DNA of 64,000 nucleotides. It comes from Cyanophora paradoxa CCMP329. Lineage: Eukaryota > Plantae > Glaucophyta. The notes beneath the pieces were generated by a model. That model searched no databases, had not been told where the DNA came from, and was given only the letters and a program-made list of their open reading frames with translations. Location: assembly GCA_004431415.1 (NCBI GenBank), contig QPMI01000043.1, positions 62,001 to 126,000 on the forward strand. Reading direction: 5' to 3'. The position numbers and the translations under genes are program-made. Shown here one piece after another: positions 1-64,000 of the stretch (within the stretch, counting starts at the first letter, position 1; the number at the start of each line of letters is the position of its first letter).

Positions 1-460
1 TTTCGCCGCCATCGCTTCCGCGGCAGGCGTGCTGCCTCAAAGCGCCCAGCCTGCAGCTCAGGTGCTCCTCGGAACGTCGTAATCGCTACAGACCAGACGG
101 AGCCGTCTCCATGCTTGCGGTGCAGCACCCCATTTTGTGCATAAAGCGGACAGGACTCTTCTGCAGACTGCAGGAACTCTGCAGCGGGTGGGCCGCCGCC
201 AGCTGACGACGGTCTGTTATAGGGTTTCGCGCTGGGCGCGCTGCAAACGCTTCCAATCGCTCAGGGTTGTTAGCTAGAGCGGCTCCCGGCGCTGGACGCG
301 CTGCCCGCTGGCTCCAGCGGTCTGGCACTGGCTGCGACTGGCTGTCACTGGCAGCGAGCAGGGATACCGCAAAGCTGAGAGGCAGTGCTTGAGCTAGTGT
401 CAACGTTTACTCCGGAGAGAACTTCGTACACCGCGAGCTGAGGCCTAGGCACGCGAGCGC

Positions 461-2364
461 ATGCACCAGCATCGAGCGCTGGTGCTCGCCGCGGGTGCGG
501 CGGCGGCCGCGGTCTGGGCGTGGTGGCGGTCGAGAATTTCATCGCTGGAAGCGAGCACAGGCGCGCCAGTGATCCGGGTCGGCTGGCCGATCATCGGGAC
601 GGCAAGAGGTGCGCATGCGCCGCCGAGTCGGCGCGGCGCCGCCCGGACCACCTGTCCCCCGCCGACGGCTGCTGCGCAGCGTTCCGGAAGGATCCTCTCA
701 AGCTCCTGCGCGAGGCTCGCGAAGCTTACCCCGACGCCGGCGGCGTGAGCCTCGACCTGCGTCAGCGCGGCCCCCTCCGACTCCGCCTGGCCCGCGGCTG
801 ACGCTTCCGTGCGCAGTGGCGATGCAGCTGACGGTCGTGTGGGGCGAGGAGGAGGTCGTCGCGTACCACAAGAGCCCGCGGCCCGTGCTGTCGACGCGGC
901 CCTTCATCGACCGCAACTGGGAGCCAGTCTTCGGGCCGCGCTCGGAGGCGGCGCGGGCGCACCAGTACGGGGCCAGCGGGCACGAGTCGGAGGACTTCAA
1001 GTACATCTCGCGGGCCGTCTCGCGGCCGCAGCTGGAGGCGTTCCTCCCTGTCGAGCTCCGCGTCGCCGCCGAGGAGGTGGCGCGCTGGGCGGCGGCGCCC
1101 TGCTTCGAGGCGTACGAGGCGGCCTCGCGGCTCGTCATGCGCGCCAACGTCCTCTTTTTCCTTGGGCCCGCCTTCGAGCCGCACGTCGACCGCATCGCCG
1201 AGACCTTCCTCCGCCTCGAGCAGACGGCGCGCCCGCCCGGGAGGAGGGCGCCCCAGCCCGCCGCTGACGCCCGGGGCCCCGCAGGCTGTGTCGCCTCAGA
1301 TGTGGGTGGGCGGCCTTGCGCGGCGGCGGGCCGCGCGGCTGCAGCGGCGCCTGGCGACGATCTTCACGGGCGTCTGGCGCTCCGCCGGCATCCGCCCCGC
1401 CCAGGAGGGGGTGCCCGCCGCCCCCGCCCCCCGCCGCCCCGCCCGCATTGACGCGCGAGCGCAGCTGGGGGGCTTCCTGGCCCACTTCCCCGACTTCTAC
1501 GAGGAGAAGGACTTCGTGCACATCCTTATCGGTCCGCACGAGCCGGCCCGTGCCGGCGGCGCCGCTCGCCGGGGCGCGGCCGGCGCCGCTCGAGGCGGGG
1601 GCGGGCAGGGATGCTCTTCGGGGCGCACACGACGACGGCGGGGACGCTCTCCTGGCTCCTCGCCTCCCTCGCCCAGCACCCCGAGCGCGCCGCGCGCCTC
1701 GCCGCCGAGCAGGCCGCCATCGTCGCCGCCCGCGGGCCCGCCCTCGACCTCGCCGCCCTCGACGAGGCGCCGCTCCTGGGCCGCCACTTCAAGGAGGTCG
1801 TCCGCCTGCACACCGTGCCCCTCACCGTCCGCGTCGCCGCCCAGCCCTGCACCGTCCCGCCCCGCGCCCCTCCGCCCCGCGCGCAGGCCCTGCCGGGCTG
1901 ACGGCCTCGCAGCTGGGGCGGTACCGGATCCCGGCGGGGCGGCACGTCGCGTCGAGCCCGCTGATCTCCAACTCGGACCCGGCGACCTTCGAGGACCCGC
2001 TGGCCTTCGCCCCGGAGCGCTGGGAGCGGCCCGACGCGACGCCGGCCGGCCTGGAGCGGTACCGGCAGAACCTCTTCGGGCACGGCTTCCACCAGTGTCT
2101 CGGGGAGAAGTACGCTACTTACCTGATCAAGGTCCGTGGCCGCTGCAGCTGGCGCCGTGCACGGGCGCCGGGTTGCCGCGCCCCTGCAAGCGCGCTCCTC
2201 TGACTCCCTCGCAGCTGGTGGCGGCTTACGTGCTCCGGCGGTACGACGTGCGCTTTGCGGAGGGGGCCGGCCCCGTGCCCCCGCCCCAGGCAGACGTCCT
2301 CCTCGGCTCCCAGTACGCCTCCGGGCCCATCCGCCTCGCCCTCGTGCCCAGGAGCTATAGCTGA
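461..2364 (+). CDS. Cytochrome P450 (CYP51-like I-helix), ~8 exons, N-terminal membrane anchor
   Basis: Spliced product has anchor [24 protein letters not shown]-helix GMLFGAHTTTAGT, ExxR (KEVVR), PERW and heme motif FGHGFHQCLGEKYA. Introns include 609-679 (GT-AG) and ~1227-1284 (GC-AG). Confidence 0.9.
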
Positions 2365-2692
2365 GAAAATTGAAGTCGTCCTGAATTCGAAAAGCTTGCC
2401 CGCGGCTGTGCACGTGCACGTGATCATGAGCGTTAGCCCGGAATTTGATCGGACGTCGATGGGGGATCGGTTTCGACCGGGGTACACCCTATAACAAGGC
2501 AGTTGTAGCGGAGAAAGCACGCGGCTGCGGCTGGCGGTGCGGGGGCAGGCATGGCCTCCAACCGTATCTTCTTCGGCTACAGAGCCGCTGTGCCGGTTCT
2601 GGTGTCGGCGGGCGACTCTGACACCGTCCTTCTTGCCAACTCCAACACCGCCTCAGCGGGTCCGCCCCCCGCGCCCCCGCAGTCTTAGCTTC

Positions 2693-5600
2693 ATGAACTA
2701 TGAGATTAAGTTGCTGCTGGAGTTTACCGGCGGCGGCATCGCGGCGGACCGATCGCCAGTTACCGACCGCGCCCCATAACTCGCAGACCTCGCGCTCTTC
2801 GCGGCGGCCATTGCCGATGACGAGTGCCATGACAACATCCAACTCGTTTCCTTCAATCCTGGTGCGCTCCTGGCACGGGAGAACCACCCTTGCCAAGTCA
2901 ACGGCCTTGGCGTGCCGCCCCGTGTCACCCCTAACGCCAAAGTACCAGGGGATGCAGAGCAGCTCTCCAGTTACCTCGCATACAATGGCGGCGATGGCGC
3001 CCTGGTTCTGGCCGATACCACGGAATCCCAGTCAAACCAGCGCCAGACGGTGTTCACGAGCGCATATGTGCGGCCAACCGCTTTCCTGTGGTCTTTAGAG
3101 TCCCTTCCATGCGCCCGCGTGACCACCCGCGCCGCAGAACGCGTGTCGGGTCCGCCGCCCGCGGCATCATGAGAAGGGCATCCGCGCTGTGTGGGTGACG
3201 CGCTTCGATTACCGCACGAAGGAGGATGTTCAGCGCATTATCCAGAACTGTGCCGATGCGGGCTTCAACACGGTCCACTTCCAGGCGCGCTTGATGGAGA
3301 TATCACGCGTTCTCTCCCATGAAACCTTTGACGCGATCGCAGGTTCGCGGCGATGGCACGGCGTGGTACCGTAGCTCAGTGGAGCCGTGGGCGGAGCAGC
3401 TGGGGCCCAACCCAAGCTTCGACCCGCTGCAGGAGGCCATCCGGTCCGCTCTCGAACCGCGCAGCTCTCGCCGGCGGCCGCTAACTCGAGCGCTTTTTCT
3501 TTTGCACAGCGCTGCGCACGATCGCGGCATGGAGCTCCACGCGTGGGTCAACGTTATGCCCGGCTGGCGCGGTCCGCACCCGCTCCCGCCAAATGGCGTT
3601 TCTTCTCCCGGCCGCCCACGGGCGCGCCCGCAGGCACTTCTCCGCCCCGCGACCCGGAGCAGTTGTACAATAAGCACCCGGAATGGTTCTGGTGCGGCCC
3701 GCGCGGTCGGGATTGCGCTCGCTCTTGCTTGACCGCGTCTGCGCCTGCAGGTACGACCAGAATGGGAAGCGCCAGCCGCTCACAAAGAACTTCTACGTCA
3801 GCGTGAACCCGTGCCTGCCTGAGGTGCGGCCGCTGCTGCGGGTGAGGGCGCCGGGGGGAGGCCGACACGGCGCGCAGGTCCGGCAGTACCTCGTGAACGT
3901 GTGCCGCGAGATTGTCCAGCAGTACGAGGTCGATGGTCTGCACATGGATTACGTCCGCTTCCCGAACGAGGAGAGCGTCCCTTGGGGTGCGACGCGCCGC
4001 GTGGCGCAGGTCTCGTCGAGCCCCGCTCACGCCGCTGGTCGGCAGGCTCGAAGACCGACTACCCGCGGGACGCGCGGACGGTGAACCTGTTCCGGAAGGA
4101 GACGGGGAAGACTCCGGAGGCGGACACGGAGGCGTGGACCAAGTGGCGGTCAGACTGCATCACTTCGCTCGTGCGGGACGTGCGCCGCATGGTCGACGAG
4201 GAGAAGCCCAAGGTCGTCCTCTCATGCGCCGTCTGCGCCGAGCCGGACTACAGCCGCAAGCGCTTCTTCCAGGCGCGCCCGCCCGCCTCGGGGCTGCCGA
4301 CCCGCCGCTCACGGCGCGCCGCAGGACGCACAGCGTTGGCGCGAGGAGTGCCTCGTAGACCACGTGTACCCCATGAACTACACGCAGAGCCTCGAAACCT
4401 TCAACAAGCGGACCTCCACCTGGTGCCCGGCGGACAAGAAGGGTACGCGGCGTCTCGCACCCGCCCCGCCCGCCTCGCTGCCGACGCGGCGGACGGCGCA
4501 GGCTGCACGGGGGTCGTGATGGGCGTGGACATGGGGATCGGCGGCTGGGAGGTGAACAAGCAGCAGGTCGCCTCGGCGACGGATAAGTGCGGCGGCTTCG
4601 CGGCCTTTGCCTACGCGAACCTCTTCGACTCCCACCACCTCGAGTGCGCCGCCAAGGACGGCCACCAGCGCACAAGGTGCGGCCTCCCCGCGCCCGTCCG
4701 CCGCCCCGCGGTGCAGGCCCCCGCCGACGCGCGGGGCGCGATCGAGCAGGAAGGAGCAGAAGCGGCAGGGCCTGGCAGCGTTCATGGCAGGCCTCGGGGG
4801 CGTCATCGACAGCGTGCTGCACGGCGGGCGGGCGCGGCCAGAGGAGACGACGGGCCCCGGGGGCGTCGCCCGGCACGTCTCGGCGGCGGAGGGCGACTCG
4901 GAGTCGCCGGAGCGCGGGCCGCACCGGTACGCGGACGAGCCGCTGGGCGGCCCCGTGGCGGCGGACGGCTGCCCCGCCGGCGGCATCATGGTCGTGCCGG
5001 AGGCCGCCGAGGAGCGCCGCTTCGGCGTCGCCGGCCTCGACGGCTCGGGGCCCCAGGCCGTCACCGTCTCCCGCATCCTCCAGCCCCGCATCAGCCTGCA
5101 GGGGCCGCCCGCGGGCGCCCTCGGCAGGCACCCCTTCGTGGTGGGGCGCCCGACGGGCCCCGCGGAGCTGGCGCCGGCGACGTTCGTCACGCACACGCTG
5201 CAGCCCGGGGAGACGCTGATGGCGCTGACGCGCAAGTACGGGTGCTCGCTGGACGCCATCCGCGCCGCCAACGAGTCGACGCTGCGGGACCTCCACCTCG
5301 TCCCCGTCGGCCAGCGCATCCGCGTCCCCGTCGGCGCCGTCTCCAAGGCCTCCGCCGCCAACGCCGTCGCCTCCTCCGTCGCCGCCGCCGCCGCCGCCGC
5401 CGCCGCCTCCTCCGCGCCGCGCGCTGCGCCGGCCCCGGCCCGGGCCCCGTCGCCGCCGCCGGCGGAGCAGTCGGTGGTGGTGCAGAAGGGGGACACGCTC
5501 TTCGGGATCGCGCGGCGGCTGAACGTGGCGATCGACGAGCTGCTGGCGGCCAACGGCATGGACATGGACTCGGCCTCGCTCATCGCCCCGGGCCAGCGCA

Positions 5601-7600
5601 TCCGCGCCCCCGCCGCCCGCGCCGCGCCCTTCGCCGAGCAGCCGCGCGCCGTCCGGCCCGTCGCCGCCGAGCTCCCCTCCCCCGACTTTGGCGGGTTCGA
5701 CGAGGAGGTCGCCTGGGCCGACTTCGCGCCGCCGGCGATCCCCGCGGCCCTCGACTACGGCGTCAACTACGACAGCGACGCCGAGAGCGAGGCGGCCGCG
5801 CCGGCCGCCCGCGCCGCCTTCCCCGCGCGCCCTTCCCGAGGCCGACGGCATCGTCCACCCGCCCTCGCTCCTCTCCGCCGCAGCGGCCGCCTTCGCCGGC
5901 CCGGCGCCGGCGCCGGCGCGCCTGCGGTGCCCGCGGGCGGCGGAGGCGCTGTTCGGGGAGTGGGTGGCGGAGGGCGAGGAGGAGGAGCTGGGCGCGGCGA
6001 GCGGCTACGAGAGCGCCGAGGAGGTCGTCGGCGACGCCTTCGGCGCCCGCCCGCGCCGCGAGCGCTTCCCCGTGCCGGCGCGGGGCCGCCGGCGGGCCGG
6101 GGGCTTCCTGCTGGGCGAGCTGGAGGCGGAGGGCGACGTGCTCGAGGTCGCCAACAACTGGAGCGAGGCGGCGAACGCGCGCCTCGCGCACGCAGCCGCG
6201 CACCTCCCGCGCTCCCTCACCGGCGAGGTCCGCACCTACCGCACCACCAGCCGCGGCGGGGGCCTCTCCGCCCCCTCCTCGGCCGCCTCGTCGGCCCCCG
6301 CCTCGGGCCGCTCCACGCCGGCCGCCTCCCCCACGCGCGCCGCCCGGCCCCGCGTCGCCCGCGCCGCCATCGCCCAGGACGGCCTCGCCCCGCCGCCGCC
6401 CCGGCCCCGCCCGCGCCCCCGCCCCGGCGCCGCGCCCCGCGCACCGCCGCTCGCACCACCGCCAGGCGCGGCGGAGCGCCCGGCGGAGCTCCTCCGTCTC
6501 CTCCTCCTCCTCCTCCTCGTCGGCGTCGAGCCGGGGGAGCCGCCGGGCAGCCGCCAGAGCGCGCCGATCAGCCTCGCGCGCGGCGCCGCCGCCCTGCCCT
6601 ACGCCACCACCGCCATTAAGCCGGCCGGCCCCGCCCGCCGCGCCCCGCCCGGGCCCGCCCAGGCCGCCGCCTCGGCCGCCGCGCGGCCCCGGCCCCATGG
6701 CCGCAGCCGCAGCCGCTCCCGCAGCCGCAGCCGCGCCGCGTCGCCCTCGCGGACGCGTGCGGGCGTGCCGGCGCCCCTGAAGAAGGCCAAGCGCAGCTTC
6801 GGCGCCGCCGTCGCCGGCACTGTCAAGACCTACCAGGCGAACGGCGCCCGCCCCGCCGCCGCCCCCGCCCCGCCGTCGCACCCAAGCCTCGCCCCGCCCC
6901 GGCCCCTCCGGTCTCGTCCGCGGCAGCCCTCGCGGAGACGCACTCGGCGCCCGTTGCCGCCGCCGCCGCGGCGGCGGCCACCGCGACGGTGATCATCGCG
7001 CCCGTGGCGCCCAAGCCGGCGTCGCTTCCCACGCAGGTCGTCCGCGCCGGCGCCCCCGCCTCGCCGCGGGCGTCCGCGCCGGCTCCCGCGGCGGGGGCGC
7101 CGTTGGCCTCGGCGGCGCTGGCGACGGCCGCCTCGATCGCGGCCGCCACGGCGACCTCGCAGGAGCCCATTGCTGCCGCCGCCCTGCCCCTCCCCGACGA
7201 CTCGGTCCTCTACCGCCGGTCCCCCCCGCCCGCCCCCACCCCGCTCCGCTCGGCCCACTGACGCGCTCCTCGCAGGGCCGTGCGGAAGCCGCCGGCGCCG
7301 CGGTCGGCGTCGCCCGTGCACCGGGTGGAGCACCGGGGGACGGTGACGCCGCAGGCGTTCGGCCCGATCCAGAACATCACGCTGCCGCCGCCCCCCGAGG
7401 AGCTCCTCGCCGGCGCCCGGGCCGCCTCGCCGCAGCGGGGCCCCACGGGGCTCGCCCGCGCCGGGCGCGGCGTCTACCAGAAGATCTGGCCCACCCTCAA
7501 GGACCAGGAGCTCGTCGACGAGGCCCGCCGCTGGCGCCGCATGAACCCCTCGCCCGCCCTCGGCCCCGAGGAGAAGAAGTCCGAGACGGCCGCCAACTGA
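2693..7600 (+). CDS. Glycosyl hydrolase-like 10 (GHL10, DigH/YddW-like) TIM-barrel fused to two LysM domains and a long low-complexity C-terminus; true start uncertain (2551 or 2693)
   Basis: Spliced motifs IRAVWVTRFD, AGFNTVHFQ|VRGDG, FDPLQEAI..AHDRGMELHAWVN, KHPEW, NPCLPEVRQYL, YEVDGLHMDYVRFP, VDHVYPMNY. LysM1 HTLQPGETLMALTRKYGCSLDAIRAAN...GQRIRVP (~5190-5330); LysM2 VVQKGDTLFGIARRLNVAIDELLAAN...PGQRIRAP (~5475-5610). Apparent frameshifts after ~5830 lie in GC runs. Confidence 0.85.
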
Positions 7601-8790
7601 GCGCCCCGCCGCCGCTGGCACCGGCACCGGGGCAGGTTCGCCCCGATGTATGTACAGTACCCGCCCGCCCCCGTATCCTTTGCCACCCTCCCTTTCCCTT
7701 TTCAACTTCAACTTTTCGTTCGTAATGAGCCTGTCATTGTTATCCGCAGCATGCATTCCACAATCATTTGCGTGTAGTGAATTGATTCCATTTTTAGTCA
7801 GCGGCATCCTGGGCCCTCGCTGTCCGCCCGGCGACTCGCGCGGTGTGGCCGCCTCGCCGGCGGCCGGCGTTGGGGAGGGGCGCCGTTCTCTGTCGGGCGA
7901 GTTTTAGCTTTAGCTTAGTCAGTGGCGCCTTCTGTACAGAGTGTGTTTTCGAATGATCAGCTCAGGCGCGAATTCGCACGCCCCCAAAAGCCCACTGCCA
8001 GGCTGCCAGGCTGGGATCCCGGAGCTTCTCGAGCTTGTGTTTTGGAAGCCTTGAAGGACAGTGGCTTGTCAATGACTTGCAAGTCGGGCGGCGAGTACAC
8101 CGTACACGTGGGCCAGCCTCAGGGCCTGCAGCTGGCAGTGGCCGCCGGGCCCAGCTAGTGGGCCTCATGATCATGCGCATGCATGCACTGCCGCAGTGAC
8201 CCTGATCCGATGATCATGATCCACTGACCCTGACTCTGCCAGGCTGCCAGGCTGCACCTCATCATGGCATGGCCGGGCTCAGCGCTACTAGGCTAGCTTG
8301 TCACCGGCTCTGTGTGTACATGTCTGAGGGCCGGTTGTCACCGTGGCACGTGGCCGCCCGGAGGCCGCCGGGCCCCAAGGGACCGGGACCTGGCCTGCAG
8401 TGCAATTAAAAAACATGATCATGATTGGGAACGTTACTAAGTTAACAGACTGCAGGCTGCCAGGCTGTGCATGTGCATGTGACGGGGTCGATCATCGGAT
8501 TCCGGAGTCCTTGGCCCGCTTCGTGCATGCACACGTGACTAGTACTCAGTGTGACTTGAAAAACAGAAGCCTTTGAAGCCTTGAAGCTCAAACTTGATTT
8601 CGATTTCGAATTCACGTGAACTGCCATTCAAGGCTTGCGAAAGTAGTACGATCTTGATCCGATTCACTGTACACGATTTACTCTGTCATGAGCCGCAGAG
8701 GCGACGAGATGTCGAGCAGATCGCGTCGAGCTGGATCCGCGCGCCGGCGTCGTCTCGACCCGCCCCGCCCCTCGGGGGCCTCCCGGGGCC

Positions 8791-10253
8791 TCAGTAGTCG
8801 ACCTCGAGGATGCTGACGCAGTCGGGCGGGGCGGGGCACGAGGGGGCCCCCTGCCCGCCCGCCCCGCCCTGCCCGCCCTGCCCCTGCCCCTGCCCCTGGC
8901 GCCCCAGGAGCGCCTCATACTCGGCCATCGCCTCCCGCGCCGCCGCCTCCAGCTCCGCCGCCCGCCCCTCCGCCCGCTCCCGCGCCCCCGCCTCCCGCGC
9001 CGCCTTCGCGTTCGCCGCCTCCAGCTGCCCCCAGCCGCGCTCAGCGGCAGCAGGGAGGCGAGGGCGGAGGGCGGACGGCGGCGCGGAGGGCCCCGAGCTC
9101 CTCCTGCGCGGCGGCCGCGGCGAACTCGAGCGCGCCCGACGCCTGCGCCGGAGGCGCCGCCGGCTGCCGCCGGAGCTCCGTCATCTCCTCCTCGAGCTTC
9201 GAGTGGCGCACCTGCAGGCGCCGCGTCGGGGCGCGGGACGGGGGGTGCAGCGGGCGGGGCGGGGCGGGGGCCTGGAGGGCGGCGAGCTTGTCGCGGAGCT
9301 CCTCGACGCGGGAGCTCTCCTTCTGCGCGTGCAGCACCGCCTGCTTCGCCTTCCCCTCCATCTCCCGCGCCTGCCGCCCCCTCGCCGCCCGGCCCCCGCC
9401 CTGTGAGACGCAGCCCGGTGCGCCCGCGCGCGCGTGAACGGAGCGGACGGGTGGCGCACGTGGCCCTCGGCGCGTCGGAGCTGAGGCGGGGCGGACGGCG
9501 TCGGGCAGGAGGCGGGGCGGGCGGCGCGCGGGCTCACGTGGCCCCGGACCTTCTCGTGGATGCTCTCCTCGCCGTGCGTGGCCGCCGCGCCGGGCGGCGC
9601 CCGGTGCAGCGCTCGCGCCTCCGCCTCCGCGTTTCGCATCCGCATCAGCTCCTGCGTCTTGTGCTGCGGAGCACGGATACTGAGAAGGTCGCGCGCGGCG
9701 CGCGCGGCGGCGCTAGCGCTCTGGCCATGGCCATGACGCGCGCCTTGTTGTCGATGCGCAGAGCCTGGAGCTCATTCTCTGTGAAACAATGAGCTGAGGT
9801 TACACGTGCGGCGCTAGCGCGCGCTGCGTAAACGTGCGCGCCCAGCTGCTGGAACGCGTCGGTCGTTGCAGCCCTCGCTGCGAGCTCCCCCTGCAAAGGC
9901 GGGTTCGTCACGAAGGGCGCGACTCGCAATAAACTGCGAACGTTTGCGCGGACCCGCAAACGCTGGATCTCGTTCTCCTTGGCCTCCAGCGCCTCCTGAA
10001 GGGCCGACACGCGCGCGGGCCACTTCATCACGAGATCGGCGGCTTCCTGGAGCTGGACCGCGAGCGAATAGTCTAACGAGACAGTCTGAGCGTTTGAGGG
10101 CGCGACGGTGTTTGACGGCGCCGGCGTGGCCGCGGCCGCGAAGCTCAACAGCTCTGTGTCAAACGGCGCCGGCGCGCGGGCAGGCGCGAGCTGCGGCGAC
10201 TCGAATTGCTCGCCCTTGATTGACGCGCCCTCATCCTTCTGCGTTTCCTGCAT
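8791..10253 (-). CDS. Hypothetical coiled-coil protein (multi-exon)
   Basis: Exons encode MQETQKDEG..., LQEALEAKENEIQRLR, ENELQALRIDNKAR, QKESSRVEELRDKLAALQ, HSKLEEEMTELRRQ and end ...SILEVDY*. Heptad E/K/Q/L composition; exons are separated by short introns. Confidence 0.65.
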
Positions 10254-10499
10254 GCGCGCGGAAGGGTCGACGAGAGCATCCGCGAAATCGGCACCAACGA
10301 CGCACCAGCAGATTCCACGGAGCATGAGCCTCGAGAGCCGCGTGGATGCGCTCCATTTTGCCCGCGGCCGTGGATATCGCCGAGTCGACGTGTGAAGATG
10401 CGATCAAATTGATCGGGGGAGGGAACTGGGTTGGGATACAGGAGCAAACAAGACCTGGCCTTGTTGTTAGCCGCGCCGTCCTCACTTCTGCGAGCAAGC

Positions 10500-12507
10500 A
10501 TGCCGAATCCAGAAGAGCCCGATCCAGGCGCCGGGGTGGTAGCTTTCGTCCGGTCACCTCGTCTGGTCGACGCTGTTGAAGCCAGCGCCGGGCCCTCCAG
10601 CGCAGAAGAACTGGCGCGTGAACCAGCTGCAGCGCATGAACATGAACCACCCACAAGCACCACGCTGCAGCCGGACGACGGCGCGGGCGTGCTGGTAGCG
10701 CTGCGCGGATCGCTGCATGCGCAGCTGCCACCGCCAGACAGGACAGAGAGCGCCGGCTCGGACGCAGCCCAACTCTCGCAGCTCAGCTCTCTCCCAGAAG
10801 CGCTTCTCGGACACATTTTGACGTTGCGTCCATCTGCCCCGCCCCGCATCGCTCTCCTCGCCTCATATGATCGGCCGGCCCGGCCCGGCCGCATCCACCC
10901 GAGTGCAAAGCCGACGCGCCTCGCAGGTTCCTATCGCTGCAGGATGCTTGGAGGCTGCGGGGCGTCTCGAGGGCGCTGAAGGCGGCGGCGGAGGCGGCGC
11001 CCTACAGCACGCTGCGCCTCGCCCTGCGCGTCCCCTCCACCTTCCACTTCGACCCCGCGCACCCGGAGCCCGACCCGCGCGTCGCGCTGCTCCGCGCCGT
11101 CGCGGCGCTGGTGCGGGGCGGGCGCGTGCGGCTCGCCGAGGGCGCCGCCGTGGAGCTCGAGTGCGCGGAGGCAGACATCTGGGGCCGCGCCCGCGCCGCC
11201 GAGCTCGCCCGGGAGTGCGCCGCCCTCGTGCGCCTCGCCGCCGCCGGCGGCGCCCGCAGCGCGACCGTCGCCGGCTGCCGCGTGGTCCAAGTGGCGGAGG
11301 AGATCTGCGGGTCGGAGGGCGAGCCGGCGCCAGCCCTGGAGCACCTGGGCCTGCGCTACTCGCCGGGGCGCCACTCGGGCTACCACGGGCAGCAGGCGGG
11401 GCGGCCGCTGGACTCGGCGCTGCGCACGCGCCTGCGGGGCCTCCTCGCCCGCCTCCCTGCCCTCCGCTCCCTCGAGATCGCCGGGGCGCCCCTCGGGCGG
11501 GAGACCCTCGCGGCGGCCGCGCAGGGCGCCCCCGCCTCGCCGCACTCGCCGTCGCCCTCGACGCGGGGTCGGCGCTGGGCGCCCTCGCGCCCTCGCGCAC
11601 CTCGAGGCCTCGAGGTGCGCGTCGCGCGGCCCTACCTCCGCGGGCGGCGGAGGACGGCGAGCTCGCCGGCCTCGCCCCGCCCTCGCCGAGCTCGCCGCCG
11701 GCCCGCGGGCCCCCGCCTCCGAACTCTGCGCCTGCTCCGCCCCGGCGGCCGCGAGGCGGCGTGGGCGGCGCTGCAGGGGGCGCAGCTGGCGCCGCTGGCC
11801 GCCCTCGGCGCCCTCGAGGAGCTCCGCTTCGCCCTCGTCGTGCGAGGGGCGGGGCACGCCGACCTCGCGCCCCTCGCCCGCCTCGCGCGCCTTCGCTTCG
11901 CCTCCCTCCGCCTCTGCCCCGCCTCGGCGGCCGCCTGCGGGGGCCTCGCGGCGGCCCTCTCCGGCGGCGGCCTCCCCGCCCTCGAGACCCTCCACCTCCA
12001 CCTCGAGGCCGGCGCGCGCCTCCGACCCCGCCCGCCCCCGCCGCCCGCCTCTTACCCGCGCGCCCCGCAGGCGCGGAGGAGGACCCGGCGCCCCGCGCGG
12101 CGCTGCTGCGGGCGGCGGGGCGCGCGCTGCGCGGTCTGCGGCTGCGCTGCGAGGGCCGCTGGACCCCTCCGAGGCGGCGGCCCTCGCCGCCTGCCCGCGC
12201 CTCGGCCCCATGCACCTCGTCCACGCCGCCCGCGACGCCGCCGGTCTTGCCGCGTACCCCCTCCTGCCCTTCCCCCCGGCTCGACCATCGAGCTGCGCGT
12301 GCCCCGGGCGCGGAGCTGGCGGCGGCGGCGGCGGCGGCGCTGGCTCGCTTCGGGGCGGGGGCGCGGGTGGTGGAGGCGGCGGAGCGGGAGGCGGCGCCGG
12401 CCGGCGATGAGCAGGAGAGCGGGGGCGAGGGAAGCAGCGAGAGCGAGGGGGAGCTCGAGGGCGGCGGCAGCGTGGGAGAGGAGTGGGTGGCGGACGACCT
12501 CACATAG
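10500..12507 (+). CDS. F-box protein with degenerate leucine-rich repeats
   Basis: Spliced F-box LSSLPEALLGHILT|FLSLQDAWRLRGVSRALK, followed by LxxLxxL units (LPALRSLEI, LGALEELRF, LPALETLHL) and an acidic tail ending WVADDLT*. Confidence 0.7.
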
Positions 12508-12692
12508 AAGCAGCACCCGTGCTGCGTAGTTGGCTCCCGAATACCCTTTGTGCCTCGATTTGTGTGCCGTAGGACGTCTGTCCGCGAGGAAAATACTTCG
12601 TTGTTTGGTAACGTGACCGATGCGACCTACCTACCTAGGGCTACAGCTAACTGCTGCAAAAACGCGCGGGGGCCGGCCGGAGAGCGGGCCCC

Positions 12693-15600
12693 TCAGTTGT
12701 CCAGGTCCTCCCAGTCCCCCTGGTCCTGGTCCCAGCCGTCCGCTGGTGCGGGGGCGGGGGCGGCCTGCTTGCTCGCCGGCGCCCGCGCGGCGTGTACGTG
12801 GGCGTGCCGGTGCGGCCGCCCGTACTCCACGTCCTCCCCCTCCTCCTCGTCGTCGGGCTGCACGGCGGGGGCCCGCCCCCGCCCCGCCCCCGCCCCGTAG
12901 CCCGCCCCGCCCCCGCCGCCGCCGCCGCCGCCGTAGCCGCCGGCGCTGGAGCCCGCCGAGCCGAAGCCCGTCGGGCCGCCGCCGCCGCCGCCGCCGGCGC
13001 CGCCGGGCGGGGCGCCTCTCCTGCGGAGGCGGTAGACGCCGCCGGAGACGGCGAGGAGAGCGGCGACGACGAGCCAGCTGCCGCCGCCGAGGAGCCGCGC
13101 AGGGCCGCCGTAGCCACGGCGGCGGGAGCGGGGCACGGGCGGGCCGCCCTCCTCGTCCCCGAGCGCGCCGCCCGAGGCGAAGGGGGCCTCGAGGGCGCCC
13201 TCGCCGCCGGCCTCGTCCTCCACGTCGTAGCGCGGGCGCGTGCCCCGAGGCGCGCCCCGGCGCCCCGACGGGGAGCTCGAGGTCGGAGCCGCCGCCGCCG
13301 AGGCGGGAGGCGGCGGGGTTCCAGCGCGCGGTCTCCACGCCGGCCTCGCGGCCCCGCAGCGGCGTCGCCAGGTCGTCCTCCCTCACCGGCAGCCGCTCCC
13401 GCTCGAGCGAGCCCCCACGCAGGAGCCCGCCCGCCCCGCCCGCCCGCCCCCGAACCGCGGCGCCCCGCCCGCCGCCAGGCCGCCGCCCGCCCCTGCGCCC
13501 GCCCCGGCGCCGAGGCCGCCGCTCCTGCCGGCGCCGAGGCCCCGCCCAGGGACTGCTGCCGGCCGCCGAGCCCCGTGCCACCGCCCACGCCGGCGCCACC
13601 GCCGACGCCGCCGCCGGCCTTGACGCCACCGCTGCCGCCGACGCCGACGCCGCCGCCGGCCTTGACGCCGCCGACGCCGACGCCGACGCTGCTGGCGCCG
13701 CCGACGCCGGGGCGACGCGGAGTGGCGGCGAAGGCGCTCTCCTCCTCTGCTGGAGGCTCCTCATCCTGCGCGCCGCCCGCGCCGCCCTCGCCGCCGGCAT
13801 CGCTGCCGCCCGCCGCGGCCTCGTCCGCGCCGCCCTCGCCGCCTGCCGAAGCGCCGCCGTCCGCCTCCGCGTCGCCGCCCGCCGCGGCGCCCTCCGCATC
13901 GCCGCCGGCGTCGGTCCCGTCGGGCGGCGCCTCGCCCTCGCCCTCCGCCCCGGCGCCAGCCTCGCCCTCGCCGGCCCCCTGCTCGCCTCCTCCGTGCCGC
14001 CGGCCGCAGCCTCCGCCCGTCCGTCGCCTCCGTCCCTCGGCGCCCTCCGTCGCGCCCTCGCCGCCCTCGGCCGCCTCCGCGCCCTCCGCCGCCGCGCCAT
14101 CGGCGTCGGCGCCCTCCGCCGCCGCGCCGGCGCCGGCGCCGTCGTCGGCACCTGCGCCGGCTGCGGGCAGCGGCGGCCGCTCGTCCGCGTCCTCGAAGTT
14201 GCCCAGGCGCGGCTGCTGCGGCTTCGCCGCCTCCTTCCCGCCCGCCGCCCCGCCCCGCCCTTCTCCTCCTTCGGCGCCCCCTCCGCCGCCTTGCCGCCCG
14301 CCGCCGCGCCCTTGTCGCCGGCCTTGCCGGCGCCCGGGGCGGGCTCCTTGTCGCCCGGGGCGCCCCCCTTGCCGCCCACGGCGCCGGCCTTGCCGTCCTT
14401 GTCCGACGCAGCCTTGCCCTTTCCGGCCGCCGCCGCCTTGTCCTTGTCCTTCTCCCCAGCCGCCGCCTTGTCGGACGAAGCTGCCGCCTTGTCAGAAGCC
14501 GCCGCCGCCTTGTCGGATCCAGCTGCCGCCTTGTCGGAGGCTGCCGCCTTGTCGGACCCCGCCGCTGCCTTGTCGGATGCCGCCCCGGCCTTGTCCGCCT
14601 TGCCAGAGGAGGCGGCCGCTTTGCCGGGCGCCGGCGCGGCCTTGTCCGGGGCGGGGGCCTTGTCGGTGCCGGCCGCCGCCTTGTCCGTGGCGGCCGAGGC
14701 ACCCTTGTCGGCGGCGGCGACCGCCTTGTCGCTGCCGGGCGCCTTGTCCGAGGCGGGGGCGGCCTTGTCGGCGGGGGCGGCCGTCTCCGGGGCGGCCGCC
14801 TTGGTCGCCTTCCCCGTCGCGTTCGCCTCGGCGCCCTTCTCGGAGCCCTGCGGGGCCGCCCCCTGCGCCCCGCCTGCCTTCTCCTCCACGGCGCCCGTCT
14901 GGTTCGCTGCGGCGCGGGTCAGGGGAGGCCGCGGCGGGGCCGGCGGGGAGCACGGACCGGGGGCGGCGGCGTCGGCGAGGGCGGCGAGGAGCTCGAGGAG
15001 GGCGCGGGCGGCGCGGCGGGCCTCCCGCCGGCGCGTCCCGCGCCCCGCGTTCGCCGCCGCGAAGTCGCACGCGCTCGCCGGCTTCCCGTTCGCCGCCCGC
15101 CGCGCCACCGCCGCCTCTACCTCCGCCGCCGACGGGGCGCCCTTGCCGGCAGCCGCCGCGCCCGCAGAGGGAACCACGGTGGGCGCCGCGGGCGGCTTGG
15201 CGGGCTCGCTGGCGGGGCGAGGGTGAGGGAGAGGGTGAGGCCCGCCTCGGGGGCCCGCGCCGCCGGCCCCGCAGCCGCCGGCTTGGCCTCGGCGTCGCGG
15301 AGGGCGAGGCCGGCCTTGCTGAGGGCGGCGCGGAGGGCGGCGGCGAGGGCGGGGTCGGCGCCGGCGCCCTCCACGAGGGCCACGCCGGCGGCGGCGCCGG
15401 GGCGCAGCTCGACGACGACGGCCACCTTGTGCTCCTCCACCAGCTTCTGCACCGCCGCCTCCGCCTTGCGCGCCTCCTCCTCCGCCGCCGCCTTCCCCTC
15501 CGCAGGGAGCGCCTCTGCCCGCCCGCTGGTCACGCGGCGCCGAGGGCGCGGAGCGGGCGGGCGGGGCGGGGCTGGGGGCGCGGACCGGAGCAGAGGAGGC

Positions 15601-18600
15601 CCTGCTTCTCGGCGAGGGCGGCGCGGGAGCGGGGCAGCAGGAGGGGCGAGAAGTGGAGGTCGAGGGCGGCGGCGATGCGGCCCATGGCGCCGGCCTGGAG
15701 CGCCACGGCCTCCTCCTTCCCGCACTCCGCCTCCCCGCCTTCTCGGGCCCCGCCCAGAGCAGCGCGCGGCGGGCGCCGGCGAAGGCCCCGCCCCCGGTGG
15801 AGCGGGCCGAGCCCTTGGCGCGCCCCGCCTGCTGCCCGCGCGCCTCCGCGCCCTCCTCCTGCGCCCCGCCGCGGCCCCGGCCCACGGCTCCTCGTCCGCC
15901 CCGTCCTGTGCGCCGCGCTTGCCCTTGGCGTCGCCCCCGCGGCGCGCGCCCTGGCCGCGGCCTTGCCGGCCCCCGGGAGGAGCCGGCGGAGGACGAGTCG
16001 CCGGCCGCCGCGCCGCCGCTGCCGCTGCCGTCGCCGAGCGAGTCCGAGCCGCCGAGGCCTGCCGGGGGTCAGCGTGCGGCAGGGGCGCGGCGGGGGCGGG
16101 GCGGAGAGGGGCGCACGGCCCCGCTGGAGGTAGCTGGAGAGGCCGCCCGAGGTCGCGTCGCCTGCGCGCGGGGGGCGTGAGGCCGCGGGGCGCGGGGCGG
16201 GGCGGGAAGCGGGGGGCGGCGGACCGTCGCGGGGGCGGGATGAGGAGGAGGAGGCGGAGGCGGGGTCGTCGAAGCCGCCGGAGGCGACCTCCTCCTTATA
16301 GCGCCCGAAGCCCGAGCCGGCGGTGGAGGAGGCGGAGGAGGAAGAGGAGGAGGAGGCGGGGCCGGCGCCCGGGCGGAGGCTGCCGCGGGTGGCGCCGGCG
16401 GCCGATGACGAGGCCGACGAGGATGCGGAGGACGGGGAGGAGAAGGAGCGGTCCAGGCCGCCGCCGCTGCGCTCCAGGCCACCGTTCGAGAGGCTCCCGC
16501 CCGTGCGGTCCAGGCCCGAGCCGGCGAGGCCGTTGCCGGCGCGGTCCAGGTTGCTCGAGCGGTCGAGCCCGCCGGAGAGCCCGGAGCCGGAGCGCTCAAG
16601 GCTGCTTGACAGGCCAGAGCCGGAGCGGTCGAGGCTGCTTGACAGGCCAGAGCCGGAGCGGTCGAGGCTGCTTGACAGGCCAGAGCCGGAGCGGTCAAGG
16701 CTGCCACCAGAGAGGCTGGAGCTGGAGCGATCGAGGGCGCCGCCCGAGAGCCCGCTGCTGGAGCGGTCGAGCCCGCCGGAGAGGCCAGCGCCCGAGCGGT
16801 CCAAGCCGCTGCCAGAGCGGTCCAGGGTGCTCCCCGACCGGTCGAAGCCGCCGCTGCCGGGGCGCTCGTGGCTGCTGCCAGAGAGCGCGCTGCCGGACAG
16901 GCTGCCGGCGCGGTCGAGGCCGGAGGACGGGGAGAGGCTCGAGCCGGAGCGGTCGAGGCTGCCGCCCGAGAGGCCGGAGCCGGGGCGTTCGAGGCCCCCG
17001 CCGGAGAGGAGGGAGCCGGAGCGGTCGAGGCCGGCGCCGCTGCCGCCGCGGTCGAGGCCCGAGGAGGCGCCGTCGTCGGAGAAGCGGCTGAAGCCCGACG
17101 CGGAGCCGCCGGCCGCGCCGTCCGACGCGGAGCGGAGCGGGCCGGGGCGGGAGGGGGCGGCGCGCGAGGCCCCGTCGAGGGGCAACAAGGGCGCGTCCTC
17201 GTACCCCCCGAAGCCCAGGGAGCCCGAGGAGGAGGCGGGGGCGGAGGGGCCGCCGAGGCGCGAGCCGAGGGCGCCCCCGGAGCCCCCGGAGGTGCCCGAG
17301 GAGGAGGAGGAGGAGGGGCCGTCCACGCCGCCGCTCCCCGCCTCCTCCCCGAAGCGCCCGTAGGAGGAGGAGGAGGAGGAGGCCGGGGACGAGGACGAGC
17401 CGCGCAGGCCGCCGGCGCCCCCGCGGGGCGGCGCGGCCTCCGCCGCCTCCGGCACCGCCGCCGCGGCCGGGCCCGAGCCGGAGCGCCCGCCGCGCAGGCC
17501 CGACGCGCTGCCGCCCGCCGCACTCCCCGCCCGACCGCCCCTCGAGGCGGCCGCGGGGCCGCCGGCTGCTGCGCCGCCGGCCTGCGCGCGGCCGTGGCCG
17601 GCGGCGCCGTCAGCGGGGGAGCCCTTGCCGCCCTTGCCCTTGGCGGAGGCGGCGGCGGCGGCGGGGCCGGAGGCGGCGCGGCCGGGGCGCATGTCGAAGC
17701 GGGAGTTGGCGGCGGGGGCCGGCTCCTGCGCCGCGGGGCGCCCGAAAGGCTCGAAGAGCGAGCCGCTCCCGCCCCGGGGGCTGACGTCACGGGGTCGGAG
17801 TCCCTCGCACCGCCCCGCGCCCCCGTCCGCCCCCGCTTCTCCTGCTCGCCGTACCGCCGCCCGCCCGGCGCCGTCTCCTCCTCCGCCGCCTCCTCCGCCG
17901 GCGCCGCTGGCCGGCCGCCGGCCCCGCGCGAGCCGCCCAGGCGCCCCGGCCGCCGCCGGCCGCCGCCGCCTCCTCGTCGGCGTTGTCGCCACGGCCCCGG
18001 GCGGGGCGCGCCCCCGAGCGGCCGCCGGCGAGCCTCTCGTCGGCCGAGTCGCGGCCGGAGCCGGAGCCGGAGCCGGAGCGCGGGTTGGAGACCCAAGGGA
18101 GCGGAGAGGAGGGGACCTCCTCCTCCTCGGAGCCGGCGCCGGCCCCAAGGTCCTCCTCGGGGGCGTCCCGCCAGGAGCCGCCGCCCGCCGCCTCCTCCTC
18201 CTGCTCCGCGTCGCCGGCGCCCGACGCCGGGGCCGGCCGCTCGCCGGGCCGCTTCCCCAGCGTGCGCTTGGCGCGGGAGCGGCGGGAGGCGAGCAGCGCG
18301 CGGCGCGAGCGGGGGACCGCCAGCGCCTCCTCCTCGCCGTCGTCCGCGCCCTCCTCGAGCTCCTCGGTGGACTCCTCGCCCTCCCCGTCGCCTTCCGCGG
18401 CAGCCGCGACGCCCGCCGCCTCCTCCTGCTCCTCGTCCTCGTCTGCGTCGAGGAGGGCGCGGCCGGCGCGGCCGGGGGCCCTGAGGTGCCCGGCGAGCGC
18501 CTCGATGGCGGCCAGGGCGGCGTCTGTCGAGAGCAGGTCGTTGTAGCGCGAGCCGCCCGTGACCAGCACCGGCAGCCGCCCAGCCGCCCCCGCCCCCGCC

Positions 18601-20901
18601 GCCCCCTCCTTCTTCGACGACGAGCTCAGCATCGCAGCGACGGGCGCCAGCAGCCGCCCCAGCGCCGATGTCGCCCCGGACCCCTCCGCCGGCTTCTCCT
18701 CTTTCGTCTCGGCCGCCTCCGCCGCCTCCTCCTTTGTTTCGGCGGCCTTCGCCTCCTCCTTCCCGCCGGCGGCCTTCGAGTCGTCCTTCCCGCCGGCCGC
18801 AGCCGCCTTGGGCTTAGCCGGCGAAGCCGCCTTCTCGCCCGCCTTGCCGGCGCCGCCCTTCGTCGCTGCCGGGGCGCCCTTGGCGGGCGCTACCGGGGTC
18901 TTGGCGCCGCCCGTGGAGCCGCGGGTCGCGGCGAGGAGGCCGCGGGCGCGGGCGTGGGCGGGGCGGAGAGGGGAGGCGAGGGAGGCGAGGAGGAGGGGCC
19001 GGGCGCCGTCGCCCTCGACGTGGGGCACCTCGGCGGTGGCGACGAGGCCGGCGCCGGCCGCCTCCGCGATCTCCTTGAGGCGCGCCCCGGCCTCCTCCGC
19101 CGTCGCGTACGGGGCCGCCCCGCAGCCCTGCGCCGCCGGCGAGGGCGCGTAGGGGCGCAGGGGGAATCCCAGCACGTTCGCCACGAGCCAGTCGGCCATC
19201 GTCAGGAAGGACTGCGCGCGGCCGGCGTCAGAGGCGCTGCGGAAGCGGCGGCGGGCGGGCGGGCGGGCGGGCGGGCGGACCGTGGCCCACTTGTGGGCGT
19301 AGAGGCGGAACGAGTCCTGCGTCACGGGGTTGAACATGCGGAAGCAGTCGTCCTGCGAGGGAGGAAGCGTCAGGGGGCGCGCTGGGGCGGAGGGACGGCC
19401 GGGGCGGCGCCGCACGTTGTGGGCCGCCTCGTCGCCGAAGACCTCGAGGGTGTACGCGTACGGCACGCCCAGCACTGCCGCCCGCCCCGCGTCGGACACG
19501 GGCGCGGGGGGCGGAGGACAAATGGGACAGGAGGGCCCGCGCACCCTCGTACATGTAGTCGCAGGCGGTGCCGTAGGCGGTGTAGCCTGCCATGGCGCCG
19601 GCCGGCCCGGTCTTGCAGCGGCAGTGGTGCGCGTTGACGACGGCCAGCAGCTCGGAGAGCTTGCCGGCGTCCTTCGGCAGCTCCGCCCTCGAGTCGTACG
19701 GCATGTACATCTCCTCGATCCCCGAGTGCACGTTCCTGCCGCCCGCCCCCCCCGCCCCGTCACCTCCCCGTGCCCCAGCGAGCCGCCGGGGGGGCCCCGG
19801 ACGCACACGAAGATGTGCGGCTTCCACGACTTGGCGAGGTTGGAGGCCACGCGCGACTCGTACTCCGAGAAGGCCTTCTTGCCCGCGTATTCTTCTGTGT
19901 CCATCCCGTACTTGCCCTCCCCTGCGGGCGGGCTCGGGCGCGGGCGGCAGGCTGCGGGCGGCGGGGCGCGGACCCCAGCGGTAGTCGTAGTTGCGGTTCA
20001 GGTCGACGTTCTCCTTGTTCTTGCGGTTGCAGAGGTCACCCTTCTGGATAGCATCGCGAGAGTGCTTGTTCTCCACGGGGACGAGCTGCGCAGCAGTGAA
20101 TCGTACGCCGCGCCGTCCCTTCCGCCGCCCCCAGTCCCTCGCACCTTGATCTCGACGTTCTTCAGGATCTCATCCACCCAGGGCTTCAGCTCCTCTAGAG
20201 ACGCCGAAGCTGGGCCCTTGGGACCCGCGGGAACGGGCCACTGCGCGCGCGGGGCGCCGCTGAGCGCTGTGAGCGCGGGAAGGGAAAGGAAGGCGGACCT
20301 GCGTCTCCTCGGTCACGATCTCCAGGAAACGCAGAGCGATCTCAGAGGTAATCCACTCGCGGCCGTGCTCGCCGCAGATAATCAGCATGCGGATCTGCGC
20401 TTTGAATCAGCTGCGGTGCACCACGCGTTCGCTGCTGGTGCGCGCGCGCCTTCTCGCCGCCACTGGCGAGCGCCTTCTCCTGCTTGAAGTCTGTAATCGT
20501 CAGCAATTCCACAGCGGGCGCCTTCGCCGGGTCCTGGGCCTCCGGGTCCGGCACTAGCTCCCATTTGACTCGGTTGGGGTGCTTGCTGGCGAGCTCCTCG
20601 AAGCGCTTGAGCAGCTGCTCCGTAGTGTGGTAGTATGTCGTGTCAGGCTTGGCGAATGTCGCTGGATCACCCTGCAAGGCGTTCGTTTGAGCGGCACTCG
20701 GTAGGGAAGTCGCGGGCGTGGCGCGTGTAACCGCAGGTTGTCACCGCAGGTACATTTCTAGGCGTTCCCGCGCCCGCGGAGCGCGGAGGGGCGCACCGAT
20801 GCCGCAAGCGCGGTTCGCCTCCGCACGCCCCGCGCATCCGCTTGCAAGGCCGCGATAAGCAGTAAGACGAAGAGGGCCCAAGCCCTCCCGCGTTCCCGCA
20901 T
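12693..20901 (-). CDS. Signal peptide + M14 zinc carboxypeptidase + very long repeat stalk + C-terminal transmembrane helix (type I membrane protein; may be mis-joined across frameshifts)
   Basis: Signal MRERGRAWALFVLLLIAALQADARG; YHTTEQL; HxxE in GEHGREWITSE; RKNKENVDLNRNY; NVHSG; catalytic Glu in YAYTLEV. Then LDRSGSGLS and SDKAAA repeats, TM WLVVAALLAVSGGVY, and acidic tail WDQDQGDWEDLDN*. Confidence 0.75.
14400..14810 (-). repeat. Coding tandem repeat (S/P)DKAAA(A/G) within the M14 protein
   Basis: Recurrent plus-strand ccttgtc every ~18-24 bp, translating to ~15 DKA units on the minus strand. Confidence 0.85.
16445..17060 (-). repeat. Coding tandem repeat LDRSGSGLS(G/S) within the M14 protein, including three near-exact 33-bp copies at ~16590-16700
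   Basis: aggctgcttgacaggccagagccggagcggtc is repeated; translation is ...LDRSGSGLSSSLDRSGSGLSSSL... Confidence 0.9.
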
Positions 20902-21319
20902 CGCTGCGCCTGCTTCGCCGCCTGCAGCTGTACCCCGCCGAGGCTTACAATCCTGTACCACCCCGAGCACAATTGCGGCCGAGGACCTGGATTGGGCTGG
21001 TCGCACTCTAGACGGTTATGGACGATGGGACAGTCGCCGTGGGCCCCTTTCCGGGGCGGGGCGACACCATGTACCTGCAGAAGATCGAAAATCAGCGCCC
21101 GAAGCACGTGAGGTAGGCTAAGCCCCCTGTCGCCTCTGGATTGTTCGTTTGGCTAATTTGAGCGCGCAGGCAATCGTTGAGCCTTGAAACTGGTGCGCCG
21201 CTCGCTCTAGCTAACTTCGGCACCGAGTCGCGAAGGAGTCTGCCGCCGGGGCGGGGGCTGAGCGTGGCGCAGGGGACATCTCAGGCGCACAACCTAAGAA
21301 GAGTCTTGTGGTGGATGGG

Positions 21320-23005
21320 ATGCCTGGAAAAGGTCGGCCGCCGCCGGAAGCCCCCGAGCGCAGCTCGCCCATGCGGCTCCACCCCACGGTCGTCAACCGG
21401 CCGGTGCGACGCGCCGCTCTTCTTTCGCCTCGCGGCCGCTCGTCGTCGCCTCCTGAGCAGCGGCGGCGCGGCGCGCAGTCATATATCAACGTGAACGAGG
21501 ACATCGAGGGGACGAAGCCGTTCAACAAGAAGGCGCTGAGGACGAACAGGCACATCGACCCGCTCCAGCCCGAGTACAAGGTCCGCCCCCGCGTGGCGGG
21601 CCGCCGGCGCCGGTCGGCGCGGCGGCGGCCCTGGGTGAGCGGGCGGGGCGGGGCGCGCAGCTGCCCTCGGCGCCGCCGGTCGTGCCGCCGGAGGTCCCCC
21701 AGCGGCGGATCACGAACCAGTGCGCCCCGCCGCCCGCCGGCCCGCCGCGGGGCCCGCGCGCTCAGCGCCTCCCTCGTGGCGCAGGCTGGACGACATGCCC
21801 CTCTCGCACCCCAAGGCCCTCGTGCCCCGCACGCCGCCCCGCGACATCATGAACGTCGCCGGTGCGCGCGCCCGCCGCCCCGCCCGCCGTCCGCCGCCCC
21901 GTGCCCCCTCGAGCCGTGGAGGGCGCGCAGACATCGTGGGGGAGCCGAAGCGGGCGCGCTGGAGCAGCGGGAGCGGGCTGGACGTCAGCGACATCGTCAA
22001 CCAGGAGTTCAAGACCGCGGTGCGGCCCGCGCCGTCGGGCAGCTAGCAGCCCCCGCCCCTCCGCGCCGGCTCACGCGCACCCCGCACTCCAGCGCGTGCT
22101 GAACATCATGAGCCCGCGCTACTGCTACGACGTGCCGGCGGCGGTCGAGCCGGCCGAGTGGGAGATCGGGGAGATCGAGAAGAACCACCCGCGGAAGCTG
22201 AAGCCCGGGCACCCGCCGCCCTTCCTCCCCCTCCACACGGCGGACATCGACGGCTGCGCGCCCGACACGGGCCTCAAGAAGGCCCAGGAGGAGTTCGCCA
22301 ACGGGGTGCGCCGCCGCCACTTCCGCAACACCAACTTCCTGGGGGACATCCGGGGCACGCACCCCTCCGACCGCCGGCCCTTCTCCAAGCGCTGCACCAA
22401 CCCCCTCGACCCCGCGTACCCCCTCCTCGACGAGCGGCCCCGCGAGCGCCGCACCCCCCAGGCCCTCTCCACCATCCGCGAGTCGGGCGGCGCCTCGGAG
22501 CCGCGCGCCGCCTCGGCCCCGGCGGCGGGGGCGGGGGCGGAGGCGGGGGCGGAGGCGGCTCGGTACCACGAGCCGGAGGTGCTGCAGATCGAGCGGCCGC
22601 CCTCGGGCGGGCCCGCCGGGAACGCGCCCCCGACGCCCGACATCGAGATGCACGTCCCCAGCTTCTCCACCCACCCGGGCGGCGGCGGCGGCGGCGGCCT
22701 GGGCGTCTCCTTCAAGCCCCCGACGCCCCTCAAGCCCCGACGCCCATCCGGGGCCCCACGCCGCCCGGCAAGCCCCCGACGGCGCCGCCGCAGGCCGGCA
22801 AGCCCCGACGCCGGCGCCGGCCGGGGGCAAGCCCCCGACGCCGGGGTACGGGAAGCCGGCGTCGGCGGGGGGCCAGGGGCAGGGGAAGCCGGCGACGCCC
22901 AAGGCGGGGACGCCCGGGGGCAAGCCCGGGAGCCGCCGGGGCTCGGGCATCGTGGACGACCTGCGCGCCGAGATCGCCGCCGTCCGCGCCCTCCCCGACT
23001 TCTAG
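21320..23005 (+). CDS. Protein with repeated DIxG...RxT(N/D)PLxPxY motifs (possible ciliary/microtubule-associated repeat protein)
   Basis: NEDIEGTKP...RTNRHIDPLQPEY; TADIDGCAP; LGDIRGTHP...RCTNPLDPAY; ends DLRAEIAAVRALPDF*. Function is inferred only. Confidence 0.55.
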
Positions 23006-23204
23006 CGCCCCGGCCCAGCCTCGCCCGCCTCCCGCGCTCCCCCGCCCACCCCTCCCCGCCCGGGGCCCCAGTCGCCCCCTGCATGCATGTAGCGTAGTAC
23101 TAGCAGCATCAGAGCCTTTGCAAGGTTTGTTTCGTAATCACATAAACTACTCGAGGACGGCCTGTGAGCGCGCTCTGCTCCCTGGGGCTGGAGCCTGGCG
23201 GGGT

Positions 23205-25602
23205 CTAGCGCCCGGCGCCGCCGTAGATCTCCTGGCCGCCGGCGGCGGCCGCCGCCTCCCGGATCTCGTCGTCCAGGGTCCGCCTGGTCATGAGCACGGT
23301 GAGCGGGACCAAAAGAGGCGGGGGGGCGGGCAGGGGACCGGGAGGTGATGTCGCGGGCGGTGGCGAGGCGGGCCTCGACGGCGGCGATCTGCTCGGGGGA
23401 GTAGCGGTCGACGAGGCGGTCGGCCGCCTCGTGCTCCTTCGCCTCCGCAACGTGCAGCAGGATGCAGTTCCTCGCCCCGAACGGCCGCCGCTTGTCCCAC
23501 ACCGTCACGTACAGCGGGTACCGGTCCCCTGCGCCAGCGGCAGCCTCTGTGGGCACGGAGGGGCTGCCGGGGGGGCGCCCGCGCACCGGAGAAGGGGCTC
23601 ATGCCGCGCCAGACCTTCTCGACCATGTACTCGACGCTGCGGCGCGTGAGGGCAGGGGCGGGGCGCGAGGGGCGCGGGAGGGGGGGCGGGGCGCGCTCGT
23701 AGAGGTCCACGTGGGGGAGCTCCCAGCGCGGGTTCTGCACCAGGTGCTGCTTTCGCTCCCGCGGCTTCTTCGGCTCCTCGTTCTCCCCCGCCGCGCACGT
23801 CTGCCCCCGCCGCCTCGGGCCGGGGGCGGGGGCCGGGCAGGGCTGGCGGGCGCGCACGCGGGCGACGCAGCCGGGGGCGATGAGGCCCTTCTCCTCCAGC
23901 CGCTTCATGCACCGGATGTACACTGCCGCCCCGCCCTGCTCGCGAGCGGGCCCGCCAGCCGGCGACCGGCTCCGGGCGCGCGGGGCGGCGGCGCACGGGA
24001 CTCGCGGTTCGAGTGGGGCGTCTCGGGGTCCATAGGGAAGCCGGCGACTGGCGGGGGCCGGCGGGCCGGCTTGCAATGAAGCGGCGGGCACGGGGGGCGG
24101 GGGCGCACTGTCGGTGAGGAGGACGCTCGCGCAGGCGTTGCCGAAGATGGCCGGCATGCAGCCTGCGGCGCGTTCAGAGAGCTCCGGCGCGCAGGGGCCG
24201 CCGGCCGGGCGCGGCGGGGCGCGGGCGGACCGAAGACGGGCATGATTCCCGTGCGGAAGCGCTGGCGGAACATGGCAGAGTGCGGGTCGTGGCGCGCCTG
24301 CGGCTGCGGCACGAGCCGCGCCTTCGACTGCTCCGTCGAGTAGACCACTGCGCGAGGGTGAGAACGAAGCGCGCAGCAGAGCCGGAGACCGCCCTCGCAC
24401 CGCGCACGCCCTGCGTGACGCCGCTCTTCCGGAGGTGGTGCCGGATCTCCTTGGCCTGCCCCCGCCCCGTCGGGCTCCGCCGGGGGGCGAGGCGAGCAGG
24501 AGCCGGCCAGGCTACGCACGAGGAGACCCTTGGCTTCAGAAATGTCGCCCAGCCGTACGCGCGTCGGGTCGCAGTTGCCGCCCGCACCCATCGACGAGAT
24601 CAGCTGCGGGCGGGGGTCGGCGTCCCGCGGCGCGGCGCGCGGGCGCCCCGCCGCGCCTTGATCCCGTTCTTCTGGCAGTATGCGATGAGGAGGCACTTCG
24701 TCTCGCGGTTGTCGATGTTGTCTGCGCGACGGGGCGTCAGGCGAGCCGCCCTCTCCGGCTCCAGCGGGAGCGCGGCGCGGACCAACGACGTAGTCGGGGC
24801 GGCCGGAGAGGAGCCTGTCGATGCACTCCGGGAGCAGCATCGCGTTCACCGCCTCCACCTGCGCCTCCGGGCAGCTCTTCTTCACGTACTTGCCCATCAC
24901 TGCGCGCCCGTGTCGGCGCGGCCCTCGTGCGTGCACGGGGCGGGGCGAGGCGGGCGCCGGGCGACGGGGCGGCGGGCGCACCGGTCGCCTTCGGCTGGTT
25001 GACGTCCTCCCGCGACGCGCACGCGTGCCGGTTAAGGCTGCTGAGGGTCACCGTGTCGTAGCTAGCGGCGTAGAAGTGAGCACGCGCAGCGCGGCCGCGC
25101 TTGGCGGGCAGCGCACTCGATGAGCCGCAGGCGCCCCACGCCGCTCCGAGCAAGCACTGCGCGCCGCAATCAGCTCGCAGCGCCCCTGCGCCAGGCGCCC
25201 GCACGCACTGATCGCCGTGTGGCTGCCGACCTGCGGGGCGGGGTCAGCCGTCGCGCGGCGGGCCTGTGAGTGCGCCGCTCACCCCTCCGAGCCCCACAAC
25301 GACGACGAAGGACTGGCGGATCTTCTCGAACCCCTTCTCGCCAAAGAACAGGCGCTGCGCGGTCGCGATTAGCGCGCGACGTGCTCCGCGCGGCACAGAG
25401 CCCGCACCGTGCGGTTGTGGCGCTCGAGAGCCTCGTCGTCGAGCGGAGGCAGCTCCGGCCGCTGTGGCAAGTTCGAAAGGCGCAGCTCCGAGGCCTCGCG
25501 GGCCCGCAGGCCTGCCTGCTTCGCTGCCTCATCGTTGAGGTGCGAACGGAGCCATGCGAACCCGGCCCAGATCGCTATGGAGACGAGAAAGGGATCGGCC
25601 AT
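23205..25602 (-). CDS. TCD1: ThiF/E1-like tRNA threonylcarbamoyladenosine dehydratase (TcdA/yeast Tcd1-Tcd2 family) with N-terminal TM
   Basis: FFGEKGFEKIRQSFVVVVGLGG|VGSHTAIMLARSGVGRLRLIDYDTVTLSSLNRHA; DYVVDNIDN..TKCLL; ISSMGAGGNCDPTRVRLGDISE; VVYSTE; GIMPVFG|CMPAIFGNA. Confidence 0.85.
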
Positions 25603-26233
25603 CAAAGGAGCCCCAGAAGGATTCGAAGAGCGGGCGAACAAGGTCGGCAGTCAGTGCCAGCTAGCTTGCAGTGCTTGTGACGCCTGGCATACAATCAGCG
25701 ATCTCGCGAGGACCAGCTAGCTAGAGTTTAGCTGTAGGACCAATCGCTAAGCTGGGTAACTCCACGAGCGCGCAGGAGCGTGCGCCGGCTCACCCGCGGC
25801 CTCCAGCTGCGTTGCGCTCGTATCCACCGCCTCCGTTAGCGTCCCCACCGGTTAGCGTCGCTCGTGGATAGCGCTGCGCTGCCGCCTGCCAGACCTCCGA
25901 GGCTCACACTGCCATGGCCATGGCCAGCTGATCATGAACGTTGACGTTGACGCACGCGTGCAGAGTGGCGCCCCGGCGATGAGCGCCGGAGACGAGGGCG
26001 TCTGGCCGCACCGAAAGCTGCCGGAGCCTGAGTGGGCGCGTAAGGGGCCGCCTGGTGCGCTCGCCTGCGCCTTCAGCCGATATGGACTCGCACTGTGACC
26101 TTGCCAAGTTGAGCTAATCCGGCCGCGCTGGCCAGGCGTGCCGTACACTGGGGATAGGCGCCCCGTACGCGTGCCAGCGCCTAGGGCCGTTCCACCCGTG
26201 CCCCGAGGAGGCCCAGATCCAAACCAGTTCCCA

Positions 26234-26905
26234 ATGCCCGAGATAAAGCAGAGGCCGTACGTGCCATCGTCCACGTTGGGACAGCCCGGCATGGACGTCG
26301 GTGCGCGTCCGCGATGGGGCGCACGGCGCGCGGGCCTGCCGCGGCTCACACGGAGGGCGAGCAGACGAGGCGCCGCCCCTCGGCAGGGAGTTCGTGAGCT
26401 TGAACGACACGTTCGCGAACTTCCCCGACCGCAAGCAGAAGCCCCTCAACGGGTCCGCCCTCGAGCTCCCCGGGCCCGCCTGCCCTCCCTCCCCCTTCAC
26501 ATCAGCGCCGACGAGGCGGGCCCGGGCGGTGGCGGGGGGCAGGCACCGGGGGTACTACAGCTACCACGACGATGACTGCCGGTGCGCTATGTATGGAGAG
26601 GAAAGCCACTGCAACCGCAACGGCTACATTTGGAGCTGCTGGTGCGCTGACGCCGCGGCCCTGCCCCCGGCCTAGGCCTAGATCTAGCTATCACAGTGTA
26701 GAGGCCAGCTGCAGACGGCGCCGCGCGCGCGTGGGCAGTCATTGCTTGCGCCCATGGACCGCAGCTGATCACCGTGCGCATGCCTTCTTTCCGACCCTTT
26801 TCTTTCCAATCTGCAGTGGGCAGTGGAACCGATACAGGTACGGTGCCAGTGCACGCCCCATCCCCGCGCGGCCGCGCCGCGCGCTGCCCCGAGTCCGTGT
26901 CTGAT
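26234..26905 (+). CDS. Small Cys/His-rich hypothetical protein, possibly degenerate at the 3' end
   Basis: Splices to MPEIKQRPYVPSSTLGQPGMDV|GREFVSLNDTFANFPDRKQKPLNG|HRGYYSYHDDDCRCAMYGEESHCNRNGYIWSC. Typical introns at ~26301-26385 and ~26453-26542; 3' exons unclear. Confidence 0.45.
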
Positions 26906-27452
26906 TGGATCCGGCCACTCCGCAGCGTCTGCTTCAAGTCTTGAAGCAGACTCGGGTCGCCAGCCCGGCTCCGCCTCGAGCCCGCCCTAGGCTAGGCCTC
27001 CTGGTCAAGGCTCGGCCCGGCCCGCCGCGCAGGCGCTGCGCATGCGCATCATGGCATGCTCGCGCGAGCACGCGCTGCGCGCGATCCACGTGCACATCTG
27101 TGAAAATTATTTCTGTTATTATTCTGAAATTAGGCCCTATAGTCGCCGTATAGCTTAAGCTTTATATATAGTTAGGCTGCCGGCCGCGCATGCGCAGCGC
27201 CACGCGTACGGTACGCGTACGCGAACTGTGATCATATGCATGAGCCGCGCGGATTTCAACGTTAAACGTTAACGCTAGCTATAGCGCCCAAATCGATCGT
27301 GCGCGCCGATGGAATGAATTTGAAGCGTTCGGCGGCTTTGAAGCGAAGCGTGATATCGATGCAGCCTAGGCTGGCAGATCAGACGCCAGCGCTAGCGCTT
27401 GCACGAGCACGAGCTGTGGGACAGTTGCGTACCCCCCAGATCGAGGCAAAAA

Positions 27453-28196
27453 ATGTTCAGCTGCGCAGCAATCGCCGCCTCCCCGGCGCGCAAGCACATC
27501 TCGCTCCGATCGGAGTTCGCTGGGAAAGCTTGTCCGCGCACGGCGCCCCCGAAGGCCAGCCAGCCGGCGCGCGCCTCGTTCGGCTGCGAGGCCTCGGCGG
27601 AGGCATCCAGCTCCCGCCGGGCCTTCGTTGGATCCTCGCTCGCGGGCCTGCTGGCGTTCGGGTTGCTCCCGGCGACCGCACGCGCTGTCGACTACCGGCC
27701 CGACCAACTCGAGCGGCTGGGCCGCACCGTGCCCGAGATCCGCGACATCCTGCCCGGCTTCGAGGCAGACATCAAGGTCCGCTCGCGTCCGGCCCGCCGG
27801 TCGCGGCGCGGATCTCGCTGCTGACGCGCGCGCAGGACCTGATGGCCCAGAAGGAGTTCCGGACGGCGCGGCGGCGGCTGCGCACTTTCGACCGCCTCGT
27901 GCGCATGAGGCTGCAGAACGAGGTGGGCAACGAGCTCGCGGGTGAGGACAAGAAGCGGGCGGGGTCGGCGATGGATGTGCGGCCCGGGCGCCCGCCGCGC
28001 GGCGCTAGCTCGCCAGGGGCTGACGCGCGGCGAGCAGAAGCTTCGGGAGCACCTCTTCCGGCTGGACGAGCGGCTGAAGGGCGAGGACGAGGCGGGGGCC
28101 CGCTCGCAGCTCGCGACGCTCCTCACCGACATCGAGGCATACCTGCGCCTCGTCCCCGCCGCCGCCGGCGGCTCCGTCCTCCCCTCCGAGTTGTAG
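27453..28196 (+). CDS. PsbQ-like thylakoid lumen protein with bipartite transit peptide
   Basis: MFSCAAIAASP... transit peptide, then twin-Arg lumen signal SRRAFVGSSLAGLLAFGLLPATARA (AxA). Mature four-helix-type sequence ...LREHLFRLDERLKGEDEAGARSQLATLLTDIEAYL. Two introns. Confidence 0.7.
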
Positions 28197-28387
28197 GCCG
28201 CCCTCGCCCGCTTCTTCAACCTCAAGGCGACTCTATGGTCCTACGCCTGTGCTCAGATTTGGCCCGGGGGAGGGGGAGCCCCCCTCGGCGGGCAGCGGGG
28301 TACACAGATCGGTGTGGGGCCTTGCTTTACAGGGGGCGGGGCGGGAGGGGGCAGGCGGGACGGGGCGGGCGGGGCGGGCGGGGCCAG

Positions 28388-31300
28388 CTACTTGCGGGCG
28401 CGGGCGCGCTTGCGCTTGGGACCGGAGGAGGAGGAGGAGGAGCCGCTGGAGCTGGAGCCGGAGGAGGAGCTGTCCGAGGAGGAGGAGGAGCTGCTGGAGG
28501 ACGAGCTCGAGCTCGAGCTCGACGAGCTGCTCTCCTTGCGCGCCGCCTGCTGCGCCATGATCAGCTTCGGCATGTTCTTCAGGTGCTCGCGCAGCCCGTC
28601 CCTGCGCGCCCCCGGTCAGGCCGGCGGGAGGGGGGCGAGGGGCGGGCGGGCGGGCGGGTGCGCACGTGAGGCCGCCGAGGCCGATGGAGGTGAAGAAGTT
28701 GATGGCGAAGCGCGTGTTCTTGGGCGTGTCCCGCGGGAAGAGGCCCTGGTAGTACACCGCCATGAGCCTGCGCGGGCGGGGGCGCGGGGCGCGTGAGCTG
28801 CGTGCAGAGGGCGAGGGGGGCAGGGCGCGGGGCGGGGCGGGCGGACGGGTCGTTGAGGCGCTCGGAGAGCTTGGAGAGGCCGAGGTACTCGCAGAGCTCC
28901 TGGAAGAGGATCTTGATGAAGATGCGGGAGGAGGAGGTCGTCTCCTCCTCGTTGAGGTGGATGTACTGCAGGATCGTCCACGGCATCGCGTCGCTGTAGA
29001 GCAGGTGGGAGAAGAGCTTCGCCACGTTGCGCAGCTTGTTCGTCTCCAGCCGGTGGATCGTCGAGTACTGCGTCAGGAAGGCGTTCTGGAAGCACTCGAT
29101 CCAGACCGGCTTCAGCTGGCAGAAGCGCTGCGAGAGGAGCCCGTAGAACTTGAGGAAGGTCCGCTCCTGGCTGCAGCACTCCAGGATCATGGCGACGACC
29201 TCCATCTGCGGGGGGCGGGGCGGGCCGCGGGCCGCGGGTGAGCGGGCGCCGGGCTCCGTCGCGCGGGGAGGAGGGCGGGGCACCTCCTGGCCGTCGCGGA
29301 GCTTGATCTTGAGGAGCTTGTGGGCGCACTCCTCGAAGGAGAGGGAGGACATGATGGTGAGGTAGATCGAGCGGCGCAGGTTCACGTCCCCCATCCCCGA
29401 CGCGTCCACGATCCCGTCCTGCCCGCCCTGGCCCCCCGGCGCCCCCGCGCCCGACGGCTGCCCGCCGGCCTCGCCCTCGGACTCGTAGCTGGACTCGGAG
29501 GAGGCGTCCTCCTTGTCGGCGTCCCCGGCCGACTCCTCGTCCGAGCTCTCCCCCAGGATCTCCCGCTTGATCGCCTGGTACTTCTCCTCGTTCTCCGCGA
29601 AGTGCGGGTCGATGTGGAAGATGTCTGCCGCCGCCGGCAGCCGCGCCCTCAGCCCCCTCCTCCTCGCGGGGGGCGGGGGCGGGGGGGGCGCGCACCGAGG
29701 CTCTCCTCGCCGTCCATCTTGTCGTCGAGGCCGACCTCGTGCGTGATCTGGTCGTCCGCCTCCACCAGGTCGAGCTCGGGGAGCACCGCCGGGTGCTCCT
29801 TGAAGCCCGTCTTGCGCACCGCGAAGAGGTCCTCGATCAGGTACTGCACGCGCTTGTCGATCTCGCCCTCGTGCAGGATGCCGCGGAAGCGCTCGAAGAT
29901 GGCGTTCAGGCCCTGCGGCGACACGTCCGAGAGCATCGCCCCGCACTCCTTCGTGAACGAGACCGCCAGCTCCACCGAGTCGTCCGTCGGCTTCTCCAGC
30001 AGCAGCGTCAGCAGCTGCCGGCGAGGAACGGAGTCACGGCGCGCCGGGCGGACGGGCGGGCGAGGAGGGCGCGGGGACCTGCAGGGCGAGGATCTCGTGC
30101 GCGACCTGCTGGTTCACGAGGTGCGCCATGAACTTGGTCACGGCCAGACACATGATCTGCGCCGCGTCCCCGGTCGGCCGCCCGGCCGCGCTCGCGGGCC
30201 CTAGCGCCGGCGCCGGCGTGCGCGGACCTTGTCGTTACGCTTGTAGGCACGGCGGAACTGGAGGATGATGCGCTTGAGGAGGAGCTCGACGTTCTCGGGC
30301 ATCTTCGTGTTGATAACGGCCGCCAGCGCCGCGTACACGTTCGTGAAGGTCGGCGAGGCGAGCTGCGCCTTGAGGATCGACCGCGCCAACAGGCCGCGCC
30401 CGCGGATCAAGTTCTCGGCGAAGATCTCGGGGACGATGTTCTTGATGTTTGCGACGTTGACCTGCGCGGCGGCGGGCGCTCGGCACGGGTGGCGGGCGGA
30501 GCTCGCGGGGGCCTCCTCCGCTGCCCCGCACCTTGTTGATGAGACCGTTGATACTCTTACGAAGGGCGTCCCAGGTCATGCGCTGGTACTCCGGCGACTC
30601 CTTGTCTTTGGCCTCCTTCTGCATCTGGGCCAGCCGGAAGGGCGGGAGGTCTGGTGCGCGTGCGGAATGAGGAGAGGCGAGAACCGTTAGCTAGCAAAGG
30701 AACGGGGGGCGCACAGAGGCCGCCGGCCCTGCTCGGCAGGCCGGCCTTCGTGGGGCCGTCCATGGCCTGCCGCCCGGTGTCCTCCTGCAGCGAAATGAAA
30801 GGTGTCTGTGTGCGATTGAAACGAGCGCGCAGGGAAATTGCCCACCTTGGGGGGCGCCTCCGCGCGGGCGGCAGCCGACTCAGCGGCGCGGCGCTCCTGG
30901 GCGTCGCGGCGCCCGACTGCGAAATCCTCGTCGCGGCTGCGGTCGCGAGGAGGAGGGGGCTCCTTGCGATCCTCCCTGCGCGGCGAGAAATCAAGGACTG
31001 AGGAATGGAACGCGATGAGGGCAGATGAACCTGCGATCCGAGTCGCGGGGCCTGTCCCTGTCCCCCCTAGAGTCGCGGTCATCTCTGCTAAGCTTTGGTG
31101 AGCGGAAGGCTACGAAAGCCACGCTGCTGGGGCGGCGGACCTGCGGTCCCTGTCGCGCCTGTCATCCCGGCGATCCCGGCGCTCGGGGGTGCGGCTGCGT
31201 TTCCGCCTGTCATCGCGGTCGCGGCTCCTGCTGCGTGACCTCCGCTCCCGCCGCCGCTCGGGCGAGTCCGCGCGGCGCCGCCGCTCGGGCTCGGGCGAGC

Positions 31301-31504
31301 GGGAACGGGACTCTCGCTTCTTGTCGCTGCGGTCGCGGGAGGAAACGAACGTAAGGGCTTGTATGCAGCGCAGGGGGCCCGGGGCGAAGGCAGAGCGAAC
31401 CCGCGGGCTTCGGGCTTCTCGCGCTCCTCTTCGCGCTCGGAGGCGCTCTCTAACCGATCATCCTCGCTCGAAGAGCTGCTAGAACTGCTCGATTTCCGGC
31501 CCAT
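28388..31504 (-). CDS. CWC22: Pre-mRNA splicing factor CWC22 (MIF4G + MA3)
   Basis: [102 protein letters not shown]; RS-rich N-terminus and poly-Ser tail. Confidence 0.95.
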
Positions 31505-31638
31505 CGGTGCAAGCACTTCGATCAATTGTACCCCCAAGGGCTCGACTCCCCCCCCCCGTGTCGTGTCGTTGTACGTGCGAGCGCCACGTCGATCAAGTTG
31601 TGCACGCGAGCTCGCGGGGTGTCTAGCTCGATCTCCAG

Positions 31639-33607
31639 ATGGCGAGCGGGGTCAAGGCGCTGTCCTTGATGGACTCGCGCATGAACTTGACAGACTTCCT
31701 TGACCGCCTCACACCCACAAACGACGTGCGATCCCGTTTGGCTAGCAAATTCACACGCAGCCACACTCTGGCGCCCCCGCCGCACGGGTCTGGACTCAGA
31801 CAGCCGCCGCGCAGGCTGACGGCTCCGGAGAGGTCGAGGACCTTGACATGGAGCGAAGAGCGTTCCTGAAAGACCTCGCCTCGCTCGAAGATCAGTGGAA
31901 AAGGTGCGCGCTTCTGCATGGCCGCTTCGCGGCGCTCGCAGCCGACCCGCGGCGCTTCTTCGCAGCTGCACGGCTGCCTCGGAGATGAGCCTCAGCGATT
32001 TCATAGAAGCGGTGCGGCGGGGTTTTGGAGTTGGCACTGCCGCCGCTCGCCCCGATCGCCCGCCGCAGGCTGTCAAAGAGAAGCCGGACGCAACCACGTC
32101 GGCCGAGGCTGCTTCGTCCGCCGTGGGGAAGGTCGGAAGGGTGTGCGGCAAGCTCGCAACGCCGACGTCTTGCCGCGCGGTCCGCTGACTTTCCCGGCGC
32201 CCGCCGCGGCCCGTGCAGGACGCGGCCGTCAAGCTCCTTCGCACTTTCGGCTCCCTGAACACCAAGTGCCAGTCCCTGTTCTCCGAAGAGTTCGGCGTCG
32301 GTGCTTCTTGCCTCTGTCTGCTCGGCGCCCTGCGGCCTGCCGCTGACGCCCCTCCGCAGATGAGGTCTCCAGCCCGCGCAGCGCCGCTAAGACGTGCCAC
32401 TTCCGCCGCCTGACCGACTGCGCGCGCAGTTCATCCGATCGCTGCAGGGGGAGCAGGGGGCGCTGCCCAGCCCCGCCGCGGACCCCGAGAACCCGTTTAT
32501 AGCCGAGGCGCGGCGCGCCGGCTCCGCCGGCTCCGGTTCCTCCTCCCCGACCCTCATCAAGACCCCCGGCGGCGGCGTCACGCGGGCGCCGGGCCCGGCG
32601 CCGCGGCCCGGGGCGGTGCCGGTGGCGCCCGGGCGGCCGCCGCCGTCGGTGTCGCTGCCGGCGCCCTCGGCGACGACCGTGCAGCTCATCCGCACGGTCA
32701 GCTCCTTCCACAAGCACCCGGGGGCCCTCCCCTACCTCGAGCCCGGCACCGTCCCCGGCCTCCCCGCCGACGGCGTGCCGCGCACGCGGAGCCAGCGGGC
32801 GCGCGTGGCGCGGCACCAGCGGCGGCAGAAGCGGACGCAGCAGCGCGAGCAGGGGCGGCGGCGGGACAGCTCCGAGGGGGCCGAGGAGGTGCCGGAGGCC
32901 CGCATCCCCCGCCAGGCCTCCCTCCTCGCCCAGGACCGCTGGCGCGCCCAGATGCACCCCCGGGCCCCGCCCCCCAGCGTCCCCTCCCCCGTCCCCCTCG
33001 CCGCCTCCGTCCCCGTCGGCCCCGCCTCCCTCCGCGCCGGCGCCGTACCCCTCCTGGGCGCCGCCATCTCCAACCCCCTCGCCGCCTCCGCCTTCCGGCC
33101 GGCCCCCTCCTCCTCCTCCGGGCCGGCGCCGCTGCCCCCCGCGTCGAGCGCGCCGGCGCCGGCGCCGTCGGGGCGGAAGCGGAGCCGGGCGGCGTCCCCC
33201 GAGCCGGAGCCGGAGGTGAACCTGGACGAGATGGACGAGAAGAAGCGCAAGAAGTGGATCTGGTGCCCCGCCCCCGCCCCGCCCCGCCCCTCCCGCGCCC
33301 TCGCCCCCGCCGAGGCGGCGGCAGCATGCTGAGGAACCGGGAGTCGGCGGCGCGGGACCGCGCCCGCAAGAAGGAGCACGTCAAGAACCTCGAGGACCGC
33401 GTGCGCCCCCGCCGCCTCTTCTGCGCCCCTCCCTCCCCCGCCCCCCCGACGCCGCCCCGGCCCGGCCCGCAGAACGCGCAGCTCGAGTCGGAGAACATGG
33501 CGCTGCGGCGGCGCGTGGCCGAGCTTGAGGCCGCGCTCAACGGCAGCGGCGCCCGCCCGGGCGCAGGCCCCAGGCGCACCGCCTCCGGCCGCCTCTCCTC
33601 CAAGTAG
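31639..33607 (+). CDS. bZIP transcription factor
   Basis: Basic region DEKKRKKWI|MLRNRESAARDRARKKEHVKNLEDR, then zipper NAQLESENMALRRRVAELEAAL. Confidence 0.85.
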
Positions 33608-33691
33608 CGGCGGGGCCGGGGCCCCCGCGGCGCTCCCGCCTGCTTCCTGTACTCTTGATTGCTTGCTACCATCAAATCTATGAAGTGGGCG

Positions 33692-34470
33692 CTACGTGCC
33701 GGGCGGCCTGGGGGCGGCGTCGCCCGCTAATCGGGGCGCGTCTAAACCTCCGGGGGCCGGCGCCGCCGCCGAGCCGGAGCCGACGATGTCGTCGTGGTCG
33801 ATGCAGAGCGATCCGTCGGCGGACATCGAGATCTTCTTGACCTCGTCCGCGCGCCCGTGCTGCGCGCGCTCTCCGGCGTCGGCCGCGGCCGCGGCGGGGC
33901 GGGCCCGGAGGCGCCGGAGCGAGGGCGGCACGCACGCGCGCGAGGATTTCCTCGAGGTTGCGCTCCTCGCCGAACCAGCCGAGGTTGTCAGCGATCAAGT
34001 GCAGGTTCTGGCACCCGGGACACCGCACAATCACGATCCCCTCTGCGCCGCCGCGCCGCGCGCCGCCGCGTCAGACCGCGGGCCCGCTCGCGCAGCGGCG
34101 GCGGGGTGCGCGCACTCTCGTACGAGTTCTTCGAGATGATCTTGACCGATCTTGTGTCGCACTTGGCGCACGTGAAGACGAGGACCATCTTCGGGCCCGG
34201 TGTGACCACGCCGAGAGTGTCGTCCGCGCCTTCCGCCGCCTGCTGGGCCACGCCGGCACCCGCAGCCGGCGCTGAGTCCACTTGTTGTGCGGAGCGCAGC
34301 CACGCCGTGCCCGAGGCCGCGCGGGAGCTAAGGGGCGCAGCATGAGAGAGCCGGCCGACCGTCGCGTGGTGCCCGCAGCAGCACGCCGGCGTTGCACGCG
34401 CAGCTTGCGTGCTCGCAGCTCGTGTCAGCGGGCGGCCGGCCGGCCTCAGAAGCCTCGCGAGAGCTTGCAT
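33692..34470 (-). CDS. DNL-type zinc finger Hsp70 escort protein (Zim17/Hep1 family) with organellar presequence
   Basis: [24 protein letters not shown]|..[27 protein letters not shown]; Arg/Ala-rich N-terminus. Confidence 0.9.
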
Positions 34471-34535
34471 CTCTGAATTCGAGGTCCCGTACCCGTGCGA
34501 GTTGGCCCCACCCTTGCGCCAGAGCTCAGCGAGGG

Positions 34536-36228
34536 ATGGAGCAGCCGCCGGCGGGAGCCGCGAGCTTGCCCATCGATCTTCTGGCGGTCGTGTTCTCGTT
34601 CCTGTGCGCCGAGGACCGAGCGCGTGCGGGTGCCGTCTGCAGGGCGTGGCGCATCCTTGCAGAGCAGCCCGACGGCTGGCGCGCTCTCACGCTGCGCGTC
34701 GTGGCCTTCGGGAGGGGCGTGCAGGACTGGCAGCGCGGACTGAGCGCATACGAGCCGTGGAAAGGCGATGCCGCGAAAGACCTGCAGCTCACCGGCCTGC
34801 GACCCATCGGCCCAAGCGCCGCCGCCGCCGTCCTGCGGCAGCCGCGTTTCGCAAAGGCGCGTCCTGCAGCTGCCTCGCTTTCGCGCGCGCGCCATGCCGC
34901 CGTCGTGTGACGTCCCGGCGCGCAGCTAGAGGAGGTTGCGCTCGAGATTGGGGTCCGCGCGCAGCTCAGCGCCGCGCGCTTCGGCCTGCAGCTGACGAGC
35001 GCGCGGCGGCAGGCGTTCTGGGGCGGCTACGTCGGTGTGGGCCACCCGTGGGACGCCTCGTTCGCGGCGCTGGCGGCCGCGGTGCCGCCCTCGGCGCGGC
35101 GGCTCTCGCTGCGCTTCTGGGATGGCGGGCGCCCCGCGAACCTGGGCGACGCCTCGCACTGGAAGCTGGCGCTCCCGAGCCTCCGCCTCGCCGCCGGGGC
35201 GCCGGGCCTGGAGGAGGTCCACTTGCTCCACGGGCCCGTCGAGACGGCCGCCCCCGAGGGCCTCGCCACCCTCGGCGGGCCCGCCAGCGCCGTCCGCCAG
35301 TGCGCCCCCGCCCTCCGCCGCCCCCGCCCCCGGAGGCGCCGCCCGAGCTCGGCGGGGGCAGCCTGGGGGCGTGCGTGGACACGTGGAACGGGGCGGAGTC
35401 CCTCGCCGCCCTCCGCGCCGCCTTCCCCAAGCTCCAGACCGTCGGCCACGGCACGCCCCCCGCCCCGCGCCGCCCCTACCCCGCCGCGTCGCCGCCTGAC
35501 GGGCCGCAGTGTGGGCGAGCGGGGAGGCGTCGCTGCGGGCGCTCGCGGGGAGCGGGGTGCGGCCCCTCGCCCTGCAGCTCTCCAGCGCCCGCTTCGGGCC
35601 GGCGGGGCCGGGCGCCCGCGCCGCGCGGGATCTGGGGCGGTGGTGGCGGGCGGGCGCTGCGGGGCAGTGGCGCTGCGCTTCTGCGAGGGGGTGGGGGCCC
35701 TCGGCGACGCCCTCGCGGGGGTGCGCGCCCTCGAGCTCTGCGCCCGCGCCCCCTTCGACGCCCCCTTCCTCCACTGGCTCCGTGCCCGCCCCGCCTGCCC
35801 CCCGCGCCCCAGGCCGGCGGGCGACGGGCCGGGGCGGCAGGGACGGGGGCGCACGCGGCGAGCGTGGAGCGGCTGGCGCTGGAGGTGGCGGCGGGGACGG
35901 CCCGGAGGCGCCGCTGCTGCTCGCGGGGGCCCCGAGGCGGCCGCCGCCCTCGCCGCCCTCCCGCGCCTCCGCTGCCTGCGCCTCGGGCCCCGCGGCCTCG
36001 CCGCCTGGGCCCCGCCTCCGAGCTCGCCGCCGCCCTCCCCGCCGCCTGCCCCGCCCTCCGCGAGGCCGCCCTTCTGCCCCCGCCCCGGTCCCCGAGCTCT
36101 CCCGGCGCGCGCGGGGCGGGGCGGGGCCAGCGGCCGCCCCCGCGGCGCTCCTTGAGGCAGACGCCCTCCTGCAGGCCGCCCTCGCCCGCCGCCGCCCCGC
36201 CCCGCCCCGCCCTCGACTATCCAACTGA
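34536..36228 (+). CDS. F-box protein with degenerate LRR-like C-terminus
   Basis: SLPIDLLAVVFSFLCAEDRARAGAVCRAWRILA is a canonical F-box; later LPRLRCLRL and ACPALRE motifs. Confidence 0.75.
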
Positions 36229-36296
36229 ACGCCCTTGCATTTATATCTGGTTCTGCACTCTCGGCTTTGCTAGTGTACTCGGGAGGGGGCACTGGG

Positions 36297-38235
36297 TCAG
36301 GCGCGCTTGCGGAAGAGGTAGTGGGAGACGAGCCACTCGTTGCCGCCGGCGAAGGCGAAGCACTCGGCGCAGGCGATGAAGAAGAGGCGCCAGTAGACGA
36401 ACCACTTCGTCGCGTTCTCCTTCCCGTACGTCGCCTCCAGGATCGGCCACACCTCCTGCCCCGCCCCCGCGCCCCGTGTCAGGGCGCCTCGAGGCCGAGG
36501 GGCGGGGCGGGGCGGGGCGGGGCGGGGCGGGGCGGGGCGGGCGGGCCTTCTTCTTGGCGTCGAGGTTGGCGAGCCAGGCCTCGGAGGTCTTGCCGTAGTG
36601 GGTGCCGGAGACGCGCCAGTGGTCGGCGAGGGCGAGGTCCTCCTGGAAGTACGTCAGCAGGTTGTCCGACGGCATCGTCCCTGCCCCGCCCCCGCCCCGC
36701 CGCCCCCGGCCCCGTGAGAGGGAGCCGGGCGGCGCGCGGGGGGGCGCGGGCACCGCCGGTGAAGAAGTACTTGGACATCCAGTCGGACTCGTCCCGCGCC
36801 TCGAAGTGGTACGCGTACCGCGCGTGCGTGAAGATGTGCACGAACAGCATCCTGTCCGAGGCGTCAGAGCGGGCGAGGGGGGGGGGGGGGGGGGGGGGGG
36901 AACGAGGGGGGGGGACCCACCCGCCCGGCTTGAGCCACTTGGCGACCTTGCGCATGAGCAGCTCGTAGTTCTGCAGCGGGGAGGGGGTCGTCCGGGGCGG
37001 GGCGGGGGAGCGCGAGGGGCGGGGCGGGCCTTCATGTGCTCGAACATCTCGATGGAGACGACGCGGTCGAACTTGGCGGCACCGGCCTCGAACTCGTTCA
37101 TGTCCGCCGTCACGATCGTCACGTTGCTGAGGCCGCGCTTCTTGCACTCCCCGTCGATGTGCTCCTTCTGCGACCGCGAGTTCGACACCCCCGTGATCCG
37201 CGCCTGCCCGCCCCCGCCGCCCCGTCAGCTGAGCCAAAACGGCCCGGCCCCGCTGGGCCGGCTACCGCCCTCAGGCGACGGGGCGGGGCGGGGGCGGGCC
37301 TTGGGGAACTTCTCGGCCATGTAGAGGGTGCAGGAGCCCCAGCCGCAGCCGAGCTCAAGGATCTCCTGCCCGTCCGCCAGCTGGGCCCGCTCCGCGTACT
37401 TCGCCAGCATCACCTGCCCGCCCCGCCCTGCCCCTCGGCCCCGGGCGCCACGGGGCCGGCCGGCGCGGAGCGGCGGGGCGGGGCGGGCCTCCTCGGCCTG
37501 GTCGAGGCTGGTGATCCCCGCCGGGAAGTAGCACGAGCTGTACTTCAGCCGCTTCCCTGCGCCCCCGCGCCGGCCCCGGCCCCCGCGTCAGCGCGCCGGC
37601 GCGGCCTGGCGGCGCCCGGCGGACCCAGGACGTGGAGGAAGAACTCTGTCGGCAGCTCGCTGCCGGCCCGCAGTCAGAGCCGGGCTCGGGGCCAGGGGGG
37701 TGGGGGGGCGGTGAGCCCCTCCCAGCGGGGCGCCTGCGCACTAGTGCTGCTCGTTCGCGTCGCGAGTGTTGACCTGTGCACGTGCCCGGGCCCGCCGCGG
37801 CAGCCGCCGCTCAGCCGCGGCGCCGCGCGCCCCGGGCGGCCCGGACCGCACCGCGATGGGCATCTTCTTGAGCGAGGCAACGAAGCGCATGAGGTGCGCC
37901 TGCGCGCGGTTCACTGTCACGAGGCGGCGAGCGCGACGCGGACGGCAGGCGGGGAGGGCGCGCGCCTGCTGCGCCTCGATATCGTGCTTCTCCTCCTCGT
38001 CGAGCCGCGCCTGCAGCAGAGTGCGGGTGCCCTTGCGGATGAGGAAGTCCGGCACCATCTGAGCGCGGGCTCAGGGGCGTCGCGCGGGGTTTCCGATCGC
38101 CAGCGCACGTTCTTCTCCACCAGCTGCATGAGATTCTTCATGAACCTGCGCGGGGGCGGCTCAGTCCCCAACCGTCGCCGCGCGCTTCGGCAAGTGCGGT
38201 CCGGCCTGGTCGAAAGCGCCCTGCTCGCACCACAT
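36297..38235 (-). CDS. SAM-dependent methyltransferase, cyclopropane-fatty-acid synthase / coclaurine N-methyltransferase-like family
   Basis: [85 protein letters not shown]|[32 protein letters not shown]. First exon is 5 nt (ATGTG). Confidence 0.9.
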
Positions 38236-38497
38236 CTTGCTTAACGAATCTCTTGCCTGCGCTCGACCGCTCCGAATCGACTGCTTGACTCGCTTCCGAA
38301 ACGGGTGGTACCCCGCTCGACGCGGCACGCCGGCACCGTCCGGCACGTGTTGGTGGCGCCGCCAGCGTTCATATCTGAATTTCTGAAGCGCATTTGCAGC
38401 CGAACTCCTCAAGCCGAAGTCGGCGGCGCTTTGCCGCTCTCCTCCGTAAGGAGACAAACCCACCTGCTCAAGTCGCCCCCGGCGCTGTAGCTCCAGC

Positions 38498-40337
38498 ATG
38501 GCGCTCCAGCATCCGACCGTACTCGGCCCGGGCGGGCTAGCGATGCCCTACGCGCAGTACAGCCCCATCTCGCCCATGCCTTCGGGCTCCGGCTCGAACA
38601 TCCAGCCTCAACACCCGCCCCAAGGCGTGCAACTCTCGGCGTGGGCTTCGCAACAGCGGGACAGGTATTTCGCGCTTGAAGGAGAGGCGCGCTCCCTCAC
38701 CGGCATCGAGTCGAAGCTCGCCGAGCAGGTCGCTGTGCTTGCGCGCCTCGCGCGACGCCACACTGATCCGGCGCCGCGCAGGACTCCATAGTCCAGCAAT
38801 TCACGCGGGTGAAGCAGAGGGCGGACGCGCACGTGCGCGACATGCAGGGGGTTATGGACCAGGCGCGGAAAAAGCTCTCGCAGCAGGAGGACAAGTTCTT
38901 CATGAAGGTCTTCCAGAAGAAGTGCGCGAATTCGAGGCCGCGCCGCGCCTCCGGCCGACGCGGCGCTGGGCGCAGCAAGCACGAGCAAAAGCTTGACCAG
39001 AAGGCGCGCGCCATCGAGTCGGCGGAGCGGCAGCTGGTGGAGGCGCAGGCGGAGGCGACGGAGGCCGGCCGCACGCTGGCGCCGGCCGCGGCGGAGCTGG
39101 AGCGGCTGCGGGCGATGGCGGCGCGGCGCGGGCAGATCGTTGCGGAGCAGGAGCAGGTCCTCCACGTGAGCTCCGCCCCCGCCCCCGCGCCCCCCGCCCG
39201 CCTCGGCGCGCCGCAGCGAGCCGAGGCTCGGTGGCAGAACCTGTTCGCGGGGTTCGCGGCGGGGGACGAGCGGGAGAACGCGGTGGAGGGGCAGGTGGGG
39301 CAGCTGGCGGGCCTGCACAACCAGATCGCGGCGGCGCTGCGGGACCAGGAGATCGGCCTCCAGCACGTCGCCCACGCCGCCGAGCTCATGACCGACATGC
39401 TCAAGGCCCGCCCGCCCCGCCGTTCCCCGGCCCCGCGCTCGCGCTGACGGCGGCCCGGGGCAGACGCTGCGCTCGGCGGCCTTCTCGAATACGATGGACA
39501 TGTTCTCCGACGGCCTCCTCGGCATGGCGCGTGCCGCCGGCGACGGCGCTGTTGGCGGCGCTCGGGCGCGGCGCTGAGGCGCGCGGCGGGGGGGCAGGTG
39601 GCCGGCATGCAGACGAACGCGGCCCTGGGGAAGGTCCGCCAGCAGGGGCGCCAGGCCCAGGCCTGCCTCGCCCAGGCCCGCCGCTACAGGCCCGCCCCCC
39701 GCCCCCGTCCCCCCGCCTCCCCGCCCCTTCCTCACGCCCCCGCAGCCCCTTCATGCCGATGGTTCGCGACACGAGCAACATGGGTGCGCGCAGGCGCGCG
39801 GCGCGCCCGCGCGGGGCCCGCTGAGCGGGCGGTGGGGCACAGGCTGGGGCAACCTGAACAACTTCGTGAACGTCGTGTTCGACAACATCTTCGGTGCGGC
39901 GCGCGCCCCCCGCACGCCACGCCCCCGCCCGACGGGCGGCCTCGGCAGGGGACATCATGCAGGCGGCGATCATCAACGAGCAGACGGGCCACATCAAGCG
40001 GGCGCTGCAGGACGTGAGCTACAACCTGGCGTGGCAGCAGCAGTTCGTGGGGAACATCCGGCGCGACCTGGCGGCGAACTCGCAGCAGCTCGAGGCGGCG
40101 CGCAAGCAGCTCGTGCAGGAGCGCATCCGCCTCATCTCGATGATGACCTCGCCCGCCGGCCCCGGCCCCGCCGCCTCCATGCGGGGCGCCCCGATGCATG
40201 CGCAGGGCCCCTCCGCCCCGCTCTACCCCTCCGCCCCCTCCCCCTACGCCTCCGCCGGCGTCTCCCGCGCCTCCTTCCCCCGCGCCCCCTCCGCCAAGCA
40301 GCCGCCGCCCCAGCACGACTACAACCCCTTCCGCTAG
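38498..40337 (+). CDS. Hypothetical coiled-coil protein with Pro/Tyr-rich termini
   Basis: Multi-exon ORF with consistent splice sites; helical heptads (EQKLDQKARAIESAERQLVEAQ; LAANSQQLEAARKQLVQERIRL); ends DYNPFR*. Confidence 0.65.
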
Positions 40338-40593
40338 CGTCCCCCGCCCCCGCCCCCCGCCTCCAAAATCCCGCCGCTCCGTCGGATGCGGTTTGTACAG
40401 CTTTCGCATTGAAACGACTATCGATCGCACCGCTCCGCGTGTGCCGGCCGTGCGGGAGGGTCACCGGCGGCGAAAGAGGTCCATGAGGGCGCGGAGGGGC
40501 GAGCCGCGGCCGCCTCCGCCCGTGCCAGGCGCCCTGCCGCCGCCCGCCTCACGCCCGCGCGCGCGGAGCCGCGCTCGAGGGGCGTCGGACCGC

Positions 40594-41797
40594 TCACAGG
40601 CACTTCTCCTCCGGGAGCGCTGCGAGCGGGCCGGTGTCGGGCCGGCGGCCAGCGGGTAGCGGGGAGAGGGGGGGGGCGGGCTGGGGCGGGCGGGCACCAT
40701 TCGGGGGGTTGCCCGGCTTGTAGCGCACCGATATCGAGTTCCTGGAGGGAAGGGGCGGTCGGGAGGGGCGGCGGGGCAGGGTCGGGGGCGGGGCGGGGCG
40801 CGGACACGCAGTGGCGCTCGTTGGTGTCGGTGAAGCGCTCGCCCTCGAAGACGTGCCCGAGGTGCCCGTCGCAGCGCGCGCACATGATCTCCACCCGCCG
40901 CATCCCGAACGAGTTGTCCACCCTGCGCCCCCGTCAGGCACCCCCGCCGCCCCGCCCGGCGCCCGGCCGCACTCGATCTTGACGCTGCCTTTGTAGCACT
41001 TGTCGAAGGCGGGCCAGCCGCAGCCCGAGTTGAACTTGCTCGCCGCCGAGTAGAGCGGGTTCCCGCACCCGCGGCACTCGAAGTAGCCATCCTGGCCCCG
41101 CGTCAACCCCCGCCGCAGCCGCCGCGCCGGCCGCAGCGCACCTGGGGGTAGCTGCGGGGCGCGGGAAGGGGAGGCGGGTCGTGTGAGGCGGGAATGTGCG
41201 CACAAGACGGCGACGAGCATCACTCACAACTTGTCTGCGCGCGAGGGCGTTCAGAGGCGAAAGGAACGGGCGCCGGGGCGGGGCCGCGCACCGTACTCGC
41301 CCGTCGTGGCGCGCTCAGTGCCCTTCTGGCGCAAGACGCTGCATGCGAGCCGTCAGAACGCCAATCGGCGACGATCCGCGGGCCTCGCGCACTAGTACTC
41401 CTGCTCGGAGAGCTGCTTCTTCCACTCCTCCTCCGTCTTGGCGACCTTGTCGCCTGCCGGACGCGAGCGTCAGCTCCTTGACAGCTATAGCGCGGCGCCA
41501 GGGGCGGTCCGTGCGGGCACGCGGCGTCGGCACGGCAGGCACGTGAGGCGTCGGCGCGGCAATGATATCGACGCGCGGCGCACCGGAGGCCATCACAGTC
41601 ACAGGCCGGGCGGCAGTGAAGATGACGGCGGCGGCGCCGATGAAGGAGACGGTCTTCGCCGCGACGCGCTCGCCGACGAACGACTTGACGAGCTTCTTTG
41701 AGGCAGACTTTGACGCGGTGGCCGAGCGGACGGAGCTCGAGGAGGTGCTCGCGAGGCGTGCGGTGCCGACGCTGCCGACGACGGTCGCTGCAAACAT
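40594..41797 (-). CDS. msrB: Peptide-methionine (R)-S-oxide reductase MsrB with plastid transit peptide
   Basis: [74 protein letters not shown]...ERHCVNSISV; N-terminus [11 protein letters not shown]... is Ser/Ala/Lys-rich. Confidence 0.92.
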
Positions 41798-41827
41798 TTG
41801 GAAGACTGCTCACTCGGGTACCCCCCG

Positions 41828-43637
41828 ATGTCGGCGGTCCTGCTCTTGTTCCGGCAGACGCTGGACGCGGTCCGACAATGGCACGAAGGTGCCGGTGCAA
41901 CGCACGTGCGCACGCGCCCCCCGTCCGACGCCCCGCACGCAGCGGTGCCGACGGACTGCCCGGCGGCGCTGCTGCGCCCCTCCCTGGAGCGAGCGGTCTC
42001 GCACATGCGCGCGTACGTGGCGGAGCTGCGGGAAGGCCTCGCCGGCTCCTCGCGGGAGGCCAGCGCAGCGGGCGCGGTAGCGGAGGAGGTCATCGATTTC
42101 AGCTGGGAGCGGCTGCACATCGGGCCGTGGAATGAGGTGGACGTCTCGTGGCGGGAGACGTATGCACTTGGCACGCTCGTCCGCGTCCTCGCGACCTTCC
42201 TCCCCGTGGCGACGGCTCTCGACGGGGCGTCGGGCGGCGGCGCCGGCGCGAAGGCGGCGTGCGTGGAGGCGATGCGGCTTGTAGATATGGGCCTCATGAT
42301 GGGCGGTCCGCGCCACCACGCCCCCCTCGAGGAGGCCGCGCGCGTCATCCAGGCACGCGCGCCCCGCCGGCGCCGCCGGCGCCTGCCCGCCGCGCGTCGC
42401 CTGAGGCCGGCGCAGGACTGGTGGGGCAAGCGCGATGGGGCGCAAGAGGAGGAGGCGGGGGCGCACGGGGCGACGGCGCCAGCGGGGCGGCTGCTGGTGC
42501 CCGGGGACGCATCGGAGGCGCCGGAGATCGCGCCGGAGCGGGCGGTGCCGCGGATGGAGGCGCCCCACATGGACGCCTTCCGCACCGGCGTCCTCGCCGC
42601 GCAGGCCCGCCCCCCGATCCCCTCCTTCGCGCGCGTCCGAGCGGGGCGCAGCGGCCGGCGGTGCTGACGGGGGCGATGGAGCACTGGCCGGCGCTGACGA
42701 CGCGGCCCTGGGCGGACCTCGCGTACCTCAAGCGCCGCGCCGGCCTCCGCACCGTCCCCGTCGAGCTCGGCTCCCACTACCTCGCCGACGGGTCCGCCCC
42801 ACCCGCCGCCCCGCCCGCCCGCCCGCCCGGCTGACTTCAGGCGGCGCGGGGCAGGTGGGGCCAGAAGCTGATGACGCTGAGCGAGTTCATCGACCGGCAC
42901 GTGCTGGCGCCCGAGCCCGGCGGCCCCGTCGGCTACCTCGCCCAGCATCAGCTCTTCGAACAGGCCCGCCCCGCCCCGCCCCGCCCGCCCCGCCCCGCCC
43001 CGCTTCGGCCTCACCCCGGGCGGCAGATCCCGGAGCTGCGGGGGGACATCGCGGTGCCCGAGTACTGCTACCTGCCGCCCCCCGGGGCCGACCGCTGCGC
43101 CCACGACCTCTTCGTCAACGCCTGGCGCGCCTTCCGCCCTCCGCCCCCAGCTCCGCGCCGGCCGGGCCCCGTGACGGCGCCAGCAGGTTCGGGCCCAAGG
43201 GGACCGTCAGCCCCTGCCACACGGACCCCTACGACAACCTCCTCGCCCAGGCCCGCGGCCCCCTCGCCCCATCTCGCGCCCATTGAGCCCGCGGCCGGAG
43301 CAGGTCGTCGGCCGCAAGTACCTGCGCCTCTACCCCCCCGAGGAGGGCCCGCGGCTGTACCCGCACGAGCCGCCCTCGCTGCTGACGAACACGAGCCAGG
43401 CGCGAGCGGCGCCCCTGCCCCTCGTTAGAAGCGCGGCTGGCGCCGACGCGCGCGCGCATGGGCGGGGCGCAGGCGGACGTGGAGCGGGCAGACCTGGCGC
43501 GGTTCCCGCTGCTGGCGGGGGCGCGCTGCGTGGAGTGCGTGCTCGGCCCCGGCGAGATGCTCTTCATCCCCCGCGGCTGGTGGCACTACGTCCGCTCCCT
43601 CGACCCCTCCTTCTCCGTCTCCTTCTGGTGGCGCTAG
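41828..43637 (+). CDS. JMJD5: JmjC-domain protein, JMJD5/KDM8 (cupin-like) family
   Basis: [126 protein letters not shown]. Confidence 0.92.
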
Positions 43638-43829
43638 CGCTGTATCGCTGGTTAAATTAAAGACCGCCCCGGCGCCGGCGCTACAATTTTGCAAGCTTAA
43701 AGCATTTCAATCCACGCAACTCGCGAATCCACGAGGGGTGTTCAGCTGCAGTGAGGTTAACCCGCTCTTTAATGCTACGACCTTCGGGGGTTCGCCCCAC
43801 CGTAGTTTCTCAGAACAAAACGCTGACCA

Positions 43830-44529
43830 TGACCGGATATAAACGAAAGAGCGTTCAATTCCATATCCGAGGGCGGGGCGGGGCGGGACGGCGGCGGGCG
43901 AGGGCGACCTGCAGGAGGGCGTCTGCCTCAAGGAGCGCCGCGGGGGCGGCCGCTGGCCCCGCCCCGCCCCGCGCGCGCCGGGAGGGCTCGGGGACCGGGG
44001 CGGGGGGCAGGAGGGCGGCCTCGCGGAGGGCGGGGCAGGCGGCGGGGAGGGCGGCGGCGAGCTCGGGGCGGGGGCCCAGGCGGCGAGGCCGCGGGCCCGA
44101 GGCGCAGGCAGCGGAGGCGCGGGAGGGCGGCGAGGGCGGCGGCCGCCTCGGGGGCCCCCGCGAGCAGCAGCGGCGCCTCCGGGCCGTCCCCGCCGCCACC
44201 TCCAGCGCCAGCCGCTCCACGCTCGCCGCGTGCGCCCCGTCCCTGCCGCCCCGGCCCGTCGCCCGCCGGCCTGGGGCGCGGGGGGGCAGGCGGGGCGGGC
44301 ACAGAGCCAGTGGAGGAAGGGGGCGTCGAAGGGGGCGCGGGCGCAGAGCTCGAGGGCGCGCACCCCCGCGAGGGCGTCGCCGAGGGCCCCCACCCCCTCG
44401 CAGAAGCGCAGCGCCACCGCCGCGCCCCGCAGCGCCCGCCCCCCACCACCGCCCCCACGTCCCGCGCGGCGCGGGCGCCCGGCCCCGCCGGCCCGAAGCG
44501 GGCGCTGGAGAGCTGGCCATGGAGGGCGA
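43830..44529 (-). pseudogene. Inverted partial duplicate of the 3' half of the F-box gene at 34536-36228
   Basis: Reverse complement matches ~35567-36250 almost base for base (e.g. CEGVGALGDALAGVRALELCARAPFDAPFLHWL). No 5' exons or start codon. Confidence 0.85.
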
Positions 44530-46398
44530 CGGGCATACGTACATATATACGTATACGTATCGAACAAGCGCTAGTACATAAAGGGCCACTGACTTGCCGC
44601 GCGCGTCAGTTGGGTCCGGGGAAGGGCATTTAACCTCGGCGAATCCAAGATCTAGATGCAGAGGGCAGCTGCAGGGACTTATATAATTAAGCTTAAGCTT
44701 ATAATTAAGAAGGCGCGCGCGCGGTGGCCAGGCGAGCCGCCGGGCCGGCTCCGGCCGAGGCTGGCCATGCCAGGCGAGCTCAGCGGCTGTCCTCGCGATC
44801 GAGGCGAGCTGTCCTCTTAGAGGTAGACCTCATGATCAGGGCCTAGCGAGCTAGCTATAGCTATGTAAGGCGCGGGCCTTGGGAAGGGGGAGGGAACCTT
44901 AAGCTTGTCTGGCCATATGCATGGACGTGCTCGAGCTCCTGCCAGGCTGCGCATGCCCCGCGGCCGTCGCGCGCGTGAGGCGTGGCGGGTGCACGAGTGC
45001 GCATGTGCTGCGGGTGCACGTGCGTCCCGGCGTGGCTATATATATAGCTAGGGCCTCCGCGCGATCTGGGCGCGGGCGCGGGGACGCTGCTCAAGCTCAC
45101 GTTCCGCTCAGAAAGCTGCGCAGCGGGCCAGCTCATGATCATGATCAGCGGCGCCGGCTGCAGCAGGCGCCGGCATGCGCATCGCGCGCGCGCGGGGGCT
45201 CTGCGTCGCGCGGCGCGCGCGCCGCGCGGCCGCGGGCGTCGGCTTGTTGCAAGTGGCATAGCCGGCCAAGTGCGGTCGGCTTGCGGCCGGCTTGTGCAAT
45301 TGCGTCGGGGCGCGGTTGGCGCGGGTGAAGCGTGCGCGGCTGGCGCGGCTAGCCGCTGAGCCACAGCAAACTGCCGCGCGCGCGAGAGGCGTAACCATTG
45401 TTGAGCCGATCGAGCCGAGCTGCGGCGCCCGGGGGAGAAAGCGTGGGGGGAGAAAGTGGCCGGGGGAGACCGTAAAAAGACTTTTGCAGGGTAAGTTAAC
45501 GCACTCTCCAATGTGATTGGCTAGCGCGCGCGGCGTCCTCCCACGCGACCGCGTTCGCGCCCGGCCTCGCTCTTGCAGTACGGAATGTCAAACATGATGC
45601 GCGCAACGACCTCGAACTGGTCTGGCCCGTATATCTGCTCTCTGTGCGTCGCTGGACCCATTTTTGTCCCGGGTGTTGGTGCCTGTTCCTGGATCACCCT
45701 TTGGTCGGACGGGACCGGGAGACATGGTTTCGGGGTCCCCTGGGGATGCGCTTTCAGGATGTACCGCGCGGCCCCGGTTTTGCGGAGGTCGGGGAAATGG
45801 GATTTGGGTTAGGGTTGGCCAGTGGGCCCAAGGGACAGGGACAGGGGAAGTGTTTTACCCTTCCCCAATAATTCGATACGTATACACGCTTAAGATTCGC
45901 AGAAAAAGAAAGCCTGAATCCCGAAAAAATTCGATCGCGGCAGCTGCAGGTAGAATTCGAGGCGTTTAAGCTTATGAAATTAAAGAATTCGAAATGTATT
46001 GAATTGTTTTTGTACACGTAAACGTACAACGCTGTACATGCATGCGCATATAACGCAGATCATGAATTCGAAGATGATCGCAAGGCCCCGATGATCCGAT
46101 CGGTCATGATCAATGCCTGCAGCTGGCGCCGGCAGCCGGCTATATAGCTAATATAATTTATAAAGCATGGACATGTACATGCAGAAACGTACGCGTCGCG
46201 ATCGACGTCGACTACGAAAGTGAAAGCAGAGTCAACAGCAGCGCCTTGTATTTCGAAAGCTACTAGGCTACTATACGCTGAAGCGTGCAGCGTTCTTCTA
46301 AATAATAGTTTTAGCCCGAAATAGCGATATCTTGGTTCGAAATTCAAGCTTCGAATTCCGATCCACGGTGATCGTGATCGAGCTTGATCATAATCTCC

Positions 46399-48217
46399 TC
46401 ACGCCGCATGCGCGCCCATAGAAGCGGTCGTCTTTGACTCATTCGGATTCCACTGAATCTGCACAAGCGGCGAATCCGATTTCAAAAGAAGCTTAAGAAT
46501 GTATACGTATATATACATGTGCGCAAGCGCATGCAGAACCACGCACCGGCCGTGGCGCAGACGTCGACGACTGCATCTTCTTGGTGCCCATGCTGTTGGA
46601 CATTGCCGCATCGAGAGTGATGAACTCGCTCTTCACGCCGCGGTCGCCCCTGCCGAGCGCACGATCGACGCGCTGGAGGATGACGTTGAACGAGGCGTCA
46701 AGGTGCCCCTGCGCATGCATCGTTCTGGTCAGAGCGAATAGCTCGACTATTACTAGCAATAAATACTCAAATTGCCGCACGAATTCTCGGATCCACGCCG
46801 TGGAAAGAGTCGTGAAGACATCCTTGACCGTTGTGAGGACGCTGCTTTGCTCCTCGCCCATCGCATCGAACTTGACGTCGGGGCCGAGATTGTCGACCAC
46901 GAAGTCCTTGAACGTGCGCTGGTCGTGCACGAGGACGAAATTCTTCCCCGCCTTCTTCGCCGTGACGATCTCTTTGAGAACCCACGTGCTGTTCAGCACG
47001 CCTGTGCGCACGACAATCATGATCAACACATAATTCGAAGTCAATGTGCATGCAATTGCAATATTGGCCATTGGCTCACCAGGCGTCAGGAGCAGCAAAA
47101 TGCAATTGGTGTGCTGCACCACGGCGGGGAGGTTGTGCACGTCCTCGCCGTCGCGCACGTCTGCGCAAATAGCAATTGCAAGTCAACTGCAGCTGCAGCA
47201 CGGGCTCGAGTTCGCGATCGAGAGACTCCGGGAGCTGGCCATGGCGTGCGCGTGCGGCCCAGTATACCCATTTGCATGCGCGCGCACCAAGGAAGATCTT
47301 GAGGTCAGGGCGCGCCCCTTTGATCTGCGGTTGCGGAGTCCCGTCACGTCTGAACCATATGCAATAATATGCAAATGCATCGTGCCATGGTGTGAAGACT
47401 CTATATATAGCTAGATCTAGATCTAGATATCGATATCGATCTGGCATTGACATCTCCGCGGCCCGCGCGCACCGTCATGTAGAGGAGCTGGGCGAGGTCG
47501 CCTCCGGTCGACTGGACGTGGCTGATGAAGATGTCGAACCCCTCGGCGCTGGCGCCCTTCGAATTCCGACTCTCTGTAACTCGCTCCACAGTCTCCACCA
47601 TCTCGCGCTGGTACTTGGCGACGCTCTGCTCCGTAAGAACATTTTGCAGCTCCGGAGGTGCCGCCTCCTTGAGCCGCTTCAGCTGCGCCCGAACGGCCGC
47701 GTACATCTTTCCCTGATAGATGTAACTTCCTGAGCGGTCGTACGCGTGACGCCTAGTTCAGAGCGACATGCGTACGCATCCACATCAAACGTTGACCGAT
47801 GAAAATGCGCACCGATGCCGCAGGTCAAATAGCTCACTGCGACGAAAGCACAGCAGTTCCCGCACGGGGTTTTGCGGGCCTTCATTGCCCACGGAGTGCT
47901 GTCGAATCAGCGAGTCAGCCGATGATGCTGATGCGAAAAGTCGCAAGCTGCATGCGCACGGACCCATAAGCCGGGAGGTTTTTGTCGTAGTACCAGAAGA
48001 GATCGCAGCAGACGGCATATCCCACGGGGCAGGGCCTGCAGCAGCACAGATATCCCTTCTTGGCCTGCATGTAGGCCGACTGGTGGCAGCAGCCACCCAG
48101 AGAACTCCCTTCCTTGATCGTGCACACCGGGCCGCATAAGCCAGGGCACGCCTTGTCGATGAAGCAGCATCCAAAGAAAGGGGACGGGCCACAGCAGGGA
48201 TCGTCTTCCGGCTTCAT
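46399..48217 (-). CDS. Cys-rich N-terminal domain + SARM1-like TIR domain protein, copy A (8 exons)
   Basis: MKPEDDPCCGPSPFFGCC...; TIR motifs FDIFISHVQSTGGDLAQLLY, KIFLDV, NCILLLLTPG, STWVLKEIVTAKKAGKNFVLVH. ORF is intact after splicing. Confidence 0.85.
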
Positions 48218-48361
48218 TGGTGATGTGTGCGTGAAAGTGATTCCGGAGCGAGCGTATGGCGCGTATACGTAGTGCTAAAGGCTGAAAATCGAGCGCGCCC
48301 GGCGGCCGCGCACGGTACCGGGCTACTACCGGCTCGGTGAATTGATACTATGCTATCGATA

Positions 48362-48620
48362 TACTGTAAAACTAGAAATGTCCGGCAGAACTTAATATTC
48401 GGCGCTTTTCGGCATAGCCTCACGGCGCCGAATATTTGCATCTGCCAGAATTGTGCAGATGTATGGCAGGAGAGAAGTCAATGTACCCGCCGCCTCGGCG
48501 GACTAGTACTGGCTGTGCCGCCGAAAATATGATGCGCATGAACCACAATTTCGGCGCAATTTCCGGGTTTTGCCGAAATAAAGTGACGCCGGATATTTCT
48601 CGTTTTACACTGTGACAGTA
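48362..48620. mobile_element. MITE-like element with imperfect terminal inverted repeats, flanked by TA
   Basis: Left end tactgtaaaactagaaatgtccggc; right end gccggatatttctcgttttacactgtgacagta. No coding capacity; termini shared with the element at 50642. Confidence 0.55.
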
Positions 48621-49084
48621 TATCGAGATCGCCGCGGCCGATGTCTGCGCTCGCGATCGGAGCTCGAGCTCGAGGAGTCGCTGCCGCTCGCCGGGCCGGG
48701 CGATCGCGACTCGGCCGCGGGCGCCGGGGGGGCCGGGGGGGCCCGGGGTCCGGGGATCCGGATTAATATTCCGGACCCGGGACTCCCGGGTCCGGGAGTC
48801 CCGGGACTCGAGTACTACTACTGTACTAGTCGACCGCCGGCCCGGGGCCGGATCCGGAACTTCCGGAAGCCCCCGACGGCCGTACGCGTGACGTCGATCG
48901 ACGGAGAGTCGGCGACCGTCGGACCCCCGGGCCGTGACGGACGCCGTCACCGTGACGGACGCCGTCACGACGCTGTGACGGACCTCCCGGGTCCGTCACC
49001 GTGGCACAGCGTCCGTCATGCACGGTTAAATTGCCTCTGGAGTACGTTAATTTGCCGAATTCGCCCCAAATTGCAAACCAGAAT

Positions 49085-49565
49085 TGCCATGGCGATAAAT
49101 TGCCGAATCCAGAGTACTAATCCTGCTGAGGACCTGCTCTATGGCGGGCTAAGCAAACACCTAGTACATTACCTACCCCCCACGCAATTCCCGTGATGCT
49201 AAATTGCCGAATTCGGCCTTTCGGCAAATCACGGCGATTATTTATATAATTAGTATAGATACTGCCTACAGTAGTATACTACGTACTCTGTTTAATGTGG
49301 ACGGCTTTCAAGTTTAATGTTTTAGCAGTAGGTCCGTCGTAGGACAGCTTTAATGTTTTAGCCGAGTGTTTTAAGTTGCCGCCGGCGTAATTATAAATTG
49401 CCATGCATGATCGAGGCCGAATTCGGCAATTTTAAGCACTGGCAGTATTACTACTGGGGGTAGGGATTCATATATAGGCTGCTACATAGAGCTCGAGTGA
49501 ACGTTAACGTCGACGTCTATAGCTAGCTAGCTAGCTCGATCTGATTCGGCAATTTATCGCCACGA
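49085..49565. repeat. ~480-bp imperfect fold-back (nested inverted repeat) element
   Basis: ggcgataaattgccgaatc (~49091) pairs with gattcggcaatttatcgcc (~49543); aaattgccgaattcggcct (~49201) pairs with aggccgaattcggcaattt (~49414); cctaccccc (~49172) pairs with gggggtagg (~49456). Confidence 0.7.
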
Positions 49566-49765
49566 TTTTCAGGTTGTTGAAATGAAATTAATTAAAAATA
49601 TAAGCGCGGCGCACAGTCCGGACCGTCCGGCCCGCGGCGCGGCGCGCGGCGGCGGGGGATCATGACTCAGTGATCAATTATCATCGGATCATCATTTCGA
49701 TTCGGATCACGGAATCGGATGGCACGCACGGCGGACGGCGTCACGTCCTTCCCGGCGCCAAATCA

Positions 49766-49965
49766 CTTCGACAGCATCTTTATTTCGTCTATATTCGTCA
49801 GACCTGCGCTTTAAAAATTTGACGAATATTTGATACTCTGAACTGAAATTGTGTACGGGAAAGGGTACGAACGGCTGACCCGTCTATGGCGAATTCGCGG
49901 GGCTGACGAAAATATAATGCTAGCTGTCGAACCATATTTTCGTCACGATTTTCGGGTTTTGTCGG
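49766..49965 (+). mobile_element. Truncated direct-repeat copy of the interior of the MITE at 50642-50918
   Basis: cttcgacagc.tctttatttcgtc...gggtac.a.cggctgacccgtctatg...gacgaaaatat.atgct...aaccatattttcgtcacg is shared with 50660-50873. Confidence 0.7.
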
Positions 49966-50641
49966 CTACCGGTACATGTACATGAGCGGCGAATCGCCGC
50001 CGGCGATCGCGATGATGAGCCTACCACACTGGCCAATACATCGACATCATGGCATGATCATGCGATCATCGGATGATGATTCATACTTATATGACTCATA
50101 ATATGAGTCATGAGCCCCATCATCAGGCCCCCATGCCATGATGTCATGATGATGATTCACAATCTCAGACTCTCAGATCGAGTCACAAACTTTTTGAAAC
50201 TCCGAGGCTCAGCGGCTCACTGAATCGTGCGGATTTGTGCCCCTTCATGCCATGGTGATCCTGAGTCCGCCGTCACTGACGCGACGTCACGGCGTCACAT
50301 AGTTCCGCAGTATCACTAGCTATAGCTAGAAGCCTAGAACCGGTAGTATCATAGCATAGCAGGGCTAAGCAGGCTAGCTAGTGCGTTTCAACTTGGCAAG
50401 TAAACTGCCAGGCTGTGACTCCTGTGACTCAGTGAGCCTGTGAGTCTGTGACACTCTGGCACTCACTGACTCAGTGAGTCAGAGTCAGTGCGTGACAGTA
50501 CTAGTACTGTATCGCGAATCGCGATCGCCGACTCGACGCCGAGTCGATCCCTGCCGTACCGGTAATAGGTCCGGTATACGTAGTATACGTACCGTCACGG
50601 CGTACGGTAGTACTATCATACTGATGATAGTACTACTACTA

Positions 50642-50918
50642 TACTGTAAACGTAGGAATCTTCGACAGCGTCTTTATTTCGTCTATATATTCGAGTTCGT
50701 CAGACCCGATCGCGAGCTTTGAGCCTTTGACGAATATTTGATATTCTTGAACAGAATTTTTGTATGAAGAAGGGTACAAGCGGCTGACCCGTCTATGACG
50801 AAGTCGCGGGGTTGACGAAAATATGATGCTGGCGAACCATATTTTCGTCACGTACGACTTTCAGGTTTTGTCGAAATTAAGTCTCGACGAGCTTTCCTAC
50901 GTTTACACTGTGACAGTA
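50642..50918. mobile_element. MITE-like element with TIRs (tactgtaaacgtagga...tcctacgtttacactgtgacagta), flanked by TA
   Basis: Clear terminal inverted repeat; same end motifs as 48362-48620; partial second copy at 49766. Confidence 0.6.
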
Positions 50919-51147
50919 GTAGTATCCCGTTATGCCATGATGATTTCCCTAGTAATCCCTACTACTACTAGGCTACCAGGCTACCGTATACGTACGCGTA
51001 GTACCACGGTAGGCCTGCAGGCTGCATGCGCGCAGCTGCGCATATACTACTACGTGACGCATAGAGCTACTAGCTGTACCATAGTACTACGGTACGGTGC
51101 ATAGGCTAGCTGTCGACAGAAACACCTATCGCTATCATCTGCTTGCG

Positions 51148-52959
51148 ATGAAGGACGAGGACGATTTCTGCTGCGGTCCCTCCCCATGCTGCGGCTGCTG
51201 CTTCATCGACAAGCCGTGCACTGGCGCCTGCGGCCCGTTTTGCACGATCAAGCACGGCCAATACTGCAACCCTCTCTCGGTTCTCTGCTGCAACTTCTCG
51301 TACTTTCTGTGCGCCAAGGAGGGCATCTGCGTCTGCTGCAGGCCCTGCCCTGCGTCAAGCGCGCTCTGCTGTCATCTCTGCTGGTACTACGACAAGAACT
51401 TTCCCGCTTACGGGCAAGTCTTTCATGTCTTTCTGTCAGTGTCGCAATGTCGACGTCCGACTGACGCGTACGGCGCGCGGCTGGCAGCACGAAATGGGCA
51501 ATGAAGGCCCGGAAGACGCCGATCGGAAACATCCTTGCCTTGGCGTTCATCAACTACCTCACATGTGGCTGCGGTGTGCGAGCGGCGCTTGTGCACGTGC
51601 TTGCGCGGCCGGGCTCTGACATCGAGATCGATGCCTTTAATTTGTCATCGCAGGACAGTACGTGTACCAGGCACGCATGTACGCGGCGGTGAAGCACCAG
51701 TTGAAGCGGCTCAAGGACGCTGCACCGCCCGAGCTGCAGGCCATGCTGACGGAGCAGAACGTCGCCAAGTACCAGCGCGAGATGATTGAGACTGTGGAGC
51801 GCGCTGTCGAGAATACCAAGGGCAACAGCGCTGACGAGGGGTTCGACATCTTCATCAGCCACGTCCAGTCGACCGGAGGCGACCTCGCCCAGCTCCTGTA
51901 CATGACGGTGCGCGCGGGCCGCGGAGATGTCAATGCCAGATCGATATCGATATCTAGATCTAGATCTAGCTATATATAGAGTCTTCACACCATGGCACGA
52001 TGCATTTGCATATTATTGCATATGGTTCAGACGTGACGGGACTCCGCAATCGCAGATCAAGGGGGCGCGCCCTGACCTCAAGATCTTCCTTGGTGCGCGT
52101 GCATGCAAATGGGTATACTGGGCCGCACGCGCACGCCAGCTCCCGGAGTATCTCGATCGCGAACTCGAGCCCGTGCTGCAGCTGCAGTTGACTTGCAATT
52201 GCTATTTGCGCAGACGTGCGCGACGGCGAGGACGTGCACAACCTCCCCGCCGTGGTGCAGCGCACCAATTGCATTTTGCTGATCCTGACGCCTGGTGAGC
52301 CAATGGCCGATATTGCAATTGCATGCACATTGATTTCGAATTATGTGTTGATTGTCGTGTGCACAGGCGTGCTGAACAGCACGTGGGTTCTCAAAGAGAT
52401 CGTCACGGCGAAGAAGGCGGGGAAGAATTTCGTCCTCGTGCACGACCAGCGCACGTTCAAGGACTTCGTGGTCGACAATCTCGGCCCCGACGTCAAGTTC
52501 GATGCGATGGGCGAGGAGCAAAGCAGCGTCCTCACAACGGTCAAGGATGTCTTCACGACTCTTTCCACGGCGTGGATCCGAGAATTCGTGCGGCAATTTG
52601 AGTATTTATTGCTAGTAATAGTCGAGCTATTCGCTCTGACCAGAACGATGCATGCGCAGGGGCACCTTGACGCCTCGTTCAACGTCATCCTCCAGCGCGT
52701 CGATCGTGCGCTCGGCAGGGGCGACCGCGGCATGAAGAGCGAGTTCATCACTCTCGATGCGGCAATGTCCAACAGCATGGGCAGCAAGAAGATGCAGTCG
52801 TCGACGTCTGCGCCACAGCCGGTGCGTGGTTCTGCATGCGCCTGCGCACACGTATACATTCTTAAGCTTCTTTTGAAATCGGATTCGCCGCATGTGCAGA
52901 TTCAGTGGAATCCGAATGAGTCAAAGACGACCGCTTCTATGGGCGCGCATGCGGCGTGA
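51148..52959 (+). CDS. Cys-rich N-terminal domain + SARM1-like TIR domain protein, copy B (8 exons)
   Basis: MKDEDDFCCGPSPCCGCC... (~20 Cys in the first ~80 aa), hydrophobic ILALAFINYLTCGCG, helical linker, then TIR FDIFISH...STWVLKEIVTAKKAGKNFVLVH; ends MGAHAA*. Confidence 0.87.
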
Positions 52960-53726
52960 TCATGAGAACATCCGATGATCATGATCACGATCACCTTAAA
53001 GCTTGGATATAATCACGATGGATCTACAGCTGGATTCGGAAGGCGTACCGTAACTTTCCAGGCCCAAGGCGCTGCCCTCGACTTTGATTTCGCATTTGTA
53101 GCTAAATATCATAGTATATAGCTCTATAGCAATCTAGATCTGCAGCTGTACATGCTTTAGGCGCCGGCCGCCGGGCTTGTGATTCCATTTCATATCAAAA
53201 TATTGCCGCGCGCGGCCGTCAACGTTGCGATTTATGTAAATATATCGGTACCACGGTGTACTAGTACATAAAAGAAGCAGCTGTCGCGATCGCGCCTGGC
53301 AGAGGTTTTTTTTTTGGGGGGGGGGGGGGGACACGTGGCCATGAATATGGTCTCAAGCGTGCAATATTAATTGCGCATGCCGTAATGCGACCAGCTGCAG
53401 CCGCAGCCGCACTGCGGCGCATGCATATGGCAGTTTGTTTCAAGTTTTTGACCGCATGGCGGCACAACCGAGGGCCGGGTCTGGTACCGTACTAGTGCAT
53501 GCCCAATATTAATTATCCTAAAAAAGTAGATACCGATTGAGATCTAGAGGCTAACCTGATCATGATCATGATTCATATGCATGAGCCGGAACGCACTGTG
53601 GCAGCACTCAACTCGTCTGGCCCTAGTAGCGCTTCTTGCAAGAAATATTGGCACCGAAATTGTGATATCGATGTCCGTGAGCCGGACCCAGAATCTCTCA
53701 GTGCGGACCTACAGCTGCAGCTACAG

Positions 53727-57293
<3,567 letters not shown>

Positions 57294-57774
57294 GTGCAGG
57301 GGCCAGAGACAGCCGAACGAAGTGCTCGTGTACCCCCGCACACAGCATTGAAAGCTGGATTGCCTTAGCTTGCGTTCGCGACGTGGCGGGCCCGCGCCAA
57401 CCCGAAAACGGACATCATAGAAGTGTTTGGCAGCATCTGCAGCACGAACGAGCACTGCGCAAGCTTCGGTGCGCGCGGGCTCCGAGCCTCCGCGCACCGT
57501 CCCGTACAGTCTCTTCAACCGGCCAAGGCTAGATTCAGTCGCATCGTCCCACCGTGGCACGTCGCATTCCCAGGCCCATCGTTATCCGCACACAGTGGAC
57601 ACCCTAATCTTTCGGGAGCGGACACAGCGACGCGCCGCAGCAGCAGCAGTCGCCTTTTGCGCTTAGGACGTCGAAGCGTTGATGCATAAGTCCCCCGGCA
57701 ACGATAGCGCAGTCTGAGCACAGCTGCAGCAGTCTGCTCCACGCCTCCCCCTCACCCCCCTTGCCTCTGGAGTG

Positions 57775-60700
57775 ATGGAGGGCGTCATCGACGCGGCGCC
57801 TCCGTTCGTTCTCGTGTCGTGCGCACGCCAGGTGCAATCGTGCAGGCGCCGAGTGCCGCATCGTCCCGTCGCTGAGCTCGAGCGGGCCGCGCGCAGGGCG
57901 ATGGGATCGCGCCGGCCGAGCCGAGCCCCGAGCCCGGGGTCGACTACGAGCTCGTCTCCGGCCGGTGCGACGACCGCCCGAGCCGCCCGCGCCCGACATT
58001 GAGCGCCGGCGCTCACCGCAGGGAGTACCGCGTGCTGGCAACCGGCGCGGGGGCCCTGTGGGTCGGCCGCCGCGTCTGCCTGCGGCTCCTTTACAACGGT
58101 GCGCTCCAGCTCCGGTCCGCGCCCCCCGCGCCTGCCCGGCCGACGGGCGCCGGGGCCGCCAGACACGGGGGCGCGCGTCCTGCCGGAGCCCTTCGTGCCG
58201 TTCGCGGGCGGCAAGAAGTGCGGGGCGGCGGGGGCGGAGGCGCTCCTCGAGCTCGGCCCCGGCGGCCTCAGCGAGACCGGCTTCGGCATCGGCGCGCGCC
58301 CCGCCGCCCGCCGCCGCCGCCGCCTCACGCGCCGCAGCGACGAGCATCGCGAGCTACGAGCACCGGCGCCGCTGCCCCGGCAGTACCGGTACGCTGCTCT
58401 TCCCCACAAGAACGCCGCGGCCGGGGCGCCGGTCGAGGGGCGCGGGCAGGCTGGAGGTGGACGCGCTGGACGGGGCGCCCCCCGCCGCCCTCCTGCTCCG
58501 CATCGTCACCCCGACCGCCGCCCGCCGCCGCGCCGCCCCTCGCCCCCGCGCACCCCGCCGCCTCCGCCTCGCCCTCCCGAGGGAGCGCGCGGCACCGGCG
58601 CGGCGGCCGGCGCCCAAGCGGCCGGCGGAGGAGGGGCGGGGGCGGGGGCGGGGCGGGGCGCGGGGCGGGGCGGCGGGGGCGGTCGCGCCGGCCTCGTCGG
58701 GGTCGGACACGGAGGGTCGGGCGGGGCGGGAGCCCGGGGCAGGGGCCGCTGGCGCCGTGGGCGAGCGGCGGCAGCTGCTCGGTGAGCGAGGCGGGGGCGG
58801 AGGCGGCCGGCGTGGGCGAGCTCGCCGACGCCTTCTGCCGCCTCGTGCGCCCCGCCCCGAGCCCGCCCGCCCGCCGCCCGCCCGAGCCCCAGCCCCCCCC
58901 CCCCCCCCCCCCCCCAGGTGACGTTCGAGGAGGAGCCGGAGGAGCCGTCCGACTCGGAGGCCGAGCCCTGCCCCCGCCGCCTCCGCCCTCCACCCGGCCC
59001 CGGCCCCCGCCCCCGTCACCTCCGACATCTTCCCCCGCTCCTCGTGCCCCGCCCGCCCCGCCCGCCCCGCCCGCCCCGCCTCACACTTTGCAGCCCGACG
59101 CCGCCCCGCCGCCCCGCCCCTCCTCGCGCCAGCGCCCGCCTCGTGCGACACCCACTCCCACCGCCCCCTGTCCTTGGCGCCGCCTCACGCGGCTCGGCGC
59201 GGGCGGCGCAGCGGGAGCCGTTCCGGCACCCGGACGAGGCCTCGCGGGCGGCGGCGCTGATGCTCCTCGACGCGGCGCACGCCGCCGTGCGCGCGGCGGC
59301 GGCGGCGGCCGGGGTGCGGCACCCGGTGGCGGGCGACGCGGCCCGGCCCCGCGAGTCGTCCGCGCCTGCGAGGACCTCGCCGACGTCCGCCCGCCGCCGC
59401 CGCCCCCGCCGCCGCCCCTCGGGTCGCCCACGGGCCCCGGGGGCGCGCAGGCGCTTGCCTCGCCCGAGCTCTTCGACACGGCCCTCTTCCGCACCGCGAG
59501 GGCCGCTTCCGCGCCCGCGCCGCCCTCGAGGACCTCCGGTGCGCCCCCGCGCAGCCCGCCCTCGGCCCCGCGCCCTGGGCCGTGGGCGAGGGGGCGGGCA
59601 GGCTCTCGGGGGGCGCGGGGGGCGTGGAGCGGGTGCTGGGGGCGTGGTGGGAGGCCCTCTCCTTCGGGCCCCCCGCCTCCTGGGCGGCCCGCGAGGACGC
59701 CCTCCTCCGCGCCGAGCACGTCTGGAACGCCCTCGACGTCGTCGCCGGGCCCGCACGCTCCTTCCGGTGCCCCGCCGCCCTCGCCCCCTCCCCGCCCCCG
59801 CTCGCCCCGCCGCCCACCGCCGGGGCCCGTGCAGGGCGTGGGACCTCGTGCCGTGCGACCGCTTCGTGGTCTTCTCGCTGCTCGACCGCGTCGACCTCTT
59901 CCTCGCCCCGCACGCCCCCGCCGACCCCGCCCTCCGCGCCCGGGCCGCGCTGCGCCGGGCGCGGGCGCTGGACGAGTGGGAGGACGTGGGGCAGAGCCTC
60001 GAGCTGTACTTTGAGGCGTGGTCGGCGCTCATCCGGGGCGGCCTGAGCCCGTCGCCCCTCGAGGCCGAGCTCCTCGCCCAGCTCGTCGAGGCCCTGCTCC
60101 GCGACCCCGCCAAGTGGGACCTCGGCGCGCCCCTCCCCTCCCCCCTCCCCTCCCCTCCCGCCGCTGCGCTCACGGGGCGCGCAGCGGGCCACTTCTGCGG
60201 GCGGCTCTACTGGTTCACGGGGGGCGCCGAGGAGCAGCGGGGCGAGGCGGAGGCGCTCCTGGCGCTGGCGCTCGAGGCGAGCCTGCGGGGCCGCTCGCGG
60301 GCGGCGCGGCGGCTGGCGGGGCGGGCGGCGGCGCTGCTGGAGCCGCTCTCGGCGGGCCACCGGCCGCTGGCGGAGACGGCGTACCGGCTGGCGGGGCTGG
60401 CGAGCTACCACCTGCGCGACCTCCCCGCCGTCTTCCGCTACGCGCGCCTCAGCCTGGGGCGCCTCTGCGAGCTCCACGGCTACTCCTACCAGGAGTTCGA
60501 CATCTGGGCCTACTCCATGCGCACCGTCGTCCGCCTCCCGCCCCGCGGCGCCCCGCTCGCGCGCCCGACGCGCCGGGGGCCGGCAGATCGCGATCACGAG
60601 CTCGCAGCACCGGCCGGGGCAGATGCAGCGCGCGTACACCATGGACGACTTCATGGGCACCCAGCAGGTCCCGCCCCAGCCCGCCCCGGCCCGCCGCCCG

Positions 60701-61201
60701 GCGCCGCCCCCGGCGGCGGCTGACATGGAGCGCCGGCAGTGGGTGCTGCGCGTGATGGGCGCCGTGGGCCTCTGCCCGCAGCCGCAGCGCTCCTTCGTCG
60801 TGGCCCACCAGCTCTTCCAGCTCGGCGCGGGGTACGCCTTCGCCGGCGAGCCCCGCCGCGCCCTCGACTGCCTCGCCCGCGCCAAGGCCCACTGTCCGCC
60901 CCCGCCCGCCCGCCCCGCCCGCCCGCCCCGCCCCGCCCCGGGCCGGGCCGGCGAACTCTGTCTCGCAGACGACGCGTACCCGGCCTACTTCCCGACGCAG
61001 CTGGCGCGGTGCAGCGGCTGCACGGCCTCGTCGCCGCCTGCCGCGCCCAGCTCGCCGCGCAGGCCCGCCGGGGCCCGTCCTCGCGCCGCCCGCGCAGGCG
61101 GCCGGGGCGCCCCTCTCGGCGGGCGGGCGGGAGGCGGGGCGGGCAAGGGCGGGGCGGCGCCGCGGGAGGCCTGGTCCCTGCCCCGCGCCCTCGTCCTCTA
61201 G
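57775..61201 (+). CDS. Hypothetical multi-exon protein with helical (TPR-like) C-terminal region
   Basis: Coding-like exons with consistent splice sites, e.g. WEDVGQSLELYFEAWSALIR, AYRLAGLASYHLRDLPAVFRYARLSL, HQLFQLGAGYAFAGEPRRALDCLARAK. Several frame breaks occur in GC runs. Confidence 0.5.
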
Positions 61202-61659
61202 GCGCCCTCCCGGGGAGGCCCATGCCCGCCGCGCACCCCCGCATCCTTTCCCAGTCATAGATTTCTCCCAGTCCCTCCCTCTCCTTCCCCGGCTCATTCT
61301 CATTCTCTATTGCTCTATTGTATTGCCCATGGCCATTCATATTCTTTATTGCAAGATTTAGTGATCTCTTGCACTTGCAATATTTAGTGTTCTGTATTTG
61401 CTCTATTCGCTTTATTCTTTCAATAAAGTAACAGCAAGGTCCTGTCCTGTGATCGCGGGGGGGGGGGGGGGGGGGGGAGGGGGGGGAGGGGGGGGGACGG
61501 GCCGGGGGAGCTCGAGGGCCGCGGATCCGGAGAGCTGGGACCGGCCGCGGCCCTCGAGCTCCCCGGCCCGTCCCCACCCCCCCCCCTCCCCCCCCCCCCC
61601 CCTCCTCCTCCGCCCTACCCCATCTACTAACGCGGCTACTGTACGCGGCGCGGCAGAGG

Positions 61660-62719
61660 CAGATCGTCGGGTTCCTCGAGGAGTTCAAGCAGGCCCGCCC
61701 CGCCCCGCCCCGCCCCCGTCGCCCGCCCCGCCCCGGCTCATCCGCCGGCGGGGGCAGCTCGGGGCGGACGCGATGGGGGGCGAGGGGGCGGAGGCCTCCG
61801 GGGGCACGGGGGCACTGCTGCGGGAGGTCCGCGAGCTGCTGCAGACGGCCCCGCCGGGGCTCGACGAGGCCGCCGCCCTCTCCAAGGCGCCCCGCCCGCC
61901 CCGCCCCGCCCCGCCGGCACTGCCGCCTCCTCCGAGCCGGCGCGGCAGATCGTCGGGTTCCTCGAGGAGGACGCCGGCGCCGCCTTCGACCGCGCGCGCC
62001 CTGCATCGCCGCCCCTCGCGCTGACGGCCACCCTGCTCGGGCAGATCATCCGCCTGCGGGACAAGATCGGCGCCATCTCCAACGCCGTCAAGCGTGCCCT
62101 GCCGCCCTCGCCGGGGGCGGCGGCGCCTGACGGCGGGCGGGCGGCAGGAGCGTGTTCGGGAAGGAGGTGCCGAAGGGCGAGGGCGCCATGGCCCGCCTCG
62201 AGCGCTTCCAGGCCCGCATGCAGCGCCTCCAGGCCCGCACCGCCCCGCCCCACCCGCCCCGCGCCCTCCCGCGCCCCTCTGAGGTCCCTCCGGTCGGGCA
62301 GAACCTCTTCCGGGACGGGTCGCAGTGCGAGTTCGTGGTCGTGTCGATCCCGACGGTCCTCGCCGCCTCCGAGTCCGAGCGCCTCGTCGCCGCCCTCCGC
62401 CGCGAGGGCTTCGCCCTCCGCACCGCCGTCGTCAACCAGGCGCGCCCCGCCATCCAGGCCCCCGCGCCCGTCAGGCTGACTTGGTCGGCGGCGGCAGGTG
62501 GTGCCTGCGGAGGAGCTCGAGGCGGGCGGAGCCGGGGCGGCGGCGGGGTTCGCGCAGCGCGTGGCGCGGCAGCACGCGCGGACGCTGGAGCACCTGCGGA
62601 CGGACCCGGCGCTGGCGGGCCTGCAGGTGATCGCCGTCCCCTACTTTGACGCCGAGGTCCGCGGCGTCTACGGCCTCCGCTCCCTCGCCGCCGCCCTCCT
62701 GCCCCCGCCCGCCCCGTAG
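61660..62719 (+). pseudogene. Inverted, internally deleted duplicate of the last part of the ArsA/GET3 gene (53727-55021)
   Basis: Near-identical to the reverse complement of 53727-55021, introns included. Lacks the P-loop and the VVFDTAPTGH exon (join at ~61992). Confidence 0.85.
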
Positions 62720-63138
62720 CTCTAGCATATGTACAGTGCCCGCAGGCCGACTGCAGTGCTAGCCGCCGACCACTAGGCTCTAGCCCCAGCTTCAATACCA
62801 AGCGCTCGGATGCGGAATCTTATTCTGTTTCCACAAAGTGTTGTCTACAAAGTTCTAGATCTAGAAGAGAGCTCAAGGGCTGCTTGTTGCACAATATAGA
62901 TGATTCTGCACGTGCACGTGCACGTTGACAAAATGCAATTGTGGGACAGTATCACTGGGAGCCAGAAATTAAGTGAACTCGCCAGGGTGACTTTCGGGCT
63001 GCAGCGGTTACATTCTGCTGATTTCCCATATCCATGCATGCAGTTCTGTTTTTCCATGCATGCTGATATTACATGCATTTCACATCTTCCTTTCTAGCCT
63101 AGTAGTAGCTACTGCAAAGCTAGCTATAGCTACTGCCG

Positions 63139-64000
63139 CCTACGGGCCTAGCTATATATAGCGCTAGCCGGCAGCCCCGCTGCGCCTGCTTGCTCACCTT
63201 CGAGCAGCAAGGCCGCCGGCAGACCCCACTGCTTGCTCACCTTCAAGCAGCAGGGCCGGCCAAATAGCGCGCACGCTATCGAAAAGGAAGGGTGCACGGA
63301 CCTCTTCGATTCTTGATGAAAATGCTCTTGACAGCTCTGCGGGAGACAACACAGGCAGCGATCAGCTGCAGAACGACGAGAAAAAGGATAGAAAAGCGCA
63401 ATCAAACGCCTACGGGCCTAGCCGGCAGCCCCGCCTGCTCGCTCACCTTCGAGCAGCAAGGCCGCCGGCAGACCCCACTGCTTGCTCACCTTCAAGCAGC
63501 AGGGCCGGCCAAATAGCGCGCGCGCTATCGAAAAGGAAGGGTGCACGGACCTCTTCGATTCTTGATGAAAATGCTCTTGACAGCTCTGCGGGAGACAACA
63601 CAGGCAGCGATCAGCTGCAGAACGACGAGAAAAAGGATAGAAAAGCGCAATCAAACGCCTACGGGCCTAGCCGGCAGCCCCGCCTGCTCGCTCACCTTCG
63701 AGCAGCAAGGCCGCCGGCAGACCCCACTGCTTGCTCACCTTCAAGCAGCAGGGCCGGCCAAATAGCGCGCGCGCTATCGAAAAGGAAGGGTGCATGTGCA
63801 CGGACCTCTAGATCTTAGACTTCGATTCTCGATGAAAATGCTCTTGCTCTGCGGGAGACAACACAGGCAGCGGTCAGCTGCAGATTTAGGCGCAAGCAAA
63901 CACCTACGGGCCCAGCCGGCAGCCCCGCCTGCTCGCTCACCTTCGAGCATGATGAGCAGCAAGGCCGCGCGCCGGCATGCATATGCGCAGACCTCGGACA
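63139..64000. repeat. ~249-bp tandem repeat (about 3.4 units to the window edge; middle units near-identical, outer units carry insertions)
   Basis: cctacgggcc(t/c)agccggcagccccgc recurs at ~63139, 63409, 63658 and 63903; identical shadow ORFs at 63292 and 63541 (offset 249). Confidence 0.92.

Follow-up and report, generated by a model that had tools for sequence, protein, structure and literature searches.

Two divergently oriented genes, A and B, lie within the 64,000-nucleotide stretch of Cyanophora paradoxa CCMP329 DNA that was analysed (the window), and both follow an 8-exon model (Table 1). Homology between them extends exactly from the ATG (48217 in A, 51148 in B) to where the stop codon ends (46399 and 52959), splice phases are conserved, and each coding sequence is a multiple of three. 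All introns of A are of the GT-AG type, as are those of B except for intron 1, which would be GC-AG (GCAAGT...CAG). The annotated model P0001 (gene B) confirms exons 2-8 and starts at an ATG in exon 2 (51501), and P0002 (gene A) confirms exons 3-8 only; in the public annotation, exon 1 is absent from both genes and exon 2 is also absent from A. The start codons are separated by a spacer of 52% GC, against ~75% for the genome, in which repeats of high copy number across the genome form at least four patches (~48335-48708, 49083-49269, 49644-50017 and 50579-50952); neither a protein or RNA family nor a shared element in mirror orientation was found in it. The original prediction, drawn from the letters of the DNA, had described two intact divergent 8-exon genes across a low-GC spacer of ~2.9 kb, and the open exons bear this out, the annotated models confirming exons 2-8 of B and 3-8 of A.

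Table 1. Features of the gene pair (positions in the window)
Feature	Position	Strand	Details
Gene A	46399-48217	-	385 aa; 8-exon model; CDS 1158 nt
Gene A exons	48217-47964, 47898-47813, 47729-47473, 47324-47288, 47160-47080, 47001-46781, 46708-46547, 46458-46399	-	stop 46401-46399
Exon 1 of A	47964-48217	-	Cys-rich head, 15 Cys in 84 aa
Exon 2 of A	47898-47813	-	counterpart of exon 2 of B
Homogenised arm of A	46399-47545	-	TIR domain, C-terminal tail and introns 3-7
Counterpart of Glu159 codon in A	46972-46970	-	
Spacer between start codons	48218-51147	.	2,930 bp, 52% GC
Gene B	51148-52959	+	388 aa; 8-exon model; CDS 1167 nt
Gene B exons	51148-51413, 51488-51573, 51654-51907, 52056-52092, 52214-52294, 52367-52587, 52660-52821, 52900-52959	+	stop 52957-52959
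Exon 1 of B	51148-51413	+	Cys-rich head, 20 Cys in 88 aa
Exon 2 of B	51488-51573	+	KARK, then moderately hydrophobic segment (IGNILALAFINYLTC)
Homogenised arm of B	51835-52959	+	15 substitutions and 3 indels against the arm of A
Glu159 codon (P0001 numbering)	52396-52398	+	in WVLKEIVTA; HMMER alignment and position arithmetic on the 724-aa chain 7knq_A

The spliced genes would encode five-part proteins (~385-388 aa), in which an orphan head resembling a cysteine string is followed by a short hydrophobic segment, ~55 residues of helical linker, a TIR domain and a disordered-looking tail of ~55 residues. For the TIR part, no family profile reaches its curated threshold: Pfam TIR_2 (PF13676) reaches 19.8 of the 28 bits required (E 1.2e-3) and Pfam TIR (PF01582) 15.8 of 21.3 (E 0.013), with further weak matches to ThsB_TIR, PADLOC ThsB and NCBIfam ThcB4, and all weak matches across the four libraries are TIR-type. 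Similarity to the betaA-betaD core of a solved TIR domain is significant, since SARM1 TIR chains make up the top 17 PDB sequence matches (E 4e-5 to 1e-3, residues 86-175), and MAL/TIRAP matches over the same residues (E 7e-3). ESM features give 0.96 to TIR_2 clusters, with 198 of 256 shared. Two fold models were of low confidence (pLDDT 38.6 and 53.7); the latter, a single-sequence AF2 model, shows the order bA-aA-bB-aB-bC-aC-bD-aD-aE, and its Foldseek top matches are mostly TIR domains (SPARTA, SARM1, MAL, RUN1), albeit weak ones (E 5e-4 to 1e-2, TM 0.40-0.47). A word-index search of 5.8 billion proteins, in the range of 92-516 aa, found only the two copies themselves.

Among solved structures, the closest in sequence is that of the SARM1 TIR (PDB 6o0q, 7knq; E 4e-5), with which alphaA and the strands betaA (FDIFISH here, DVFISY in SARM1), betaB (IFLDV, VFIDV) and betaC (LILTPG, LVLSPG) align. 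The alphaC helices (WVLKEIVTAKKAGKNFV here, WVHKEIVTALSCGKNIV in SARM1) place Glu159, present in both copies, on residue 642 of human SARM1. This Glu is required for SARM1 NADase activity according to PMC6040629, which cites Essuman 2017, and the E642A change is the standard dead control (PMC11025887). The alignment thus supports a divergent SARM1-type TIR domain in which the Glu at the catalytic position is retained, in agreement with what had been proposed from the sequence, and the domain probably cleaves NAD+; the function would be that of a self-associating NAD+-cleaving TIR effector. Catalysis is not assured, since the Arg pair that follows betaA in SARM1 (FISYRR) is replaced (HVQ here, VQ standing for RR) and the SARM1-specific loop before the Trp of the W..E helix is missing. 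In contrast to SARM1, which has ARM and SAM domains, neither P0001 or P0002 nor any exon matched NB-ARC, LRR, ARM or SAM in Pfam searches (ARM and SAM up to E 10), as had been predicted, and no recognisable sensor domain (LRR, SAM, FN3, propeller) was detected in the pair. The absence of ARM repeats and tandem SAM domains rules out an orthologue of SARM1, and also means that an octamer scaffold and autoinhibition by NMN/NAD sensing would both be lacking. The N-terminal part also differs from that of SARM1, being an orphan Cys-rich head and a hydrophobic segment.

Several features show that the exon of the Cys-rich head is genuinely coding: an omega of 0.33 at a dS of 0.93, a GC3 of 0.83 (total GC 0.59), the conservation of 14 of 15 Cys between the copies, and the beginning of A/B homology at the ATG. 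No relative of it was found by phmmer among 1.84 billion representative proteins, no Pfam family matches either head even at E 10, and exon 1 of B has no relative in any library searched. Many vicinal Cys (CC, CCC) adjoin the hydrophobic segment, as in cysteine-string, PLAC8 and CYSTM modules, but the head matches neither PLAC8, CYSTM nor any other Pfam family. HMMER and Foldseek had been expected to recover TIR_2 and SARM1 together with a PLAC8/CYSTM-like head: the SARM1 match stands, TIR_2 stayed below threshold, the Foldseek TIR matches were weak, and the proposed identity of the head has to be given up. Vicinal Cys beside a hydrophobic segment are a composition typical of S-acylated anchors. 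The segment itself is borderline (Kyte-Doolittle 15-residue mean 1.6), neither protein has an N-terminal hydrophobic signal, and the KARK on its N side leaves flanking charges that are not those expected of a receptor with the head outside and the TIR inside. Membrane anchoring is at most plausible, and the effector would then be held at the membrane by a palmitoylated Cys-rich head and/or by the hydrophobic segment.

The two halves of each gene have different histories. The 3' 1.1 kb of A and B is ~98.7% identical, introns included, and the arms (46399-47545 and 51835-52959) form four collinear blocks that are 96-99% complementary. Fifty-nucleotide windows match at 48-50 positions within the arms, against 21-41 inside the boundary, and the tract begins two codons ahead of TIR betaA. 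Base-by-base comparison of the tract yields three A-specific intronic insertions (6, 6 and 10 bp, together 22 bp) and seven exonic differences, five non-synonymous and two synonymous; divergence is ~1.3-1.6%, alike in exons and introns, and a stretch of about 372 bp (52361-52731) is without any A/B difference (P = 0.014). Exons 1-3, on the other hand, are old paralogues (dS ~0.9), and introns 1 and 2 are unalignable, no better than shuffled sequence, whereas intron 3 matches at 147 of 148 positions. Such near-identity, which includes non-coding sequence, ends abruptly and sits inside older, diverged homology, is the pattern of concerted evolution. Recent gene conversion is the simplest reading of the homogenised tail, and conversion rather than selection is indicated by the contrast between intron 3 and introns 1-2 and by the similar divergence of exons and introns. 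The claims of near-identical tails with the 22-bp intronic difference, of diverged heads with unrelated upstream introns, and of a tail kept uniform by conversion were all upheld by this comparison. The proposed 'variable sensor' was not: the heads evolve under purifying selection, without signs of the diversifying kind, and their divergence does not exceed that of the linker (dN 0.30 versus 0.21-0.34; dS 0.93 versus 0.66-2.0), so that the contrast between head and tail reflects a homogenised tail rather than fast-evolving heads.

Near-identical 1.1-kb arms in a long-read assembly may arise from a collapsed or wrongly duplicated repeat, but the independent short-read contigs of 2012 reproduce both heads with 0 mismatches and contain the variants of both tails, those of the A type with the 6-, 6- and 10-bp insertions among them, each set at about half depth. 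Since both copies are present there at approximately equal depth, mis-assembly of the identical halves is contradicted and has a practically negligible probability; short-read unitigs stop 30 nt inside the arms, which is what a genuine repeat with two copies should produce. A different doubt concerns exon 1, which could be a separate small gene, untranslated, or a mis-called ORF, so that the TIR proteins would start at the Met of MKARK and no fusion would exist. The omission of exon 1 from P0001 and P0002 (the MKARK start being the annotated one for B), the non-canonical GC donor of B, an exon 1-exon 2 junction without RNA support, and exon 1 ORFs that read past the proposed donor, to stops 16 (A) and 31 (B) codons downstream, all speak for this reading. 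It is nevertheless unlikely, given that A/B homology runs in both copies up to one shared codon (..PAYG), is followed there by donors of identical phase (GT in A, GCAAGT in B), and restarts precisely with the AG acceptor of exon 2, which lies four codons ahead of the Met, while the read-on ORF tails are not conserved, both 8-exon coding sequences keep a length that is a multiple of three, and the annotation places no further gene between g11909 and g11910. Splicing of exon 1 to exon 2 is thus the probable arrangement.

A decaying or silent duplicate locus, unexpressed, whose tail near-identity stems from one functionally meaningless recent conversion or partial re-duplication, seems distinctly unlikely. 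All eight exons are open and all splice sites intact in both copies, GC3 (0.84) matches that of the host, and the older parts have a pooled pre-TIR omega of 0.30 over a dS of 0.9, which points to long-term purifying selection on both copies; in its favour are the surrounding high-copy repeats, the 5:2 ratio of non-synonymous to synonymous tail differences at exon divergence similar to that of introns, and the lack of transcript contigs in X5 and X8, two runs that are only presumed to be RNA and came without a positive control. A sensor/helper pair, in which hetero-oligomers form through identical TIR domains, the heads sense different cues and conversion is favoured for the compatibility of TIR interfaces, is highly improbable. 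The divergent orientation, the 31 of 84 aligned head residues that differ (B having 6 more Cys) and the start of the tract just before betaA would suit it, but both genes share architecture and catalytic residue, which argues against a division of labour between A and B, the tract ends are accounted for by the end of homology and the indel-rich linker, and the heads evolve under constraint. Plant NLR pairs (RPS4/RRS1, RGA4/RGA5) are similar in being two TIR-bearing genes in divergent orientation; this pair differs in having no NB-ARC, LRR, integrated decoy or sensor/helper asymmetry, and in a spacer of 2.9 kb of repeats, without a promoter element shared in mirror orientation, instead of a compact shared promoter. 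Receptor genes with unequal roles are accordingly not what the identical architectures show. The 'paired immune system' of the original prediction finds no support, and the locus is not a demonstrated immune system.

The reading we favour, with a probability of roughly 0.6, is a pair of intact nuclear paralogues combining a Cys-rich head with a SARM1-type TIR, formed by an old inverted duplication and later conversion of the tail, and encoding a putative membrane-held NAD+-cleaving effector. In a more far-reaching version, which is very unlikely as it stands, the head would act as a switch, dependent on lipid, redox state or metal, and would cluster the TIR domain at a membrane. The result would be a minimal module, complete in itself, for death or alarm through NAD+ depletion, with mixed oligomers; no NLR, SAM or ARM scaffold would be needed, and recurrent arm-to-arm conversion would have been retained because it keeps the TIR interfaces identical. 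If the proteins are made and active, the combination of orphan Cys-rich head, hydrophobic segment and TIR would amount to a TIR NADase of very small design. Glaucophytes lie near the base of the Archaeplastida, and such an enzyme in one of them would add to the picture of SARM1-type enzymatic TIR domains being widely re-wired in protists.

As for the favoured duplication and conversion, the inverted duplication (dS ~0.9) produced the two genes, after which the outer 1.1 kb (TIR domain and tail, with five introns) of one copy overwrote that of the other by conversion between the inverted arms, possibly more than once. The tract is bounded on one side by the stop codon, beyond which the copies share no homology, and on the other by the indel-rich stretch of the linker. 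Arm-to-arm conversion in palindromes, e.g. those of the human Y chromosome, likewise leaves ~99% identical inverted arms, non-coding sequence included, beside diverged sequence; the arms here are only 1.1 kb long and, unlike in palindromes, conversion is confined to the 3' 60% of a duplication that is itself older and longer, so that an old half (dS 0.9) and a young half (1.3%) meet within each gene as a mosaic. The locus is a clean natural case of an inverted pair converted in part, one that could be useful for dating and for studies of the limits of conversion tracts. The excess of non-synonymous changes among the exonic tail differences (5/7) is compatible with relaxed constraint.

Two divergent eight-exon genes, A and B, lie within an island of 54% GC (45.8-53.6 kb), whereas the window as a whole has about 75%. 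When the island was compared with the window by BLASTN, a single inverted match was obtained, which runs exactly from ATG to stop codon in both genes, at 85% overall. The 3′ parts of the genes, hereafter the arms, show a complementarity of 96-99%, with 48-50 matches per 50-nt window versus 21-41 further in, and base by base they are separated by 15 substitutions and three intronic insertions specific to A (6, 6 and 10 bp). The original prediction had described a divergent gene pair with near-identical TIR halves, diverged heads and a 22-bp difference in intronic length, and this description is confirmed. The flanking host genes are ordinary, and neither is immune-related.

Coordinates of the paired genes, their neighbours and the features discussed in the text (positions in the window)
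Feature	Position	Strand	Details
Gene A	ATG 48217, stop end 46399	minus	
Gene B	ATG 51148, stop end 52959	plus	
Arm of A	46399-47545		
Arm of B	51835-52959		
P0001			EukProt tig00000169_g11910.t1; 295 aa; gene B from Met in exon 2
P0002			EukProt g11909.t1; 264 aa; gene A from Met in exon 3
Candidate GC-AG intron 1 of B	51414-51487		
JmjC/cupin_8 exon fragment (flanking host gene)	43386-43634	+	E 6e-17
ArsA/Get3-like ATPase fragment (flanking host gene)	53797-54288	-	E 5e-5
A-specific insertion, intron 4	47240-47245		
A-specific insertion, intron 5	47020-47025		
A-specific insertion, intron 7	46509-46518		
Palindromes at the A-specific insertions			GCCATGGC; ATCATGAT; ATGTATA..TATACAT adjoining GTATACAT
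Palindromic microsatellite, intron 3	47406-47453 (A), 51927-51974 (B)		GATCGATATCGATATCTAGATCTAGATCTAG
High-copy repeat patches, spacer	48335-48708, 49083-49269, 49644-50017, 50579-50952		
Direct repeats, spacer	49766-49964, 50660-50873		78% identical
GC-rich patch, spacer	48620-49000		71% GC

Gene models were derived from a three-frame reading of both copies, which share the same eight exons in the same splice phases, with coding sequences of 1158 nt (A) and 1167 nt (B), both multiples of three, and introns of 65-148 nt with a GTGCG...CAG look common to all. The annotated proteins P0001 (gene B) and P0002 (gene A), recovered via an ORF at 52216-52956 that reads through two introns, confirm the splice sites of exons 3-8, plus exon 2 in B, with the donor used after ..LLYMT. 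Exon 1 is absent from the annotation. It is clearly coding, since omega is 0.33 at a dS of 0.93, GC3 is 0.83 versus a total GC of 0.59, 14 of the 15 cysteines in the head of A are conserved in B, and homology between the copies starts at the ATG. In both copies this homology breaks off at one and the same codon (..PAYG), where a phase-2 donor lies, and it picks up again precisely with the exon 2 acceptor (AG); the ORF tails that read on beyond the donor are unconserved. On this pattern of sequence conservation, a probability of roughly 0.8 can be assigned to the splicing of exon 1 to exon 2, which would make the products fusions of a Cys-rich head with a TIR domain. The intron 1 donor is GT in A (GTCCGT, a GT-AG intron) and would be GCAAGT in B, giving a GC-AG intron, and this change between paralogues may have hidden exon 1 from the gene predictor.

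The head comprises 84 (A) or 88 (B) amino acids with 15 or 20 cysteines, respectively, and numerous CC doublets. With exon 1 as query, no Pfam, PADLOC or NCBIfam family was found even at permissive thresholds, phmmer gave no match among 1.84 billion representative proteins, and ESM-Atlas features pointed to unnamed clusters only, at 0.82-0.87, which is below the usable level; the PLAC8/CYSTM-like head of the original prediction is therefore unsupported. In the product of exon 2, KARK precedes some 20 residues of moderate hydrophobicity (Kyte-Doolittle mean 1.6 over 15 residues). Since the N-terminus lacks a signal sequence and the hydrophobic segment has its positive charges on the N side, we infer that an anchor (cytosolic, S-acylated or hairpin) is likelier than a sensor that faces outside.

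For the TIR domain, Pfam searches with the annotated proteins matched TIR_2 (E 1.2e-3; 19.8 bits, under the cut-off of 28), as well as TIR and ThsB_TIR. The exon-by-exon Pfam search gave no TIR match, because the domain is split across five exons. Among sequences of solved structures, SARM1 accounts for every one of the 17 top matches (E 4e-5 to 1e-3), and MAL/TIRAP comes next. The SARM1 alignment spans betaA to betaD, pairs WVLKEIVTAKKAGKNFV with WVHKEIVTALSCGKNIV, and places Glu159 (P0001 numbering) on SARM1 residue 642, as counted along the 724-aa chain. The Glu at this residue is needed for SARM1 NADase activity (PMC6040629, citing Essuman 2017), and E642A serves as the customary inactive control (PMC11025887). 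The proposed SARM1-type TIR with a Glu at the catalytic position is supported, with two differences: SARM1 has RR after betaA whereas VQ is found here, and the loop that precedes the Trp lacks about 8 residues relative to SARM1. By ESM-Atlas features the domain groups with eukaryotic (haptophyte) TIR_2 clusters (0.96), and PADLOC (ThsB, SAVED-TIR) and NCBIfam (ThcB4) yield weak matches only, all TIR-type. Word-index protein searches recovered no relatives of the TIR part other than the two copies themselves, and none turned up when metagenome and viral contigs were scanned. Fold models are weak because no relatives were found from which to build an alignment: AF2 on a two-sequence alignment of the whole protein gave a pLDDT of 38.6, a single-sequence model of just the TIR reached 53.7 and shows beta-alpha alternation as expected, and Foldseek with this TIR model returned mostly TIR structures, weakly (E 5e-4 to 1e-2, TM 0.40-0.47). 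No ARM, SAM, NB-ARC or LRR domain was found by Pfam in the exons or in P0001/P0002, in agreement with the absence claimed earlier. No literature on TIR genes in glaucophytes was found.

Near-identical arms may raise the suspicion of a collapsed or mis-assembled repeat, and contigs of four public runs were compared with 47400-53000 (5,601 letters). Two runs from 2012 are of unrecorded kind and were taken as DNA, because introns and spacer are covered alike. In these, both heads are reproduced with 0 mismatches, the unitigs (47516-48296 and 50861-51864) each break off 30 nt after entering an arm, and both variant sets of the tail are present at about half depth each (e.g. 31.8/59.7 at 52262-52360), the 6-, 6- and 10-bp insertions also being among the variants. 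Together with a read depth of about 40 in the head versus 57-95 in the tail, the half-depth variant sets and unitig breaks indicate a true two-copy repeat rather than an assembly artefact, as far as short-read contigs are concerned. A read joint, 47428>51942, was considered as a sign of inversion and rejected: it lies in the palindromic microsatellite found within the converted tract, in intron 3 of both genes, has only 21 nt on one side, and probably arose from misalignment at the palindrome. It is plausible that this microsatellite is a hotspot of arm-to-arm exchange.

The history of the two parts is different. Exons 1-3 up to the tract boundary, when pooled, show a dS of 0.91, a dN of 0.28 and an omega of 0.30, and the similarity of introns 1 and 2 between the copies does not exceed that of shuffled sequence (41/74 matches versus a shuffled mean of 39.9, and 47/83 versus 46.3), whereas intron 3 matches at 147/148 positions. 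Such intron identity is unattainable by selection, and the tail was therefore homogenised by gene conversion, as originally proposed, or through some equivalent replacement of recent date. On the outer side the tract extends to the last base of the stop codon, beyond which homology is no longer recognisable, and on the inner side it borders on an indel of 3 bp where the linker is poorly conserved; both are natural limits of a homology-dependent tract, and selection for a ‘TIR cassette’ need not be invoked. From 52361 to 52731 (exon 6 with intron 6 and the first part of exon 7) there are zero differences (P = 0.014 for 18 events spread evenly), a hint of another tract of later date. Non-synonymous changes account for 5/7 exonic differences in the tail, a number too small to tell relaxed from ordinary constraint. 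Each of the three A-specific insertions makes or lengthens a local palindrome, which agrees with fold-back (template-switch-like) indels.

The heads had been regarded as a ‘variable sensor’. Their divergence is no greater than that of the linker (dN 0.30 versus 0.21-0.34) and they are under purifying selection, so that this view finds no support and the contrast between head and tail stems from the young tail alone. The ‘paired immune NADase system’ is likewise unsupported. The locus presents an orphan-headed, very small SARM1-type TIR architecture with a mosaic history. In the contigs (not reads) of two public runs presumed to be RNA, nothing but chance matches of 20-40 nt was seen at the locus, which gives no positive evidence for transcription of A or B and, from such contigs, no proof of its absence.

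An origin of the island from foreign or viral DNA was rejected, since GC3 is 0.84 in the genes versus 0.83 in a flanking host gene; the low GC comes from introns, spacer and codon positions 1 and 2. A transposon as island was also rejected, its edges being without terminal inverted repeats or duplications and the spacer matching no protein or RNA family in Pfam or Rfam. The spacer does contain four or more patches of repeats that occur in high copy across the genome (depth 900-3,100 versus about 40 for unique sequence) that look MITE-like, are absent elsewhere in the 64-kb window, and in many cases carry the palindromic motif TTGCCGAATTCGGCAA. Two of them are direct repeats located about 230-400 bp upstream of each ATG; being direct and unmirrored, these two represent independent insertions, outside the gene duplication. 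Within the low-GC spacer, the GC-rich patch, which matches no protein or RNA family, contains nested short palindromes (CCGGGTCCGGGAGTCCCGGGACTCGAG; repeated GTGACGGACGCCGTCAC).
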